A DNA stretch of 64,000 nucleotides from positions 1-64,000 of the forward strand of contig JAAPAO010000009.1 of the NCBI GenBank assembly GCA_013115145.1, written 5' to 3'. How positions within the stretch are numbered: position 1 is the stretch's first letter; the number at the start of each line of letters is the position of its first letter. The notes under the pieces are model-generated. The model searched no databases. It had not been told where the DNA came from and was given only the letters and a program-made list of their open reading frames with translations. Positions 1 to 64,000 of this stretch are shown piece by piece. The DNA comes from Perkinsus chesapeaki ATCC PRA-425 (Eukaryota > Protista > Perkinsozoa). Both the position numbers and the translations under genes were made by a program.

Positions 1-180
1 CCGGTTGTTGAGGTGCTTGAGGCATTCCCGGTTGTTGATCTGCTTGAGGCATGCCCGGTTGTTGAGGTGCTTGAGGCATTCCCGGTTGTTGATCTGCTTG
101 AGGCATGCCCGGTTGTTGAGGTGCTTGAGGCATTCCCGGTTGTTGATCTGCTTGAGGCATGCCCGGTTGTTGAGGTGCTT
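1..180 (-). repeat. Coding tandem repeat: 54-bp unit made of two 27-bp variants, about 3.3 copies
   Basis: CCGGTTGTTGAGGTGCTTGAGGCATTC / CCGGTTGTTGATCTGCTTGAGGCATGC alternate; on the minus strand this reads [18 protein letters not shown] in the NECAP frame. Confidence 0.95.
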
Positions 181-1510
181 GTGGTCCCCCATGTGGCCTC
201 GTAGGGTAGGGCATCATCTGTGTTGGGTAGTACTGTCCTCCTTGATACAATGCCTGTGGTGGATATTGCCCCATGTAGGGAGGCATCTGCGGAGGGGGAT
301 ACCCTTGTCCTGGGTACGCAGGAGGAGGAGGACCATACGGCGGAGGCATGCCTTCTTGCTGGTAATAGCCCAGCACCGGAGGAGGAGGAGCCCCATAGGG
401 GCTAGGTTGCGGGTAGCCTGGCGGGCCTCCAGGACACACTTGCACAGCCGGCGGCGGTGGCTGGGGTCCCTCGGGGTTGCCACTAGACACACTGGCATCA
501 AAATCGATCAAGTCGTTAACAGTTGAGACTGGCTGAGCCGGTCCTGCCGCACCAGGTGCCCTGAAGCCAAAGTCACTCGCCACAAAAATGCTACTTCGAT
601 GCTACCTTCTATGTCGATGGAGGCCCGCGCCATGCCGACTTCGGCCGGCCACCGGAGGAGGGGCAAGAAACCCTGTCTCGTTCGCTGGAGCATCTCCCTC
701 GTTTGTTACGTCAGTCGGCGGCACCTGAGTAGCAAGCCCTAGGCAAGCCGGCCATGGCAGCTGCCTCTTACTGCTTGAGGTGGTGCTGCTGCTGCTGTAG
801 GGCCCGGCTTGAGCCCCTTCAGCCGCACTGTCACTTTACCCTCACCTTGTCGGGCTTTCTCACGCAAAGGGTTCTGAAAAATGTCCCTACATTGGAATCG
901 AACCCAGGACCTCGTACAATAAGATCCTTCTGTCCCCCAGCACCAGGTTTCAGTGCTGCCTTCGGGTCTCCAGCGCCCATGAGAGAGCGCTGACGCTGAA
1001 AGTCATATAGGCACCTAACCGATGATAATGATCATACAGCACACAAACGGACCTACGCATTGAAGTCGAAGGCGTCATTACGGTCCTCAAAACCTACACC
1101 GAGATAGGCGTGGTGACCCGAGCCATCACTGAGCCTCAGCACAAAGTATCTGAGGTTGACCCGTGCAATAACCGTGGGAGCTCGCCGAGTCTTACCGACT
1201 GGAATCTACTGTTCTCTGCACTACATTCTCAATGGGCGTGTCCGGCGGAATCGGACATGCCGCAAAAAGCTCGCCAGTGTTAGCGTCGACAAACTTGATA
1301 ACAAGCACGGCGCCCTGAGAACGCCACCCACAGTTTGCCGAGCCTCTAACTCTCCCAGGCTACCTTCGCGGCCACCTGTAGCCTTCCGCGCCATATGCAG
1401 TTGGTCCATTCGCCCGCCTTGTGGCCTCGACCAGTGGTCGAAGGTGGTACGTTATATACGTAACATTCTGGCTTGTTCAAGATAACATACTCTATACTAT
1501 CGTCACTCAT
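1..1510 (-). CDS. NECAP: NECAP (adaptin ear-binding coat-associated protein) homolog, multi-exon, with a long Pro/Gln/Tyr-rich C-terminus running off the window
   Basis: Spliced exons read [42 protein letters not shown] / [25 protein letters not shown] / [30 protein letters not shown], matching the NECAP PHear domain. Downstream are a DLIDFD motif and an open PPPY/QG-rich frame to base 1 (absent from the ORF track because it has no stop in the window). Confidence 0.88.
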
Positions 1511-1663
1511 GTCCGAGGGGCTGCTGTTGCCTCCAGCTGCTGCTGAGGACGATTGTTCCATATCTTCCGTGAAATAAAAACTGTACCGAAGTCCCCGCTA
1601 GTAGCGCCCTCCCAACTGCCTCATTAACCCAACAATGACGCAGATCTAACAACAACTTAGTAC

Positions 1664-3153
1664 TCATGCCACCAGGGGCCCACTGCCCCCCGCTGAGCCG
1701 GGGAACCTTCTCCCCGACAAATGCTTCAAACATGACTGAATCTGGTGAACCTATTCACCAATAACAATGTTGCTTTATATCCGATATTACCAATGAATGG
1801 TCCAAGCCCAGTTCGTCCAGGGCAAACTCATATGCCCTAAGATACGCCTCCATGGCCTCACTTTCCCTCCGCAAATGCTCGTATCTAACCAAAGATACCC
1901 AAACAAAAATATCGCCCCTCCGAATGCTACTACTCGCATGCTAGATTGAAGAAGGCCGTGCAGATAAGAGGCTTCGGACCCTTCCCAGGCAGCATAGCGT
2001 CACTCGCCACAGAATCTAAGCACCACTCAACCTTGCCAACTTCCCAGCTTGCCGACCTTCCAGCCCTCCAGAGCTGTCCCTACGCTGCTGCTTGAGGATC
2101 GCTAAAGCTGTCTTGGCATGGGCCTAACAATACCATTCCACTCGTTGCCCTCCCCTCTTCTATCCCTACCACCGCCTGCTTATGGTCGCCCATCTCCGAC
2201 AGCAACGCACACATGTTAGTATGAGTGGTTGAGGGATTCTAAAATGATCATTGCCGATACCGACGGCCAAGTCTATCCAGAGCCTATCCATCTAGCCTCA
2301 CGGAAGCCTCCTCGTCAAGTGCTCCCTCACGGGAAAAATAACAAACGTGTCCCTCGTGAAAACACTTGGTCCGAATGAGTCAGTTTCCCGTGGGTCCACT
2401 CTCTCCTGAGCTGCTCTCTACACAAGCCCCTTCTCCTTACAAAAGCATATGCTTCGGTAAGTGCCGAAGTGATGAGCTGCCCCCTTGTCTCAATCTCAAG
2501 TGCCTTCCTAAGGTACCCCAGTGCAGTGTGCAGCTTCCCCAGTGTTTTATAGAAGCATCCAAGGTTGTTATAGGTCACCGCCCGCAGTACCAACCGTGCT
2601 CCTCGAGTGATGTGATGCTGAACCCACACCACTCCCCCACTCGACCAGACCTCCTCCTTCCTACATTCGCTGAGTCCGTCACAGCCTCCGCCTTCGTAAA
2701 CAGCCTCAGTGCCTCATCCGTATCGCCCTCCTGAAGCTGCAAGAGCAATGAGATGCCGCATCCCCAACTGGGCTACCATATGCAAGGCCAAGGTATTGTA
2801 GCCTATCGCCAACCGCTCGAACAACGATGTCAAGAGGCATGGTCGAATCCGGCGGACCTGTCCCCAAATAAGCCTTCCCAGCCAACCGTGCCCTCAACCG
2901 TATGTTGCTCCCTTCTGAGAACACCCTCCAGTACCGCCACCGCATCACCGTGCTTCTGCTGCCTACTCAACTGTACGAATCTGAAGGCTGACGTCCCTTT
3001 ATGAAAGCACCACCACCAACGTTACTTGGACTCTGCCACTGCAAATGGCCTCAATAGAGATATCCTTGGATCCTCTGACTCTATGCTGTCTACCATCTTG
3101 GAGCAACCTTCCAGTGAGGGGAAGCCCAAATCAGACGGCAGGCAATCTTCCAT
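1664..3153 (-). CDS. TPR-repeat protein, multi-exon
   Basis: Exons encode ERLAIGYNTLALHMLQEGDTDEALRLFTKAE, AVTYNNLGCFYKTLGKLHTALGYLRKALEIE and EAMEAYLRAYEFALDELGLDH, which are TPR-like helical pairs. Start and stop positions were inferred from GT-AG parsing. Confidence 0.7.
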
Positions 3154-3675
3154 TTGGAATAAATCAACTGAGCTATGGATCATCCACACACTGAATGGGC
3201 GTAGAAGCGCCCTGAATGCCTTCCGGTAAACGATTACAGTAATAAAGACCGCGTGACATCGCTCGTGATGATAAGCGTTGTTGATTTGGTACAGATCACC
3301 ACACAATTAATATTATGATACTTTTTTCTTTGATAAAGTGGTTTATCTAATCTCATTTTAGGCTCTGGAATTATTACTTTGACCACAAGTCGACATATTT
3401 TTACCCAACAAAAACCGCATGGAACAGATTCTATCATATAGGCAACAGGTAAAACGGTAACCAGGGTGTGATGGATCACCAGCTACTATGAAATGTGCTA
3501 TTTTGCAGTGACGCTAAAAAACTCCTGTGACGCTTACTGAAGGCCTACCACAAGTACCAGGCTCGCCTTACGTGCCCATAAGGATTACTATACTGAAGGG
3601 AAGGCCGCCCACCCCAAGACACAAGTGCAATAGATTATTGGACAACAACTCCACATGACGGCATCGGCATGCTAG

Positions 3676-5290
3676 CTAGATCCGAAAGAGCGCCAAAGAA
3701 GCGGCCATTATAGCGGCTCCGGCAAAGAAGCCTCCAGCGCACCAAATGTGGCTGTGGTCCAGATGACAAGCTGTAATAAACAACTTAGTGATGGCAATAT
3801 ACACCTGTTCAGCATATACCACCGAGACATGACCCCAGGCTTACCATAACCCCCGCTGATAAAGCAAACATGACGGCATAGGCATCCGTGGAAAGCTGCT
3901 CACTGAGAACCAGCCAGGCCAGTATACCTGGAACCAAGTGTGTCCCTTATGGAGGACCGGAAGAATGCATCACCGCCAAGAGGCTCCGCAACAGCAGATA
4001 TGAAGCACCAGAAAGCCGCCTGTTTCTTGCTGCCAGTCGCCCGAAGGACCGGAGATGCCACAGCGATACCTGAGGATGAGGAGAAGCTCAGCTGGTGTCG
4101 ATTAGCCAAGCGACCTTCAGGTATATTGTGGATGGCTATGGCCATCGCCAACGCCACGCCCACTGACGGGTCTTTAATCGTCCCAATGAACGTTAGTATG
4201 CCTTCGGGGAAGTTATGAAGGCAAATTGCCCCGGTGGTGAACAGAGCCACTTTGAGGAGCTCCAGCTTATGATAAGCGCTGGGAGTCGCCGACTCCGCAA
4301 TGACGACCGCTCCAGAGTTGGTCGATAGATCCGTAATGCTGGATACTTGATGACGGTACTTCTGAAAATGTGATAAAAATCTGTTATGGTAGGCGATTCA
4401 GCGCGAGGGAGGCCAAGAATTGGGAAAGAAGCTCCCCATTGCTTCTATAAACCGAAGCAGAACGGGAAGCTTGTGGCGCTAATTAGCAGCAAAGCAGGAA
4501 GACACCACTGCCAAGCGCGTACATACCTCGGGAGTGCTATCTTCGCTCACCATAGGATTAACGTGTCGGCCTCCAGCCAGCTCCTGTAGAGCAACGGCGG
4601 CTGGAGCTATACCATGAGGATCATCATCATCATCATCAACATCAGAGCCTTCCTCTGGTGTCGCTTCCAACACATTGCATTCATTCCGCTGTTTATGACG
4701 GCCGCGTGCATGCCATTTGTGAGAGGCCCAATCTACCACCTGCTGCGCCCTAAAGGTTACCCCACAGAAAGCCAGACTACCAGAGATAGCAGTGTGGCTA
4801 GGAAATAGACCAAAGTGGTCATCATGAAGGCTTCGTCTTCATCGAACTTGCCGCCCTCTTGAAAGCTAACAAGAGAGCATGAAAATACGGCAACTCTTCA
4901 TGATTTGCCGATGGTATCCAACCCCTTGTGGTACGTCAATTTAACCTTCAAGAATCTTAGATGCGCAGCCCGGAAAGGGTAAAAAATTTCACAAGTAAAT
5001 CTTCTTTGATTCAAACCGTTCCCAAAAGGCCATAGGGAGGACGTACAGCTCAGTAGCCTCGGGAAATATCTCAACGTAGCTGACAAAGACCATGACACCA
5101 GCGGCCAGGGCCAGCGAGCCGGCCATGAACTTGTGATTGTGGGGATCGACAAACATTGATACGAGTCCACCTAGCATAGTAGCTCCACCTGAGGAGGGGA
5201 CCTCCGGAATTAGGGAGGGTTTGCAGCTGGCATACCTGCGGCACAGGTAAGGCCAATGGCTAGGCCGGTGTTTTCACTGTGGGCAACCAT
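3676..5290 (-). CDS. ZIP-family (ZupT/GufA-like) divalent metal transporter, copy 1
   Basis: MVAHSENTGLAIGLTCAAG start; GSLALAAGVMVFVSYVEIFPEA; CLHNFPEG; AIHNIPEG; AEPLGG; ends ALFRI*; short introns. Confidence 0.9.
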
Positions 5291-5582
5291 CACTGGGCAA
5301 AGGGCATGCAACAACAATCTGTGGGAAGATGCTGTAGGCGGATCTGTTGTGCGTCACCACGGCAGTATTGCTCAGCGCAGGATCATTCTCGCGCGCCTGA
5401 AAATCCAAATAGGGTCGAATCGCTCGAGGTCGAGGATTACAGCGGTTTCATCACCGATAGCCCGACGTCGAATAATCCAACATACATCTTTAGCGGCGCA
5501 CGTAACTATTTCCCCACTGTACGTAAAGTGGGCTTCCAGAACTCTTCGGGCAAACGCAAGGTTCATAAGAATCTCAAGAGGC

Positions 5583-7199
5583 TTATGGTATCAATATAAG
5601 CTCATTAAATGTACCAATCATGCAGCGAGGACTACCCCGAGAACGGCTCAAAACAGCTGGATCACCGCTAATGACGTCCCAGCCACTCCGCAGGACAGCA
5701 CCCGTATACAAGCCAACAGCACTGGACGTAGGGCACCAGTGTAGCTCCGAAGCCGACACCTCATCGCTGTCGAACAATATGTGGGATTGGTAACCAGCTG
5801 GAACGCTAAGAATCTGCACAAGGGCTTTGCTTGGGTGGTCTCCACTGAGTAGTAGTGCCAGCCACCGGCCATCGGGAGAATACTGCAGATGCACACATGG
5901 CCACCCACTAAGATCGGTCCACATAATGCGAGCCAGCCAGGGGCGGGACTTGCTCGTGAACGCATCACGCGACGAGTAAATCATAACGCTGGTATCGGAG
6001 GCCACGGCCACATGTCCAGACACCGACGACACCGCCATAGCAGAGACACCCTTCACTGACCTCACTATGGGTATAAAAGCACCTGCATTGAACCGGTAAA
6101 TGTGGGTATTCGACCATGCGATGACTTCATCGTTGGGTAGAGCTAATGCAGACTTCAGCTTATCTGAGATGCATCCAAGCTTGAAGCTTATATTTTCACG
6201 GTTGACGGTCACGAAGATACCATTGTCAGCAACAATGACCTTGTCTTCCGAGTCTCCGAGTGCAAAGCCATACACCTGGCCCTCGGCGAAGTCAACTACT
6301 TCGCCCTCGCCAATCAATACAGAACCATTCTCAAGCAGGTAGTGACCATTCACGAAGGCAGCCACTATGCTCCTACTGCCGGCCCTCAGCTTTGATGTCG
6401 ACCTTACAGTTCCCGTTGTGGTAAAGCCCACACGGAATCCTCCCGCACTGATGACATCAAAACCGTCATCCGCGAGAGTGACACTGGTGAAGACCAGATC
6501 AGCCCATTCAGGGCTGCACAGGCTGACTACGTCAGATGCATTATAGAGGTGCATCCTCAGAATGCAGCCTTTCCCCACAAGCACCACATAGTCGTCCAGA
6601 AACACTCCTCTCAAAAGGAGAAAATCTTGCGGGAACGCCACATGCCTAGGCCGATCCTCGGAAGTGTGATCCCAAAGCCAGACCGAATGGCCAAGTTCGT
6701 GCAAGGTCCAGCAGAGCCATTGTGTATCCACGCAAAGGAGGCGCCGTCGCCGGAGGTTAGGATCGCTTATCGATCGTACGGCCGTCATCCATGACGTGTC
6801 ATTATAACGCAAGATATGCAGCCTGCTGTCGGTGATCACAGCAACCTCGTCAAGATGCGAAATCATATGTTGAATGATGCCCTCCTCTAAACTGTACGAC
6901 AAGCGAACTTGTTCACCGCTGCTGTCAAAGACAGCGAGAGTTTTTCCACTATTGAGGCACCACCTGCCTTCGGTGAGGGAAGCTACAAGGCAGCTACTCG
7001 GGGAGACGCTCACCAAGCGACCCGGTTCGGTCTCGACACCAGCAGGTTGCTCTTTGGGAAGATCACAGATAAAAATTTCAGGGACACTTTCCGGAGTGTT
7101 GGGCACGTTTTCATGGCTTTCGGTTTCTGGTGGCTCGTCAGCGATGCGATAGGCATCCGCTGCTGGAGCTACCGATGACGAGCAGCCCATTAAGGACAA
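5583..7199 (-). CDS. Uncharacterised 538-aa uninterrupted ORF, probably beta-propeller-like, with a possible N-terminal acylation motif
   Basis: Long stop-free ORF with repeated short beta-strand-like segments (VSAMAVSSVSGHVAVAS, LQYSPDGRWLALL, LHWCPTSSAVGLY). The second Met (7190) begins MGCSSS. The 3' end may be spliced further. Confidence 0.65.
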   Translation of the reverse strand: MSLMGCSSSVAPAADAYRIADEPPETESHENVPNTPESVPEIFICDLPKEQPAGVETEPGRLVSVSPSSCLVASLTEGRWCLNSGKTLAVFDSSGEQVRLSYSLEEGIIQHMISHLDEVAVITDSRLHILRYNDTSWMTAVRSISDPNLRRRRLLCVDTQWLCWTLHELGHSVWLWDHTSEDRPRHVAFPQDFLLLRGVFLDDYVVLVGKGCILRMHLYNASDVVSLCSPEWADLVFTSVTLADDGFDVISAGGFRVGFTTTGTVRSTSKLRAGSRSIVAAFVNGHYLLENGSVLIGEGEVVDFAEGQVYGFALGDSEDKVIVADNGIFVTVNRENISFKLGCISDKLKSALALPNDEVIAWSNTHIYRFNAGAFIPIVRSVKGVSAMAVSSVSGHVAVASDTSVMIYSSRDAFTSKSRPWLARIMWTDLSGWPCVHLQYSPDGRWLALLLSGDHPSKALVQILSVPAGYQSHILFDSDEVSASELHWCPTSSAVGLYTGAVLRSGWDVISGDPAVLSRSRGSPRCMIGTFNELILIP

Positions 7200-7563
7200 T
7201 ACAGAGAGTTCTGTAACGAGTGGGATTAAAGCGGCCTGAAGGAAGCGTGGAACATTGTATTGAGTTGATATCGCAACATGGCGGAGTTCTTTCTGGGAGA
7301 GCTGCGCCGCTTAACTGTGGCATCGAAACCAAGGAGGTCTCTGAAAGATTCTATAGATGTCAGATGCACGCTTCGACCTTCGGAAGGTCGAGCTGCCATC
7401 GTCACCCTAATTGCACTCGACTTCTTTACTCCAATTTTCCAGGTTTGATTTACACTAAAGCAAGATATTTGGTAACATGAAAAGATATTAGAAATGAGAG
7501 AGTCAACACACAGGAGAGACATCAGACACAGTGTACCGTGGACCAATAGGCACTGAAAGACAC

Positions 7564-9355
7564 TCATATACGGAACAAGACCAACGATATCGCCATGACG
7601 GCAGTTCCAAACAGGAAACCTCCGCTGGCCCAGCGGTTAGTCGGATCGAAGTGCGAGGCGGAGAATTGCAGCTTAACTATGGCGATGTAAGCCTGAGAAG
7701 GATAAACATGTGCTCGGAAAGATACCAAATTGGTTACCATCACGCCTGCTGTGAGAGCGAACATTACTGCGATTGTGATATCATTGAGGACTTCACCGAG
7801 AATTAACCATGCCAGGATGCCTGAGGGATAATTTGCACGCCAATGCCATCACCCCGACTCGGGGTGGCGAGATTTGGAATATCTTTCGAGTTACTTAGCA
7901 AAGCTTGCCACGATGTCAACTACCCAGCAAGAGTACCACACATCACTTGAAAGTGGTACAAAGAACTTTTGTGGAGCAATATACCGCGCCATAGTGTATG
8001 GCCCATGAAGCCAAGCAGCGAAAGAAAAGGGCGGAAGGACGTATAGAGGCATGCTCATATGTCCTACCTCCAAGAGGCTCGGCAATGGCGGAAATAAAAG
8101 TCCAAAACATGGCCTGTTTCTTGCTGCCAGTGGCCTTTAGCACTGGCGAAGCGACGGCAATACCTGACACCAATTCACGGGACACAGGAAAGTGACAGAC
8201 TACCTTCCGGTATATTGTGAACAGCGATAGCTGTGGCCAGAGAGATGCCGACAGATGGATGCTCCAGGGTACCAATGAAGGTAACAATCCCTTCCGGGAA
8301 GTTATGCAAGCAAACTGCTCCAGCAGTGAACAGAGCGGTGCCTAGTAGTTCGGTTTTGGTATGGACCCGAGGCCGCGGCAGTTCCTCCTCAACAGTGGCT
8401 GATGGGGCATCGCTCGTAGTCGAAGAAGATGCGCTCGATGCCAAGTCGAGGCCGCCCTGAGGAAGCCATATCTCGCTCCTCGATTCCACAAACATTTTAC
8501 TATTAAACTACTTAACGGGAATTCCAGTCGAGAATCTTGACTACTAGAGTCTTGACAGTGACTGTTAATTTCGATCTTGACTCAAAATTTAACGACAACA
8601 GTAAAATATGGCCTACCTAATGAGAACCCCGTATCAAATATAGTACCACCTCCTCGCCTTGGATATCCTCCTTAGGAGCCTTAGAGGGTATCGGTTCAGC
8701 ACCTGTGGTCAACTCCTGCACGGCGATCGCTGCTGTGGCCAGGCCATGAGGATCTTCCTCTTCAGTGGGGGCTTCCTCTAGCTCTCCAGCGGCCTTGCGC
8801 TTCTTGCGAGAGATCCACAGTTGTGCGATTATGTCCGCGCCCTGAGCAGCGACAATTAATAGTAACCGCAGTGAAGATGGGCCGACTAACCAAGCATAGT
8901 AAGTTCCCTATAAAATACACCAGTGTGGTCATCATAAAGGCATGGTCCGCATCAAAGGTGCCGCTATCCTCGAACCTAAAGCAGCACGCTGCATCCCTCC
9001 CGTTAGAGGCACTGCGCTTACAGGCTGCTGGCTTTAGGGAAGATCTCTATAAAGCTTACGTAGACCATCACACCGGCTGCCATGGAGAGGCAACCAGCAA
9101 GAAGGCCATGGTTTCGAGGATCACAAATGCACGCCACAGCTCCTCCTATCATGGTGGCCAATCCTGAGTGGTTACAATGCTGACCGGCCAAGAAGAGCGA
9201 ACATTTGCCGACATTATTTCCGTCTAGTTTCGCGCTTCACGAGATCGGCTAAGACGGTGGCCGAAGCGATATTCCATCACTGCTGCTACAACCCATTACC
9301 TGCTGCCGTGGTCAATCCTATGGCCAGTCCTGCGTTGGGGTCATCTAGTACCATT
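7564..9355 (-). CDS. ZIP-family (ZupT-like) transporter, copy 2
   Basis: MVLDDPNAGLAIGLTTAAG start; GCLSMAAGVMVYVSFIEIFPKA; CLHNFPEG; AVHNIPEG; AEPLGG; ends VLFRI*. Confidence 0.88.
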
Positions 9356-9921
9356 TAAACCCAACTGAGAGGGCAAAAATCTATCACGGGACGAATGAGA
9401 ACATATTGGATATCAGCCTCAGATCGACAAGGATTGTTTATCGGGTTATTTTCATATTTTAGTACATTCGTTACTATGTCCAAAGATGGCCCTTTTTAGA
9501 CCATATAAAGGCCTATCTCACTCAGTGGGACCAACTTCGAAACGGATGTGAGCATATTCCCGGGTAACTGTCTGATAGTAAACAGAATTATAGCGGCCTT
9601 GCCGGAATGCAGCCTCGCCAACTGAATCAGCCACCAGTCGGAGTAAAATATCTGCTGTAAAGCTATTCCACAGGGAAAAGTCACGAAGGTAAATTAACCG
9701 TATACACGGTGAGAAGGGACAGTGAGGTACCCCCAGCAGAGCGGGGAAAGTCTAATGGAGACATGCTCACGCTAGGCTACCGAGAAATGAGGCTAGACAC
9801 AAGTTCTATCCTAACGATTGCTTAGTGCACGCGAAAGCTCGAAATGCGCATGCGTGCAGTGGTGGTTTAATCTATTTCTTTCTCATCGAAGTGTTACGGA
9901 GTCCACTCTCCTCTTCCCTAA

Positions 9922-11333
9922 ATGGTTGTTCAAAGTGAAAATGTCGGCTTGGCCATTGGGCTCACCTGTGCAGCAGGTAACCTCGTATGAATCTTTCTTG
10001 GTGATCGACCTTCAGGTTCGGCGTCCCTCATCGGCTGCTTGATCGCCTTTCTGCCGATGGCCCAAGACAACCGCTTCCTAGCTGGTTGTCTTTCGATGTC
10101 TGCTGGTGTTATGGTTTTTGTCAGCCTGGTCGAAATCTTCACCGAGGCAACCAACATGTAGTTCAAGTCCATCTCGTCTGCGCCCAGCGTCCTTGTTTGG
10201 GTGTATTTGTAAATCACATTTGGGTATCTTTTTTTGAACGGCTAGAACTTTTGAGTGGATCTTTTTGATAATGCGGTATTCTCATCTGAGCATTGTACTA
10301 GACCATCTCTATAAGGTTTGTCTCTCAGGCTCCACGAGGGAGGGCTGGAAGAGGACTTTGCTTTCATGGGCGTCGTCGGTGTTTTCTTCTTTGGCATCCT
10401 GTTAACCCTAGTAAGCCCCTTGCGCCAGTCTCGGTGGGAATGATCCTTTTCAGATTATGGATTTACTAAGCGACTTCTTTATGCGAAGAAAGGGTCTCTC
10501 TACCGCCCCACAAGACCAATTGGACAGAGACGAAGAGGGCGTAGGGGAGGCAGCCGCGGCCTTTAAGAAGCTGGCTAGCCGAACCCAAACTCCAGGAGCA
10601 GATATCGAGGTCAGTCTAGCGTTTTGGATTCCTCCCCGTAGTTCTTCATTTCAATTCTATATGTTATATCTTGGTGTTCTTTCACATATTTTTCGATCAT
10701 TTTTGAGCACCCCCAGCGTACCTGTGAAGCCACTCCATCAGTGCTTTATCAGGATGGCACAGTAGAAACGAAACCTGAAGCAAAGTTCCGACTGCTCACC
10801 ACTGGCGTCATGACCGCTATAGCTATCTGTCTCCACAACTTCCCAGAAGGGATAGTCGGTTTCCTCGGCACCGTCGAAGACCCTAGCGTCGGTGTGGCCT
10901 TGGCATTCGCCATTGGCGTCCATAACATCCCCGAAGGTAGCCCGCTCTAGCACTCACCCTTAAAAACTACTTACAGGTATCGCCGTTGCCGCTCCAGTGT
11001 TGAAAGCAACCGGTAGCAAGCTACAGGCATTTTTGTGGACGCTTTTGTCGGCTGTCGCTGAGCCACTAGGAGGCCTCCTCGCATGGGCCATTCTCGGTGA
11101 AGTCCTCGGACCGGCCGCTATTGGATGCTTGTTAGGGGCAACTGCAGGAATTATGGTAACGCGGGCTTCTCTTATCGTTTTATCACTCTTGCTGTTCTCA
11201 GACCTACATTGCCGTCCTTAAGCTCCAGACGCATGCTATTATCTATGATCCAAGCAACAAGTGGGCCGGAAATGGCTTCCTTTTGGGGATGGCCATCATG
11301 GCTTTGTCGCTCGTACTTTTCCGTATTCCGTAA
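9922..11333 (+). CDS. ZIP-family (ZupT-like) transporter, copy 3
   Basis: MVVQSENVGLAIGLTCAAG start; CLHNFPEG; GVHNIPEG; AEPLGG; ends LFRIP*. Confidence 0.9.
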
Positions 11334-11868
11334 ACTGCCCCCACTTATCTCGTACACTACCGTTGGTGCTCTACCCCGGTAGCCCTGTGTACACCTTCTG
11401 TACCCATCTGAGCCGAAGGCGGCGTGTGATATGCTTGTTCTTTACTACGTATATTTGTCCTCGCTTGAGGCTTTCCCTTAGCCATTGGGAGTCTTATTGC
11501 GAGTTTTTATGTACTTATCGCTTAGCTGCGATAGCCACCTCCTTCCAACGGGATTTCCTGGTTTGTTCTATCCTCCAGATTCGCTAGTGTAGAATCTGTT
11601 TCTTAGGATTTCTCCACCCGACATCAAGTCATGTTTGCATTGTTAATTTTGGGTTATCCTGCGCACAGAGACGGGTATCGTGCCATAATGGTTTTTACCA
11701 GTTTAGGCACCCTTCAGCCAGTGGTGCTTCAAGCTTGGCGATAGGCTGCGCATCATGGTCAGCATTTTGGAGATAACCCTCAGCCGTTTGTTTCTATCCA
11801 TCGAGCACCTTCCCGTCCGACCTCGTATGGGCGGTATTTCCTCTCAGTATTCTCCCTTTCTTTTTACT

Positions 11869-13352
11869 ATGGTTCTCAATGACTCCAACGTTGGCCTGGC
11901 CTTTGGTTTAACTTGCGCAGCTGGTAAATTCGACTTTAGTTTTCCACGTTCAACTTCCCTCAGGGTTCGCCAGCGTCATCGGTGGTGTCCTCGCCTGTTT
12001 CATCAAATCCCAAGACCGTCGCTATCTTTCTGGTTGCCTTGCTCTCTCTGCCGGTGTTATGTTATTTGTCAGCTTTGTCGAAGTCTTTCCAGAAGGGACG
12101 CATCTGTGAGGCTATACGCGGCGTCTCCATCGCCTTCCTTCACCTCCCTATTTAGGTTAACCGTCGGTCCTGATCTTGAAGAGGACTTCGCCTTCATGAT
12201 CAACGTCGGTATCTTCTTCGCCGGCTGCTCTCTCTGCCTGGTGAGTTCGGCAGTCGCCAGTGCTCTTCTACTCTTGGTTGAGCTCTATACATTCGCGGTG
12301 TCTTGCTAACATCCTTAACAATTATGCAATATAATGACCGATGGTGGATGCTCATCTCCAAGCGCTCCGAGCTCTACCTGCTGGGGAATCTATCAAACAA
12401 CAACGCTCGCTGAATTTAATCTATTGCCCGAACACTCTTCGAGCTCCATATAGGGAGTCCCCATTGGGGACTGCTCCAGGGTGCTAGGACGCTGTAGCAC
12501 GATTATCGCTCATGCAGGCCATCGACATTTTGTCCTCATACCTGGTCCAGAGGAAATGTCGGAGAGCTCAACAGTCACCTTTATCTGCTGGCGAAGAAGT
12601 CCCTGGAGTATCTGCAATCTCCTCTGATGAGAGCACTACTTCCCAAGACGCAGAAGAGCAAGGTGAGATTGAAGCAGGCAAAGAGGAGATCTCCGAGGAG
12701 GTAGGCGATCTAAACTGCCAGAATCCCAACGAAGTTTGCCAGGTTCCCGTAGCTCCCGAATCCGATGAAATCGAGCACGAATCCAAACTGCACTTGATGG
12801 CGACGGCGATAATGACTGCCGGTGCACTGGCTTTGCACAACTTCCCGGAGGGCATCGTCGTGTTCCTGGCCACTGTTGAAGACCCAAGTATCGGCCTTCC
12901 GCTAGTTGTCGCTATTGGTGTCCATAACATTCCTGAAGGTAAGCATTAGTTCTATTGTACTCTGAGGAGCGCCGCCCTTCTCTGCAGGCACTGCAGTGGC
13001 GCTACCAGTCCTGGAGGCGACCGGTAGTAAGAAGCAAGCCCTCTTTTATACTTTCGTATCTGCTGTCGCGGAGCCCGTTGGGGGCATGCTTGCTTGGCTC
13101 ATACTTGGGGACATCCTCACTGACACTGCTATCGGTGTTATGTTGTCTTTAACTGCCGGAATTATGGTGAGTCGCTGCCGCGTTCGCTGGTGTCAACGCT
13201 TCACACAGCTTGTCCTTTATCAGACGTATGTGGCCGTTATTAAGCTTCAGAGGGATGCAATCAAGCACGACCCGAGCAATTGGTCCACCGGTGGCTTCCT
13301 GATCGGCATGGCTGTCATGGCCATTTCTTTGGTGCTCTTCCGAATCCCTTAA
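11869..13352 (+). CDS. ZIP-family (ZupT-like) transporter, copy 4
   Basis: MVLNDSNVGLAFGLTCAAG start; ALHNFPEG; GVHNIPEG; AEPVGG; ends LFRIP*. Confidence 0.9.
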
Positions 13353-14094
13353 CTCCTTACTATGTCCCCAATCCTCGTGAAATTGAGTTCTCGCCCTCCA
13401 ATAGTTGTTCATCCGGTTTGGTCTCTTATCACCGGTTCATTACCCTTGTTGGTCTCTTTTGGTGGTGGTTCGTCTGCGTTTTATCTAGCTCCTCGCAGTT
13501 GCCATCGTTACTTTAGTCCCCTTCGCACTGGCGAGGGTTTTCCCTTCTTTCCTTGAGTGACAGCAGTGGTGTGTGCCGAACGGCAACTTTTTGATGCCAT
13601 GGTCGGTTGCGTTAACAGTGGCTCATTTTCAGCAGCTGGCATACGAGAGCTCACTTCACCCTCGAAGACTCTTCTCGTTCGCGGCAGTGGAGTGTTCTGG
13701 TCTGAGTCAGCCACCCTTCTGTCTGCTCCGGCCTTGTCGAAGTAGACTGCCTTGTCCGGTCAGTTGGCGTGGAGGCGTGGACATTACTTGTAGAGCGAGT
13801 TTCGCTTTGCCTATATCGGCGATGTTAATTTGTGCAGCATCATTTGTGCGGGGGGGGGTTAGGCGATGATAGATTATTCATCAAGTGATCCAGAACACAT
13901 ACTTTATCTTTAACGGCCCATAGAGGTACCCGACGAGAAAAGCCGCGCAAGTGGTGACACCGTTGCGGTGACGCCGGTTTCGCGACGTCACGGACAGGTC
14001 CCCGAGTGCGCATCGCTCCACTTGCAGGGACTTCGGCAAGGGGCTGCTACTCTTTACTGAGTGTCGATTGTTGTCAGACATTTTACTATCAAAT

Positions 14095-15245
14095 ATGTCA
14101 CTGTCGAACTCGAATGCTGGTCTGGCTATAGGGCTAACTTGCGCTGCTGGTAAGCCCCTTGCCCCACCCCTTGCCTTCACGCTCTGACAGGTTTCGCCAC
14201 TCTACTAGGGTTCCTCATTGCCCTCATTCCGAAGATGAGTGACCCTCGCTACGTTTCCGGCACTTTAGCATTCGCAGCTGGCGTCATGGTCATGGTCAGC
14301 TTCATTGAGATTTTCCCTGAGGCGACTGAGCTGTACCGTATCGCCCTATTTCCCTTTCTGGCCTTTGCTGCCTTCTCAGATTCACTGAGGCCGGCTTCGC
14401 CGAGAACCACGCATTTATGATTAACGTGGCAATCTTTTTCTGTGGTTGTATGATCTGTTTAGTAAGCTCCATCGCTCCATTGGTTCCCCAATCCTCCATC
14501 GTTGCAGGGAATGGATCTGTCAACTAAGCTGTGGGTTTCCCGTCGCCAAACGACCACTAAAGATGCCATCATCTCTGATGCACCTATGTTCGATCCCATT
14601 GTCGTACGTTTGCCGGCGCGTTCTCTCGGCTTCAGCGAGTATCTTTAGGAAAACGGCTCCACTAGAACATCGAGCAGTCTGCTCACGACAGGTCTACTGA
14701 CGGCAGCAGCCCTAACTCTTCACAATTTTCCGGAGGGTATTGTCACCTTTCTTGGCACCCTCGAGAACGCTGACGTCGGAATCTCGTTGGCGGTTGCGAT
14801 TGGCATTCATAACATCCCCGAAGGTAGGCCCACAGTTTCATCAGGCGGCGGCGTCACCGTGGATAGCCCTCAATTGCCAGGTGTAGCCGTGGCCATGCCG
14901 ATACTAACATCTACAGGCTCCAAGATGCAAGCATTTCTGTGGACCCTAGTGTCATCTGTTGCTCAGCCAATCGGAGGTATACTAGCCTGGTTGATCCTTG
15001 GCTCCGTTCTAGGCCCTGCCTCGATTGCAACCATGATGTCTATCACAGCCGGAATAATGGTAAGTATAGCCATCGGTGAAGGTGCTGCTCCTGCGTACCC
15101 TCCATTCCCTCAGGTCTACGTTGGTATTGTTAAGCTTCAGACCGAGGCAACTATGGGCGATGCTACCCATCTCTGGTCTGGATACGGCTTCCTTATAGGA
15201 ATGGCCGTAATGGCATTGTCGCTCGTTCTCTTCAAGATCGGTTAA
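14095..15245 (+). CDS. ZIP-family (ZupT-like) transporter, copy 5
   Basis: MSLSNSNAGLAIGLTCAAG start; TLHNFPEG; GIHNIPEG; AQPIGG; ends LFKIG*. Confidence 0.9.
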
Positions 15246-15609
15246 CCGATTGTAACTTGCACAACTGCCTCCTCCTCCTCTGCTTACTCGTCCTCCATTT
15301 GAATTTTATCACTATTCCGAACTAGTTCCCCTCCAGCACGAGGCTCATAGCCCGCTGCTCTATGAGGGTATATGAGCTGATAATGATCGTCTCGTCGCTC
15401 CATGCGTATTAAGAGCGTCCTATCTCGTCAGTTTCACCAAGCAACCTTTCTGGTCTTGAGTTCTTCCACACCCCAACATCCACTCGCTATGATACGCCTC
15501 ATCGGCATGCTTCAACTCGACACGCTCAACGTTGTTAACATCCTCCATCGCCCCCCCCCTGTGGGGCTAATCTCCCAGCTTACCTCACCAGTTCGCTGTT
15601 GATTCCTCC

Positions 15610-16967
15610 ATGGTCGAATGGAGCAACAATGTCGCCTTAGCCATCGGCTTGACCTGCGCGGCAGGTAACTGCAAATATATCGTCTCTGATTGGAACTAGT
15701 CATCATGCAGGTCTCGCCTCGGTGATTGGATTCCTATTCGCATTCTTGCCCAAAGCAGGCACCCCCCAGTTCCTCGCTGGCTTCCTCGCTCTCTCTGCTG
15801 GAGTTATGACGTTTGTTAGCCTCGTTGAGATCTTCAGCGAAGCCGTTCACATGTAAGCTCCCTTCAGAGAGCCTACCTGAGAAGGACCCGCTGGAAAATT
15901 CTTGCAAGCTTGTGTCAAAGCTGTCCCTTGTTGATTGAGGACCAGCATGCGAAAACGTGGTGTAGATTGTTGTACGCTTGCTCGAGTTCGACTGTCTTGT
16001 CCATGGTGGTGACTTTGTAAATCACTCGGTCTGTCTTTGATATCCTTTCAATCATTCTGGGTCCATTCAGGCTTGGCGAATCCGGCTACACGGAGGAGCA
16101 TGCGACCAACATTACTATTGGTATCTTCTTTGCTGGCGTCCTCATCACTTTGGTATCGTTGAACACCTGCTTTGAGAATTCCCTTCGTACCCGCCTTCGC
16201 AGGTTCTAGACCTTGTCAGCCACTTTATCACTAGACACAAGGCAGCGCACAGCTCCACAATGGGCAGCCTCGAGGAGGGAGGGAGTCAGTCAACGATCGA
16301 CCCGTGTAATGCCGTACCTTTACAGGAGATGGCGAGCACTGCAGTCAGTTGTTTCACTGCTATCTACTCGCTCAATCGCATCATCTTCAGCAAGTGGTTC
16401 CGACGTGTCCCGCCCCGAACTCCGAAAGCCTCAAGAAGACTGGCATTCTCACCGCCGTAGCAGTTTGCCTCCACAACTTCCCCGAGGGAATTGCTACCTT
16501 CCTGGCGACTCTGGAGAACCCAGAGGCCGGCATCGCTCTGGCAATTGCAATTGGCATTCACAACATACCTGAGGGTACGGCCATCGGCTCATCCACGCGA
16601 ACCTTCCTACTGCCAGGTATCGCCATCGCAATTCCTGTCTACAGGGCGACCAACAGCAAACTTCAAGCATTTTTGTACACATTCGTTGCCGGAATAGCCG
16701 AGCCGATCGGTGGCATTCTGGCATGGCTAATCCTTGCTGACGTCATCGGCCCAGCTGTCATTGCTGTTATGTTGGCCTTAACCGCTGGAATCATGGTCAG
16801 CAATCGTCGCGTCGCTCACTTGGATCCCCTCTGTTCAGGTATACGTTGCCATCCTAAAGTTGCAGGCCCAAGCGGTTTTACACGACCCGAGCAACTTGTG
16901 GGCAGGCAACGGGTTCCTTTTCGGTATGGCCGTTATGGCTCTATCTCTTGTATTTTTCAACATCTAG
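15610..16967 (+). CDS. ZIP-family (ZupT-like) transporter, copy 6
   Basis: MVEWSNNVALAIGLTCAAG start; CLHNFPEG; GIHNIPEG; AEPIGG; ends VFFNI*. Confidence 0.9.
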
Positions 16968-17221
16968 TAGTGAGGCCTCTACTATCGAAACCCCGCTGCG
17001 GTTTACCTTGTCTAGTAGACGATGCCTAAGGTCAGATATCGATGGCAAAATGCCGTTATATTCACCTTGTGTCTATTACCATGGATACTTTGTTATCGGT
17101 TTATAGGCCACCAATGTGACCTCTTCGGATCTAAGAGAAGTCAGACCCTTATCGTCTTTATTGACATCCTCAGTCATTCCGTTTTTTGCGCAGTCAATGC
17201 AGGGAGCAGGTGATAGAATTA

Positions 17222-20200
17222 ATATGTCATTTTTCCCCGGACAAGCCAGCAGCCCGTACGAGTACACTCTTGGCAATACCTCAACCTCAGCGCAGCACAG
17301 CGGTACTACCGCAAACACTAACGACAATCAGCATGATGTGAGCGACACACCGGAGTTGAATCGTTTGGATTCCGATCCTTTGCAAATGTGTCGGAAATTG
17401 GCCATTCCCCTAAGTGTCTTCGACATGGTCAAATTGGCTGATTTGCAGGTCAGTGGACGGCACCGGTTCCGCTACTTTCGCCGGCCACTCGTTGGAGGTA
17501 CCGGTATGGTTCCTCTTGTCGCAACGTGAGAGGTGTGTATCCCATCCTACTGTGCACTCTTCAACATAAGATACCCCTCGTTCACGGAGGTCAGAGGTCC
17601 GCAACGGCCTACTGAGAACTCCACTACCCACGGAAACGCCTTGGTGAGGGACCAACGGTGACCCGCAGCGGCTCAAGCTGATTGCCCTTTACAGGACACA
17701 AGCCATGTGGCTGCGTCCACTACTGACGGCAAACGGGAGGTCTTCACCCAATCAGACTTCCGCGAAAGCGATATCCAAACCGTGAGAGCTCCGAAGCTCT
17801 TGCCTGGAGAGAGTGCGATTTCAGGACCCTTTCTCGCCGATGATCGCCCCAGATGGCGCACCAGTGCCTCCGAACCTGCTCGAACTATCCGGCTTGACGT
17901 TCCGTGACGGGTTGCTCCTCGGTGAGAAAGCGGTACGTGCGACGCATTCCCTAGGCTACCTCCACCGATACGATAGGTGCTGCTAGTGGAGAGGATGAAG
18001 GAGAGAAAGGCGGCCGAAGAGTCACTGCCAGAGGGTGAGGCAATTCCGCATTTCACGGTGGAAGCATTCCCGTCGCAGGGTCCGATTTCGAGTCGCTGGC
18101 CATTCGAGCGCAAATGATAGAAGACATGGAGCTGAAGGAATTGAAGAGGAAAGATGAAGAGATCACCCAAATGCAAGTGCGGTGTACCATCGCCTGTCGA
18201 GCTGGAATGATGAGATTGTCTACAGGAGCGAAGAGTAGAGCTGCTACGGCAGGCCTTGCAGAACCTGCGGAAAGAGCACGAGGCGACAACGGAGGAGCGT
18301 AAAGAGCGGCTGGTCTCCAGGCTCACCGACGTATTGCTGACTTGGTTCCATTCAACCTTCTCGAACTGGAGATACTAGTAGTCGCCCCGTCTATTCACAG
18401 GTTAAGGACAGGAAGCTTTCTGAGCTAGCCAATCACAGAATGAGGGCAGTTAGACGCGGCGAACGTGATAGAGTCAAAGTTGTGAGGACTAATGAAGGAC
18501 GCCATCGCCGCTTGGTTCCGAAATGGTCCGACAGGTGAAGGAACTAGTCCGGCTCGGACGAGGAGAGCCACCGACAGACAGACATCTCCAGGCCCATACT
18601 GAACCAGCCTCGAACCTCTATGCCCCAATCACAAGAGAAGGCTGTGTGGGTCCTCCCCTAGGTGCCTGGTAGCACGTGCCACCCCTCACAGGTACCGTTG
18701 AGGTTGACAGGGAAAATGGACATACAGCCAGCAGCGTTGAAGAGCCTAAAGGGTATCGTCCAGCTTGAGAAAGAGTTGGAAGGAGAGATGCAGCCTGAGC
18801 CAAAAAGTGGGAGTGGGGCGCGCTGAGCCCTGAGCCCTGCTCAGTTACGTGTATCCCACCGGGGCAGAACGCTAGGCGATGGGAGGCCACAAGTAGACAA
18901 AATCGCATTAGCTTGACCATGGACCTTGCTTAGAGTCCATCTTGAAGGACGCCATGGCTCAGGCGAAGGCAGATCTGGATGCTGCGACATCTAAGGAGAG
19001 AAAGACAGCTACAGAGCCCGGCCATCAGCAAGGTGGTGGAGCTTGAGAACGTGCTGCACTTAGACGTGCCTCTCGACAGGCTCGACCGTTGCAGACCATG
19101 GCCAGCGGGAGAGAGTACGCGATGAGGAGGTGGAGCAGGTTAGCCTGCGCTTAACTGGTGAAATTTCGGACTCGGCGTCATGGGGACGAGGGGAAGTGTC
19201 AGGGTCGCCAGAATCAGAAGAGACAGTGGCAGCGGTGGTTCTACTGACGAGGGTCTTACGCGGACGCGCTATACAGAACGAGATGCTCAGGGGCGTGGCA
19301 AAACGAGCCGCTCTGATCGAGGTTAATCTCAAGCCGTTCCAACTCACCGCTCACGCCGTCATCAGGAGCTTCGCGCTTGTGAAAGCTGGGTGGGCACCCC
19401 TGGTGGATCGGATTCTGAGGCTGTCACGGATGGTAAGCACTTGGCGCTGACGTCTGGAACATCTGAAGCTAGCAGGTCTCCCAGCCGAGTTGCTACAAGA
19501 GGGACTTATCTCTTCTCTAATCGGCAGCACTGTGGGAGTCACTCTCGACAAGCTCAGCAAGGAGCTACTGAAGGCGAAGGTGCTCCTCACCTGGGCAGTT
19601 ACCAGTGGGAGCAATTACGCTTCAGGAGGAGCGTCGAATTGCGGCTATGGCGTGGCTGGCTAATCGCGAGCGGCGATTGCGGCAAGTAAAGGAGTCGGGA
19701 ATGCGCCAGGCTGAGGAGCGCATAAGAGCCAGGGAAGATACTGCCTACCAAAATGTCGTGACGCTTGTTCAATTCGTGCTAACGTTGCATCCCAGCTCGC
19801 ACGAGGCAATCAGCAAGCTGCTGACTCCTATTTAAGCGCGATTCTCGACTTAACGGTTGGCGAACAAAGCCGAGAGGCCGCTTTGCAAGAGGTTAAGGCT
19901 TGTACAGACAGCCTCAACAGAGTGAGGTGTATTCATTTGAGCGCAGCCATTACGAACAACTGTCAGGTTATGGATAGTTTTGCGGCGCGTGAAGGAGAGA
20001 CATCTCAGGAGGACCAAGCAAATGTGGTGAAGGACCTCATTAACTGGTACCGTGTCTTTTGGCGAGGACTCAGCGGAAGTTGGATAACGACATCAGTTTC
20101 CTCTTTCCGACGGTTGAACGTTCCCGAGTCACCGAGCAGCTCCGCGTACAAGAGAAACGGTTCGTTCATGCTGCAAACAAGACGTTTCATGGGACAACTG

Positions 20201-20277
20201 CAAGTGTAGAGGAACATTTCGAGACGCCAAAGGTGACGAATCCTCCACTTCGCGTTATTTGTCCCTACAGGCCCTAA
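17222..20277 (+). CDS. CFAP91: Cilia- and flagella-associated protein 91 (MAATS1) homolog, multi-exon
   Basis: Recognisable segments: VSGRHRFRYFRRP; TQSDFRESDIQT; IQ-like LLTRVLRGRAIQNEMLRGVAKRAALIE; RIAAMAWLANRERRLRQVKESGMRQAEERIRARED; SFLFPTVERSRVTEQLRVQEKRFVHAA. Exact ends are approximate. Confidence 0.8.
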
Positions 20278-21842
20278 CATCCATCGAGTGACCAATTCCC
20301 AGCATGCTACCTGTTGTATCCCACACTCATTCACCCTGTCTATTCGCTGCGTTAATGAGTCACATTTATGAGATTTTGGAAGCACTACGATTTATACAAA
20401 CGGATACCACAACAAACCTGTCGAATGCTTTTCTCATTCACAATCTCACAAGCGTTGTCTCCGCTAGTGCATGAGCACGCGAAGCTAATAATACAACCTT
20501 TGTTGGACTGGTAGTACCAATTTTATACCAGACTGCAATCGCAAGCTTATCATTCTCGCTATGCCGGCGACTTCATCAGCTGTGAGCCACCACTGGGATT
20601 CACACCACTGCACGGTGCATTATGCGTTATACGCCTATACATCAACTAGGAGTATGCTACTGCTCTTATTATAAGCTCTACGAACAAGGCATGTGGTCTA
20701 CTCAGTAGACTCTACTGAGCACGGGCGCCGTGCGTGGTTTCAGATGCTGCGGCGTCGCTGCGCATCGGGGGTTAACTCGGTATTAACGAGCCGCTAACAT
20801 CTATTGGCCGCCTCTGCTGACGTTCTCCCGCGTTATCTCAAACTCCACGCAGTTGCCATCACTGCTTTAGATTATGCGCTGCACCGTCCATGGTTTTTTG
20901 AGTGACACTTGTGCGTGCTGAACGTCGAGTTTTTGGCTCCTTGTGTAGTTGCGTTGATAGTCTCTCCATGGAGTTTCCTGGCTACTCTCCTTGCTAAACC
21001 CTTCTGGCTTAGCCCAAGCGGCTTGTGGTTGCCCAGCTTGGTCTTAGAAGAATTCGTAGTGGTAGCAGACTCTGCTTAGCAGAGCCTTGTGGGAGAGACC
21101 AACTGCCTCAGTGTCTGCGGTGACATTGTCTTTTCAGTTAGGGAAGCTCCTTGCCTGTGGGAATAAGGTTGAGTAGCTCGGTTACGTGGTTCCAGTTAAT
21201 ACTATATAACTCAATAACATCACTGCAATCAAGTGACAAAGAAAAGCATTTGGACACTGCACGTCAAGTTGACGTTGCCGTTGAATAAGACGGTTACTTG
21301 ACCACCACTCCATACCAATGAGGCAACCATGTATAACCAAGACGGAGCTTCAAGAGATGTGTAAAAGGGATTATCATTGCCGCAGAGAATATTCGCTCTC
21401 ATCAAAATCTTGCCAACGTAGTCTGGACTGCTGGAGCATTTGTAAGTTATAGGCATTTCAAAACACCAACGCAAAAATACCCAACATTCCTCGCTGTAAA
21501 AGCTTCCTCTATGGGGGACCATGATTTTACAGACGAAGACTTATGCCCGCCCTATGCAGCATTGAAGAGATTAAGATGCCCTTGTTACGCTGAACTCTAA
21601 ATGACCAGCAGTATCTTTAACCTGTTGGAAATGACGTCGTACCGCACATAGGCTACGTGACACACAGATAAATACATAGTGACATATGTATCGCATATAT
21701 GTACTAGTACATAGTAGACAGATGCCAAAGGTAACACAAAAAGAAGTTGTCCCAAGTTGGGACTCCCAACAGCTGTCCGACCACTTCAGGTGGTCTACTC
21801 GAAAGTGAAATTACGGAGTGGTTGTGTTCGGAGAATGTTGTT

Positions 21843-22832
21843 TTACACAACCGGACTATAAGATGAGATATTGTAGAGGCAGAAGCCTTGAATAAGCGCA
21901 GCATCTGTCGGGCATCGGAAGGTATCTTTACGAAAGAAAGCCTTAGATAGTGCGGTAGAGTCTTTGAATCTATGAGGCTTGTCGCGGAATACCTTCCCGA
22001 TAAAAAGCACCACTGAGTTGGCAACAAGGACTGATTCCGCCGTCTTAGCTAAGGCTTTCATTAGGGCAGGATGCCAAACATAGCTGACCATCTCTGGGTG
22101 GAATTCGACGCTGTACATAGGCGCCCTTCCCAGCCTCGACTCCATACTGGCGGAGAAGATTTTGTGATTGACGGGATCCTCGCTGGTGCTGGTCATCTTG
22201 AACTGTTTACGGAGTTCTTTGTGTATCTTCCACATTTCCGGTGGAACTCCGTTAGAGTGGATATTAGCAGTTACGTTCTGGGTCTCCAATATCTTTCTCA
22301 CAGCTCGGGGTAAGGACTTTAACATCTCTCCTCCCGCCTTAACAAATTTTATAGGAAGGGCAACATTGTTGGTGGTGTAGTTTCCCTCTGAAATAGCCTC
22401 GTGGGTTCCGGCGGCCAGAAGAGCAAGAAGCTGATGACCTTGACAAATACCAAAAATAGGGAAGGGGTCCTTCTTAGCATACCTGTCAACAGCATAGTCG
22501 TAGATCACTTTGGCCGCATCGACGTATGGATGACCGAAACGGAGGTCCTGATCGAGGCTACCCCCAGTGAATAGAACACCACTTATACTAGCTAGGAGGG
22601 ACTTTAGGTTAGGATCCTGGTAATGAAGAGGGATAGCTTGTATACCAGCACTTTCAAGATATTTCACATTATATTCTAGAATATAGGGGTGAGGTACGTA
22701 CTTAGTAGGAGGGTGAGCAAGTATACCAACCACTGGGCTTCGAGGGAAATCACCTTGCAGACCACGAAGTCCGATATGACCAGCTACAGGGATAGCAATG
22801 ATACAAAGATTTATCAATAGATGAGCCAGCAT
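21843..22832 (-). CDS. GGH: Gamma-glutamyl hydrolase (peptidase C26, class I GATase fold) with signal peptide; intronless
   Basis: PVVGILAHP, YVKYLESAG-like NVKYLESAG, GVLFTGG, nucleophile elbow PIFGICQGHQLL and FHPE catalytic His-Glu; hydrophobic N-terminus MLAHLLINLCIIAIPVAG. Confidence 0.85.
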   Translation of the reverse strand: MLAHLLINLCIIAIPVAGHIGLRGLQGDFPRSPVVGILAHPPTKYVPHPYILEYNVKYLESAGIQAIPLHYQDPNLKSLLASISGVLFTGGSLDQDLRFGHPYVDAAKVIYDYAVDRYAKKDPFPIFGICQGHQLLALLAAGTHEAISEGNYTTNNVALPIKFVKAGGEMLKSLPRAVRKILETQNVTANIHSNGVPPEMWKIHKELRKQFKMTSTSEDPVNHKIFSASMESRLGRAPMYSVEFHPEMVSYVWHPALMKALAKTAESVLVANSVVLFIGKVFRDKPHRFKDSTALSKAFFRKDTFRCPTDAALIQGFCLYNISSYSPVV

Positions 22833-23899
22833 TTAAAAAGGAAAATGAAAGACTTAGAGCAGAGTAGTCCATGCTACACAAGGATGACTGACACGCGGAC
22901 TGGGGACTGTCGGCGGAGTCATGACCGATTCACCGGCTGATACTATGGGTACGCCGTATTTCGGCTCGGGTAGTAGAAGCAAGGGCTTTACAAGGAGTAT
23001 TGCTTACGGGACAGGCAACACGGGTCCGGGGTACACTAGCCCTCGCTAACGGTAAGAGTACAGATGATAAAGATCTTGTCGAGTTCGCATTGCGACTCTA
23101 ACTCATGGAACGCATGCGCACTTTGCTAAACTACAGGAAAACTGCCACGTCGCGACCGACTGTAACACAAGGACGCAGTAACGTGCCGGAGTTCGGTTGC
23201 CGGATGGAGAAGGCTCCCGGGAGCCACATGCCCGTCACCCTGAAGGACGGCAGGGTATAGTGTACCCGGTGCACCCTGTACCGTTATAGTACTGATGGAA
23301 GCATGATTCTCGCTCCCATGAATGCTTAACACTGGAGAAGATCACAACTGCTGCGCGGGGTCCGCGCACGAGAGCTGCGCGGCGTAACTCGTTGTATAAA
23401 ATACGCGAAGCACACATATTCATTGGGCGGTTCCACCTTCTGCGATGAGCAGTACCAGTAAAGACTACCGACATGCTTACTGAGCACTGCTTACTCTTAC
23501 CGCCGTGGTAGGCCACCTTCGCAATTTTTCTTGGAGCACTGCTACTTTTCTGGCTGTTATGTGGAGAGCCGCCATTCGGGGCATTATCGTGCCAGTTGGT
23601 TCATAGGTGACGCGGACAACGATGTAAACGCGTGCCATGCATTCGGCGGGGGGATAGTCGAACTGAGTCGGTGATTGATCTGGGATTATGCATCATATAG
23701 ATAGTCATTGATAATAGCTGCCGTCTTGGCTTGAGGTATCTTTCTTCTATCTACGATTGAATTTATCCTTCGTCGGTTTGATTATCCGCTTGGTCTATAG
23801 AGCGCGGAATCCAGAAAGTTCGGAACTGTGCGAGAGTCCCTCAACTACAGCAAGTTTTGGGATGAAATTCTGACTGAAGAAGTTGACTGCTCATTTTCG

Positions 23900-24488
23900 G
23901 TCACCGAGCAGCTCCGCGTACAAGACAAACGGTTCACTCATGGTGCAAACAATGTGTAACATTGTAACGGTAACGGCATTTGTGCGATTGCTGTGTTATA
24001 CAATTTATTCGGGGTTTTCGGGACGATTGCTGATGCTATTCTGTGACAGCATTTCTGTCCCGAATTCTGTGTTGTTTTCCGCGCTCATTTGTCTTCCACA
24101 ATTGTGTGCTAAGATTCCTAGCGTCCAATTAGTGGACTCGGTCCATAACTCATGAGTAGAACGTAGTAGGTTTTTAAGCTATTACGGTATCGACGTCATC
24201 ACCTACGAACCACTTGTATCTTTAGACGGAAACGAGTCTTGAGCAATTTATTATTGTGATAGTTCGTCATAACAAGACATTCCCTGCCACATCTGCAATT
24301 GTAGAGGACCATTTCGAGACGCCAAAGGTGATGAGTCCTCCAAGTTCACTTCGCGTTATTTGTCCCTACAGGCTCTACCATCTATCGAGTAACCAATTCC
24401 CAGCATGCTACCTGTTGTATCCCACACTCATTCACCCTGTCTATTCGCTGCGTTAATGAGTCACATTTATGAGATTTTGGAAGCACTA
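23900..24488 (+). pseudogene. Duplicated 3' end of the CFAP91 gene, interrupted by an insertion
   Basis: 23900-23952 plus 24271-24488 align with 20128-20387; the last ~110 bp are identical and the 5' part is diverged. Confidence 0.85.
23953..24269. mobile_element. 317-bp insertion with TG...CA ends, a possible solo LTR
   Basis: Absent from the homologous site at ~20170-20185 (GCAAACAAGAC). Flanked by AAACAA and TAACAA, i.e. a 5-bp perfect or 6-bp one-mismatch target duplication. Confidence 0.5.
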
Positions 24489-24589
24489 GGTTTCGACAGT
24501 GTTAACTAAATTATGAGGATTGCACACAGTCCTAGCCCCACATTAGGAAGTAACGCGTACTACAGACTGACACGTTAACAACGTGACGT

Positions 24590-24921
24590 TGTTACCTTCA
24601 TGGTCTTCACTAAGCCATTCTCCATTAAGCACCATCTTCCGGTGTAGTCCAATTCGTCCACTGCCAACTGGTCCAGTGTGCGTTAGGAGGTGAGTTGGCA
24701 CTGGACGAATTGGGATACACCCCCATCTTCTCCCCACCAGGCGTCGCTTCGGAGTGAATTCGCGTAGCCAGGCTGTTCAGAAGGGAATCGTTCGCACTCC
24801 CACCAACGTAGCGATCAGCGATGCAGTAATGAAGGGAATTGATTCACCTTCCTTGTGTTCACGTGTCCACACAAGGAAGATACCAAAGACCATTGGCCCA
24901 ATTGCAGAACCTACGCACGAG
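24590..24921 (-). pseudogene. Partial tandem duplicate of the last exons of the MFS transporter gene
   Basis: 24796-24921 closely matches 25497-25622 (VGSAIGPMVFGIFLVWTREHKEGESxPFI). The terminal exon copy (HSEATPGGEKM..VLNGEWLSED vs YSESTPGMEEMM..MLNDEYLSEE) is split by a MITE. Confidence 0.8.
24640..24722. mobile_element. 83-bp MITE-like element with ~29-bp imperfect TIRs and an 8-bp TSD (hAT-like)
   Basis: GGTGTAGTCCAATTCGTCCACTGCCAACT (24641-24669) is the inverse of AGTTGGCACTGGACGAATTGGGATACACC (24693-24721) with 3 mismatches; CCATCTTC occurs at 24632-24639 and 24723-24730. Confidence 0.8.
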
Positions 24922-25319
24922 TCGGTGCTATCTAATAGAGCTGCTCACCAGACTGGTGACACTGGGGACACCAGTGATACACAGTCTAGCTCGCACAGAC
25001 AATTGTGTGGCAACAAAAATAGACAAACGAGGAACCGACTCCGGCTCGAACTGTACCGCCAGGCAATCGTGCTTCCCAAATCACGGTGGGCCTCGATGGA
25101 CCCCAGGTGTCTACTCGACCACGGAGGCTTGACCACGAAGGAACGTGTTGTACAGACGGACCCGTTCAAGCGCTGCTACTTGAAGTGGCTCTTATGTGAG
25201 ACTAAACATTCAGCTTTAGACCGTTCATGTCGAGATGCCTGCTGCCCCTTATGAGGCCTTTTCGCGTCTTGAATACTTCCGTAACACAATGCACTTGACC
25301 CTGGCAGTGATAATAAAAG

Positions 25320-26883
25320 TTAACCATTATCTTCATCCTCTTCACTAAGATATTCGTCATTAAGCATTCTCTCCCGAGCCATCATCTCCTCCATACCAGG
25401 CGTCGATTCGGAGTAGATCTGGATAGCCTTAGGTAGGCGGAAGTATACGAGGACCTGCACGAGGCTTTCAATACACTATAAAAGAGAATCTGACATACTC
25501 CCGCCAATGTAGCAATCAGCGATGCAACAATGAAGGGAGTTGATTCACCTTCCTTGTGTTCACGTGTCCACACAAGGAAGATACCAAAGACCATTGGCCC
25601 AATTGCAGAACCTACACACGAGCGAAGTCTCACTGCTACCCAATGGAGCTGCTCACCAATCCCTCCGACTGAATTATTAGCGGCCATAGCAGTGCCGGCC
25701 ATACCGGATGGCGTGTAGTCGGCTATCAAGGCCGCGATTGCAGATGAACCTAACACCACCATAAGCTGGTTTAGAAACACGCGAGGCTCCTACCAAGCAT
25801 GGCAGGTCCCGCTAGAGTAGCCCCGAACAGAGCGACATCCACCGAGTTAGCAACCGCGTAAACTAGATAATGTGAGACGTAACAGACCAGAGCGAGAAGC
25901 AGTATCCGCTGCGGTTTCCATTCGCACTCGTTCTGAAGGAAGCGCAGGAGGAGTGTGCTACATAGAAGACCGCTGATGCCAATGCAAGCCGCAAAGAGAG
26001 CTCGTTGAAGAGCAGTAAAACCTAAGGCTGATTGAAGATAAGAATTAATAGACTGAGATATGCCCGAGTCGGCCACGGCGATGGTGAGCCGAACCTCAAG
26101 GCATGTCCGCAGAACTATAGTAGCCCTAGGGGGGAGGTGCAACCAATCGAATGGGCGGGGGCGAGACCGAGAGCCGAATGTCGGATCTCTGGCTCCTGGA
26201 TGAGACTCTGGCAGAACGGCAACCGTGTAGATGGCAGAACCAACGCAGAGAAGTGCCCAAAGGTGGACGATGGTGAAGCTGTGGATTTCAGCGCCTAGCA
26301 TGGGGAAGACTAGCAAGCCCGAGAGGGACAGGGCCATTAGGGCACCGTAGATTCTCATACGGCGTTGAGGCTGAGGGCAGCAGTCCACAACATAGGCGTT
26401 TAGGAGAGGGAACCGGGCGTACTCGGGACCGACTCCAGCAAGGCTGACGAGGACTTCAAGGACAAAATAACCTATCATGTGGGAGACACCAGTCTTGAGG
26501 GCAGACAGGGAGAGCCATAACGGGGGCACCGCTGCCAGAATTGAGTTAACGACGAAGTACCTAGGACATGATACTGGCGGGTGAATGAAAGAATATACTT
26601 GAGCTTACATTCTTCTTCTGGCAAGAGAGTCCGAGTATGCCCCAACTAGCGGACCGGTGAAGCAGCTTATCAGGGCCGAGACGCTCACGGTAACCACACT
26701 CCACAGCAGCTGAACGTCATTGCAGTCACTCGAAGATTGACACCAGCCAATTCTTCTGAAGTACTCTTCTTTGATTTCTATAAGTACCGGTGATACCAGG
26801 GCCATGCCCCAGAAGACAGGCAAGACAGAGGGGCATATTAGCCAGGGGCTTGGGGGTGGAGGAGGGAGATGCGCCGAAGGCAT
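25320..26883 (-). CDS. Major facilitator superfamily transporter (TetA/MFSD14-like), multi-exon
   Basis: Multiple hydrophobic helices; motif-A-like GPLVGAYSDSLARR; AYVVDCCPQPQRRMRIYGAL; AVLPESHP; acidic tail EYLSEEDEDNG*. Confidence 0.8.
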
Positions 26884-27169
26884 GGTCACCCCGACAGAAC
26901 TATTCGATTTGGCAACTATACACAGCCTACCGTAGAAGATCAGGAGTGCGTAACACTAGGAAGGATTCGCTCAAGTCCACATTAGGATGAGCCGACAGTA
27001 ATGACAACTCAAGAAGATTCTTGACACCAATGAAAGGAAACCTCCCTAATAGAAGCAATCAATTATATGGCCGATGTAGCAGCGACCGTTCGTGCTGCAA
27101 GAAGGCGTGTAATGCTACATTCAGTGTACGGTTATCATTATCAACTGATGTTTTCGCTACGTTGGGAGG

Positions 27170-29935
27170 TTAGGACTGTGTAGGCATGAAGGATATCTGC
27201 ACCTTAGAGTTTATGGCATCGGGGCCGCACTCCTCGTATCTGAGGGAGCCAGTATTGGGAGGGCCGTTCGGGGCTCCTTTACTCTTCCTTTGAAAGCCAT
27301 CGATCTTCGAAACTGTCCTTAAGGGAGGCGAAGGCGCTGCCTCCTATCCAGGCCGCCCAGTCTGGGTGCCGATGGGCCTTCTCGACATGAACCTACAGTA
27401 ACGCACTGATAGATCATGCGGGGGGGGGGGAGAGACCGACTTGTGGATTCCTGTTGTGGGAGCGACCTGCTGCCGAAACCGTCCTGGAGAACTTCACGGA
27501 ATGTTCAACCTCCGAGCGCAAGCGCTCTGCAAAGCCTCGGAACTGGGACGTGCCCCCTGAGTAGCTCAGCATACTCATGTGCGAGGCTGCGCCGCCGCCG
27601 CCGCGCCCAACCTGCGAGAATTATCTTCTTATAAAGCTTCAACTTGTCATCGATGGGGCAGTCTTCGATAGATTCAACCACCATCTCGCCTATACCACTG
27701 CCCTCTATTCCGAGGAGGTGCGGATGAAACAAGGACTCAGGAACCTGACAGAGAAGGTATCGATCGGCACCGGAGGTAGGTCGGCAAGCACCTTCCATTT
27801 GTCATCAGCCATGTCGATGGCAGTGCCGTCGGGAAGGGTTATCCTGGGGGACTCGGATTCTGCTTCATACCGATTTTCGTCGAAATCGTCGTCAGTATCA
27901 TGCCACCCGGACCGGCAGTAACACACAGACTCCTTCAACCGACGTAGCTGACCATTTGAGTGTCGAATGATAATCAGCGCATTTGCATCTGTTTTAAAAA
28001 CTTCGAAATTTCCTTCACGACTCGTCCGTCATGTTTATATCCTCCCAAGTTGTGATAGGTATGAGCTTGTCCCGGATATCATACGGCATGGGGATACAGA
28101 AACAGCCGCCAACGGGGTTTTGCCGCTGGAAAATGTTTTTTTCCAATAATACATAATACAGTGCCCAGATTTAGCCGTTCCTGGACGTTTCCTATCAGAG
28201 CTTGGTTGAAAATCGGCTCGGTGCGAATAGTAAAAAAGCTCGAGGGAAGTTATAAGCCTTTGCCATCAGGGACATTGAGAAACAGTTGTCAGGTAGTCAA
28301 TGACGCACCTTTAGTCTGTCTCGTGTCGTAGTGAGCCGCAGGTCAGCCCGTCTGGCTAGCCGCTCGGCGAACTGAACATCGAGGTCGGCCCCACCGAGAT
28401 AGAGCTTCCGGATGCCGCTGGTCACAACGCACCTGAATTCAGAGCTTTTTACATGTGGTAAAGGACAAGCAATCCTAACACTGCGTATCCAACAAGGCCG
28501 ATAAGATTTTGGTCAAACTCGAGGCAAATACTTACCCATGGGAAATAGGCACCACACTAGTCATGGCCTCTCCAGCGTCGACCACGATGCCGTCCTGCCA
28601 ACCTAGGAGCAACTGTCATGTCGATGTGGAAGGAAGAGATGACCTGTCCCAACGAGGGCGGCTACCTCCTTGACGGAGATATTCAAGCTCGGCACTCCAA
28701 GCTCCTCAAACAGCATCTCGGTCTGAAAGACGTGGAGTGCATGGGTGAAGCTAGGATATGCTCTACAGCTTTCTCTCTAATTGATGCCGGATTATAGACC
28801 GGCTCGGTCAGGAGCAGCGGTTGATCCCTAGGGTCAATCTGAATCGAGTGGAGCTCCGAGACACCCCCTTGTGGCGGGTCACCTTGAGGCATTCACGGTA
28901 AACGTATTCGAGGAGGCTGCCAACAGCGTCCGTGTCGGTATAGACACCTTCATTAACCGGATAAGCCAGCCGGAGTGGCTCTCCCTTAAGAACCGACGCA
29001 ACCTGCACGTTAAGGGTAAGACGGGTGGATGGGGATAGACTACAGCGTCGGCTCCGAAGCAGGGAGCGTGCGTACTATCTATGAAACCGTCGAGCTCGGA
29101 CCAGCAGTTCCGTGGTGGGGCATTGGTTCGTCGCTGACCGACAACACCTGAAACCAGACAGCCTTAGGGAAGTGTATCTCTGCGAGAATCGACGTAGAGA
29201 CTTAGAATGCCTTATCTAGTTCCTAAGACATCCTCAGTTAGGATTTCTAATAGTGAATTTATATACCAGTCATTTAACCTAAATATAACTATCCAAGCAC
29301 CGACAGATTTCCCACTTTATATCAAAGTGCAAAGAGGGAGTAAGGCTTCATCAGTAGTGCCGTTTCCCCGGCAATCGATTAACTACAGGGTGTCCCAAAA
29401 CATGTGCTTTTCCGAATAACTTCCTGAGGAGGGCAAATATTTCGAAGGCATGTGCGACGTTTGAAAGCCCTCGAGAAGGACTTCCTAAGGTATACGGCCC
29501 ATGACGATATTCGATCGGGTTGGAAAGAACTTTGGATTTGAAAATTCCCAAATCGGCTGTCTGCTGAGAGGTGGTTCATTTTAGAGTACCTTTAAATGGG
29601 ACACCTCAACGACAGCTAAAGGTTCCTTATTACCACCTCTAAGCAGGGTGGTATGGGACAATTTTTACAAGGGAAAACCTGACCTCTTCCGTTGAAACCG
29701 ATTTTATTGGATTTCAAATATTCAAATTTCTCGCCAGCCCGATCGAATACCATCATGGGCCGTATACCGTTAGGAAGTCATTCTCGAGGGCAAGATGTAC
29801 ATATTCCCCAACCATATTACTTGGTATCTCAACTGATGGTCTAATATGTCGGCCGGTGACGGCCAACCCTGCTCTTGTCTTGCTGGAACCACAGTCTATT
29901 ACGACTGGGCAGGCGGAGGTGGAGCCATTATACAT
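27170..29935 (-). CDS. Actin-related / actin-like protein, multi-exon, with an unusually long first intron
   Basis: Exon 1 MYNGSTSACPVVIDCGSSKTRAG..PSVEIP; YPVNEGVYTDTDAVGSLLEYVY; QPLLLTEPVYNPASIREK; GIVVDAGEAMTSVVPISHG; AAWIGGSAFASL..WLSKEEYEECGPDAINSK. These are the actin phosphate-1, phosphate-2 and C-terminal motifs, but too divergent for conventional actin. Confidence 0.82.
29467..29791. mobile_element. 325-bp foldback/MITE-like element with ~90-bp imperfect inverted arms, in intron 1 of the actin-like gene
   Basis: 29467-29556 (GCCCTCGAGAAGGACTTCCTAAGGTATACGGCCCATGA...) is the reverse complement, with mismatches, of 29698-29791. No clear TSD. Confidence 0.7.
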
Positions 29936-30625
29936 GATAGCTACTCACAATGAGCTGTGGGGCAACTATGGGGCAGATGACCAACTTTTTGCAATATAAA
30001 CTCGACGGGATCGACAGTGAAATTAAACTAGTAAATTGCGAATGGGAATCACTCATGCTTAGATGGGGCATCATTGCCGCGACTATACGGACTACGCAAT
30101 CAACTTTTCTACGTTCGATGTGACGACGCTGGAATCAATCCAGGCTTCCTAGGAAAACCCCACCTACTGCAGTGGTCTCAGCCGGACTTAGGCTCGGACT
30201 TGAGTCTCCTACTCAAGCATGATGTTCTTACCACTACTTACCACCGGATTAGCAACGTTGGCTTGTAATTTAAGTGACCATTTCCTCTAAGTTGAGGGAC
30301 CTAACTTTAGCAGTCCCGTGAAAGTAACTAGAGAGAGGTATGGTGCATTTCTACAATTCTATGCCCCCGTCTGGCTATCCTGTCGTTGAGGGCTCATTTT
30401 CAGAAGTTCTTTTGCACCGGAACTGGCCTCAAATGTGACGGGAGTGGAGTAAGTTAGAGCTCAAGTGAGCTGCGCAACGAAAACACGCCACTTGCTCACC
30501 AATGGCGAGTCACCGTGAGTCGTCCCATGTAAACCCCAACCCCTTGGCTCGGTTGGCAGATACTGAAAAACCAAGACGATGTTCTCTTGCCGCGAGTTTC
30601 GAGTTTCCGTGGGGATAGATTGGAA

Positions 30626-31108
30626 ATGTTAACTTCACTACAGATGCAGTTTCGAGAAAGTTAGGAATGGAACCGAGAGACGAGATAGCGGTTTCAAATA
30701 TTTGGGAAGTAACTTCGAACATATGTATTCAGAGAAGATATTATAGCGTTGACACGGCTCTAGTGTTTGACGACGGCAGAACGATACTAAAAAGTGGGAT
30801 GGAGACAGTAGAGGCTATCGATGAGTAAAATGATCTAACTAAGTTCCCCGTTCGTGCGTAGAGGCAGAAGAGGCTTACTATCCTTTAAATAACATGGAGT
30901 TATTGATAATCATATTATAGCCAGGACTCCCTTTCACATGTTAGCCTCCTATAAACCTTAGCATTCATGCGATATCCACTTATTCTCTTACCATATTACT
31001 TGGTATCTCAACTGATGGTCTTATGTGCCTGCCAGTGACGGCCAACCCTGCTCTTGTCTTGCTGGAACTACAGTCTATTACGACTGGACAGGCGGAGGAG
31101 CCATTATA
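30626..31108. repeat. Segmental duplicate block A, including actin-like exon-1 copy B on the minus strand
   Basis: Near-identical to 35855-36188 plus 36365-36511. Confidence 0.9.
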
Positions 31109-32489
31109 AGACAAAACAAGTGCCTGCTGGGACATCCTTGCTGCCAGAATGCTACAGAATGCTGCAGAGAAAAGGCCAACTCCTTGGAGTTTCGCAGCGC
31201 GGGCGAATTCGCCAGAGACCCGGGTACCATTCGAAAGCTCTGGGCACGGTCTTTCTAATGCCGTATGAAATATCACCACTTCGACATTCGTATTGTACCC
31301 CGAACCACAACTGATCGTAAAATGCCTACATAGAGTAATATGCTTCCGGATTTTACTTTCAGTATTCTTAATTGTCGAAAGAGTCAACTGAGCCAGATGC
31401 AGCATGATTTCACCTTCTGTCTACAGTAAGACATGTCATTTTGGGGAGCGATTGTCACATTGCAATCGCGTGAATTTGAAGATCAGCATATCGATGCCAA
31501 TGGCGTCACGCCACGAGGAGGACCTGATTTACACCCAACTCTAGACCTGATCGCGGAAAATACCTATTTCCTTTCGGTGAGGGCATTTCGGTCTGCAGCC
31601 AACCCATTCTGTAGAGAAGGGCGTAGTAATTGTATTCCGGCTTACCGAATGTACCTTGGATGCTAGCTCAGATCGACGCGGGAGACGCGCCAAACAGGGC
31701 ACTCGTTGCAAGATGTCACATTTCGGTAACAGACTTTGCCGAGAGCAGCTCCTCTCGCTTATAGCGTCCGGGGAGTAGAGTGATGGGGGACAATAGCTTT
31801 TGAATTTGTAGCTTCGAATACTCAACCGTTACAGGAGGTAATGTAGGATGCGCTGTTGCGCTAGCGTCTTAGCTCTGGTGCCAGGTTTTCGACCCTTAAT
31901 ACTTCTTGTGGATCACATACACGTTATCTCAGGCTGAGATTTTGCACAAGTGACCTCCATGTACTAAAGGTATTACCATGCTGAATATGAGGAAAGCTTA
32001 ACTGCCATTTCCTACTACGGTCGGTGGCTTCCTGCACGCGCGCTATCTAGCCTAGATAATCTAGGCGAGAGCGCGCAGAGGCCTCAAAATAGCGTCTACA
32101 GGTTTTTACAGGGCAGGACAGAGTCGAGTAATGATCTAGTCACACTGCTTGCCATTGGCAGCCAATGTTCTATCAAAAGTTGGAGTTGCTAGTCGTATAC
32201 AACAAGATGCTTGTTGTTAGAGCAGTGAAGCTACACGCCCTTTCCTGGTCACCTAAGCGCGGGGCCATCATACAAGCTGCGGGGAACTAACGGAACCTGA
32301 TCAATTGTACTTGATAGTCGAGTCCCGGCGTCCAGCTCGGACAGAGCGGTTATGATCGTATGGTTCTCTCGTCCGGGATAAGTTTTCCCTAGCTGTCTTG
32401 TCCCCCGTTGAATTCGAGAAGCAACGCCCACAGTATATAAGCCTTCTTGTATATCTTTTTCAATCAAGCTGAATCTTATAACAGAACCG

Positions 32490-32939
32490 ATGGGTCCCGT
32501 TGGATCATTCTCTCTTTCAGTTAGGTGTGAAATCCTTTATTTGACCGCCTCCTTTCATCTCGAACCCCACGAAGGCCGCACTGATCGAGGACGTGCAAGG
32601 TTCCTTGTAATGGGTCTCGTCCAGGGCACTGGGCGAGCTGTCGAGTACACCAGAGATAGAGACAACAATTTGGTATTCAACTGGGCACCTGGCGAACGTG
32701 AGTCTTTCATCGATGCTATCGACGGACTGGGGATCCCCGGTTTTGAAATTCCCCAAAATGCGTTTCTGGTGGCACGACCCGCTTTAGAGGGATCCCCCTC
32801 CGTTGTGGGTTATCAACTTGTACCATTCTACGATCAGCCTTTAATGGCCCATGTTCCTGTCAATAGTGACAGGTGCAGTGGCAGCAGCTACGGCATGCAG
32901 TGTTCGAAAGTTCTACCCGTAATATCTACAGTAACGTAG
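32490..32939 (+). CDS. Hypothetical 149-aa ORF
   Basis: Longest ORF in this island, with globular-looking composition and no recognised motif. Confidence 0.25.
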   Translation: MGPVGSFSLSVRCEILYLTASFHLEPHEGRTDRGRARFLVMGLVQGTGRAVEYTRDRDNNLVFNWAPGERESFIDAIDGLGIPGFEIPQNAFLVARPALEGSPSVVGYQLVPFYDQPLMAHVPVNSDRCSGSSYGMQCSKVLPVISTVT

Positions 32940-33620
32940 AAGCAACTCAGTGTCTCTGTGAAGTGAGTTTGAATGTTACACTTCGGCCATTCTATATGTT
33001 ACAGAGCAGTGCCCACAGCCGAGAAGGCTCGGCGGTGCAAACATAGATTATTTAACCGATTCATGTACGTCAGCTACTGTCGCCCAAATCTTGTTCAACA
33101 ATTGGGTATAATCCCGGTGTCGCGTTCGTCAATCCCGGACGTTCCTCTTGTCGCTGTTCGCCCCAATAACAATATACCAGTGTTACCCCCGACAGACCTT
33201 CCAATGATAGCCTTCTCATACAAAATTTGAATGCCTTGAACGAAAACTGGGACTACATACGAGGCCAGTGGGAGTCTTACTGTGGGACTAATACTAGATC
33301 GTTTTCTCTTGATAACACATCTGAGGTTGTGTTAGTGTCGTTGAAAATGAGTTTCCACGTGCACGTTACTAGCTTACAATTTACCCTGACTAATCCCTCG
33401 GTGACCGCTAGTCTCAGCCGTTATTGTGGCCTTCAAATCAGTGGTGAAGCCTCTGACTCAAAGCGGGACTCTTGTGGAACCATCCCGAAGCCACAGCGAT
33501 CTTTAGATTGGATTGGAAAGAAACCGCGAGGAAATCTTATCGTGGATATTAGATAGATATCAATCAACCAAACACTGAGCTTTCACAACAAGGTAAGCTC
33601 AGATACATGTAACACCTCAG

Positions 33621-34023
33621 GGCCGGTATGCGGATCCAGATCCACACGTGCTCTTGAGAAAAAGATCACGAAAAAAGATCAACGCAATGTTTCTCTGGCG
33701 TGATCCTGATCTTTTAGCTCAGATCGATAAATTTGGGATCATGTAGCATGATCATAGATCATTCGGATGATCTGTGGATCACACCACTCATGATCCTGTC
33801 AGTTTTAGATCAGGATCGCAGATCATGGATCAACGACACAAGATTGATAGATCACTGGTACCGCACAAATTGTATGAATCACTCCGTCGGAGCGATGCCC
33901 AGTCACTTCTTAGTGCTTACTAATAGCAGCCTACTGCTACAGCTAATGCTAGTAGTACTACTATTACTCATAGTGAGTGATCCGGACCATCGGCTAGATC
34001 CATAGATCATCCGCATACCGGCC
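33621..34023. mobile_element. 403-bp MITE with perfect 15-bp TIRs and a CAG 3-bp TSD (PIF/Harbinger-like), GATC-dense interior
   Basis: GGCCGGTATGCGGAT ... ATCCGCATACCGGCC; CAG at 33618-33620 and 34024-34026; 21 GATC sites counted inside. Confidence 0.8.
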
Positions 34024-34685
34024 CAGGTGCGACACCTGCGACAGGTGCGGTCCTGCGCTGAAAAACAAAGGTCTAGTATTAGCAAAATGGACGACACCGT
34101 AGTTAAAATAGATATCGGGGATGCAGGTATACTAGTCATTACCCAGGTGTGTGTCCGTAAAGTTTGGAAGAGCTATAGTGTGTATCAAATGCATTGACTT
34201 CACGATCAAACCGTATACTCCTGGGCCACGTCTTCTTTATCAGATAAGTTTTTGAGAGCCGCCTAAGTTCTCCCCCAAACAGGTTACCCAATTTTGGTAT
34301 GAAATATACCGAATCAGAATCATTCTGTCAGAATGTTTCATGAACAACGACATCTTGAACCTGGCGACCGAAGAGCGAGCTACTGTCGTATACTTATTTA
34401 TGAAGCCCTCGTTATGAAGGGCCCTGAATCAGTGGCCTGGCCATTGTGGCCAAACTTAGACCTGGTTATCATGTTTGAAGTGATACTCTCGGAGGCTCGG
34501 TCGAAACCACAGAATATATAGCCCTACTTCCTGTGTATAAAGTGAGCAACGGGCAAGAAGGTGAGATAAACAAATCAAGCGTAACATTGGCTCCAATAAA
34601 CTTGAGATGAACTCCCTGTTAGTGCCTCAAGTGATCTCCCTCTCTAATGGGGCAATGAGCTTATTCCAGCCCCAAACCGTACTAC

Positions 34686-34890
34686 TTGGTATCTCAAGCC
34701 CGACCAGCCACGACCAAACCTGCTATTGTCTTGCTGGATCCACAGTCTATTACGACTGGCCAGCAGAGAAGCCATGATACCAAAGACTAACTGAAGTCGA
34801 GCACCTACTCTATGTCACTTTGACGCGACTCAATCGGGCACGACATGAAACTTGTGAAATTTATTGAGAATGACCTCTCCGCACTGAGCT
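34686..34890 (-). pseudogene. Decayed copy C of actin-like exon 1 plus its upstream region
   Basis: Reads WPVVIDCGSSKTIAGLVVAGRA*, with the ATG out of frame; upstream 34785-34890 resembles 36520-36640. Confidence 0.75.
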
Positions 34891-35854
34891 AACGTCGGGG
34901 CAAATCGGAGTAGCAATCACTGCAGGAAAGGATTGGGAAGTGCCTCGCGCAGTTCGCTTTTGTAAGACACACCGAACAACGAGGTGCATATAGTATCCGC
35001 CAGACTCTGGCGGCCTAGGCCTGGCGGCCAGAGCTGGATCACGTCGGTACGAAGCCACAAGTGCAGGCGACCTCGCAACTGCAAAATATAATCGACGACT
35101 CTACATCGCGGTGGCATATTCATGCAGGAAGTGACTAACTCCTCTTGACCAGCAAGAATATGTCTGCAGCCCACCAATATGGAAGAGGGCAACGACACCG
35201 TTGAGCGAGTCCTGTAGGTGGATCACTTGAACTCAAGAACAGAGCTCTTGAACAACTCTGATGATTGGTGATCGAGTCGAGTCCGATCGATCAAAGAGGC
35301 ACTAGCCTCAACCACCAAAAAGCGTAGCAATCAGGCAAAGTGTGAGGAACACCACTACCAAACAAAGGCAAGTCCATAGACCCATGGATCAACTATATGA
35401 AAACATTGCAGGAAACTCCGGGAAGAGTCTCGAGCAACACCCCGAGAGCTGAGACGCGAGGCACACGTACGGGTATAGGTGCCCGTTACAGCCCTCTCTG
35501 GTCGAGCATTGTTCATGTTTTTTGACCATAGCTAACACAATAAAGTTTGCTCCAAAACGACCTAAGTGGCTTCATCCACTCAGAAGTCAGTAAGTGCTTT
35601 TTTCATGGCGAAACTCGGTTGGATGCCAAGCAGTACCAAAAACGACAGTACCAACTGCGAGCAAGCACCTTGGAAGGGCGTCGAACCACGCGAAAGAGGA
35701 GGGCGTTGTAAGGCGACTTATTCTGCCTACAGCAAATTAATTGTGCCCGAAGCTTCCGGAAGTTCCGAATTGGAGCGCTGTCACTCGGAGTATTCAAGTG
35801 CTACATCAGGTGATACAAGGTGCGCTGTGACACTGGCATCTCATTTCATATGAG

Positions 35855-36519
35855 ATGTTAACTTCGCTACAGATGCAGTTTCGAGAAAGATAGGAATGGA
35901 ACCGAGAGACGAGATAGCGGTTTCAAATATTTGGGAAGTAACTTCGAACATGTGTATTCAGAGAAGATATTATAGCGTTGACACGGCTCTAGTGTTTGAC
36001 GACGGCAGAATGATGCTGAAAACGGGGATGGAGACTGTAGAGGCTATCGATGAGTAAAATGATCTTACTAAGTTCCCCGTTCGTGCGTAGAGGCAGAAGA
36101 GGCTTACTATCCTTTAAATAACATGGAGTTATTGATAATCATATTATAGCCAGGACTCCCTTTCACATGTTAGCCTCCTATAAACCTTCGCTAAGAATAC
36201 TACTACCCGACTCTTTAATTGTGGACCATTAGGAAAGGATGAGAGCCGAAACTTGAATGGGTAGGTTGCGAGTGATGAATATAGAGAAACGCTCGCTCTA
36301 AACCTCGATATAAAGATTATTTGTATCGAGTGACCGACAATCATGCGCACTATAATTCATGCTTAGCATTCATGCGATATCCACTTATTCTCTTACCATA
36401 TTACTTGGTATCTCAACTGATGGTCTTATGTGCCTGCCAGTGACGGCCAACCCTGCTCTTGTCTTGCTGGAACTACAGTCTATTACGACTGGACAGGCGG
36501 AGGTGGAGCCATTGTACAT
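35855..36519. repeat. Segmental duplicate block B, including intact actin-like exon-1 copy D on the minus strand (36405-36519)
   Basis: Matches 30626-31108 apart from a ~175-bp extra segment (36189-36364) bounded by CTT microhomology. Confidence 0.9.
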
Positions 36520-36652
36520 GATATCAACGACTAGGTCTGACTCGAGTCCGATAACCTACTTTATGTGACTTCAACACCACTCAACCGAGAGCGACATGAA
36601 ACTAGTAAAATTTGATGAGAACGACTTCTCCACATTGAGCCTCACATGACAA

Positions 36653-39600
36653 TTAAAATGGGACCAGTCTGTTAGGATTGACCCTCTCAATATCCGAGAA
36701 TGAGAACGACTTGCTCTCTGATGATGACACTACAAGTGTCTGCTTTGATGGGGCGTCCTTGCGCGGATGATTAGCGTTGCCTCCAGAATAGGCCAGCACC
36801 GACGGGTCCAGCTCCACTCGACTGTACTCAGGCTGCCACATAGCATCCTGTATCAATTTACCGATATCATCAGGAGGACTGAAGGAGAGTTACGACCCTC
36901 GGGAAAAGCATTGATCACCACCTTATCTGCGCAATGCCCGTATCGAGAGCCTCCTTGACGCAGGCTACAGCAATGGCATGGGAGAGCTCACGAATCCTGT
37001 CTATTTGGGGGTACAAGAGGCCTTGGGCCAGATCCTACAGAGCCAGGCTGATTTTTACTATAAATTTTCCGTTAGATCCTACCGTTTCAGTAACCTTCTC
37101 GGAGAGGGTCTTGGCCGCCAGGTAGAACATAGTATCGGGGATGCTTTTGAACTTGCCCACAATTGCGGCCAGACCAACTCCGGGGAAGATGTACCTGAGC
37201 TTGTGTGAACCACGCAAGTTCGATCCCTGCCACCGACATGTTGTTGCCTTGTCCAGGAATGTAAGTCTTGCCGTTAAAAGAGACGGGCTTGAAGGGTGAG
37301 CCAGTGGCGACCCATGCCTCACCGTTGGTCCACCTAACGCGACCAGTGCCCCAATAACAAAGCGCCGGCGCTAACATGTAAAGTTGCTCTGGCGTAGCCT
37401 CGGCCTTAGGCGTCGGGTTCGACAAGGCGAAAATGACCGGTGCTGGACAGTGCGAGTGCATTTCCTGAGGAAAAGGTATATCCCGGAATCCCCAAGTCTG
37501 CATGATGATACTTTGATGATTTCCTCCGTGAGCGTACCAAACTGTCCACTGAGACCTAGCAGAACCGTAGGCTTCACAACTTGAACAACTTCTAGGAGAC
37601 TGTGGAGAGGCTCGTCATCTCTACAGAACCGGACCTAACACACGACCAAGAGTCGGGCCGCCCGTTCTCGAAGGGCGGAGAGTCGAGTTCCGTGACCAGT
37701 ATTGCAATTCTCTACAGCGGCCTGTATAGCGGCACTACACGATTATTCAAGGTAGGTAAAGCAGTTTGAGGTAACATGAACGCCTTGGATGACAATAGCG
37801 ACCAAGAGTGATAATGTACTAAGCCTGATGGTAATAGGCAGTTGAAATATCATCTGCAAAGGCACGGAAGCTATCACGGGAAAGACTTTCGATTGCCGCA
37901 CAGCGAAATTCTCAACGGAGTTACGACTAAGCGCTGAATGCGTTGCCTTCCTATCTTATATTAGAAAGGAAGCTACCTTGTGCTCTTGCAGCTCTCCGGG
38001 CCTTTTCGAGGTGACAAGCCCTCTGGAATCAACCAGCCAGAACCGCTGTCTGGCCTCCTCGATGGTAAGACCTTGCTGAACCATGGCCGCCACAATGCAA
38101 TCGGCCACTCCCACAGCGGCGGATCCGGCACCGAAGAAGACAATGCGCTGGTCAGCGAGAACCTCGTGCTTGGCCCTCATGGCCGTGAGAAGGCCGGCAA
38201 GGGCCACGGAACCCGTGCCCTGGATATCGTCGTTGAAGCATAGGATCTGATCCCTGTAGCGCTGCAGCAGAGGGAAGGCATGATCGTTGGTGAAGTCCTC
38301 AAACTGGATCAGGACGCCGGGCCAACGAGATCGAACAGCATCGACGAACTCGTCAACAACGGCGTAGTACTCCTCGCCGGTGATTCTGTTGTGACGCTCA
38401 CCGAGGTAGAAAGGATCACCGAGAAGGTCCTGGTTGTTGGTACCGATATCGATGACAACAGGTACAGTACGTCCAGGGTTAATACCAGCACAGGCAACAT
38501 AAAGGGAAAGCTTACCAATAGGGATGCCCATACCATTCGTACCAAGATCACCCAATCCAAGAATACGAGAACCATCGGTTACAACGATAATATCGGCATC
38601 ACGGACATTGCTGTTCCATACGACTTGTTTGAAGTTGCCTTTTTCAGAGAGATTGAAGTAGATACCGCGGGAGCCCCTAAATATTCTATCAAAGTCCTTA
38701 CAAGCCTCCCCAACAGACGGTGTGTAGACTATCGGCATCAAACGGGTAATGTTATCGAGCAGCAGACGGAAGTACAAGGTCTCGTTCCTATTGTGAACCC
38801 CCTCCAAGTAGATATAGCGGCCAATGTCAGTGTCCTTAGTATCCAACTGCTTGAGACATCTTTGCACTTGCACATCAATATCGAGCACCTTCGGCGGCAG
38901 TAACCCTACGAGACCTAGCTCTTCCCTTTCGACCTCGGTGAAGGCCTCGGCTTTGTTATATACCGGGTTTCTCATGAGGTGAAGGCCTCTCTCGTAGACA
39001 GTAGCCACCTTGCCCGACTCAGGACCAGATAATCTCACGCCCGGAGTGTTCATTGGATCGATGACGCCCATTTGGATTTGAAGCAGGACTTGTCTGGCCG
39101 AGTTAAGAAAAGCATCTCGAACCCGCTGTCCGGCCTTGGCGGAGGTCTCCATGAACAGAATGCCATTTGATCTAGCAAAGGTGGCGGCCTCCTCAGCAGG
39201 AACTTCACGACCGAGAAGATCGGCCTTGTTACCGATAAGAACCTTGGTGACGTTCTTGTTGAGAGTTGGTAGATTTTCCTTTATAAACTCGATAAGCTCC
39301 TCGTAGGTTTTACGCTGTCCGACGTCGTAAACAAAAAAGATAACGGCGGAGCCTCTGCAGTAGGACGCGGTGAACTTGCCCCACACAGTGTCCCAAATCT
39401 GCAGCTTCACTCTGTTCTCGTCTAGATTGATAATCGTCTTTGAAAACTCCACACAGTCGGTCGGAGTCGAGCTCACCCTAAAGACATTCTCGGTAAACAT
39501 CAACCTCAGATTCGTCTTCCCGACCCCGGGTGGGCCTACTAGGGCATACTGGAGGGCATGAGTCCAACGATGGAGGTGCGGCGAGGCGCTCTGGCGATGG

Positions 39601-39749
39601 TAGAGCTCAGCCAGGACCAAGTGGTACCATTCAATAAGGGCCTCGGTCGGCGCAGCGGCCACTATGTCGTCCATAGGTAGCATGCGAACATCAAAGTTGG
39701 CTTTACTGCCATTGGCAGCACCTTGCTGAACCACATTGATTGAGGGCAT
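36653..39749 (-). CDS. Rab2-like GTPase domain-malic enzyme fusion protein, copy 1
   Basis: One 597-codon uninterrupted frame contains [19 protein letters not shown] and ETSAK, then [47 protein letters not shown] and GAGSAAVG. Later short exons give [24 protein letters not shown] and MWQPEY. Confidence 0.9.
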
Positions 39750-40390
39750 ATCAGCCTTAACTTATACTCTAAAAGAAGACCGCGGAATAATGTTATATAT
39801 ACCACGAGAGACCCGAAAGAGCCGTGATTTGAAGGAAATATGGTACAAAAAACTCCTCGCGGCGGAGCTTCGAGCTACCTATAGTTATGACAACGCTTCC
39901 CGCTAGACATGCTTCACAGATACATCCTTAAGCATGTTCAAGGCACTAAATAGTCTTGACAAGATCATCTGCTTCTTCAAGTGCGCCACAGCGCAGCATT
40001 TCCCGAGGATGGCCACCGCCTTTAATTGAACTACTCAAATCAATAACGGTAATGACGAGTCTGAATATAAACTTAACACATCACGAGGTTGTCACTATTG
40101 CATCTCGACTCCGAAAAAATCAACTCAGGTTCCGAGGAGCCGCTGCCGTCCGCCGACCTTTTAGGCCGCAAAACAGCGACAGATTAGAAAAGAGAGGATC
40201 CATGGGTCGCTGTGACCGTCGAACAGGAAGTCTATCGAAATCCTACCCGAGACGGAAAGTGACCATAAAGTTGCCAAACAGAGGACGCGCAAGGGCGAAG
40301 AGGATGCGCCTTACGGCTAGGCAGTGCAGTAGAGTTAAGCTTAGAAAAAACGTGCCTTGAATGGTATTATGGTAGTATCAGTTACGCTGT

Positions 40391-43181
40391 CTACATGAAC
40401 TGGCTTGGGTTCACTCTCTCCATATCGGTGAACGAGAAGGCCTTGTTCTGAATGGTACCAACACTGAGCTTAGTTTTATCCTGACTAGGACCAACACCAG
40501 AGCCTTGGCCGGAGAAGGCGAAGACTGAGGGGTCCAACTCAGTGTGGGCGTATTCGGGCTGCCACATGTGATCCCAGACGAACTTGTCAAGATCGTCAGG
40601 TCGCCTAAAAAAGTGAAATTACGCACAACATAGTAGTAGTGAAAAGCTCACTTGATGCAGGCGATGCCGAGATCGAATGCCTCCTTGATGCATGCCACCG
40701 CAATGTCGTGAGAAAGTTCACGGATACGAGTGAGCTGAGGGTACAAAGTGCCGTGAGAGATATCCTCTGGGGTGACTCTCTCGGCAAGAGTCTTGGCGGC
40801 AGTGTAGAACATCGAATCAGGGATCCACTTGAACTTGCCAACAATACCGGCAAGACCGACACCAGGGAAGATGTACCTGATGAGAGACAAATAAATGGAC
40901 TAGAGATAAGGAGACGTCGCCCTACATGTTATTGCCCTGACCGGCCTTGTAGACCTTGCCATTGTAAGTAACAGGTCCGAAGGGGGAGCCGGTGCACACC
41001 CAAGCCTTACCCTCGGTCCACCTGAAGGGAGAATGAAATACAAGTCAACAACCAAGAGGAGTGACGGCTTACGTATAGAGCTGCTCGGGAGTTGCCTCGG
41101 CCTTCGGTGTGGGGTTGGAAAGAGCGAAGATGATTGGCTCTGGGCAGTTAGCGTACATTGCCTGAGAACCGAATACACAAATGTCTATCAGCACCTTTTA
41201 GCTACCTTAACAACGTCCTCAGTGAAGGAGCCAGATTGTCCACTAAGACCAAGAAGGACAGTGGGCTTGACACTCTTGACCACCTCGAGGAGGCTGGTCA
41301 TAGGCTCCTCGTCATCGCGGCAATAGGGAACCTGGAATAAGACTTAATCACTATCGAAAAGTCTTGAGCAAGTCTCACCTTATGGTCCTGCATAGTGCCA
41401 CCGCGCTTCCACGTAACAAGGCCCTTGGAATCGACGAACCAGAAACGCTTCCTGGCGTCCTCGGGCGTAAGACCATCATGAACCATGGCAGCAACAATGC
41501 AGTCGGCAATACCAATAGCAGCAGCACCGGCACCGAGGAAGACGATTCTCTGGTCCTCCAACTTCTCCTTCTTAACCTTCATAGCGCTCACAATACCGGC
41601 GAGAGCGACGGAACCAGTTCCCTGGATATCATCGTTGAAACATAGCATGCTCTCCTGATAACGCTTGAGAAGAGGGAAGGCATGATCGTTGGTGAAGTCC
41701 TCGAACTGGATCAGGACGCCGGGCCAACGAGACTTCACGGCATCGACAAACTCGTCAACAACGGCGTAGTACTCCTCACCATTGATCCTGCTGTGACGCT
41801 CACCGAGATACATGTCATCACCGAGAAGGTCCTGGTTGTTGGTACCGATATCGATAACAACAGGTACAGTACGTCCAGGGTTAATACCAGCACAGGCAAC
41901 ATAAAGGGAAAGCTTACCAATAGGGATGCCCATACCATTCGTACCAAGATCACCCAATCCAAGAATACGAGAACCATCGGTTACAACGATAATATCGGCA
42001 TCACGAACGGGACTGTTCCAAACCATCTGCTTGAAATTGCCTTTCTCGGATAAGTTGAAGTAAAGGCCGCGAGCGTTACGGAAGATATGACCGAACATCT
42101 GGCAAGCCTTACCGACCACAGGAGTGTAGACAATGGGCATCATCTCAGTAATATGGTCACAAAGCAACTTGAAGTAAAGAGTCTCGTTCCTGTCATGCAG
42201 ACTCTCCAAGTAAATGTACTTCTCAATATCATTGGAGTTCTGCAAGAACTGCTGATAGCACCTTCTGGACTGGACGTCGAGATCGAGCACCTTAGGAGGC
42301 AGGAGACCGACCAGACCAAGATCTTCACGCTCACTGTCGGTGAATGCTTCAGCCTTGTTAACAACTGAATTACGGAGAAGGTTGCTGCCGCGCTCGGTGA
42401 CAGTTTGAACCTTTCCGTCATTCCGGCCAGCAGAGCGGATACCCTTGGTGGCGTTGGGGTCTATCATGCCCATCTGGAGCTGCAAGAGTACTTGCCTGGC
42501 AGAGTTGAAGAAGCAGTCTCTGACATGAAGGCCGCTCTTGGCAGAGGTCTCCATGAACAACAAACCGTTCTCGCGGGCAAAACTGGCGGCTTCCTCAGCG
42601 GTCACTTCACGGCCGAGCAAATCAGCCTTGTTGCCGATAAGAACCTTAGTAGTAGATCTGTCGAGTGAGGGAAGAGTGTCATTGATGAACTTGACCAATT
42701 CGTCGTAGGTATCACGCCTTGTGAGATCATATACGAAGAATATGATAGCTGCACCATGGCAATATGAAGAGGTGTACTTGCCCCAGACAGTATCCCACAT
42801 CTGAAGCTTCAGTCTCTCATTGTCGATGTTGACAATGGTCTTGGAGAATTCGACACCCTTAGTAGGAGTTGAGGCAACCCGGAAAACATTCTCAGTAAAC
42901 ATGAGTCTTAGATTAGTCTTTCCCACACCAGAGGGGCCAACGAGGGCATACTGGAGGGAATAGGACCAATCGTGGAGATGGCGAGAGGTAGTCTGTCGCT
43001 GGTAGAGCTCAGAAGTGAGAAGATGGTACCACTCAATCAGAGCCTCAGTGGGAGCCGCGGCGACAATATCCTGCATAGGTAGCAGGCGCACATCAAAGTT
43101 GGCCTTGCAGTTGACCGTCTGAACGCGGGTAGGCACAGAGAGCGATGCTGATGCAGACTTCTTAACAGTATTAGATGCCAT
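40391..43181 (-). CDS. Rab2-like GTPase domain-malic enzyme fusion protein, copy 2
   Basis: One 627-codon uninterrupted frame contains [22 protein letters not shown] and ETSAK, then all malic enzyme core motifs ([13 protein letters not shown]). Later exons give [24 protein letters not shown] and end ERVNPSQFM*. Confidence 0.9.
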
Positions 43182-44059
43182 GACAGGCTATGAAAACAGA
43201 GTAGCTGAAAAGGAACAATACAGACTGATAACCCGGTCAACTGGAAGATACTTTTTGAGGTCGTTCGATGACCGTTCCCAAAAACTCTACCCTTCCCCAT
43301 ACACTGATATCCAACGAGGATGCTGAGCTTGCTCGAGGGGCGCTAGTAGTGCGGAGTATCTTTTTAGCTAGATTCCGGTTAGCGCCAGAGACATCAAAAC
43401 ACAGGGAATCTTTAGAGACAGAGACAGGGGTGAAGATCGACAATCAACTCAGCAAAGAGACGCTCAGATTTTTTGGTGCCGATGTGCTCGTTTTTTGAGT
43501 TTAGCAGCTCTCCTTACGTAATGGGAGTATTTCCAATGGTATTCCTCATGGAAACTTGTGCAGAGGAGACAAGCAGAAGCCGCTCATCGTAGTCGGTCCA
43601 AGTTTTAAAGAAAGACGCAGACTCAGATCTCACGTTCGATCCTGGGCATAGGTATTTTTCTCGTATTTTTTGATGTTCATGACAACTCAAAAATAACTTA
43701 TTGGGTCTCTATCAACCATTTCTCGTATTATTGCACTATCTTGTAATTGTTCGCGTTGCGCTGCCTCCATCGGTTCCCTTTAATCTCCTGCTATGGGCGC
43801 GATTGAGCTAGTAGAGACCCCTCCAAGTACTACAGGATGAACCAATCATCGTAGAGGCTTGAATAGTAACCCTAGTATACTTAAAACCGTCATATGGCTT
43901 GATCATGGGCAGTGTTTTGCATCGCTTATCGAAGCAGATGAAAACGGGACATTTTTGTCCACAACGGCAATTTACCTCACCTCGTAGATCGTCCTAACTG
44001 CGTCTGCGACTTTGTGAACCTTATTTCGAGTTGTTCCGGTTAAATCTGACTTTTCAATC

Positions 44060-44309
44060 ATGATGATGCCTCCATCCCAATCCAATCTCCCTGCGCCCAT
44101 CCGTAAGGTTCAAAAGGCTGCTGGCGACCTTTGGACCCATGGAGGCCACCAGGCTTTCCACTACACCGTCATCCCCGCAATCTTTGCCTATGGTAAGTCT
44201 GTCTTTAATTCTCGCGCCACCATTGCCCTTTGCTGTTACAGGCCTTTACCAAGCGAACGAGTTGACACTAAACCCTGTGGAGCTCTTCCAGAAGATTGTG
44301 TTTTCTTAA
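44060..44309 (+). CDS. Small two-exon membrane protein, Tom7-like (mitochondrial outer-membrane translocase subunit)
   Basis: Splicing 44193-44241 gives ...GGHQAFHYTVIPAIFAYGLYQANELTLNPVELFQKIVFS* (~66 aa). FHYTVIPAIFAYG resembles the Tom7 aromatic-xx-IP-xxxx-YxG transmembrane motif. Confidence 0.5.
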
Positions 44310-44505
44310 GCAGCCTAAGGCTTTTAAGAAGGGCTAAGTTACCATTGAAGACCTCGTTTCCGGTTCCCGTACTTTGGTTAAGTCGGTCAATTGCTCGATG
44401 AACTTCTGTGTAGGTTTCGAGTGTGTTTGGTTATTTTCGAGCAATCACCGCCGTCGGCGTGCCTGTCTGTCTAGTCAACCTCCTTACTTGATACTATTCC
44501 GCATT

Positions 44506-46855
44506 ATGGAGAAATCTAATCTCATTGTTAACTACCTCCCGTCGCACATTCAAGAGGGTGACCTTGCCGAGATGTTCGAGCCTTTCGGGGCCTATCAGTC
44601 TGTTAAAATCGTAACGCTCTTCCACCTCGGCAGTTCCCCGTCTCTCGGGCCTTCTCAGGTCCGGGATAAGAATACCGGGATGTCCATGGGCTTCGGTTTC
44701 GTCAACTTCGAAGAGAACGCCTCCGCTGAGGCGGCTGTTAAGGAGCTCAATGGTCTGGAGCTGCCGCAGCATCCTGGCTCATGGCGAGGGCCTGGGTAGC
44801 CCGAGGTGTTCTTTGCACTGCTGAGTTGGTGGCATCAGATCTAAGCCGATGAAAAAGATAAAGGTGAGCATCGCAAGACCCGCTTGGAAGGCCAACATTC
44901 ACAGCAACCTGTAAGAACGAGCAGGTCGTCCGAGGTTAGTACGCGAGCTTGGAAGATACGTCGCTAACATCCCGCCAGAGTACGACGCCGAGCAAATTCG
45001 GGCGTTGTTTGGACCGGTCTATGGGCCGCAAATTGAGCACCTCAGAATGCTCAGAGACAACAGCGGCGGTAAAGTCCCTCCCGGTAACTAGGCCGTGGAA
45101 TTGAACACTGGAATGTTGCGTTTCAGAGCTGAACGACGAGGAGGATACAGGTTCTAATAACAGAGGCAAATTCAGAGGGATAGCGGTGATCAGGCAAGCC
45201 GATTTCAGTCGGCAAGGCGTTTCCGAATCCTCCCGGCGCAGGTTCGATACCGAGGAGAATGCTACTGCCGCTATGGAGAAGTTCAACGGGACTTGTGTAA
45301 GGCACCTCATCGAGTAGTTGAAGCATCTCGTCCTCCAGGTACCGGACATGCCGGAGTCTCACCCTGCACTGCAAATCAAACCATGGCGGCCTGAGTTCCG
45401 AGCTGACAGGGTGCCGCAGGGTAAGGCAGTTGGATATTCTAAGCAGAACTCCAGAGTAGCTGCCAAGGCCTGGGTCTGCTCGCTATGTAATTTTTAGGGG
45501 TCCTCCTCAAGCGATCAGACCAATCGGTCGGGCGAGGCGCACGGGTAAGCTCTGATGCGCTTGCCTTTCTATTGTAATAATATCTCAGTCGATCAAGAAG
45601 GAGCACTGCAAGCCGCTCGTCTGGTAAGACGACTGTCAGTGACCGTTGGGGATGCCCCGTCACTAGGCACAAGCGCGGCCTTGGCGGCGGCGTTGGGAGC
45701 CGGCGCAGCGGCCACTCAAGAGGCCGCCAATAAAAGCGGTAAAGCTTCTAGCAATAATCGAAAATGGGTCAAAGGAGTTCCTAAATTACCAATTGATGTC
45801 GGAGTTACTCTTACGAACGGTGCTTGATATATATCCTGCAGAGCGGTGCGATGGAGGAGTCCCCGTGGGCGGCGGCGTTAGATCCCAGCGATAGGAGCTG
45901 CCGGCCTTCGGCAAGAAGCCGCTTTTCTGGGTAGCATGGTGATTTAGTCACAACGGCCAGATGTTTTGATGTCTCGCAGTCGTTCAAGCTCCAAAAGGGC
46001 GACTGCCAGCCACGATGAAGGTTTACAGAGAGCGACTATTGATGGGATCAGCATCCTTCGGCCTTCCCAGTACTGCCCGCCTAGTGGACGCCCTCATTTC
46101 GCGTTTCAGACTGCCCATCGCCCCTGCAAGCGATGAGGCTGCAGCCCCTGGAAGGGGGGCTGTCAACGAATCTACCGCGTCGCCATCGACTAGTCATTGC
46201 TCGCTACCTTGCCGCGATTGTCAGTATCACCACAGCTACTGCGGGGCAGCACAAGCTCCTCCTGTTGTTAATAGTGTTGTCCTTCCCGGGCATTACCCGA
46301 ACGGTAGGTAAGCTTCGCTTATTAAGCCTCATAGAGATAGCAGGTGCAGCCGGAACATCAGCATACTGTACACCTATCAAACAAGCATCGCGGGTACGTT
46401 AACTATTGGAATCTCATCAAGTAGTCGTCTCAGGCTGCATTCGAAACCCCCGGTAGAGATGCTCCTTCTGTCATTGCTCCGATTACGATATCACCACAGC
46501 TAGAACACGGCATGAAAACCCTTTTCTATGACCAACCGGGTAAGTCGACAATTTCGGGATGATATCGTCATACGAGCTGCTAGGTATCGTTTCTTCTAGC
46601 GTGCAGATCGGTCCCGACAGGAGCTGGGGTTGTGCAAGTTTCAGTAGTCTTGGAGACGCCGAGCATGCCGTTCGGTCTCTCTACGGTGCGAACTTGTTCG
46701 CTTCAATACGGCATAGTTGTAATCTAGGCGCTCAAGTGGCAGATGGTATGAAGCTCTGCGTGGAGCTTTTCCCTTATTCGAGCCAGTTCGACAACACCGC
46801 CAGTGTTCATCAATTTAAAAGGGCATCATCCTCACCAGTTCCCACGCCTTGTTGA
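44506..46855 (+). CDS. ELAV/Sex-lethal-like multi-RRM RNA-binding protein, multi-exon
   Basis: SNLIVNYLP (RNP2); VRDKNTGMSMGFGFVNF (RNP1); AVKELNGL; IKVSIARP; further RRM-like exons at ~44960-45300 and ~46450-46790. The 3' end is approximate. Confidence 0.8.
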
Positions 46856-47613
46856 GCCTTGGCAGGTTTAAGTCGTGTGTTGTGATGATATCGGTATTGT
46901 CGTCTAACGTCTCATCAATTCACTGCATGCATCCATTGTCTTCTCATTCATCTAATTGGACTGCTTCATCGGAGTCTAACATGTCCCACTGTGAAGTGAT
47001 ACCCCCATCACGGGCTAGTTCCACGTGCTTTTCTGTACTTAAGCTGTTTGGGTTGCACGCAAGTTCAGTGTTATACGAGAGGATACGACTACAACACGCT
47101 AACTAGAATTGGGGTTCGAAAGGGTCTAATACTGTCGATAACTCGATGACAAGAGTTTTTACTGGCGGAAGTGAACACTAAAAGCTACTGGAGTTGGGCG
47201 CGACTAAGTTTCACACAACGACGGCCGTAGGTTTACGAGAGGGGATAGTGATATTGTTCGCCGCTTATGGTCGACATAGAACACGTCGATCTGAAAGACA
47301 GCTTTGAAGGGGCAACTTTCTTTTGTGCAGTATAAACCCCCTCTTTCATTAACATGATATCTGATATTAACCTGATCTGGCTTAACTGAGCGCAACACTA
47401 TTTGAATAGGTGCTAGCAGCTAGTTGAACCCTGCTGAGTACGACTGTCTAGGGCTGAGGCTAACAACAAAAAAGCAAAGAGTCTTCGTTTCCTCATTACC
47501 CTACGATAGTGCTACTAACAAGTTGGGAATCGCCAAATAACGGCTCCCAGATAGATTTTCGACCATGACGGGAAAGATTATAGTTTATAAAAGGCTGTTG
47601 TACGGTTCTTCAG

Positions 47614-48393
47614 CTAAGCCATGGCGGCATCTTGACAGCACTGGTTCCTAACACAGTAACCAGTGGTGTAACCGTAGAGATCGGCCAAACTTGCAACCAT
47701 GCCACGTCCATACTGCCTATCAATATTGAAATAAGCACAGAACGCTTTTAGATCATCTCGAACACGCCTTAAGTTACAGAGGAATCTGACTCTGTCATAA
47801 GCAAACCTCTCAACACGGGGTAGAACATCTTTGGTACACGTGGTAACAGACCTATAGGTTACCCGGGGGCAATAAGGGAAGTTCACGAGGTTGACAAGCC
47901 GGCCCGGAATGATCGGATTGAAGAACGAGTCGTAGGCATTCCTCGACGAGCACTTATTGTCTTCGATGCAGGTGGCAGTAGCAAGTTGACGAGAACGAGA
48001 GCGGTGGGACAGATAACCATTAAAAAATTGGTCGAGAGAAGCAATCCTTCTTTGTAGGAAATCGCAGAACCTTTTAGCTGTATCCAAGGCGAGCGGGCCC
48101 AGGCATGCTTCACGGACTTGCTGCACGAAGAAGTTGGTCGTCGATGAGCTGAACACCTCCACACATTTGCCGCATGAAGAATAGCGATCGGCCCTTCTCA
48201 GCGTGTCACCGTCGACTTGCTCTACCAATGAGCGCAAGTTACTAGGTGGGAAAGGGTGGGCCTCGATCACGTCATCGACGAAGTTGTGGACTTCTGGGTC
48301 ACCGAGTAGAGCAGTTAAGTTACCAATAGCACTGTCGTCGGTCTGGCCTGGGGCCATCACGAGCATACTTAGGATGAGTAGAGGAGATATCAT
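47614..48393 (-). CDS. Secreted protein with two tandem saposin-like domains, copy 1 (intronless)
   Basis: Signal peptide MISPLLILSMLVMAPG; CxxC...C...C...CxxxxxC spacing (CGKC, REAC, RFC, TCIEDNKC); a second six-Cys unit follows. Confidence 0.75.
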   Translation of the reverse strand: MISPLLILSMLVMAPGQTDDSAIGNLTALLGDPEVHNFVDDVIEAHPFPPSNLRSLVEQVDGDTLRRADRYSSCGKCVEVFSSSTTNFFVQQVREACLGPLALDTAKRFCDFLQRRIASLDQFFNGYLSHRSRSRQLATATCIEDNKCSSRNAYDSFFNPIIPGRLVNLVNFPYCPRVTYRSVTTCTKDVLPRVERFAYDRVRFLCNLRRVRDDLKAFCAYFNIDRQYGRGMVASLADLYGYTTGYCVRNQCCQDAAMA

Positions 48394-50478
48394 TATTGTT
48401 GAGTAAAAAGATGGACAACCCGGTGGTCTGTAACAGCATCAAAGGACAAGACCTCCCCAGGTGATACACTTGATCTAGCCACAAGCACAACTAGTCAGAA
48501 ACCCCCTCGGCGAGGACTCTCTATTGCCAACTACGATGGGCAAAACTCCAATGCCAAGCAACACTCCTGGGCATACAAGCGTGACGCCTTGGCGATGGCG
48601 CAATGCTCCGGTGTCTCGGATCCCTGTATGTTGGGATATTTGCCCTTTCGGAAGGGGCTTCGCAGTAGAGCCTCGTTTAGATATCTCTCTTGATTTACTG
48701 CTCGATAATCATACGTTGCTTCACCAGATTCAGCTCACCTACTGATACCACCGTGCGCATGCAACGTCCACCAGTACCCTGAGTATAGGGGACATCTCTG
48801 ACCACACGACGACATTTTTGTAAGTCGTTAGGCACTCTAATCTTGGGACCCACACAACCACTCCTGGAACTCAGAAGTAGATTGCCTACTTATAGATCTA
48901 CATTTGCAGCGACGGGCATTCATGGTCGAGAGCACTGCTCTTCCAGCTGCATAGGTACCACGAGGAATACCTGTGTCACTAAGTGACATCTCCAACATGG
49001 AAATCATATCAATGGCGCCAGTGACGCACCAAGTATGCAAGTCCACCGAATCGAGACGAGCATCGAGCATTTTACCGCAAGCAAGGCTCCGTCAGCAGCG
49101 TAATTATTACAAGGTCGACAACCAGGCATAATACAAGATACATTCGTCGAGCAGCAGCTAGGACTCGTCCGCTCAAACTTATGTGACGAGCGATGCCGTG
49201 CTGGGGTGTACGCTAAACTTGTTATCGTGAGCTCCGAGTGCATTACACCGGCCAATCATGGTATTTCAAATTCTTGAATGGGTGTAGCCAGTAGGAAGGC
49301 TTCGGATTGGACGAGCCACGATCCGTATCAAGGCCGTATAAGCCCTTGGCTTATTCCGGCAATCAAGGGCAATTGCGTCCATATTCCGGGCTAGGCCGCC
49401 CAGTTCTTACGCTCCGCGGCTTCAACCTCACTGCCTCAACTAAAAGTAGTGCCCTTGAGTAGACATAACAGAACAGCCGTATATGCTGTATCGTTGTATG
49501 TTCTTAGACCCAAATCCTTGACGAGAACTCCTTGAGCTATTATAGGTGTTACTGTCGCGTCATCATGTCTGCGTCATGTCTGCACCGTGTCAGCTCGTTA
49601 TCATTGATCATTCATGATCCATCATATCTTTTTTTATTTAGACTATGCCTTCTCAGCCTAGCGCGTCACGGTGAAGACACAACCGCTGTTCAAAGAAATC
49701 AGGCTTTTATCTCACTACCTTTTCAGCAACCCGTAGCCTAATGACTGTACCTACGTTTTCGTAATCCCCAAAAGCTAGCCGTTTGGTTCATGGTATGTAT
49801 GGGTCATGCCCGAGGTCACAAACTCTTCGAGCTAGGCATTTCAGCCGTGCTAATCGAGCTGAGGCGACGTCTCCCTACTACAAGTTGTTAATACCCATGC
49901 CCCATACCCAATACCCACACCCATTATCCTGGTCGCTGACCGGCAGCCAGTGCCCAAATGAAATATGATGAGCCACTGGAAGACTTGAGAAAACGGGGTA
50001 GGTCGGTCTGAGGCTCAGGCCCTGAGCTGCCCAAATATGTCGGGAACCTCTTGAGCTGCTCTGGGACCGGCTCCCAATGAGCTTGGCTGAGGAGCAAGCT
50101 GGTCATAGCCACTGAACTAAACCCTTATATGGATTAAACCAGAAAAAATGAGTTTAACTTTAGTAGGCCTTGTGTAATAGGCCACCTCTAGCTTTGAGTT
50201 TTCAGGGCCTAGATTCTTTCCGTAGATATCTCTATCGAATAAAAAAGCAGCAACCGAGACCGAAACGTCTGGAGTTGGTCTGCTGCAGGGTCGTCACGAC
50301 CCGGTCGTGATAAATCATAAGTAATGATTCACCAGACAACAGATATCCACGTGAATGACATGACATAGAGGACATACCTTATACCGACTAATTATCTCCC
50401 TAAGAGGGTCGAATTAAATATTTGACGAATATACCGCTTTTAAAAGCTTTCTATCTTATTTAGCGAGCCTACGACATA

Positions 50479-51273
50479 TCACTTGCATTTACCGCTTACA
50501 CAGTAACCTATAACATATTTGAAGATGTCAACATAGCTTGTAAGAAGGCCACGACCAAAATCTTTATCAAGTACATAATAACCACAAAACTCTTCCAGTT
50601 CACCTTTAGCGTACTTCGAATGACATATATAATCAACTTGGGCGGCAGCAAACTGTTCCAGAAGCGGTAGAACAGTTCTGGAACACGCAGAAAATGTAGC
50701 ATTTGGGCGATACGGACAGAAGGAAATCTGTGTAAAATCGACGAGCCGAGCCGGAATGATCGGGTCGACGAACGAGTTAAAAGCTTTGCCAGACGGACAC
50801 TTGCCATCCCCGATGCAGGTAGCAATAGCAAGTTGAGGAGAGCGAGAGCGACCTAAGAGATAACCATTAAAGAATTGATTGAGAGGAGCGATGCCCATCT
50901 CCAGGTACTCGCAGAAAGTTTTCACTAGATTCGACACCATACCGTGACCACACGCTTTACGGACTTGGTTTACGAAGAAGTTGGTCGTCGGCGTGGTGTG
51001 AATCTTCACACACTTGTCACAGAGAGGGTAGTCGTTATTCTTCCTCGCCATTTCTGGGTCCATCTCATTATGGACTCCAAGTAACGATCGTAAACTGGTA
51101 AGTGCAACAGGCCGCGTTTCTCCGAGCACGCCGTCGACGAAGCGGCAGACTTCAGGCTCGGCGAGTAAAGCTGTTAGGCTATCAATGACGCTATCCGTAG
51201 GACTCCCATCAGACTGGCCGAAGGCTCTCACCAGCAAGCTGCAGATGATAAGAAAGGGAGGGGCCGTCATCAT
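50479..51273 (-). CDS. Secreted double saposin-like protein, copy 2 (intronless)
   Basis: Likely start MMTAPPFLIICSLLVRAFG at 51273; same Cys skeleton; shares TTNFFVxQV, QFFNGYL and PIIPARLV with the other copies. Confidence 0.75.
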   Translation of the reverse strand: MMTAPPFLIICSLLVRAFGQSDGSPTDSVIDSLTALLAEPEVCRFVDGVLGETRPVALTSLRSLLGVHNEMDPEMARKNNDYPLCDKCVKIHTTPTTNFFVNQVRKACGHGMVSNLVKTFCEYLEMGIAPLNQFFNGYLLGRSRSPQLAIATCIGDGKCPSGKAFNSFVDPIIPARLVDFTQISFCPYRPNATFSACSRTVLPLLEQFAAAQVDYICHSKYAKGELEEFCGYYVLDKDFGRGLLTSYVDIFKYVIGYCVSGKCK

Positions 51274-52821
51274 TATACGAGGGGCCACGACAATGCTGCA
51301 ATGATGAAAAGGACGACAGCAATATGTCGCCATAACTACAACTTTGCAAGTTGCGACAACCCGAACGATAGCCAATTACGCGAGCAGTTCCGACAGATGT
51401 TTCGAATGGCATAATTACAGTCTGTAATTTACAGATGGCGTATCAGAAGTCTAGAAGCCCTTTTACGAACGTTCAGGCTTTAGGTGGTTTTCTGGATATA
51501 CGAATTGCGGCTTCACTGAATGGCGTCGCGGCGAAGTGCTCCGACGGCGCAGCGCCTTCAAGGATGGAAAGCATTTGATACAGTTTTGAGTAACAACGCA
51601 GGTTCCACGCCTAGGCTTGTCTACCGGCCGAGCCACCATGCATGAATAGCTCTTCAGTTACTCTCATGGATGCTTGCTATAACGACTTTACCTGTGTCAC
51701 GCGTCTCGATAGGATCAGCAGATAACCGTCTCAAAAGCAGACAAACCGTTATCCTGTCACTGCAGTTGTCTGGCAACGGCTGCTGGCACCTATGCTGGTT
51801 CTCAATAGGTTGTATGCAGGCTATCAATGCAGAAGGGGAGTAGTCTGATTGCAGATATATATATGCCCTTAGGCCTACACCACAGGCCACGCCTGCGTAG
51901 TATTAGCGAAAGAGATGTACTGGTGAAAGCTTGAGCGCGAAACTCTCGTGGAGAGAGGCAGTCCGCAGACATAGTGGTCCACTGTGTCCGTGTCGTCTTA
52001 TGTGGGACATGTTTATTGTGTGGCCATCATCCGTATCCAAGGCCGAAGTGATTAATGGTACAGTGTTAACTAACAAAAGTCACTGGTGGTCACTTCGAGA
52101 ATCGGTCTCTGCCAGATGGGTACCGGGCAGCTTAGTCAGCCGTTACTTGACGCAGCAAGCTTCTCATTTTGGTGGAGACGGTCACCGGCTCGTAGACAGC
52201 ACTCACTGTCCCAGACGTCGACAGGCGACTTGCTGAACCTCTCTAAGTCGCAGTCAACAGGCGATTGTGTGAATTCATAAGACTCTTTAGGTCCGCAATG
52301 ACTAAAAGCCGCAAGCAAATCATAGGAGTGTATGGCAAATGATGTGATGCAATGGAGCAGCGCTGATAAATAGCGACAGACTGGTCCTTGACACACTTTT
52401 TACAGGTTGTAGAACAGCTCCACAACTGGGGGCTCTTAATATGATTTTCAACGCTTACCTAGTAGTTTGAGACGCGAGACGAACGTAAGTGTAACATTGA
52501 TGAATTATTGACCCGTTGGTGTACCTTGGTCCCCTTGAAGCCGAGGAAATGAATCCGGCGATTCGTGGGTTATGGTGCCCCACAGTTGGCAGTAATAATC
52601 TATACACCGTCTACGTGAATACGAACTGAGCACTGCAACCCAATTGCAAATCACTCAACTCATGAACAACCACTTGGTATTTCATATCACGTCAGTACGA
52701 GCGCAAAATTTATAGAATCAGCAATAGGTTCACTTTGACTCGATAATACCTCCGCATATGTACACCTTGTTAATTTACCACTCGGTGGATGTAGTTCCAG
52801 TGGGCTGTGAGATGAGAGTTG

Positions 52822-52843
52822 ACCCTAGCCAACTTGGCTCAAG
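52822..52843 (+). other. Relict spliced-leader (SL) sequence
   Basis: ACCCTAGCCAACTTGGCTCAAG vs the Perkinsus 22-nt SL ACCGTAGCCATCTTGGCTCAAG (recalled from the literature) gives 20/22 identity. It is followed by CT rather than a GT donor, then a short U-rich leader and an ATG. Confidence 0.75.
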
Positions 52844-53913
52844 CTTTGTGTTTGTTGCGTTGTACTATGACTGACGACCCACCCGGGAGAAACGGACCTG
52901 CTACTAACATGACTACTTCAGTCCCTCGATGGGCAAGCGCGCCCTCCAGATAGGAACTATGACGTGGAGCAGGAATGTGAGACCCTCAAGCAGCTTCGGT
53001 ATGATTGACACTCCTGAGCCGTGAAATGCTATGTCTCTCGTTTTTGCGGTGAGGGCAGTTCAGGCATCGCCAATGATGAGTGCCTTCTGACAAATCACTA
53101 TTGTGTCTCGGCTACCGAGACCAAATATTGAAAAATACATCACATTGTTATGTACTTCATACAGAATGCTCTTCACAAGTGATGATTACCAACTATTGCT
53201 TGAGTAGTTGATACGCCGAGAGAAAGCTCATATTTCATTATTCAGGAGACGTGTCACATACGTCGGGCAGCCTCTCTAAGATCACGACGTGATAGATCGC
53301 CCCGCGATCATCGCGATCGAGATCGCGGCTTCTCTGAGCCATTCAACTAGCCCGAAGTAACAACTAACGCCGACATATCATGCTCACCAACAATGTTCGT
53401 GCATGCTGAAAAGTCGATCATCGTTTGAGGGGAGGGAAAGGAGTCTCAAGCCACCACAAGGGTGTAAGAGACCACTGACTCCAGGATACCTGTACGTTAG
53501 CCCACATTGTTGGGCAATGCCCGGCAGGGAAACGTTTTCTCCGTATTTGCGCTATTTGCAATGTTTAACGGGTTATCTGCATACACATGTTACAATCTGC
53601 AGTTTAGCCCTTGTCCTTATTCCGTTGTTCAAACCGATATCTACCTTTCAGGGGATTCGACTGGAAGGAGCTCAACATAATCCCAATTGAATTAGGGAAA
53701 CCTTAGCCGTTGGCCACGCTTGAGCTAACAGCTGCAGCTGCGCTGTGGCTTTGATAGCCATCTACTATAGTGTGCCACGGAATAGATAGGGATTCGTCAG
53801 ATGACGCATATCGAAAGAAGGGGAAAAACGCTGACTACGACACAGATGATGCACCATGTGCTGTAGATATAATCCTTAGAGGACGCTCCTGGCTTATTGA
53901 TGTCGCTGTGGCT

Positions 53914-54693
53914 TTAGCATCGATCTCTTGCACAGTAACCAGCGGCAAATGCGAACAGATCGACGTAGCTTGTAACCAGACCACGGCCAAAAGACTTGTC
54001 AAGCATATAATATTCGCAGAACTCTTGTAGATCACCTCTAACGTATTCGCCATGGCAGACGCGCTCAACGCTCTCAGCAGCAAAGCTTTCCATTTTTGGT
54101 AGGACATCGCTCGAGCAATCAGTAAAAGTATCATAAGCGCAATACGGACAAAAGGAGAACTGGGAGAGATCGACAAGCTGAGCCGGAATGATCGGGTTAA
54201 GGAAAGAGCTGAAGGCGTTTCTTGCCGGACACTTCCCATCCTCGATGCAGGTAGCGATAGCAAGTTGACGAGCACGAGAACGATGGAAAAGATATCCATT
54301 AAAGAACTGATCCAGAGAAGCGATGTCATCTTCCAAGCGGATACAAAACGACCGCGCACGAGTCGAGTGGAACGGTCCTTGGCACGCTCTATGGACTTGC
54401 TGAACGAAGAAGTTGGTTGTCGAAGTGGAGTAGATCTCTACACACTTAGCGCAGAGAGGATAGCTTCCCGCTCGCCTCAGAACGCCACCGTCGAAGTGTT
54501 CAACCAGTGAGCGCACATTCCTAGTCGGGACCGGATTGGCCTCGATGACGCCGTCGACGAAGTTACGGACTTCGGCCTCGCCGAGAAGAGCCGTTAGGTT
54601 ACCAATAGCACTGTCGGTAGGAACTTCGTCTGCCTGAGCTGAAACGTTTACGAGCATGCTGCAGATGATGAAAAATGAAGCGATCATAATCAT
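53914..54693 (-). CDS. Secreted double saposin-like protein, copy 3 (intronless CDS)
   Basis: Signal peptide MIMIASFFIICSMLVNVSA; CAKC, HRAC, SFC, TCIEDGKC; second unit ends GYCARDRC*. Confidence 0.75.
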   Translation of the reverse strand: MIMIASFFIICSMLVNVSAQADEVPTDSAIGNLTALLGEAEVRNFVDGVIEANPVPTRNVRSLVEHFDGGVLRRAGSYPLCAKCVEIYSTSTTNFFVQQVHRACQGPFHSTRARSFCIRLEDDIASLDQFFNGYLFHRSRARQLAIATCIEDGKCPARNAFSSFLNPIIPAQLVDLSQFSFCPYCAYDTFTDCSSDVLPKMESFAAESVERVCHGEYVRGDLQEFCEYYMLDKSFGRGLVTSYVDLFAFAAGYCARDRC

Positions 54694-56222
54694 TAGAAGA
54701 GGGGGTGAGGTAATCCTGCAATGAGGAGAGAGGACAGAAGATCCTACTTGACAAGTAAGAGATTGAGGATTGAAATTAGACTCAATTCAGAAAGAAATTG
54801 TGACAGTTTTTCATATTAAATCGGTGAGCATGCCCAGCTGATCATGATGAGTAAAGCGTAAGCTTCGCTTCGGTGTATGGTGGCGCGCCGTTGTGCTCCA
54901 CCTACGGTTGCCCCTGGAGACTGAAACCGATTCGGCGGGGTTGGAAGTGTGAGCACTGCTTCTGTGAATAGCCCGGTCTGCTGCCCTAGCAGCCGCATAG
55001 GTCCATACGCGGCCAACTCTCGTCAATAATGTACATCACCACGATCCTTTCGGCACCACACTCTTCAGGCCGAATTGGATTGGTCAAACGGCAGACAAAA
55101 CATCAGAATGACACTGGGCGTGTCGGGCAACGGCAACTCTGCAGTTCGTGTTTGCGGCACCGGCTTGGTTTGGCTTGGAGCCATCGAGAGTCTTGATTCA
55201 AGACGCAATGTTGGTGGATCGCACATGCCAACTAGACTAGGGGCAACGGAAGCTGTTTAATGTCTATGCGAAGCCAGGTGAGGCAGAAACCATCGTGGAG
55301 GCCGGCCAACCGCCATTTCGCCGGGGTGCCTTGGAGCACGCCATGTGCCTCATATCATCAAACCGCATATGTAAAGCAGTGAACATTTTGTCCGCTGTTC
55401 ATGCGCAAGAGTGAGTGATGGCCACGTCGAGAGTTTATCTTTGGTATATTAACAACTCGCAGCCTATCAAGCTCTTCCTCTGCCCCAATAAACACTTCTG
55501 TTCAGCGGAGACAGTCCCTGGGCTCGAAACTCGTTTACGATGGGTGAGCAACCACGTTTTCCTCGCAAGCACGAGTTTGTATGTAGCTACTCCCCATGAG
55601 TCCATGCCGCATGTCGGGAAAACGTGTGTTGCAATGCATGGCTTGATATTAACTTATGCTCATACCATGTGAAAATACAACATTTTGATGACGTGCGGTT
55701 GGCCGATTCACTATTATGCATCAAAATAGTATATAAAACAATGCACTCAAACTTGGAAAGAGAGAACCTTCAGAACTTCTGCTTCTACCTTATCGTGATA
55801 GCTTGATACGAGGTCGTCCTCACTAGCGATCCGCCCAGGTGGTCCAGGCACTGGCGAGCTCTCGATTGACATCTTTCGAACCATTCTTACCAGGGAAGTT
55901 GGTACTTCCTCTCGGCTGTGTTACGTCCAGGAATTCATTCCTCACGCGTCTGTTATTCTTCCTCTTAGTGTTGCGACTCCTCGCCACATCTCTGTACGCC
56001 GGGCAAGTGACATATACGCGATATTGTTTAACGGCCTCCAGAGGGCCTGCATACCAGCGTCGCTCTCAGCAAGCCGTTCACGTCTTTGCATTGCTTTCGC
56101 ACGATTATTCTACTATTATTATTAACTACACTTTCATTAGCGTTCTGTGTACTTCACCAAACTCACTCGCCATCAGTATGGAAGAAACTTGCCCTAGCGC
56201 TGTGAAAATATGTTCACCATTT

Positions 56223-58238
56223 CTAAGCGGTCTTGCTGGAAACCATCTTTCCCTTGACAATTTCACCATAGCCGATGAGACGCCAATGCTTGTCAATACG
56301 TCGGCTCAACGCAAGCTTGTCTCCGATATTAGCGCAAACCTGAGGGAAGCGTTCTCGCTGCAAGGCGATGCACTTGTCCTACCGGCACGGCGAGCTGGAC
56401 CTTTGCCACAGAACCTTCAGTCTTGGTACCGACAATCTGTCCACCGGCGGCTGTGCCTGAAAATGAGTAAGATAAGGATCTGCGCCGGACAATTTTGATA
56501 CTTCCTATGTTAACCATGAGAATCTCTTTGTTCTTCAGCTTGGTGATGGAGGGGCCCTTGTATCCTAAAGAGAACAGAACATCATTATAGAGGGTCTGTG
56601 TACAGTCTTTATACCTTCGCCATGTCTAGTAGCGTCAGCGTCATGTTTTACACCGAGAAGTCTACGTAGAAGATGATACTTGATCTGAGCAAGAACACGA
56701 GTTGAAGCAAGGACACCCAAAACGCAGTGGTACCTCAATTTGATCATACACATCAGGGAGTTGTCCAGGATAACCGAGGACCTGTCCAACTAGGCGATCA
56801 GCTCGTGTGAGAGTTGGGTCCATCTGGGTGCCGACACCAATAAGTCTGACAACAAGGGCAGTTCTCGGAAAGGGGGGGTCGTGACAGAGCCTACCCTCCG
56901 GGGACCGCGTATTGGAGCTCGTTGTTCTCAGCGTGCAAACTCTTAATCCTAGTCTTGATGGCTCGGCAAATGACATGACCTTGGTCGTCCTTGCTGATCA
57001 CGCCAGGGCGGATCTCGATCTCATCGCCAACCTGAAAATTTGATGTAGGTGGCGCGGATTGACCAGCGGTACCTTCAAGACGCCCTTGAGGATGCTACCG
57101 CCAGCAACGCCTCCCATAAGCTCCTCCGCGTCTTGCCCTGAAATACGGTTTTTCCATCAGAACTTTGGCTCGCAAGAGAATGCTCACCAGGCTTGTTCAC
57201 ATCGAAAGATCGAATGATTATCATTTGAGGTGAAGAAGTGAAGTCACGAACCGGCACAGGGATCTGAACCAAGACACTCAAAATGAACTGTTCAGACTTC
57301 TTACTTGAGTGCATAGGTACTCAGCCACCACGTCCAAGTTGTACCGAAGGACCGCTGATATGGGCACAACCGGAGCGGAGTCGGCCACGGTGCCCTTCAC
57401 GAAGTTCCTGTAATAGACGCAGATAAGAGACGGGGGCAAGATAACTGGTAGGGCTATTACCGGATATCGGTGTACTGCTGCTGGGCCTCGGCCTCAGTGA
57501 CAAGCTCTACCTTATTTTGGAGAATGATGAGATGACGAAGTCGCATAATTTCGACAGCAGCGAGATGCTCTGAGGTCTGATCGAGCATTCAAGAAGATTT
57601 CGACGCCGAAGGGGCTACCTGTGGCTGAGGGCACTTCTCGTTCGCTGCAATGAGCAGCATCGCCGCGTCCATAACAGCTGCACCGTTGAGCATTGTGGCC
57701 ATAAGGATATCGTGACCAGGGCAATCGACAAAGGAGACATGGCGCACAACCACCCATTCACCGTGCTCGTCAGTGTAGCGGTCGGGGTAGGCCGAGCCGT
57801 GGGAGGCGTAACAGCCTGAGATGAGAGTGTCCACTGGGAACTAGATGCCAGCAAATGAATAGTACCAGGATTGGGACAGTCGGGGTTTTGGCACTTGTAG
57901 ATTTTCGCATTGGCGTATCCAAGCTTGATGGTAATGTTACGTTCCTTCTCCTGCTTGAATCTAATGGTCATAACCTGGAGACAGAGATGCGACACAACCC
58001 CAACCACGCAAGACGTACGCCCGAAAGGCCTCGGACGACTGTTGACTTTCCGTGAGCGACATGACCGATGGTACCTGTCCGTCGGGGCATGAGACAGACC
58101 ACACAGGCAAGGATACTCACCAACGTTGATGGTTGCTTGTCGTGAGATGACTTCAGGAGACAGGGGTGTGAGCTTGGTGACGTCAAGGTTGGCCAAGTTC
58201 TGCACTGCGAGGCCATCAGCGCCTATGGTAGTAGCCAT
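56223..58238 (-). CDS. EIF2S3: Translation initiation factor eIF2 gamma subunit, multi-exon
   Basis: [17 protein letters not shown]; [12 protein letters not shown]; [18 protein letters not shown]; [28 protein letters not shown]; [12 protein letters not shown]; [16 protein letters not shown]. Confidence 0.95.
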
Positions 58239-58409
58239 AATGGGATAGGGCAAGATATATAACAGATTAAGAGCAAGGCGTGCAAAAGCAGCTAGAACAC
58301 CACCGTGAAGCCAAGTGGGAAGGAGAAACGTGATGGTGGTTAGTATCGTTCGGGGTGATAATGGTAGCGCCGCTGATACGATCAGCAACGACAGGAGTAA
58401 TGCCAATAT

Positions 58410-59678
58410 CTACAGACGTTCTTGAACTCGCTTACTGACGGTACGTAGCCTCTGGTACCTTGAAAAAAGGACGATTTCCGGCGCCGCCGACTTGCCCAGT
58501 AGTATTACACTTTGCTCGGTGGGCTGCCTAAGATAAGACTGCAAATTGCGTCGCGGGCCAAGCGGATATTGGTGAAGGAGCCAAGAAGGTGGATCTTATC
58601 CTCGGCAAGCACCTATGCACACGTCATACTCCCACACAGAGGCCCCCAACGTCATTACAATTCGTGTCCGAGTCGCATTCTCTATAGCGTACTTGGTCTT
58701 ACCGTCCTTACCGGCGATACCTAAGGCATCAGCTAACGGAAATATGGTATGAAAACTATAAGTACGTCCAATGCACCGAGAAAGATGGTCTCCAGTGAGG
58801 CGTTTGACGTCCTTCACTTCGAAGGACTCGAGGAAAAGATCATCCAACCTGTTCAGTACCGATGACACCTGAGGAGTGAGAGGACGGCTCACCTGAGCAA
58901 TGCGATGGCGTCTTGGATATCGAAACCCAGCATGAAGGCTTTCATGAAATCAGCACCCTTCTGTAAGGAGTTGACCTCGGCCCCTGGACCACCTGCAGGG
59001 AAAGATACAATGGGACTGCAGCAGCCGGCGAGGGTGGTACGTCGAATTTCAACACATCGGCGCTTGGTGTTCATACGAACTTGGAGTTTCATGTGCTGTA
59101 CTAGAGGCTCTAAGAGCTTGAGCCAGCTGTTACGAAGAGGCGTCATTCGATGGGGAGGAACCTGAGGTGCTAATGACGTATGGTCTGACCTTTATTGTAT
59201 CTTGCACGCTCAACCCGAAGATACCACCCCTTTAGTACCGCAATTCTCCGAACTTCACGCATGCCCCTCTCCTCTTCCTCGGCAGTCATCGGCTTAAAAG
59301 CTGGTTTAGAGTATCCCTCCTAAGACCAACGAGACTGCCATCCTCTTCCAAGTGCCGTTAGTACTTTAGTGTCGGTTTCCATAGGTTCATAGTCTATCTC
59401 GGCCGAGGCAACTTCTACAGGGTCGAGGACAATGTCCATATCATTATCTTCGGGACCTAAGATGACCAATATACCATTTTTGGTTTTTCTATCAGATTTC
59501 CTCCCCTATATTGGCTACTGCCAGTTAGATAGCGCAACAGTGTTATCCCTGTCGTACCCGTCAAAGGCACTGGATCGTCCCTTTTCGGTTTCGAGGCACG
59601 AATTCTTCGGACTGGGCCGGTCGAGGGCTGGGCGGCCTTCTTGGCGATGTCACTCCAAGATGCAGTGCCAGACGACAT
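58410..59678 (-). CDS. PNO1: PNO1/Dim2 KH-domain 40S ribosome biogenesis factor, multi-exon
   Basis: [13 protein letters not shown]; HMKLQVRMN; [17 protein letters not shown]; [15 protein letters not shown]; HLSRCIGR; [16 protein letters not shown]; [14 protein letters not shown]. Confidence 0.93.
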
Positions 59679-59821
59679 GCCAGATGCGGTATTTCGAGTA
59701 GCAAGTGAAAATCAAGGGAAGGAACTCCGAAGACGATTATGTCAGCGAGTAAAGTTTTCCGGCGGATAAATATTTACCCACGCATAATCGCCCAGACAAC
59801 TCTTTATCTCTATCCATTTTA

Positions 59822-62800
59822 ATGCCTCAAGTAGGCTCCTCCTCATCCCACCCATCAGGCCCATTAGGTCCCCCTGATGCCCGCAAGGCTGTGGCTGCTC
59901 TCCAGCCGGCTGTAGTGCGACTAATCAGCACTGGGCCGCAGCAGCAACCCAATGCCGATGACATCACTGAGGTAGACAGTGCTTCCTCCTCAAACTCCCA
60001 TTGCCCCGCAGGTGCTAAAGTCCTTCGATCAAAAAGCTCTGCACTATGCATTCGAGCTCGCATATGTCCCTCTAGTCGCGATGCTGAAGCAGTCTTACAG
60101 GACGTTGCCCGAGAACTCCACAATATCGTTAGTCGAAGCTCTGGCGTATCTTTTGGACAAGCTCGATCCAGCAAGTAACGAACAACTCGCACCCACAGTG
60201 CCAATGTGCTCTCCCATAGAGGAACCAGCGCTACCAGAGCGAAGGTTGCATTCAGTCTTCCCTACAGTGACAACTGCGGTGCTGTTTCCAATCGCGGATT
60301 TCCACACGTCTCACAGCCCTATGGCCGAGGAGCTCGCGAGGGCGCTGGCTCGGCTGGCTGGAGCGCTAATTAAGTAACTTAGCCGGCACTGGGAGAGTCT
60401 GAAACAGCGGCAGTCAGATACCGTTCGTACTCGCCTTTGGCTTCACGCAACTCCTATCATGTTGGCTACACTTTGCACCTGTTGCTCAATCCGCTCCGTA
60501 TTAATGGCGACAAAGAGGGCCAAGTACTACCACACTTCCTTCAAATCTCGTATTGATTACCCTCGGTAGGTTGTATGTTTCAATGCTATATCGAATATAG
60601 CAGAGGAGCTGGCCAGCGACGATCAGGTTCGGCAATGGTATCCGGGTATCGTCAGTACAATCTCAACCGACGTAAGTCTCGGTAAGACCCTCGCAAGGCT
60701 AAAGCTCCTTTTAGGTCGTGATGGACCCACATGCTTCGAAGGCTGTTTTGTCGGCTGCGCTAGACTGCTGGAGAAAGTGGATGTCTATATGTATCGAGCC
60801 GGATACCGCCGAGGGCTCCGCTCCGTCCGATGATATTACGGGCACTGCTGTGGCGCTCGGTAAAGTGATCAGTCGATTCGGTAGTAAATGGCGGGTCGGT
60901 GGGGAATCAGGCATCTGCAGGCACTTCATCCCCGCTGCCAGTCATACCAAACTTCCGTCTACTCTTGACCGCACTAGAGCGAATGCCAGCATCTTGGGGT
61001 CAAGTGGCTGACGCACTGGACATACTGGTGGCTTCGGTGGCCATGGAGAAGGACCTAGCTTCCGAGGTGCCGGGGCCGCTACTTCGCCCGTATCACCTGA
61101 GAATTAGGCACAGCGGTCTCCTCGATATATAACCGAAGTCAAACGTTATGCAACGAGCCGGACAGTTGGTGCTATTGGCAAAGGAGATTGGAGTGTCGTC
61201 GAAGGATATGTAGGAGCGCCGCTGGTGCTGGTCGGCTACTGTTAGATATGTTACCTAGGTCACTGTGGCATATTCCTGTCTGGATGTCCGGGCGGTATGG
61301 GAGCATTTGATAAGTGTGGTGAAGCCTGAAGCATTTAGCGTGAAGGACGTAGTGAAGTCGGATTGGCATGTGGTGTTGGAGGAAGTCATAGGTCCTTTCG
61401 GAGAGGCAACCACTGCATCCTGGAGAGTCGGGGTCACCGATACCGGCGCAGCAGTCTATCGATTCGCTGTGGGCTGAGGTAGTTGAAGGGAACACTGACG
61501 GATTGTAATGTGATTGTCGCTTAATAAAGCAGCTCCAGGCAGTCCAAAGTGACGCTGCAACGGGTGCAACCTGAGCTAATCGCTCAGCCTCCAAATGAGC
61601 TGAAGCCCATTCGTATTATTCCCTTCGATTCGCCCTCAAATGATCATTTCGCTACCGCGAGCTATATCCTTCGTATTCCTCGCACCGCACTCTTTTGAAG
61701 CAGTAATATATCTCTCTACGTCCCCGTTCACAAACACACCTTGATCCGTTCACCAAGTTCCCCAGCTCTCGTGTATGTCCGCAGGTGGATCGTATTTCGG
61801 ACCAGAGTCTCGGTACCACTTGGATTGGGTCACTACTTCCCACCCTGGCAGAGCTCTGTGAGCTGCTAGTGGATGAATCTGGTAATAACGGCGCAGGAGG
61901 GTTTCCGTTCATGGCCGTTCCAGACCTGACGGCTCCCTGCGCTCTAGCGGACCCCGGTCGAATTTCCCCTGGGGGCTTCTACTTATGGTTGTCCCTACTC
62001 CCGAGTAGCTTCTGGCGTGCACCGCAGCTTATTGAACTGCTGGTCGGCCGCATCGAAGAGGACTCTCAGGGATGGTCGATGTCAAGCTTGAGTAGGCATC
62101 AGATTGCGGTACCTTTCCGACTGCTCTATCCGCAGGTGATCGGTTGGACATGTACATGATGCTCAGGGCTGTGTCTCGGGCCGCCGCCGCGGCTCACGAG
62201 GCCACGAGTAGACCCCTATATCGCTCTCTTGGCATTCGATTTGTTCCGTGTTGTCAGCTCCTATTTTAACACGGCTGCTGTGCAGGCCGCTATTGTCGTG
62301 TCTGGGGAGCGAATACCCGTACATTCGATCGGCCGCCAGTTTGGCCATGTTGTGCCTGGCTGCCACCACAGGTGATAGAGGGATGGACTTGAGGGTGGCC
62401 TATCGCTGTTCAACGTGTTTGGTCGACCGTGTATGGCCATTGGTCATAGAATTGAAAGCAGCCCTTGGCTAAATTGCCACTGCATCCTACTGAGGGCCGT
62501 TGTCTGGTCTGGATCGGCATTGTGGGGAAACGAATCCAAATCCCCCAGCTCCGAGGCCCTATTAGTTCAGCTGTTACCCCTCAAGTGCCCATGAAGCCGC
62601 TACGTTAATCGCTATTCCCTCTGCTGGTACCATTTCGTTCTCCTCAGGTGTGGGGTCAGTAGGAGGGCTAATATACGACAATGCTGACAGAATAGTCGAT
62701 CAAGTTGTGTAGGCATCTGTTCTTGCTTATCTGGTAGAGCCCCGATCTTAGGTTTATCCTCCGCCATTCTTCGAGTCCATCCTCGTCAGCTCCATTGGTC

Positions 62801-64000
62801 TTAGCCCTTACAAGATACTCAGCAGGTTGATAGGCTGCCCTCCTTGCCATGGCGCATTGCATCTTCTGTCAGATTCGACTGAGGAGATGAGCTTTTGGCT
62901 GTCGGATATTGTAAAGGAGCTGGTCAGGGTGAAGACGACCGACGAGGCCTGGGTGAGTATTCGCCTTCGACGGTTGCGACTACTAGTACTAGAGAGATCC
63001 CGAGTGTACTGCAGTCTCCTCACCGCCGCGTCATTCGTCTTTGCACGCTCATTTAAAAAGTCCATTACGATCAGCGCAAGCTCCTCTGTTTTTGAAGTTA
63101 TCCAGTATGAATTTGTGGGCACCATCGCTCCTTCCGCACCTTCAGGTCCTCGAGTGTCTCTCAGCTGTTCTGTGGGTGATCTTTAAAGCGCAGGCTCCTT
63201 CTAGTAGCGGCACTGCACTTTCTGACGCTCCAACAGTTCCGCCACTAGAGGTCAGTTCTTGCCAGTTGCTTCCCTTTGGAGATCCCCATTAGGTGCTCTT
63301 CCTAGCCCTCCGTGATGACTCTACAGCATCACCCATCTGGCAGCCTTCTGGCAGCCATTGTGGTGCCCTTACCGCCACAGCGCTGTCCGACGAGGAGCTA
63401 AGTCGGCCGTTGACTCCTAGTGAGTGGATGGCCAAGGTTGCACTAGAACGGGTATGCCCGGTCTTTTGTAAAGGCTATTACTCCGTCCCAGGTTACACCG
63501 GTCCTGACCGCCTCGGATGCAAGGCTGTTGACGCCAGCGCTATGGTGCGTCTCTCGAGCCCTGCCGTTACTGCCAGAGCCTGCTCGGCCGGCGGCGTTGG
63601 TAGACTGTTGGGCAAGTCTTAAAGCTGCGGCGATGCAGCCAGGTCGATCGAAGTGAGCCAGTCGTCCTGTCAGGCCTGTTGATATGTGTTTGCCAGACCG
63701 CAGTGTCTACTAGCCGTTCTAGACCTTTTGTCGAATGTATTGCTTACGTCGATCGAGCTAGCTATCTTTATGAGAGACAGGGTTTGGTCCGATCTCTGGC
63801 CGGCCATGAGCAAGGTAAATTGGCGCAATTCCGACCCTTCCAACAGCGATCGCATCTTGCGTGACCTGACCGAGGCTCATTGGTCCCTCCCACACAAGTC
63901 GGTTCAGGTTCACCAAAGGGCCCAACAGCCTCATCATTCCGTCCACGCTCGCCTCCAACTTGCAGTCTGCAATAGTCTCGCGGACCTCTGCGGTGCCATA
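59822..64000 (+). CDS. Large HEAT/ARM-repeat protein, multi-exon, possibly TTI1-like; continues beyond the window
   Basis: Leu/Ala-rich helical exons (FELAYVPLVAMLK; LLSCLGSEYPYIRSAASLAMLCLA; LIYDNADRIVDQV, reminiscent of the TTI1 'LIxxNxDYLV' region). The family assignment is tentative. Confidence 0.5.

Follow-up and report, generated by a model that had tools for sequence, protein, structure and literature searches.

Rab GTPases are regarded as switches of membrane traffic, and malic enzymes (MEs) as soluble enzymes regulated by small metabolites. Ras-superfamily G domains also occur within larger proteins: in ROCO proteins such as LRRK2, a Roc G domain shares its polypeptide with a kinase or COR domain, and the large Rabs (Rab44, Rab45, and Rab46) combine EF-hand and coiled-coil partners with a C-terminal Rab that has a prenylation site and an intact switch II. 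The pseudoGTPases, or GTPase-deficient small G proteins, such as Rnd, RhoH, and Rab24, preserve the Ras fold, have lost catalytic residues, and are thought to act by binding. The known examples are free-standing or lie within signalling proteins, and we know of none that is fused to an enzyme of central carbon metabolism. Among MEs, the closest described arrangement is that of the bacterial hybrid enzymes (MaeB type), in which an inactive phosphotransacetylase (PTA) domain senses acetyl-CoA and exerts allosteric control in cis (PMC7902834).

The locus analyzed here, within a 64,000-nucleotide (nt) stretch of the Perkinsus chesapeaki genome (the window), contains two tandem minus-strand genes in which a Ras-type G domain is fused to an ME, confirming what the initial annotation of this DNA had reported. 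As in the ROCO proteins and large Rabs, a Ras-superfamily G domain resides inside a multidomain protein; as in the pseudoGTPases, it is a Ras-fold domain whose catalytic residues are lost, here with putative nucleotide binding; and as in MaeB, an ME bears an appended domain from another enzyme family, which in MaeB has lost catalysis and here has probably done so. The extra domain of MaeB, however, is C-terminal, PTA-like, and arranged in a hexameric ring, whereas that of Perkinsus is N-terminal and Rab-like, with a putative guanine-nucleotide ligand and a regulatory role that we infer. The Perkinsus ME core is of the large type (~560 amino acids [aa]), not the MaeB type, and the resemblance to MaeB is one of analogy only.

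RESULTS AND DISCUSSION

Two tandem genes encode a G domain and a malic enzyme in one frame

Each gene specifies four parts: a helical N-terminal extension, a Rab-fold G domain, a linker of ~24 aa, and a full ME with a conserved C-terminal tail (Table 1). The copy 1 protein matches GenBank entry KAF4677703.1 of P. chesapeaki letter for letter, and the homology-guided splice model of copy 2 is identical to KAF4677704.1; GenBank describes both merely as "Malic enzyme." The copies are 71% identical and share the same architecture, in keeping with the proposal that diverged tandem paralogs have both kept the fusion.

TABLE 1 Coordinates of features of the two fusion genes in the window
Feature	Position (nt)	Strand	Description and basis
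Copy 1 gene	36653..39749	-	843 aa, 7 exons; exact spliced mapping; Pfam Ras + malic + Malic_M
Copy 1 exons	39749-37977, 37634-37512, 37464-37376, 37333-37238, 37194-37083, 37034-36922, 36878-36653	-	Introns of 342, 47, 42, 43, 48, and 43 nt, all GT-AG
Copy 1 ORF	37956-39749	-	597 aa; Ras (3e-35), malic (~1e-70), and start of Malic_M in one unbroken frame
Copy 1 N-terminal extension	39567..39749	-	aa 1-61; alignments A1, A4
Copy 1 Rab-fold G domain	39066..39566	-	aa 62-228; Pfam Ras, AF2, Foldseek, PDB phmmer
Copy 1 truncated switch II, WDTVWGK	39375..39395	-	aa 119-125; HMMER alignment to Rab2B and Rab14; 40-sequence alignment A1
Copy 1 linker	38994..39065	-	aa 229-252; alignments A1, A3; low pLDDT
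Copy 1 ME proper	36794..38993	-	aa 253 to ~797, exons 1-7; Pfam malic (3.5e-69) + Malic_M; AF2; PDB
Copy 1 gene-conversion tract, ME catalytic domain	38415..38618	-	Partner 41817-42020
Copy 1 disordered C-terminal tail	36653..36793	-	aa 798-843; pLDDT <50; beyond last conserved ME columns of A3
Copy 2 gene	40391..43181	-	850 aa, 6 exons; homology-guided splice model; Pfam Ras + malic + Malic_M
Copy 2 exons	43181-41379, 41331-41206, 41161-41073, 41021-40926, 40876-40652, 40604-40391	-	
Copy 2 ORF	41298-43181	-	627 aa; Ras (1.6e-34), malic (~1e-70), and start of Malic_M in one unbroken frame
Copy 2 Rab-fold G domain	42468..42968	-	aa 72-238, same WDTVWGK switch II; Pfam Ras 1.6e-34; alignments A1, A4
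Copy 2 linker	42396..42467	-	aa 239-262; alignment A4
Copy 2 gene-conversion tract	41817..42020	-	Partner 38415..38618

In both copies, one exon without a stop codon encodes the G domain and linker together with the first 340 residues of the ME, and no intron separates the G domain from the ME. The window is colinear with DNA contigs from two separate studies, which retain the introns, cross the copy 1 junction, and span most of the copy 2 junction, indicating that the fusion is not a misassembly. The same architecture recurs in independent assemblies of three species. The idea that the fusion is an artefact of assembly or of gene prediction, the latter of which the initial annotation had also argued against, has nothing in its favor and is refuted at the DNA level; we regard it as having virtually no chance of being correct.

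The G domain has a Rab fold and a truncated switch II

Pfam, AF2, and Foldseek all assign the N-terminal domain to the Ras-superfamily G-domain fold. The Pfam Ras match covers residues 69 to 221 of copy 1, the predicted structure of this domain has a pLDDT of >90, and its TM scores to Rab14, Rab4, Rab11, and Rab2 range from 0.87 to 0.91 (Foldseek E, ~1e-18). The best sequence matches in the PDB (phmmer) are Rab2B, Rab14, Rab2A, and Rab4. The Roc model of Pfam matches this domain as well, and the only long proteins matched by the G-domain search, apart from the fusions themselves, are of the RASEF type.

Motifs G1, G2, G4, and G5 are kept (GP[PS]GVGKT, the Thr in [PRT]TxxV[ED]F, GNKADL, and ETSAK) and are invariant in five Perkinsus sequences. 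The Rab hydrophobic triad (Phe102, Trp119, and Tyr130) is also retained. The likeness to Rab2, Rab4, and Rab14 comprises the fold, the best scores, the P-loop, the switch-I Thr, NKxD, SAK, the hydrophobic triad, KLQIW, and a shared tail after helix alpha5 (Q.G..D....G[IV]). A Rab2/4/14 pattern had been proposed for the domain, and it holds as a similarity ranking of PDB matches. In a tree, the Perkinsus G domains form a single clade (100/100) whose stem measures 1.37 substitutions per site, and this long-branch clade has no supported sister. By similarity ranking only, the domain appears Rab2/4/14-like.

Unlike Rab2, Rab4, and Rab14, every Perkinsus sequence has a net deletion of four residues in switch II, where WDTV....WGKF (dots marking the gap) replaces WDTAGQESFRS. 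The Gly of DxxG and the catalytic Gln of G3/switch II are absent under both possible alignments, such that the residues needed for hydrolysis are missing, as is characteristic of pseudoGTPases. Among the nearest 149 representatives of the G domain, no other shows this truncated form. Of the RabF1 to RabF5 motifs, reportedly defined by Pereira-Leal and Seabra, inspection of A1 by eye finds RabF2 (KLQ[IM]W) and RabF5 (FVYD) kept, RabF1 (xVEF) and RabF4 (YC[RH]G) partly kept, and RabF3 (RFRSIT) lost.

The Perkinsus domain further departs from these Rabs in having a 60-aa N-terminal extension and a covalently joined enzyme, and in lacking a hypervariable tail with prenylated Cys. The free Rabs in A1 end in CC or CxC; in the fusions, a linker into the ME takes the place of the prenylatable tail (CC, CxC, or CAAX), and the last 10 residues contain no Cys in either copy, bearing out the expectation that the prenylation tail would be missing. 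Gly2, the site for myristoylation, is likewise absent from the fusion proteins. Given the shortened switch II and the lack of a lipid anchor, the domain is unlikely to pass through a canonical GTP/GDP cycle under GEF and GAP control or to cycle on membranes in the manner of Rabs. The initial annotation, which did not mention the switch II deletion, had proposed a GTP-regulated or effector-targeted ME; that proposal needs correcting on this point.

These features also bear on whether the G domain might serve as an address tag that brings the ME to a membrane or organelle through a Rab effector, with nucleotide state setting the location. The retained triad, the RabF2- and RabF5-like motifs, and the fact that the nearest relatives by similarity (Rab2, Rab4, and Rab14) are trafficking Rabs are all compatible with such targeting. 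However, both routes to lipid attachment, a C-terminal Cys and Gly2, are lacking; the truncation affects switch II and RabF3, on which the binding of effectors, GEFs, GAPs, and GDI centrally depends; and the domain lies on a long, divergent branch. We consider targeting of this kind unlikely.

The malic enzyme is complete and the junction is conserved

Pfam malic (PF00390) scores 232.7 to 238.3 bits and, on the full-length proteins, Malic_M (PF03949) scores ~330 bits, both above gathering thresholds. The ME part is modeled with a pLDDT of ~90 and matches MEs in the PDB at 1e-147 to 1e-156, with E. coli NAD-ME (6ags) scoring 523.6 bits; it looks closest to bacterial enzymes. Alignment A3 shows no variation at the catalytic and metal-binding residues Y342, K413, E484, D485, D507, and D508 or in the Rossmann segment G540 to A544. 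The motifs IVYTP, GKL, FEDF, NDD, and GAG(S/A)AA occur in both copies and are invariant in a 51-sequence ME alignment, upholding the earlier statement that the catalytic Tyr and Lys, the metal ligands, and the Rossmann motif are intact. Judged by these residues, the ME of the fusion is complete and probably active. No PTA domain is detected by Pfam, and the C-terminal tail is 46 aa long and disordered. Its end motif, SK[SA]FSF[ST]D[IM]ER[VI]NP, is kept in six Perkinsus sequences.

The copy 1 linker runs from Rab helix alpha5 to the first conserved ME motif (RG..L[ML]RNP..NK). Where the G domain ends, all five aligned sequences have an in-frame Met (QMG[VM]IDP, aa 228), which could allow an additional, ME-only isoform. 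Perkinsus uses spliced-leader trans-splicing, and internal trans-splicing or initiation, for example at Met228, might yield mainly separate products from a gene fused in the genome, with the ME, the Rab-like protein, or each of them made in free form; the long ORF would then be a reading of the annotation and not the working protein. Conservation of this Met at the domain boundary is compatible with such a scheme. The RNA runs of the species do not contain the locus. But neither paralog in any of the three species has a stop or frameshift between the two parts, despite saturated synonymous sites; the Rab hypervariable tail and Cys motif have given way to ~24 aa leading into the first ME motif; and release of a free G domain from a fusion mRNA would require a stop codon, of which there is none. 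It is therefore rather improbable that the main products are separate.

At the other end of the protein, residues 16 to 61 of copy 1 are conserved between the paralogs and predicted to be helical (H26-32 and H35-55), within an N-terminal extension whose pLDDT is 57 to 74. Copy 2 has an N-terminus of 25 to 28 aa that is basic, with many Ser, Thr, and Ala residues and no acidic ones; copy 1 has no such N-terminus. From N-terminal composition alone, the two paralogs may reside in different compartments.

The fusion was found only in Perkinsus and is under purifying selection

Protein database searches and a metagenome scan recovered the Ras-plus-malic combination in Perkinsus alone, and our literature search found no paper on a Rab-ME fusion, so the assertion that no precedent had been described stands. 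P. olseni (two sequences) and P. marinus (one sequence) also carry the fusion; on a P. marinus contig, the frame continues upstream of the annotated Met into motifs G4 and G5. Support is 100% both for the clade of copy 1 and for that of copy 2, and the duplication predates the three Perkinsus species.

Between P. chesapeaki and P. olseni, dN/dS is 0.05 for the G domain, indicating strong purifying selection, and 0.04 for the ME. For the copy 2 orthologs of these species, the N-terminal extension has a ratio of 0.03 and the linker a relaxed 0.47. Synonymous sites between the paralogs are saturated.

One P. olseni assembly has a broken copy 1 allele, in which a TIR element of 3 kb and two frame changes disrupt the G domain.

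This disrupted allele, along with the damaged switch II, might suggest that an otherwise ordinary ME carries the G domain along as a passenger that is decaying and has no function. The selection data bring that reading close to refuted. The dN/dS of the G domain is as low as that of the ME; G1, G2, G4, G5, and WDTVWGK do not differ between the paralogs, although synonymous sites are saturated; and the predicted fold is of high confidence. We deem a passenger role very improbable.

A candidate guanine-nucleotide sensor acting in cis

The reading that we favor, as probable but far from assured, is that each gene yields one polypeptide in which a Rab-derived G domain binds nucleotide, does not cycle, and acts in cis on the ME. 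Its P-loop (GxxGVGKT), switch-I Thr, NKAD, and SAK suggest that it would still bind GTP or GDP, and the loss of catalytic residues suggests that it would neither hydrolyze nor cycle as a Rab does. It may act on the ME oligomer either by sensing guanine nucleotides allosterically or by offering a fixed docking surface to a partner, which could be the conserved C-terminal motif of the ME itself. Such regulation would be analogous to the sensing of acetyl-CoA by the inactive PTA domain of bacterial hybrid MEs. Domain packing in the full-length AF2 model is not usable, and the G domain has a pLDDT of <50 in that model because only five alignment rows cover it.

A more specific version holds that the Rab-derived sensor gates the ME, with nucleotide occupancy setting the malate-to-pyruvate flux, possibly via SKxFSFxDxERVNP, and with the paralogs serving two compartments. 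This proposal is tentative and on balance doubtful; if true, it would represent the first small-GTPase module to control a central carbon enzyme allosterically within one polypeptide.

A conserved, selected fusion with a defined remodeling of switch II constitutes a natural experiment in the reuse of the GTPase fold for metabolism, and it may tie a step of central metabolism to the levels of guanine nucleotides. Perkinsus species are parasites of oysters and clams, in which they cause serious disease, and a CRISPR/Cas9 genome-editing method has reportedly been published for P. marinus (PMC8062965). Since the fusion is specific to Perkinsus and its ME part looks closest to bacterial enzymes, it could serve as a lineage marker or as a selective handle on parasite metabolism.

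Gene conversion between the copies

A tract within the ME catalytic domain has undergone gene conversion between the two copies (Table 1). The copies differ at 6 of its 204 nt, as opposed to a mismatch of ~30 to 40% elsewhere, and third-position identity within the tract is 0.95 to 0.97, versus ~0.4 elsewhere. Short-read contigs break at this tract.

Gene structure and integrity of the junctions

The two genes lie in tandem on the reverse strand, and each contains a long ORF (table below) with a Pfam Ras match (aa 69-221, E = 3e-35, in copy 1; aa 79-231, E = 1.6e-34, in copy 2) followed in frame, toward the C terminus, by malic and the beginning of Malic_M. In a protein search, KAF4677703.1 ("Malic enzyme [Perkinsus chesapeaki]," 843 aa) is identical to copy 1, whose introns are all GT-AG (342, 47, 42, 43, 48, and 43 nt), and the homology-guided model of copy 2 (850 aa) agrees residue for residue with the neighboring GenBank protein, KAF4677704.1. 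The ORFs, domains, and GenBank proteins thus confirm the coordinates and the tandem pair of Rab-malic enzyme (ME) fusions described in the initial annotation. The fifth intron of copy 1, between exons 5 and 6, has no counterpart in copy 2, which we read as a loss in copy 2; the first intron of copy 2 is 47 nt, versus the 342 nt of copy 1, and the remaining introns of both copies range from 42 to 51 nt.

Coordinates of features of the two fusion genes and their surroundings
Feature	Copy 1	Copy 2	Strand	Basis or remark
Gene	36653-39749	40391-43181	-	7 exons, exact spliced mapping (copy 1); 6 exons, homology guided (copy 2)
Long ORF	37956-39749	41298-43181	-	ORF scan
Linker	38994-39065	42396-42467	-
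ME part	36653-38993	40391-42395	-
C-terminal tail	36653-36793	40391-40530	-
Intron 1	37635-37976	41332-41378	-
Gene-conversion tract	38415-38618	41817-42020	-	ME catalytic domain
X3 contig crossing the whole junction	38574-41700	41976-43300		record 5 (copy 1)
X4/X5 contig at the junction	38688-39231	42396-42594		whole junction (copy 1); linker and G-domain end (copy 2)
Actin-related protein gene	36385-36519		-	downstream of copy 1
RRM protein gene		44374-44799	+	upstream of copy 2

In each copy, a single exon encodes the G domain (the Rab-fold part N-terminal to the ME), the linker, and the first ~340 ME residues, so that there is no splice choice at the junction. DNA contigs from two separate studies (X3 in one, X4 and X5 in the other) are colinear with the window and keep introns and intergenic DNA. 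The copy 1 junction is crossed whole in both studies and that of copy 2 in X3, with an X4/X5 contig starting at the ME-side edge of the copy 2 linker; misassembly, which had been raised as a concern, is thereby countered at both junctions. The fusion is in frame, with neither intron nor stop, as originally proposed, and its presence in a single exon, in the DNA contigs of two studies, and in three species leads us to set aside an artefact as extremely improbable.

With no stop between the G domain and the ME, a ribosome initiating at the conserved 5' start necessarily makes the fusion. Separate products would have to come from internal trans-splicing or from initiation at the conserved Met228, and we consider them quite unlikely. 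Neither copy appeared in any RNA run found: the two RNA-labeled runs of the species are small, have no matching contigs, and are silent on transcription. Between the copy 2 orthologs of P. chesapeaki and P. olseni, dN/dS is low in the N-terminal extension (0.03), the ME (0.04), and the G domain (0.05) and higher in the linker (0.47). These ratios indicate that the G domain is translated and under constraint, and the possibility that it is a decaying passenger, which its dN/dS contradicts, was set aside as very improbable.

Distribution of the fusion and age of the paralogs

The Ras-plus-malic architecture recurs in P. olseni (proteins P0282 [853 aa], P0285, and P0291) and in P. marinus (P0290). 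The P. olseni locus (L001) has the order RRM gene, copy 2, copy 1, and actin-like gene, and ORFs in the window match its RRM and actin-like genes, indicating synteny. In the ME tree, one clade unites the copy 1 sequences of P. chesapeaki and P. olseni (support, 100/100), and another unites the copy 2 sequences of these species with two from P. marinus (100/99). Since both clades are multispecies, the duplication predates the three species, and the claim that two diverged paralogs (71% protein identity) both retain the fusion holds.

Two P. marinus ATCC 50983 models named "malic enzyme, putative" (642 and 579 aa) conceal the fusion. The model on P. marinus contig GG685506.1 (positions 1 to 400) begins at an internal Met, in the G5 motif (METSAK), owing to the end of the contig; upstream, the frame is open as far as the contig runs and encodes the G4 motif NKAD. 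In P. olseni assembly GCA_013115135.1 (contig JABANP010000016.1), the copy 1 ortholog is broken inside the G-domain exon by a 3,039-bp insertion (L001:11829-14867) flanked by perfect 135-nt terminal inverted repeats, the ORFs of which matched no Pfam family. Two frame changes lie upstream of the insertion, at about 11470 and 11586, and the broken gene is annotated as two models, a 147-aa "Ras" and a 638-aa "malic." The interrupted stretch is intact in P0291, from another P. olseni isolate. Within P. chesapeaki, a gene-conversion tract between the paralogs has 6 mismatches in 204 nt, with a third-position identity of ~0.95, versus ~0.4 elsewhere, and short-read contigs end at this tract.

Outside Perkinsus, no Ras-plus-malic protein was found by word-index searches with the G-domain region (among long proteins) or with the junction region, by HMMER run exhaustively over 1.84 billion cluster representatives, in the Pfam domain column of the ME search, or among ESM Atlas clusters. 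A metagenome scan for the patterns MFTENVF and Q[MI]WDTVW likewise yielded no fusion outside Perkinsus. Its two metagenome matches (L003 and L004) were rejected as ordinary Rabs, the "WDTVW" of L004 arising by reading into an intron. The literature search returned no description of a Rab- or GTPase-ME fusion and nothing relevant on Perkinsus malic enzyme; the proteins are present in GenBank and UniProt, named "Malic enzyme" only. The initial annotation, which knew of no such fusion and called for searches of Ras, malic, and Malic_M together, is borne out: the architecture is genuine and conserved, is confined to Perkinsus in these searches, and has so far gone undescribed.

A Rab fold with an altered switch II

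Modeled from an alignment with 35 free Rabs, residues 61 to 240 reach a pLDDT of >90, and the G-domain model matches the Rab14, Rab4a, Rab11, and Rab2 structures with TM scores of 0.87 to 0.91. By alignment, it keeps G1 (GP[PS]GVGKT), the switch-I Thr, G4 (GNKADL), G5 (ETSAK), the hydrophobic triad of Phe, Trp, and Tyr, and a Rab2/4/14-type tail after helix alpha5 (QMG[VM]IDP...G[IV]R). Among PDB sequences, Rab2B (126 bits), Rab14, Rab2A, and Rab4B rank above Rab11 (~102 bits). In the G-domain tree, the Perkinsus sequences all group together (support, 100/100), at the end of a very long stem (1.37) and without a resolved sister, so "Rab2/4/14-like" is a statement of similarity and not a placement. 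The Rab2/4/14 pattern noted at the outset stands in its scores and tail, and the tree gives it no subfamily placement.

Switch II is shorter by four residues (WDTAGQESFRSIT becomes WDTV----WGKFT), and, whichever register is chosen for the alignment, it lacks the gamma-phosphate Gly of DxxG as well as the catalytic Gln. The shortened sequence is invariant in 5 of 5 Perkinsus sequences and, across the 149 nearest representatives of G-domain clusters, is found nowhere else. The C-terminal Cys motif is also absent, in line with the initial annotation. Because these Rab features are missing, GEF- and GAP-driven exchange and hydrolysis, GDI extraction, and prenyl anchoring are unlikely on sequence grounds.

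Preceding the G domain, a conserved extension (aa 16-61) is predicted, with modest confidence, to be helical. The first 25 to 28 residues of the copy 2 orthologs are basic, rich in Ser, Thr, and Ala, and without acidic residues, unlike the first 15 residues of copy 1, which contain no Lys or Arg; the paralogs may, tentatively, differ in location, with copy 2 perhaps organellar and copy 1 cytosolic. Inspection of the protein sequences by eye revealed no PTS1, PTS2, signal peptide, or Gly2 myristoylation site. That the G domain itself is a targeting tag for the ME is a further reading, which the missing Cys motif speaks against and which we regard as unlikely.

Malic enzyme part and putative regulation

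The catalytic and ligand motifs of the ME, reported as kept in the initial annotation, are all intact and occupy invariant alignment columns, and the predicted ME core has a pLDDT of ~90. Free Rabs were omitted from the alignment for the full-length AF2 model, since they had aligned onto the ME part; in this model, the G domain is covered by 5 rows with a pLDDT of <50, and domain packing is not inferable. C-terminal to the ME core is a 46-aa disordered tail. Six sequences share two short conserved motifs: one, ELDPSV[LF]A[YF]SG, overlaps the end of the ordered ME, and the other, SK[SA]FSF[ST]D[IM]ER[VI]NP, lies at the tail end, is strictly conserved in both paralogs, and had no known match. 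This tail motif may be a site of phosphoregulation or may pair in cis with the G domain.

At the level of coding sequence, a constrained Rab fold is covalently joined to the N-terminal side of an intact ME; the fold keeps its nucleotide-binding elements and has neither hydrolytic and switch-II machinery nor a lipid anchor. Such a G domain would bind guanine nucleotide without cycling and would act in cis on the ME oligomer, either as a sensor with allosteric effect or as a surface for docking. ROCO proteins offer a more distant parallel for a G domain acting in cis. The best precedent for its action on the ME is the bacterial hybrid ME, in which an inactive PTA domain senses acetyl-CoA (PMC7902834). 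The fusion would represent a new variant of regulated malic enzyme, its function being putative, and would place a Rab-derived pseudo-switch in a new setting.

Origin of the malic enzyme part

The Perkinsus ME query scored 690 to 717 bits (about 55 to 60% identity) against NAD-MEs of uncultured bacteria, including SAR324, Marinimicrobia, Armatimonadetes, and Fidelibacterota, and 495 to 525 bits against MEs of known structure from plants, animals, and E. coli. In a small ME tree rooted on a single long-branch eukaryote, Perkinsus is nested among bacterial sequences. With eukaryotes thinly sampled, these results suggest a bacterial origin of the ME part, maybe by lateral acquisition. A eukaryotic protein from an EukProt transcriptome (P0003, 1022 aa), ~47% identical to the Perkinsus ME, contains two complete MEs in tandem in one ORF, an arrangement that could be polyprotein-like.

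Follow-up and report, generated by a model that had tools for sequence, protein, structure and literature searches.

A Rab-type domain with a rebuilt switch II fused to malic enzyme in Perkinsus, probably retained as a nucleotide-binding module

Small GTPases of the Rab family are switches of membrane traffic, and the question raised by the locus described here is what remains of such a switch when it is built into a metabolic enzyme, without a lipid anchor, without the catalytic glutamine and with part of switch II missing. The window, by which we mean the whole stretch of 64,000 nucleotides that was analysed, is from Perkinsus chesapeaki (100% match to KAF4677703.1), a member of a genus whose species parasitise oysters and clams and are of economic importance. 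It contains two tandem Rab-malic enzyme genes on the minus strand (Table 1), which are 76% identical and share the same order of modules: a conserved N-terminal extension of ~47 aa, a Rab2/14/4-like G domain, a linker of ~30 aa and a complete malic enzyme. ORF calling and Pfam searches place the Rab domain, the linker and the N-terminal and NAD-binding domains of the malic enzyme of each copy in a single uninterrupted ORF/exon, and the same single-ORF fusion is present in P. marinus (L004) and P. olseni (L005). The fusion is confirmed as genuine in both copies of the window and in independent assemblies of the three species.

Table 1. Positions of the two Rab-malic enzyme genes and their parts in the P. 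chesapeaki window.
Feature	Position	Strand	Remarks
Copy 1 gene, Rab-malic enzyme fusion	36653..39749	-	KAF4677703.1, 843 aa, GenBank name 'Malic enzyme'
Copy 1 ORF	37956-39749	-	
Copy 1 mapped exons	exon 1 39749-37974; last exon 36880-36656	-	protein-to-window match, 100% identity
Copy 1 conserved N-terminal extension, aa 16-62	39564..39704	-	long helix predicted at aa 35-55
Copy 1 Rab-like G domain, aa 63-222	39084..39563	-	PF00071 Ras, E = 3e-35
Copy 1 G1/P-loop, GPPGVGKT	39513..39536	-	translation checked
Copy 1 switch I, TPTDCVEF	39444..39467	-	G2 Thr kept; Gly replaced by Cys
Copy 1 G3/switch II	39351..39395	-	no Gln, no in-register Gly of DxxG, 4 residues shorter than in Rabs
Copy 1 G4, NKAD	39219..39230	-	translation checked; invariant
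Copy 1 G5, ETSAK	39135..39149	-	translation checked; invariant
Copy 1 linker, aa 223-252	38994..39083	-	Rab2/4/14-type tail start (IQxGxxD...G), no prenylation cysteines
Copy 1 malic enzyme, exon-1 part, aa 253-592	37974..38993	-	PF00390 3.5e-69, PF03949 1e-27; shares ORF with Rab domain
Copy 2 ORF	41298-43181	-	
Copy 2 gene, exon 1	41361..43181	-	KAF4677704.1, 850 aa; architecture as copy 1
Copy 2 downstream exons	extend to ~40.4-40.65 kb	-	3' end approximate
Copy 2 Rab-like G domain	42486..42965	-	PF00071, E = 1.6e-34
Copy 2 G3/switch II	42753..42797	-	translation checked

The G domain belongs to the Ras family, with PF00071 scores of 121.6 and 119.2 bits for the two copies (cutoff 21.6). 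For both copies, the closest solved structures found with HMMER are, in descending order, Rab2B, Rab14, Rab2A and Rab4, and the named database matches to the domain are mostly Rab2, at about 40% identity. AF2 predicts a confident Rab fold with a pLDDT above 90 in the G-domain core, and the best Foldseek matches of this model are Rab11, Rab2, Rab4, Rab8 and Rab14, including GTP-form Rabs (TM 0.85-0.92, rmsd 1.5-2 A). It should be noted that the Rab subfamily placement is based on the ranking of solved structures, the named matches and the tail motif; the ten Rab-like clusters tried for a labelled tree bore no names.

The domain shares with Rab2, Rab14 and Rab4 the RabF2 motif KLQ[IM]W and the residues of the hydrophobic triad (F of VEF, W of IW and Y of SY), and the linker keeps the start of their tail as given by the alignment consensus. 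All six genomic copies have the G1 motif GP[PS]GVGKT, the G2 Thr (T97), NKAD and ETSAK, and the checked translation of copy 2 contains G1 and ETSAK. Unlike these Rabs, however, the fusion has GP[PS]G in its P-loop where they have GD[TS]G, possesses neither the canonical G3 DxxGQ nor a full-length switch II (RabF3, which is truncated, and RabF4), and carries the additional N-terminal extension. It also has no C-terminal cysteines for prenylation because the ORF runs on into the malic enzyme, and the near-invariant Cys column of Rab2 homologues is without counterpart in the fusion. Separate canonical Rab2 genes with WDTAGQE are present in P. chesapeaki and P. marinus (P0165, P0192).

The malic enzyme moiety aligns over its full length with solved malic enzymes (E ~1e-156), matches PF00390 and PF03949, and has the catalytic Tyr and Lys as well as the Glu, Asp and Asp motifs that bind the metal. 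These motifs, GQGNN included, align with the solved structures 9e6m and 6ags, and we take their catalytic roles to be those assigned from human ME2 and pigeon malic enzyme. The closest database relatives of this moiety are bacterial. The N-terminal extension has no match in Pfam, and its helix has a moderate to low pLDDT (56-72) in the AF2 model of the domain, in which pLDDT is also low at residues 241-250 of the linker. The full-length AF2 model (pTM 0.70) does not raise the pLDDT of the N-terminal helix above that of the domain-only model, and it gives no readable sign of a fixed interface between Rab domain and enzyme.

The change that sets the domain apart lies in switch II, which reads WDTVWGK[FY]T.SYC[RH]G in both copies. 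In a MAFFT alignment of 104 sequences, it is exactly four residues shorter than in the ~100 Rab2-like proteins aligned with it, and both this alignment and the HMMER alignments to Rab2B and Rab14 set G-Q-E-S of WDTAGQESFRSITRSYYRG against the gap. Where the gap falls is a choice of alignment, the alternative being that WG contains the G3 Gly, moved by one residue; under either reading, switch II contains no Gln. The alpha2 helix of the AF2 model comprises only six residues (127-132). The initial annotation had claimed a rebuilt switch II (WDTVWG) without catalytic Gln in both copies, loss of the G3 Gly and of the Q61-equivalent together with about four residues, and intact G1, NKAD and SAK motifs. 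The checked translations and the two kinds of alignment bear this out, the placement of the Gly depending on the alignment, and at the sequence level it is also right that the binding motifs were kept and those for hydrolysis and switching altered. The span given for copy 1 (39370-39480) corresponds to residues 91-127, from switch I into the beginning of switch II, and the reported change of GVEF to CVEF in switch I of this copy is found in the translation; the residue is lineage-variable, being Cys in P. chesapeaki and P. olseni and Thr in P. marinus. For copy 2, the G3 motif had been placed at ~42765-42810, which is ~12 bases off, the motif being located at 42753-42797.

All eight Perkinsus Rab-malic enzyme proteins retrieved, from P. 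chesapeaki, P. olseni and P. marinus, contain WDTVWGK, which occurs in none of the ~387 other Rab-containing proteins retrieved. In the latter, 327 of the motifs read WDTAGQE, and the Gln-less atypical Rabs among the matches have WDTAGEE, WDTAGHE, WDTAGLE, WDTAGVE and others. Judged from these matches, the restriction of the motif to the Perkinsus fusion exceeds chance. Among 1.84 billion representatives, which were searched exhaustively, the fusion has no close relative outside Perkinsus. With a GTPase fold and substituted catalytic residues (the Gln and the in-register G3 Gly being absent), the domain matches the fold definition of a pseudoGTPase, the class definitions being those given in papers that cite the review of Stiegler and Boggon.

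It is well supported that the Rab domain is under strong purifying selection and is not decaying. Between orthologs, dN is 0.05-0.08 for the Rab domain and 0.04-0.07 for the malic enzyme; dS is saturated or exceeds 1, and omega does not exceed ~0.05 where it is computable. The N-terminal extension has the lowest dN of all partitions (0.03-0.05), and the linker evolves fastest (0.07-0.17 between orthologs and ~0.46 between paralogs). Scored over six genomic sequences, orthologs and paralogs from three species, the nucleotide-contacting core of G motifs varies at 1 of 25 positions, versus 55 of 160 for the domain as a whole (hypergeometric P = 1.5e-4). The P-loop varies only in its third residue (P or S), and switch I varies at five of its eight positions among orthologs and paralogs, with an invariant Thr. 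WDTVWGK is invariant in the six sequences. The codons of this and the other motifs differ synonymously between species and between copies, and the Rab part lies outside the tract of gene conversion by which part of the enzyme is homogenised; motif conservation has therefore been upheld independently in each copy.

On the distribution of the motif in these sequences, the change to WDTVWGK is one event, older than the gene duplication and than the separation of P. marinus, P. olseni and P. chesapeaki. Parallel evolution in the two copies was considered and rejected, since the same state in both paralogues of three species is explained most simply by one ancestral event. The shared state consequently counts once, being inherited from that event, and it has since been kept independently in six lineages. 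The view that both paralogs had changed in the same way thus holds for the state itself, which is identical, but not in the sense of two independent changes. The initial annotation had also argued against neutral decay, which agrees with our results: the Rab dN equals that of the enzyme under saturated dS, the contact motifs are the more conserved positions, and their codons differ synonymously. Its interpretation as a whole is partly supported, the proposal of a nucleotide sensor or pseudoGTPase being a biochemical claim about what the domain may do.

We consider the best reading, with a probability of roughly 0.6, to be that the domain is a Rab-derived, non-prenylated, hydrolysis-deficient but nucleotide-binding module that would act in cis on the malic enzyme. 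Its conserved motifs suggest that it probably still binds guanine nucleotide and serves the enzyme, not membrane traffic. A paralogue of a Rab2/14/4-type GTPase, minus its prenylation tail, would have been joined in frame, in an ancestor of the genus Perkinsus, to the N-terminal end of a malic enzyme whose catalytic apparatus is complete. Switch II lost four residues before the gene duplication and the divergence of the three species, and with them the catalytic Gln as well as the register of the G3 glycine. Selection has since held the contacts to the guanine nucleotide (the P-loop Lys and Thr, the switch-I Thr, the Asp of DxxG, NKAD and SAK) and also the rebuilt WDTVWGK, while switch I and the remainder of switch II have been left to drift. 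Such a domain would still bind GTP or GDP, would lack both canonical GTP hydrolysis and the normal transition of switch II that senses the gamma-phosphate, and would therefore be a nucleotide-binding, hydrolysis-deficient atypical GTPase or pseudoGTPase. Because it lacks a membrane anchor, it would work in cis on the malic enzyme, alongside the still more conserved N-terminal helix, as a module for regulation, assembly or localisation. That it is more specifically a cis sensor, in which GTP versus GDP occupancy or the identity of the nucleotide sets the activity or the oligomeric state of the malic enzyme, is a tentative extension that we regard as rather doubtful. If true, the domain would have no known precedent in the Ras superfamily as an allosteric regulator of a central-carbon enzyme, and it would tie the decarboxylation of malate and the supply of NAD(P)H in the parasite to its GTP energy charge.

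The alternative that survives best, which we nevertheless regard as unlikely, is that the domain is still a cycling GTPase, in which the shifted Gly of WG acts as G3 and the catalytic residue comes in trans from a GAP or from the malic enzyme; the domain would then be a true on/off switch for the enzyme or its localisation. TBC GAPs and RapGAP contribute catalytic residues in trans, and because TBC RabGAPs give a Gln in this way, the loss of the cis Gln alone leaves hydrolysis possible. Such a loss is tolerated in the Rab family, as many of the atypical Rabs retrieved lack the Gln, and in the fusion the G1, G2 Thr, G3 Asp, G4 and G5 are all invariant and a Gly is present one position past its canonical place. 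However, a switch II that is four residues shorter, with a modelled alpha2 helix of six residues, is seen in no other Rab retrieved, and switch I, which normally serves recognition by GAPs, GEFs and effectors, is the most variable part of the domain.

The domain could also be a nucleotide-free scaffold, a class i pseudoGTPase whose Rab fold offers the malic enzyme an interaction or oligomerisation surface. The loss of the G3 glycine register and the rebuilt switch II would fit this explanation, and class i pseudoGTPase domains are documented as pure interaction modules, for example in AAGAB (PMC12490416) and p190RhoGAP (PMC5593906). The class i examples, however, have degenerate G motifs, whereas GxxxxGKT, NKAD and ETSAK are invariant here in six lineages despite saturated synonymous divergence. 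The significantly greater conservation of the G motifs compared with the remainder of the domain is hard to explain without a bound guanine nucleotide, which makes a scaffold of this kind improbable.

Far less probable is a decaying relic or hitch-hiker, a remnant of the fusion that persists only ahead of an essential enzyme. The P. olseni L002 allele may be taken in its favour: in this one assembly, the Rab part of copy 1 contains two 1-bp insertions, which shift the frame, and a 3,039-bp insertion, and the enzyme ORF is open. This allele may do without the Rab domain, or the assembly may be wrong; no Pfam family was found in the three ORFs of the ~3-kb insertion. Several gene models also begin at the internal Met of METSAK, but this is due to contig ends and assembly gaps. 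A relic is already contradicted by a dN of the Rab part equal to that of the enzyme at an omega far below 1, and against it stand, in addition, the five other genomic copies from three species, whose Rab parts have no stops or frameshifts, and the N-terminal extension, which is the most conserved segment of all. Hardly any credence is due to an artefact of gene models or assembly that joined separate Rab and malic enzyme genes. Although annotated models at these loci are often wrong in other places (a P. olseni model, for example, runs the enzyme and the adjacent actin gene together), 340 malic enzyme residues share one ORF with the Rab domain, with no intron to mis-call, in both copies and in the assemblies of three species.

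The preferred reading, of a nucleotide-binding module deficient in hydrolysis, has partial counterparts among known systems. As in Rnd1-3, RhoH and the class of pseudoGTPases that bind nucleotide without splitting it, catalytic positions are substituted and nucleotide-binding motifs are kept in the Perkinsus domain. Rnd and RhoH are expected to be constitutively loaded (PMC13236570), and by analogy the same may apply to the Perkinsus domain. However, Rnd1-3 and RhoH are free-standing, lipid-anchored members of the Rho family with a full-length switch II, whereas the Perkinsus domain derives from a Rab, has no anchor, is part of an enzyme fusion and carries a switch II deletion. The Entamoeba proteins EhRabX10 and EhRabX3 are Rab-like proteins of a protist with a non-canonical G3 (e.g. 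DTQDME), and have been discussed as pseudoRabs (PMC8514894). The Perkinsus domain resembles them in these respects, but is altered only in G3 and switch II, unlike EhRabX10, whose G2, G4 and G5 are also degenerate, and differs from the Entamoeba pseudoRabs in its fusion to a metabolic enzyme.

With regard to the enzyme, the chimeric malic enzymes of the MaeB type, which consist of a malic enzyme and a phosphotransacetylase-like regulatory domain, are an earlier example of a malic enzyme to which a regulatory domain without catalytic function is fused, and PDB entries of NADP-dependent malic enzymes of 759-791 aa are among the matches to the enzyme moiety. The additional domain of MaeB-type enzymes is C-terminal, PTA-like and bacterial, whereas that of Perkinsus is N-terminal and of the Ras superfamily; Pfam gives only Ras/Roc, malic and Malic_M for the fusion, with no phosphotransacetylase-like C-terminal domain. 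Multidomain proteins of the Ras superfamily, in which a small-GTPase domain is likewise covalently joined to another module, include the large Rabs Rab44/45/46, RJL/DNAJC27, the Roco proteins and TRIM23/ARD1. In none of these is a Rab-type domain known to be joined to an enzyme of central carbon metabolism, and, unlike the Perkinsus fusion, most multidomain Ras-superfamily proteins keep a canonical G3 and the large Rabs keep prenylation.

Searches of the literature on Perkinsus malic enzyme, Perkinsus Rab and GTPase-fused malic enzyme found no paper on the fusion. It would be a clear case of a switch protein reused, in that a Rab domain devoid of lipid anchor, Gln and part of switch II has been kept on an enzyme throughout the radiation of a genus, and it offers a simple test system for what a G domain does once it is not cycling, with two natural paralogues that differ in switch I, one natural disrupted allele and an easy read-out in the form of enzyme activity. 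Because it is specific to Perkinsus and absent from everything else searched, the fusion marks the lineage and may be a trait of central metabolism peculiar to the parasite.

The C-terminal ~45 residues are predicted to be disordered in the full-length AF2 model. An enzyme-only isoform, starting for example at the Met of METSAK, may also exist. Two RNA runs of the same species label gave just one contig, no usable evidence of transcription or of how the transcript is built; it is 152 nt long, 94% alike, and lies over the N-terminal extension of copy 2.

Two tandem genes on the minus strand of the Perkinsus chesapeaki window each encode a Rab-like G domain joined to a malic enzyme (copies 1 and 2). 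In both open reading frames, a Ras-family domain recognized by Pfam is continued, without a change of frame, by the N-terminal domain of malic enzyme and the beginning of its NAD-binding domain; the fusion is independent of splice calls. The copies are 76% identical over 577 residues. Both fusion proteins are already public under the annotation "Malic enzyme", which is all that GenBank says of KAF4677703.1 (843 aa), and a literature search for a Rab-malic enzyme fusion returned no paper describing one. The coordinates of the gene parts were checked by translation; the spliced proteins were taken solely from database records.

Positions of the parts of the two fusion genes (window coordinates) and, for copy 1, residue numbers
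Feature	Copy 1	Copy 2	Copy 1 residues	Remarks
Open reading frame	37956-39749 (minus)	41298-43181 (minus)		Copy 1: 597 aa, first 592 residues of KAF4677703.1 matched at 100%; copy 2: corresponds to GenBank KAF4677704.1, 850 aa
Variable start			1-15	
Conserved N-terminal extension	39564-39704	42966-43106	16-62	About 47 aa, ahead of the G domain
G domain			63-222	
P-loop (G1)	39513-39536	42915-42938		GP[PS]GVGKT
Linker			223-252	
Malic enzyme	36653-38993		253 onward	
Gene-conversion tract	38265-38624	41667-42026	376-495	
C-terminal tail	36656-36790 (approx.)			About 45-55 aa, after the malic enzyme fold

The initial annotation described G1, G4 and G5 as intact, switch II as rebuilt to WDTVWG with about four residues deleted, the catalytic Gln as missing from both copies, and the switch-I "GVEF" as changed to "CVEF" in copy 1, and each of these points is borne out. 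G1 reads GPPGVGKT in copy 1 and GPSGVGKT in copy 2, G4 is NKAD and G5 is ETSAK in both, and the switch-I Thr is kept (TPTDCVEF in copy 1, TPTKGVEF in copy 2). A four-residue gap lies opposite the G-Q-E-S of the near-invariant WDTAGQESFRSITRSYYRG both when HMMER aligns the domain to Rab2B and Rab14 and in a 104-sequence MAFFT alignment. Where exactly the gap falls within switch II depends on how the sequences are aligned, and the G3 glycine may have moved by one position to become the Gly of "WG"; whichever alignment is used, Gln is missing and switch II falls short by four residues. Of the 395 proteins collected in our searches, only the eight Rab-malic enzyme sequences of Perkinsus contain WDTVWGK, compared with 327 WDTAGQE motifs. 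The P-loop is itself atypical for a Rab at its variable positions (GP[PS]GVGKT versus GD[ST]GVGKS), Pro replacing the near-universal Asp, and copy 1 has a second Pro where Ras has Gly12.

Both sequence and fold make the domain a member of the Ras superfamily and a Rab descendant. The best solved relatives of both copies rank as Rab2B, Rab14, Rab2A, Rab4 and then Rab11/25, and the named database matches are overwhelmingly Rab2, at about 40% identity. The linker starts with IQxGxxD...G, the pattern with which the aligned Rab2 homologues open their C-terminal tail, and lacks the cysteines at the end of that tail. As far as this evidence goes, the domain would originate from the Rab2/14/4 group and be most like Rab2. 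Two defining features of a Rab, DxxGQ with a full switch II and prenylation, are absent, and we therefore call the domain Rab-derived or Rab-like rather than a Rab. An AF2 model of residues 1-262, built with a Rab alignment, has a confident Rab core (pLDDT >90; about 85 at switch II and 83 at switch I), in which the alpha2 helix comprises just six residues (127-132) after the loop TVWGKF. The top Foldseek matches are Rab11, Rab2, Rab4, Rab8 and Rab14, chiefly in GTP-analogue forms (TM 0.85-0.92). The N-terminal extension, which had no match in Pfam, contains a long, strongly hydrophobic predicted helix at residues 35-55, modelled with moderate confidence only. In the full-length model (pTM 0.70) both moieties are folded confidently; confidence in the extension and linker is no higher than before, and the model is neutral as to a fixed Rab-enzyme interface.

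The fusion is also present in P. olseni and P. marinus, with an identical switch II, the tandem arrangement kept and the same RRM-protein gene adjoining. Copy-1-type orthologues read ...GKFT.SYCRG and copy-2-type orthologues ...GKYT.SYCHG across species, and the duplication is thus older than the split of the three species. Judged from these sequences, the rebuilding of switch II predates the duplication: the two paralogues are indeed changed alike, as the initial annotation had noted, and this likeness goes back to one ancestral event rather than two, since maintained in six lineages. When 1.84 billion cluster representatives were scanned exhaustively with HMMER, the close relatives all belonged to Perkinsus clusters, the remaining matches being ordinary Rabs at <=45% identity or multi-Rab proteins. 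P. chesapeaki and P. marinus have separate, ordinary Rab2 genes with WDTAGQE (proteins P0165 and P0192). The RRM-domain gene adjoins copy 2 in P. chesapeaki and P. olseni (window 44374-44799, plus strand; Perkinsus loci L001:1-1519, L002:5885-9019 and L005:5875-8456), and an RRM gene is likewise found close to the second P. marinus locus (L003); the opposite side of the pair is occupied by actin and MFS-transporter genes. These shared neighbours indicate that the synteny of the tandem pair is conserved. A further malic enzyme locus in P. marinus (L003:10001-12225, GG685476.1; protein P0129), between two actin genes, encodes a protein that falls into one 90%-identity cluster with the copy-2-type enzymes. 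An assembly gap covers its 5' part, including any Rab domain, and the locus may represent a third copy or else a haplotype.

Selection on exon 1 was assessed by the Nei-Gojobori method, with codons aligned between the window, L001, L002, L004 (P. marinus) and L005. Between orthologues and between paralogues, respectively, dN was 0.01-0.05 and 0.11-0.14 for the N-terminal extension, 0.05-0.08 and 0.19-0.22 for the Rab domain, 0.07-0.17 and about 0.46-0.58 for the linker, and 0.04-0.07 and 0.16-0.18 for the malic enzyme. Synonymous sites are saturated between species (dS >1 or not computable), and omega is about 0.05 where computable. Constraint on the G domain thus equals that on the catalytic enzyme, and of all parts the N-terminal extension is under the strongest constraint when orthologues are compared. 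Only 1 of 25 positions is variable in the nucleotide-contacting motifs, versus 55 of 160 in the domain overall (hypergeometric P = 1.5e-4); in switch I and the distal half of switch II, 5/8 and 3/8 positions vary. The motif codons carry synonymous differences among lineages, and a sliding-window comparison limits gene conversion between the paralogues to a tract of the malic enzyme, leaving the Rab part untouched; the conservation therefore reflects real, independent purifying selection on the amino acids. With a Rab-domain dN equal to that of the enzyme, saturated dS and nearly invariant contact motifs, neutral decay of the domain is excluded, in agreement with the earlier proposal. Inside the tract, paralogues within a species share 88-100% DNA identity (P. 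chesapeaki, P. olseni), versus 73-88% for orthologues; the flanking windows and the entire Rab part have the reverse pattern.

The domain is thus a Rab-derived fold without a lipid anchor, whose guanine-nucleotide contacts are constrained more strongly than its switch and effector surfaces, and from which the canonical hydrolysis residue and the gamma-phosphate-sensing switch II register are gone. The interpretation in the initial annotation is supported in part: decay is excluded, and a role as a pseudoGTPase or nucleotide sensor is plausible. It would bind GTP or GDP, guanine being specified by NKxD and SAK, and the phosphates and Mg held by the P-loop Lys/Thr, the switch-I Thr and the G3 Asp. 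Without normal cycling, it would work in cis on the attached enzyme as an allosteric, assembly or targeting module, probably jointly with the conserved hydrophobic N-terminal helix. The Rab part is attached at the N-terminus of malic enzyme domain A; characterized malic enzymes have this domain at the dimer interface and close to the allosteric site, a geometry that would make control of assembly or allostery by the Rab part plausible.

The main rival to this reading is a GTPase that still cycles, its catalysis being provided in trans. A nucleotide-free scaffold is a weaker explanation. A dispensable relic is likewise weaker: its sole support is the copy 1 allele at the P. olseni locus L002, where the Rab part is interrupted and the enzyme reading frame open, and a second P. 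olseni assembly (L005) carries the gene intact. In the Rab-coding part of the L002 allele (13281-16922, GCA_013115135.1), two insertions of 1 bp each lie near 13468 and 13584, and one of 3,039 bp, flanked by a shared GAG, follows NKADLLGRE between 13828 and 16868; the malic enzyme frame downstream is intact. The large insertion contains open reading frames of 360, 186 and 171 aa, none with a Pfam match. The allele may be genuine, a disrupted haplotype with a mobile element, or may stem from an error of assembly.

A known kind of malic enzyme that carries a fused regulatory domain is the MaeB type, in which this domain is C-terminal and PTA-like, whereas that of Perkinsus is Rab-derived and N-terminal to the enzyme. 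Among the classes compared, the Rab-like domain most resembles Rnd and RhoH, atypical GTPases that bind nucleotide and are deficient in hydrolysis (PMC13236570). It is less like the class i pseudoGTPases AAGAB (PMC12490416) and p190RhoGAP (PMC5593906), which lack the motifs, and less like the Entamoeba pseudoRab EhRabX10, in which G2, G4 and G5 are degenerate as well (PMC8514894). The fusion is a variant on two themes already known, the atypical G domain and the enzyme that carries a regulatory module, and is confined to one protist genus.

The enzyme moiety aligns end to end with solved malic enzymes (E about 1e-156) and retains the motifs in which we place the catalytic Tyr and Lys as well as the metal ligands; it is presumably active. 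Its nearest relatives (P0397-P0513) are single-domain NAD-malic enzymes of about 560 aa with 55-59% identity, on contigs labelled as bacterial MAGs (SAR324, Marinimicrobia, Fidelibacterota, Armatimonadetes, Xanthomonadales), and the best 120 malic enzyme matches include no eukaryote other than Perkinsus. The enzyme may be of bacterial origin, which hints at a chimera of a eukaryotic Rab and a bacterial enzyme. The C-terminal tail of copy 1 is predicted to be disordered (pLDDT 29-37 at residues 799-843 of the full-length model) and ends in SFSF[ST]D[IM]ERVNP..., common to both paralogues and all three species.

What the first reader, a model, noticed from the sequence alone, without database searches (positions are those of the whole stretch)
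47614..54693. Three-gene family of secreted double-saposin-like proteins in a repeat-rich island
Seen: three intronless ~260-aa paralogs about 2-2.5 kb apart, each with a signal peptide, an acidic pro-like segment and two six-Cys units. Unit 1 has CxxC-x~20-C-x~12-C-x~31-C-x5-C. Knowledge: this spacing is the hallmark of saposin-like proteins (SAPLIPs), which include amoebapores, naegleriapores, NK-lysin and lipid-transfer saposins. Inference: candidate membrane-lytic or lipid-scavenging effectors of a parasite. I am not aware of this family being described.
Basis: partly seen in the sequence, partly recalled or inferred. Interest (0 to 1): 0.75.

Follow-up and report, generated by a model that had tools for sequence, protein, structure and literature searches.

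The report
Divergent double saposin-like secreted proteins
Three neighbouring genes of the shellfish parasite Perkinsus chesapeaki encode secreted proteins made of two disulfide-stapled helical modules that look like very distant, permanently "open" relatives of the lipid-binding saposins. They belong to an unnamed family that is spread over many protists, not to a three-gene parasite invention.

Summary
Three intact single-exon paralogs lie on the minus strand (47614-48393, 50479-51270, 53914-54693; 46-58% identical). Each has a hydrophobic N-terminus and twelve conserved Cys in two homologous six-Cys units.

It is not a three-gene family. The genome (Perkinsus chesapeaki) holds at least 11 members. 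A full HMMER search finds 132 clusters, in P. marinus, P. olseni, Digyalum, Tetraselmis, Ancoracysta and many unnamed contigs.

"Repeat-rich island" is not supported.

The saposin reading is supported only by several weak lines that agree:
- the Cys pattern;
- co-loss of Cys pairs that fits 1-6, 2-5, 3-4 bonds;
- a confident four-helix model of unit 1 (pLDDT 91.8);
- a Foldseek top list dominated by saposins, none significant;
- language-model neighbours;
- a UniProt "Saposin B-type domain" label on a P. marinus member;
- an ML lipid-domain fusion in a distant member.

No Pfam SapB match and no sequence match to a solved structure exists.

Most likely these are divergent saposin-like lipid-binding proteins (about 0.6). 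A lytic effector role is less likely.

The parts
47614..48393 (-). Paralog 1, 259 aa, single exon. The public gene model (P0002, 247 aa) starts at an internal Met and misses the signal-like N-terminus.
47947..48174 (-). Paralog 1, unit 1 (six-Cys four-helix domain, C1 to C6)
   Evidence: domain HMM hit E 5e-12
47632..47880 (-). Paralog 1, unit 2 (six-Cys domain; its C1 lies 10 residues before C2)
48220..48234 (-). RSLVE (RxLxE) motif in the linker between the N-terminal helices and unit 1 of paralog 1
50479..51270 (-). Paralog 2, 263 aa (identical to the public model P0003). The open frame extends upstream to 51375. It has RSLLG in place of RxLxE.
50794..51021 (-). Paralog 2, unit 1
   Evidence: E 1.2e-14
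50482..50727 (-). Paralog 2, unit 2
53914..54693 (-). Paralog 3, 259 aa (identical to the public model P0001). This copy was used for both structure predictions.
54226..54453 (-). Paralog 3, unit 1. The AlphaFold2 model has pLDDT 91.8 and four helices.
53917..54159 (-). Paralog 3, unit 2
54499..54513 (-). RSLVE (RxLxE) motif of paralog 3, at the start of the low-confidence linker (residues 61-65)
54538..54618 (-). Conserved N-terminal two-helix segment of paralog 3 (residues 26-52; pLDDT 88-90). It carries an N-L-T sequon.

Best explanation
The three ORFs are real, intact, single-exon paralogous genes of Perkinsus chesapeaki.

Each encodes an ER-targeted, all-alpha protein of about 260 aa, built from:
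- a signal peptide;
- a conserved two-helix N-terminal segment;
- a flexible linker, which carries RxLxE in two of the three copies;
- two homologous ~80-aa four-helix domains, each stapled by three nested disulfides (C1-C6, C2-C5, C3-C4).

The domain is best read as a very divergent saposin-like (SAPLIP) module. The C2-C3 segment is shortened to 19-20 residues, so helices 1 and 2 form one long helix. The module is then held in the extended 'open' shape that saposins adopt when they bind lipid or dimerise.

Two such open units in one chain, together with the N-terminal hairpin, most likely pack against each other as an intramolecular pseudo-dimer. This would bury or load a hydrophobic face. 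The proteins would then bind, solubilise or transfer lipids in the endolysosomal or secretory pathway, or outside the cell.

Shown here: the genes, their paralogy, the Cys architecture, the internal duplication, the family size and its distribution.

Inferred: the fold class, the disulfide pairing, secretion, the domain pairing and the lipid function.
For: Genes and paralogy:
- Complete ORFs, 46-58% identical, with pN below pS in every pair (omega 0.25-0.32, dS above 1).

Internal duplication:
- Units 1 and 2 align with all six Cys in register.
- hhalign of 99 unit-1 against 99 unit-2 sequences gives 99.8% probability, E 1e-29.

Disulfide topology, from 244 complete domains:
- C1 and C6 are both present in 177, C1 alone in 37, C6 alone in 4, and both absent in 26 (odds ratio 31).
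- C2 and C5 are lost together in two clusters and never singly.
- C3 and C4 are always present.
- Four P. chesapeaki unit 2s lack exactly C1 and C6.

Fold:
- The unit-1 model has pLDDT 91.8 and pTM 0.75, with helices at 6-30, 36-46, 50-63 and 66-76.
- About half of the listed Foldseek hits in the PDB are saposins A-D, proSP-B domains and the AOAH saposin domain.
- The whole-protein model is all-alpha with pTM 0.72.

Independent leads:
- The ESM-Atlas nearest named clusters are SapB_1/SapB_2 and ARMET_N (scores 0.81-0.83).
- UniRef names the P. marinus relative P0009 'Saposin B-type domain-containing protein'.
- Two family members give weak ARMET_N hits, and two carry an ML lipid-recognition domain. 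One of these is P0026, with an ML domain plus four units.

Other:
- No canonical SapB match was found in the genome (an insensitive search).
- The SAPLIP definition used is four to five helices joined by mostly three disulfides (PMC11542183).
Against: - No statistically significant link to saposins exists. There is no Pfam SapB_1/SapB_2 hit, even at E up to 10, for any of the 132 members.
- No saposin appears in profile searches of PDB sequences, whether with the 3-, 132- or 21-sequence profile.
- Foldseek E-values are 2.3 or worse, with TM 0.29-0.38.
- Foldseek's amino-acid term rewards aligned Cys, so its saposin-rich list is not independent of the Cys pattern. The UniProt label probably is not either: on my own knowledge it comes from a PROSITE profile.
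- The atlas scores are below the 0.9 level at which such hits count as more than leads.
- The spacings differ from classical saposins: C2-C3 is 19-20 against about 27, and C4-C5 is 27-31 against about 24 (the saposin figures are from my own knowledge).
- The helical hydrophobic moments are not distinctive.
- Coordinates of the models could not be inspected. Disulfide geometry and domain packing are therefore unverified.
- There is no expression or secretion data.
Confidence: 0.6

Rival explanations
1. These are pore-forming or lytic SAPLIP effectors of the amoebapore, naegleriapore, NK-lysin or Dictyostelium Apl kind. The precursor would be cut into single ~80-aa peptides that permeabilise host haemocyte or bacterial membranes at acid pH.
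For: - It shares the saposin-like features of the best explanation.
- Two-domain prosaposin-like precursors that yield pore-forming peptides are known in Dictyostelium (AplE, AplK; PMC11542183).
- The genus has expanded the family by tandem duplication (window x3, C1884 x2).
- Constraint is relaxed in the youngest pair (omega 0.65 at dS 0.24).
- The paralogs differ widely in charge (mature pI 5.3, 6.8 and 8.6).
Against: - The two-unit architecture is conserved as such in 117 of 142 family proteins, and the whole chain is modelled as one compact body (pTM 0.72). This argues against release of single peptides.
- The linker between the units is conserved (NPIIP) and has no dibasic processing site.
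- The units are not strongly cationic (pI 4.5-9.1).
- The family occurs in green algae and other free-living protists.
- The ML-domain fusion points to lipid handling.
Confidence: 0.15
2. This is an unrelated family of secreted, disulfide-stapled helical proteins whose Cys pattern converged on the saposin one. Its function would have nothing to do with lipids, for example a cell-wall or matrix component, an adhesin, or a binder of a host protein.
For: - All sequence-based tests for saposin homology were negative.
- The structural scores are within noise.
- The model has one 25-residue helix where saposins have two.
- The amphipathicity test was negative.
Against: - Several partly independent weak signals all name the same superfamily and no other.
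- The alignment to open saposins is colinear over the full length (72 of 73 residues of 6vze).
- The inferred disulfide nesting is the saposin one.
- There are ML-domain fusions and weak ARMET_N hits.
Confidence: 0.23
3. These are chance ORFs or decaying pseudogenes with no product.
Against: - Three ORFs of 259-263 codons have no stops.
- Twelve Cys are invariant.
- pN is well below pS.
- There are homologs in three Perkinsus species and 132 clusters overall, many on ~1-kb contigs of the length of single transcripts.
Confidence: 0.02

Closest known systems
Saposins A-D / prosaposin (saposin B-type domain; Pfam SapB_1 + SapB_2)
   Same: - A domain of about 80 aa with four helices.
- C-x2-C at the start and C-x5-C at the end.
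- Inferred nested 1-6, 2-5, 3-4 disulfides.
- Several domains in one secreted precursor.
- The best structural matches are the open, lipid-binding or dimer conformers (4ddj, 5u85, 2qyp).
   Different: - No Pfam or PDB sequence match.
- The C2-C3 segment is about 7 residues shorter, so helices 1 and 2 are modelled as one helix.
- The C4-C5 segment is longer.
- There is a fixed two-domain architecture with its own N-terminal helical hairpin, and no SapA-type domains.
SAPLIP domains of pro-surfactant protein B (PDB 6vze, 6vz0, 6vyn)
   Different: The score is within the noise for helical proteins. It is a vertebrate protein with a different precursor architecture.
Dictyostelium prosaposin-like AplE and AplK (two SAPLIP domains per precursor; PMC11542183)
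   Same: They are protist secreted precursors with two saposin-like domains, and have low sequence identity to other SAPLIPs.
   Different: The Apl domains are recognised as saposin B domains and model as the closed 'folded leaf'. They are processed to single pore-forming peptides that are active at pH 4.4. Nothing of that kind is shown here.
Amoebapores, naegleriapores, NK-lysin, granulysin (pore-forming SAPLIPs)
   Same: The six-Cys helical module, and a possible role in attack on or defence against other cells.
   Different: Those act as single ~77-aa peptides, often cationic or switched by a His. Here the two units stay joined in the family, the charge is unremarkable, and free-living algae carry the family.
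MANF/CDNF N-terminal domain (Pfam ARMET_N), a saposin-like fold
   Same: - Weak Pfam hits in two family members (best E 0.001).
- It is an ESM-Atlas neighbour.
- It shares the C-x2-C start and the C3-x12-C4 spacing (the latter from my own knowledge).
   Different: The hits are below the Pfam cut-off and were not seen for the window's proteins. MANF has one such domain followed by a SAP-like domain.

Membership tests
Saposin-like proteins (SAPLIP; saposin B-type domain) | A domain of about 80 residues with six Cys in the order C-x2-C ... C-x~10-C ... C-x5-C | tested here: met
   Unit 1 reads C-x2-C-x19-C-x12-C-x31-C-x5-C in all three copies. The family consensus over 284 domains is C-x2-C-x19-C-x11-C-x27-C-x5-C (from the Cys positions 1, 4, 24, 36, 64 and 70 of the domain HMM), with an extra Cys between C3 and C4 in 46% of them. 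Unit 2 of the window proteins has C-x10-C and C-x4-C at the ends. The inner spacings differ from classical saposins.
Saposin-like proteins (SAPLIP; saposin B-type domain) | Three nested disulfides: 1-6, 2-5, 3-4 | tested here: met
   The evidence is indirect only. C1 and C6 are co-absent in 26 of 244 domains (odds ratio 31). C2 and C5 are lost together twice and never singly. C3 and C4 are invariant. Four own-genome unit 2s lack exactly C1 and C6. One exception is C1884b unit 1, which has Tyr at C3 with C4 kept. Model coordinates and chemistry were not available.
Saposin-like proteins (SAPLIP; saposin B-type domain) | Four to five alpha-helices (PMC11542183) | tested here: met
   The AlphaFold2 unit-1 model has pLDDT 91.8 and four helices. 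The same helices appear in the whole-protein model, for both units.
Saposin-like proteins (SAPLIP; saposin B-type domain) | A significant sequence match to SapB_1/SapB_2 profiles or to a solved saposin | tested here: not met
   There is no Pfam SapB hit at E up to 10 for the window proteins or for any of the 132 members. No saposin appears in PDB profile searches. Only a source name 'Saposin B-type domain-containing protein' exists, on the relative P0009.
Saposin-like proteins (SAPLIP; saposin B-type domain) | Significant three-dimensional similarity to a solved saposin fold | tested here: inconclusive
Saposin-like proteins (SAPLIP; saposin B-type domain) | Binding or perturbation of lipids or membranes | not testable with these tools
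   There is context only: an ML lipid-recognition domain is fused to family units in P0026 and in one other member. The hydrophobic-moment test was not distinctive.
Pore-forming SAPLIPs (amoebapore / NK-lysin type) | A mature single-domain peptide of about 77 aa, released from its precursor | tested here: inconclusive
   117 of 142 family proteins keep two units. The linker between the units is conserved and has no dibasic site. The whole chain is modelled as compact. Processing itself cannot be tested here.
Pore-forming SAPLIPs (amoebapore / NK-lysin type) | A strongly cationic surface or a pH-switch His that gives lytic activity | tested here: not met
   Unit pI ranges from 4.5 to 9.1 and mature protein pI from 5.3 to 8.6. 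Activity is not testable.
PEXEL/TEXEL-type processed secretory proteins of apicomplexans | RxLx[EQD] a few tens of residues after the signal peptide, cleaved by an ER or Golgi aspartyl protease | tested here: inconclusive
   The motif sits at the same aligned position in paralogs 1 and 3, both C1884 copies, P. marinus P0007 and P. olseni P0008. It is absent in paralog 2 and in C791. Cleavage, and the existence of the protease in Perkinsus, were not tested.

The most novel reading that the evidence does not exclude
The family is a distinct, so far unnamed branch of the saposin-like superfamily in which the module is locked open. Two modules in one chain would form a ready-made lipid shell, a single-chain equivalent of the saposin B dimer or the saposin A disc. 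In Perkinsus this branch would have replaced canonical saposins. It would also have expanded into a genus-specific set of secreted proteins that are matured at a PEXEL-like RxLxE site and used to strip or scavenge lipids from the host haemocyte vacuole.
Probability: 0.15. Interest if true: 0.7.

Novelty: new variant of a known kind. Interest (0 to 1): 0.42.

Why it matters
Few virulence or nutrient-uptake factors of Perkinsus are known, although it is a major pathogen of oysters and clams. A secreted, expanded family of lipid-binding proteins would be a concrete candidate for lipid scavenging, or for membrane attack inside host haemocytes.

More generally, the family (132 clusters, with no Pfam model) would widen the saposin-like superfamily with a fixed two-module, apparently constitutively open design. 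That is of interest for how saposins open, pair and carry lipid.

If the saposin link fails, the result is still an unannotated, widespread family of secreted protist proteins with a defined disulfide architecture.

Tried and rejected
- Pfam on the three proteins and on all 132 relatives, at E 0.01 and at E 10: no SapB.
- PDB sequence searches with three profiles: only spurious hits, to Fab, threonine aldolase and ribosomal protein L33.
- Word-based homolog search with the whole protein: only the window's own three proteins.
- Word-based homolog search with a 21-unit domain alignment, to find single-domain bridges to canonical saposins: nothing scored.
- Search of the own genome for SapB_1, SapB_2 and the Saposin family PF20825: nothing, but the first-look filter found no candidates and the controls were silent, so this is weak evidence of absence.
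- Fold search with the whole-protein model: no useful match.
- Hydrophobic-moment test for amphipathic helices: only one of ten helices stands out.
- Tandem and dispersed repeat searches for the 'repeat-rich island': negative, except for one 160-bp element.
- Literature: no paper joins Perkinsus with saposin, saposin-like with alveolate, or cites the P. marinus accessions.
- A profile-profile comparison with a true saposin alignment could not be run. No tool gave me canonical saposin sequences by reference, and I did not type any from memory.
- Model coordinates are not exposed. SG-SG distances and the packing of the two units could not be checked.
Full report
**What is in the sequence**

The minus strand carries three complete ORFs at 47614-48393 (259 aa), 50479-51270 (263 aa) and 53914-54693 (259 aa). 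The open frame of the second runs upstream to 51375, but the start at 51270 aligns with the paralogs. It also equals the public model P0003. The public model for copy 3, P0001, equals the ORF. The model for copy 1, P0002, starts at an internal Met and lacks the hydrophobic N-terminus.

The three proteins are 46-58% identical, and 12 Cys are invariant among them. The gaps between the genes are 2085 and 2643 bp.

At the DNA level only the coding regions still resemble each other. This fits synonymous divergence above 1 between the copies. In every pair pN is below pS, with omega 0.25-0.32, which is unreliable at this saturation. The genes are therefore old, intact duplicates under purifying selection.

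The N-termini are strongly hydrophobic and are followed by small-residue sites such as VSA/QA. This is a heuristic, since no SignalP was available.

The phrase "repeat-rich island" does not hold:
- there are no tandem repeats in 40-64 kb;
- the spacer 48400-50470 is unique in the genome;
- the other spacer holds one ~160-bp dispersed element at 52753-52915, with four other copies in the genome.

**Organism and family size**

Relatives returned by the searches carry NCBI names from Perkinsus chesapeaki: FOL47 locus tags, KAF4669359.1, KAF4650300.1 and KAF4651572.1.

The 41.7-Mb assembly holds at least 11 members:
- the three in the window;
- a tandem pair on C1884;
- single genes on C791, C2812, C323 and C1412;
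- a tandem pair on C48.

An exhaustive HMMER search with an eight-sequence profile found 132 clusters (at 50% identity) with E up to 1e-3, of which 55 have E up to 1e-10. Named sources are:
- P. marinus (XP_002786128, XP_002780660) and P. olseni;
- Digyalum oweni, a relative of the apicomplexans;
- the green algae Tetraselmis astigmatica and T. chui;
- the predatory protist Ancoracysta twista.

The rest are unnamed contigs of about 1 kb.

The window's genes belong to a divergent subfamily found only in Perkinsus here. The members on C323 and C48 score best against the broad profile. The word-based search found nothing closer than the three window proteins themselves. The triplet therefore looks like an expansion, or a fast-evolving set, in the P. 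chesapeaki lineage.

**Domain architecture**

A domain HMM built from the two units finds 284 domains in 142 proteins, and 117 of these proteins have exactly two.

Units 1 and 2 align with all six Cys and a conserved Gly in register. A profile-profile comparison of 99 first units with 99 second units gives 99.8% probability and E 1e-29. Both sets were collected with one HMM, so this number is somewhat circular.

The family consensus is C-x2-C-x19-C-x11-C-x27-C-x5-C, read from the Cys positions 1, 4, 24, 36, 64 and 70 of the domain HMM. A further Cys sits between C3 and C4 in 46% of the domains.

**Disulfide topology**

- C1 and C6 are both present in 177, C1 alone in 37, C6 alone in 4, and both absent in 26 (odds ratio 31).
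- C2 and C5 are absent together in two different clusters and never singly.
- C3 and C4 are always present.

Four P. chesapeaki second units lack exactly C1 and C6. This is the signature expected of nested 1-6, 2-5, 3-4 bonds, which is the saposin arrangement. The sequences are related, so the P values are not true probabilities. One copy, C1884b unit 1, has Tyr at C3 with C4 retained.

**Fold**

The whole protein, predicted with only eight sequences, is all-alpha (pLDDT 72.5, pTM 0.72). It has two confident N-terminal helices (26-37 and 40-52), a low-confidence linker (59-76), and the same four-helix pattern in both units. It has no useful match in the PDB.

Unit 1 alone, predicted with a 135-row alignment, gives a confident model (pLDDT 91.8, pTM 0.75). 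Its helices are at 6-30, 36-46, 50-63 and 66-76.

Foldseek finds no match with E up to 1e-3. About half of the listed entries are nevertheless saposins A, B, C and D, the N- and C-terminal SAPLIP domains of proSP-B, and the saposin domain of AOAH (E 2.3-10, TM 0.29-0.38).

A VIA re-alignment of those chains ranks open conformers first:

My reading is as follows. The long first helix equals saposin helices 1 plus 2. C1 and C2 sit at its start and C3 at its end. The C2-C3 segment is only 19-20 residues, against about 27 in saposins (the latter from my own knowledge). The next two helices equal the kinked helix 3, and the last equals helix 4. That is an extended, open saposin.

**Other leads**

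- The nearest named clusters in the ESM Atlas are SapB_1/SapB_2 families for the whole protein, and SapB plus ARMET_N for unit 1. The scores are 0.81-0.83, below the level at which they count as more than leads.
- UniRef calls the P. marinus relative P0009 a "Saposin B-type domain-containing protein".
- Among the 132 relatives, two give weak ARMET_N hits (best E 0.001) and two carry an ML lipid-recognition domain. P0026 has an ML domain followed by four family units.

**What argues against**

Every sequence test for saposin homology failed:
- Pfam at E up to 10 on all 132 members;
- three profile searches of PDB sequences;
- a domain-level word search for single-domain bridges.

The hydrophobic moments of the helices are unremarkable.

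**Function**

SAPLIPs are defined by four to five helices held by mostly three disulfides. They range from lipid-degradation cofactors to pore formers (PMC11542183).

I favour a non-lytic lipid-binding or lipid-transfer role, with the two open units pairing within one chain, for these reasons:
- the two-unit architecture is kept throughout the family;
- the chain is modelled as one compact body;
- the charge is ordinary (mature pI 5.3-8.6);
- free-living algae and predators have the family;
- an ML domain is fused to it in some members.

A lytic role is not excluded. The expansion in Perkinsus, the relaxed constraint in the youngest pair (omega 0.65) and the spread of charge among the paralogs would fit interaction with the host.

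**A motif worth noting**

RxLx[EQD] lies at the same aligned position, in the poorly conserved linker before unit 1, in:
- paralogs 1 and 3;
- both C1884 copies;
- P. marinus P0007;
- P. olseni P0008.

It is absent from paralog 2 and from C791. It resembles the PEXEL/TEXEL cleavage motif of apicomplexans. Whether it is cut is unknown.

**Verdict**

The saposin-like interpretation is the best available but unproven (about 0.6). The parasite-effector reading is weaker.

The family has no Pfam model and no literature. I class it as a new variant of a known kind.

Noticed in passing
window 52753-52915: A dispersed element of about 160 bp lies between paralogs 2 and 3. It has four other copies in the genome (83-93% identity; on C3349, C72, C3237 and C3476).
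   Followed up: partly
window 37956-39749 and 41298-43181 (minus strand): Two neighbouring ORFs join a Ras/Rab-type GTPase domain to malic enzyme (Pfam Ras E 3e-35, malic E 3.5e-69 and better). The scan has already reported this.
   Followed up: no
window 48220-48234 and 54499-54513; also L004, L005, P0007, P0008: A PEXEL-like RxLx[EQD] motif (RSLVE, RSLRE, RELEE, RSLRD) sits at one aligned position in the linker before unit 1. It is conserved across three Perkinsus species but is missing in paralog 2 (RSLLG) and in the C791 copy.
   Followed up: partly
L005:1729-1989 (G000 contig C1884, second copy): Unit 1 of this paralog has Tyr where all the others have C3, while its presumed partner C4 is kept. 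This would leave a free Cys, or it may be a sequencing error or the start of decay.
   Followed up: no
P0026 (821 aa; unnamed Logan/ENA contig): This distant family member carries an ML (MD-2-related lipid-recognition, NPC2-like) domain at residues 135-249, followed by four family units. One more member has an ML domain at E 6.8e-16.
   Followed up: partly
L008, L010, L011, L018 (G000 contigs C323, C48, C1412): In these P. chesapeaki members, which match the broad family profile better than the window subfamily does, unit 1 has seven Cys (an extra one in C-x4-C-P) and unit 2 has only four (C1 and C6 both missing). The partner of the seventh Cys is unknown.
   Followed up: no
window 54595-54603 (paralog 3, residues 31-33, N at 32) and the equivalent site in paralog 1: An N-[LF]-T glycosylation sequon lies in the first N-terminal helix. 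It is present in paralogs 1 and 3 and in both C1884 copies, and is lost in paralog 2 (DSLT).
   Followed up: no
window 21843-22832 (minus) and 16349-17029 (plus): These are ordinary neighbours. One is a class-I glutamine amidotransferase / peptidase C26 ORF. The other is a ZIP zinc-transporter fragment, probably one exon of a spliced gene.
   Followed up: no
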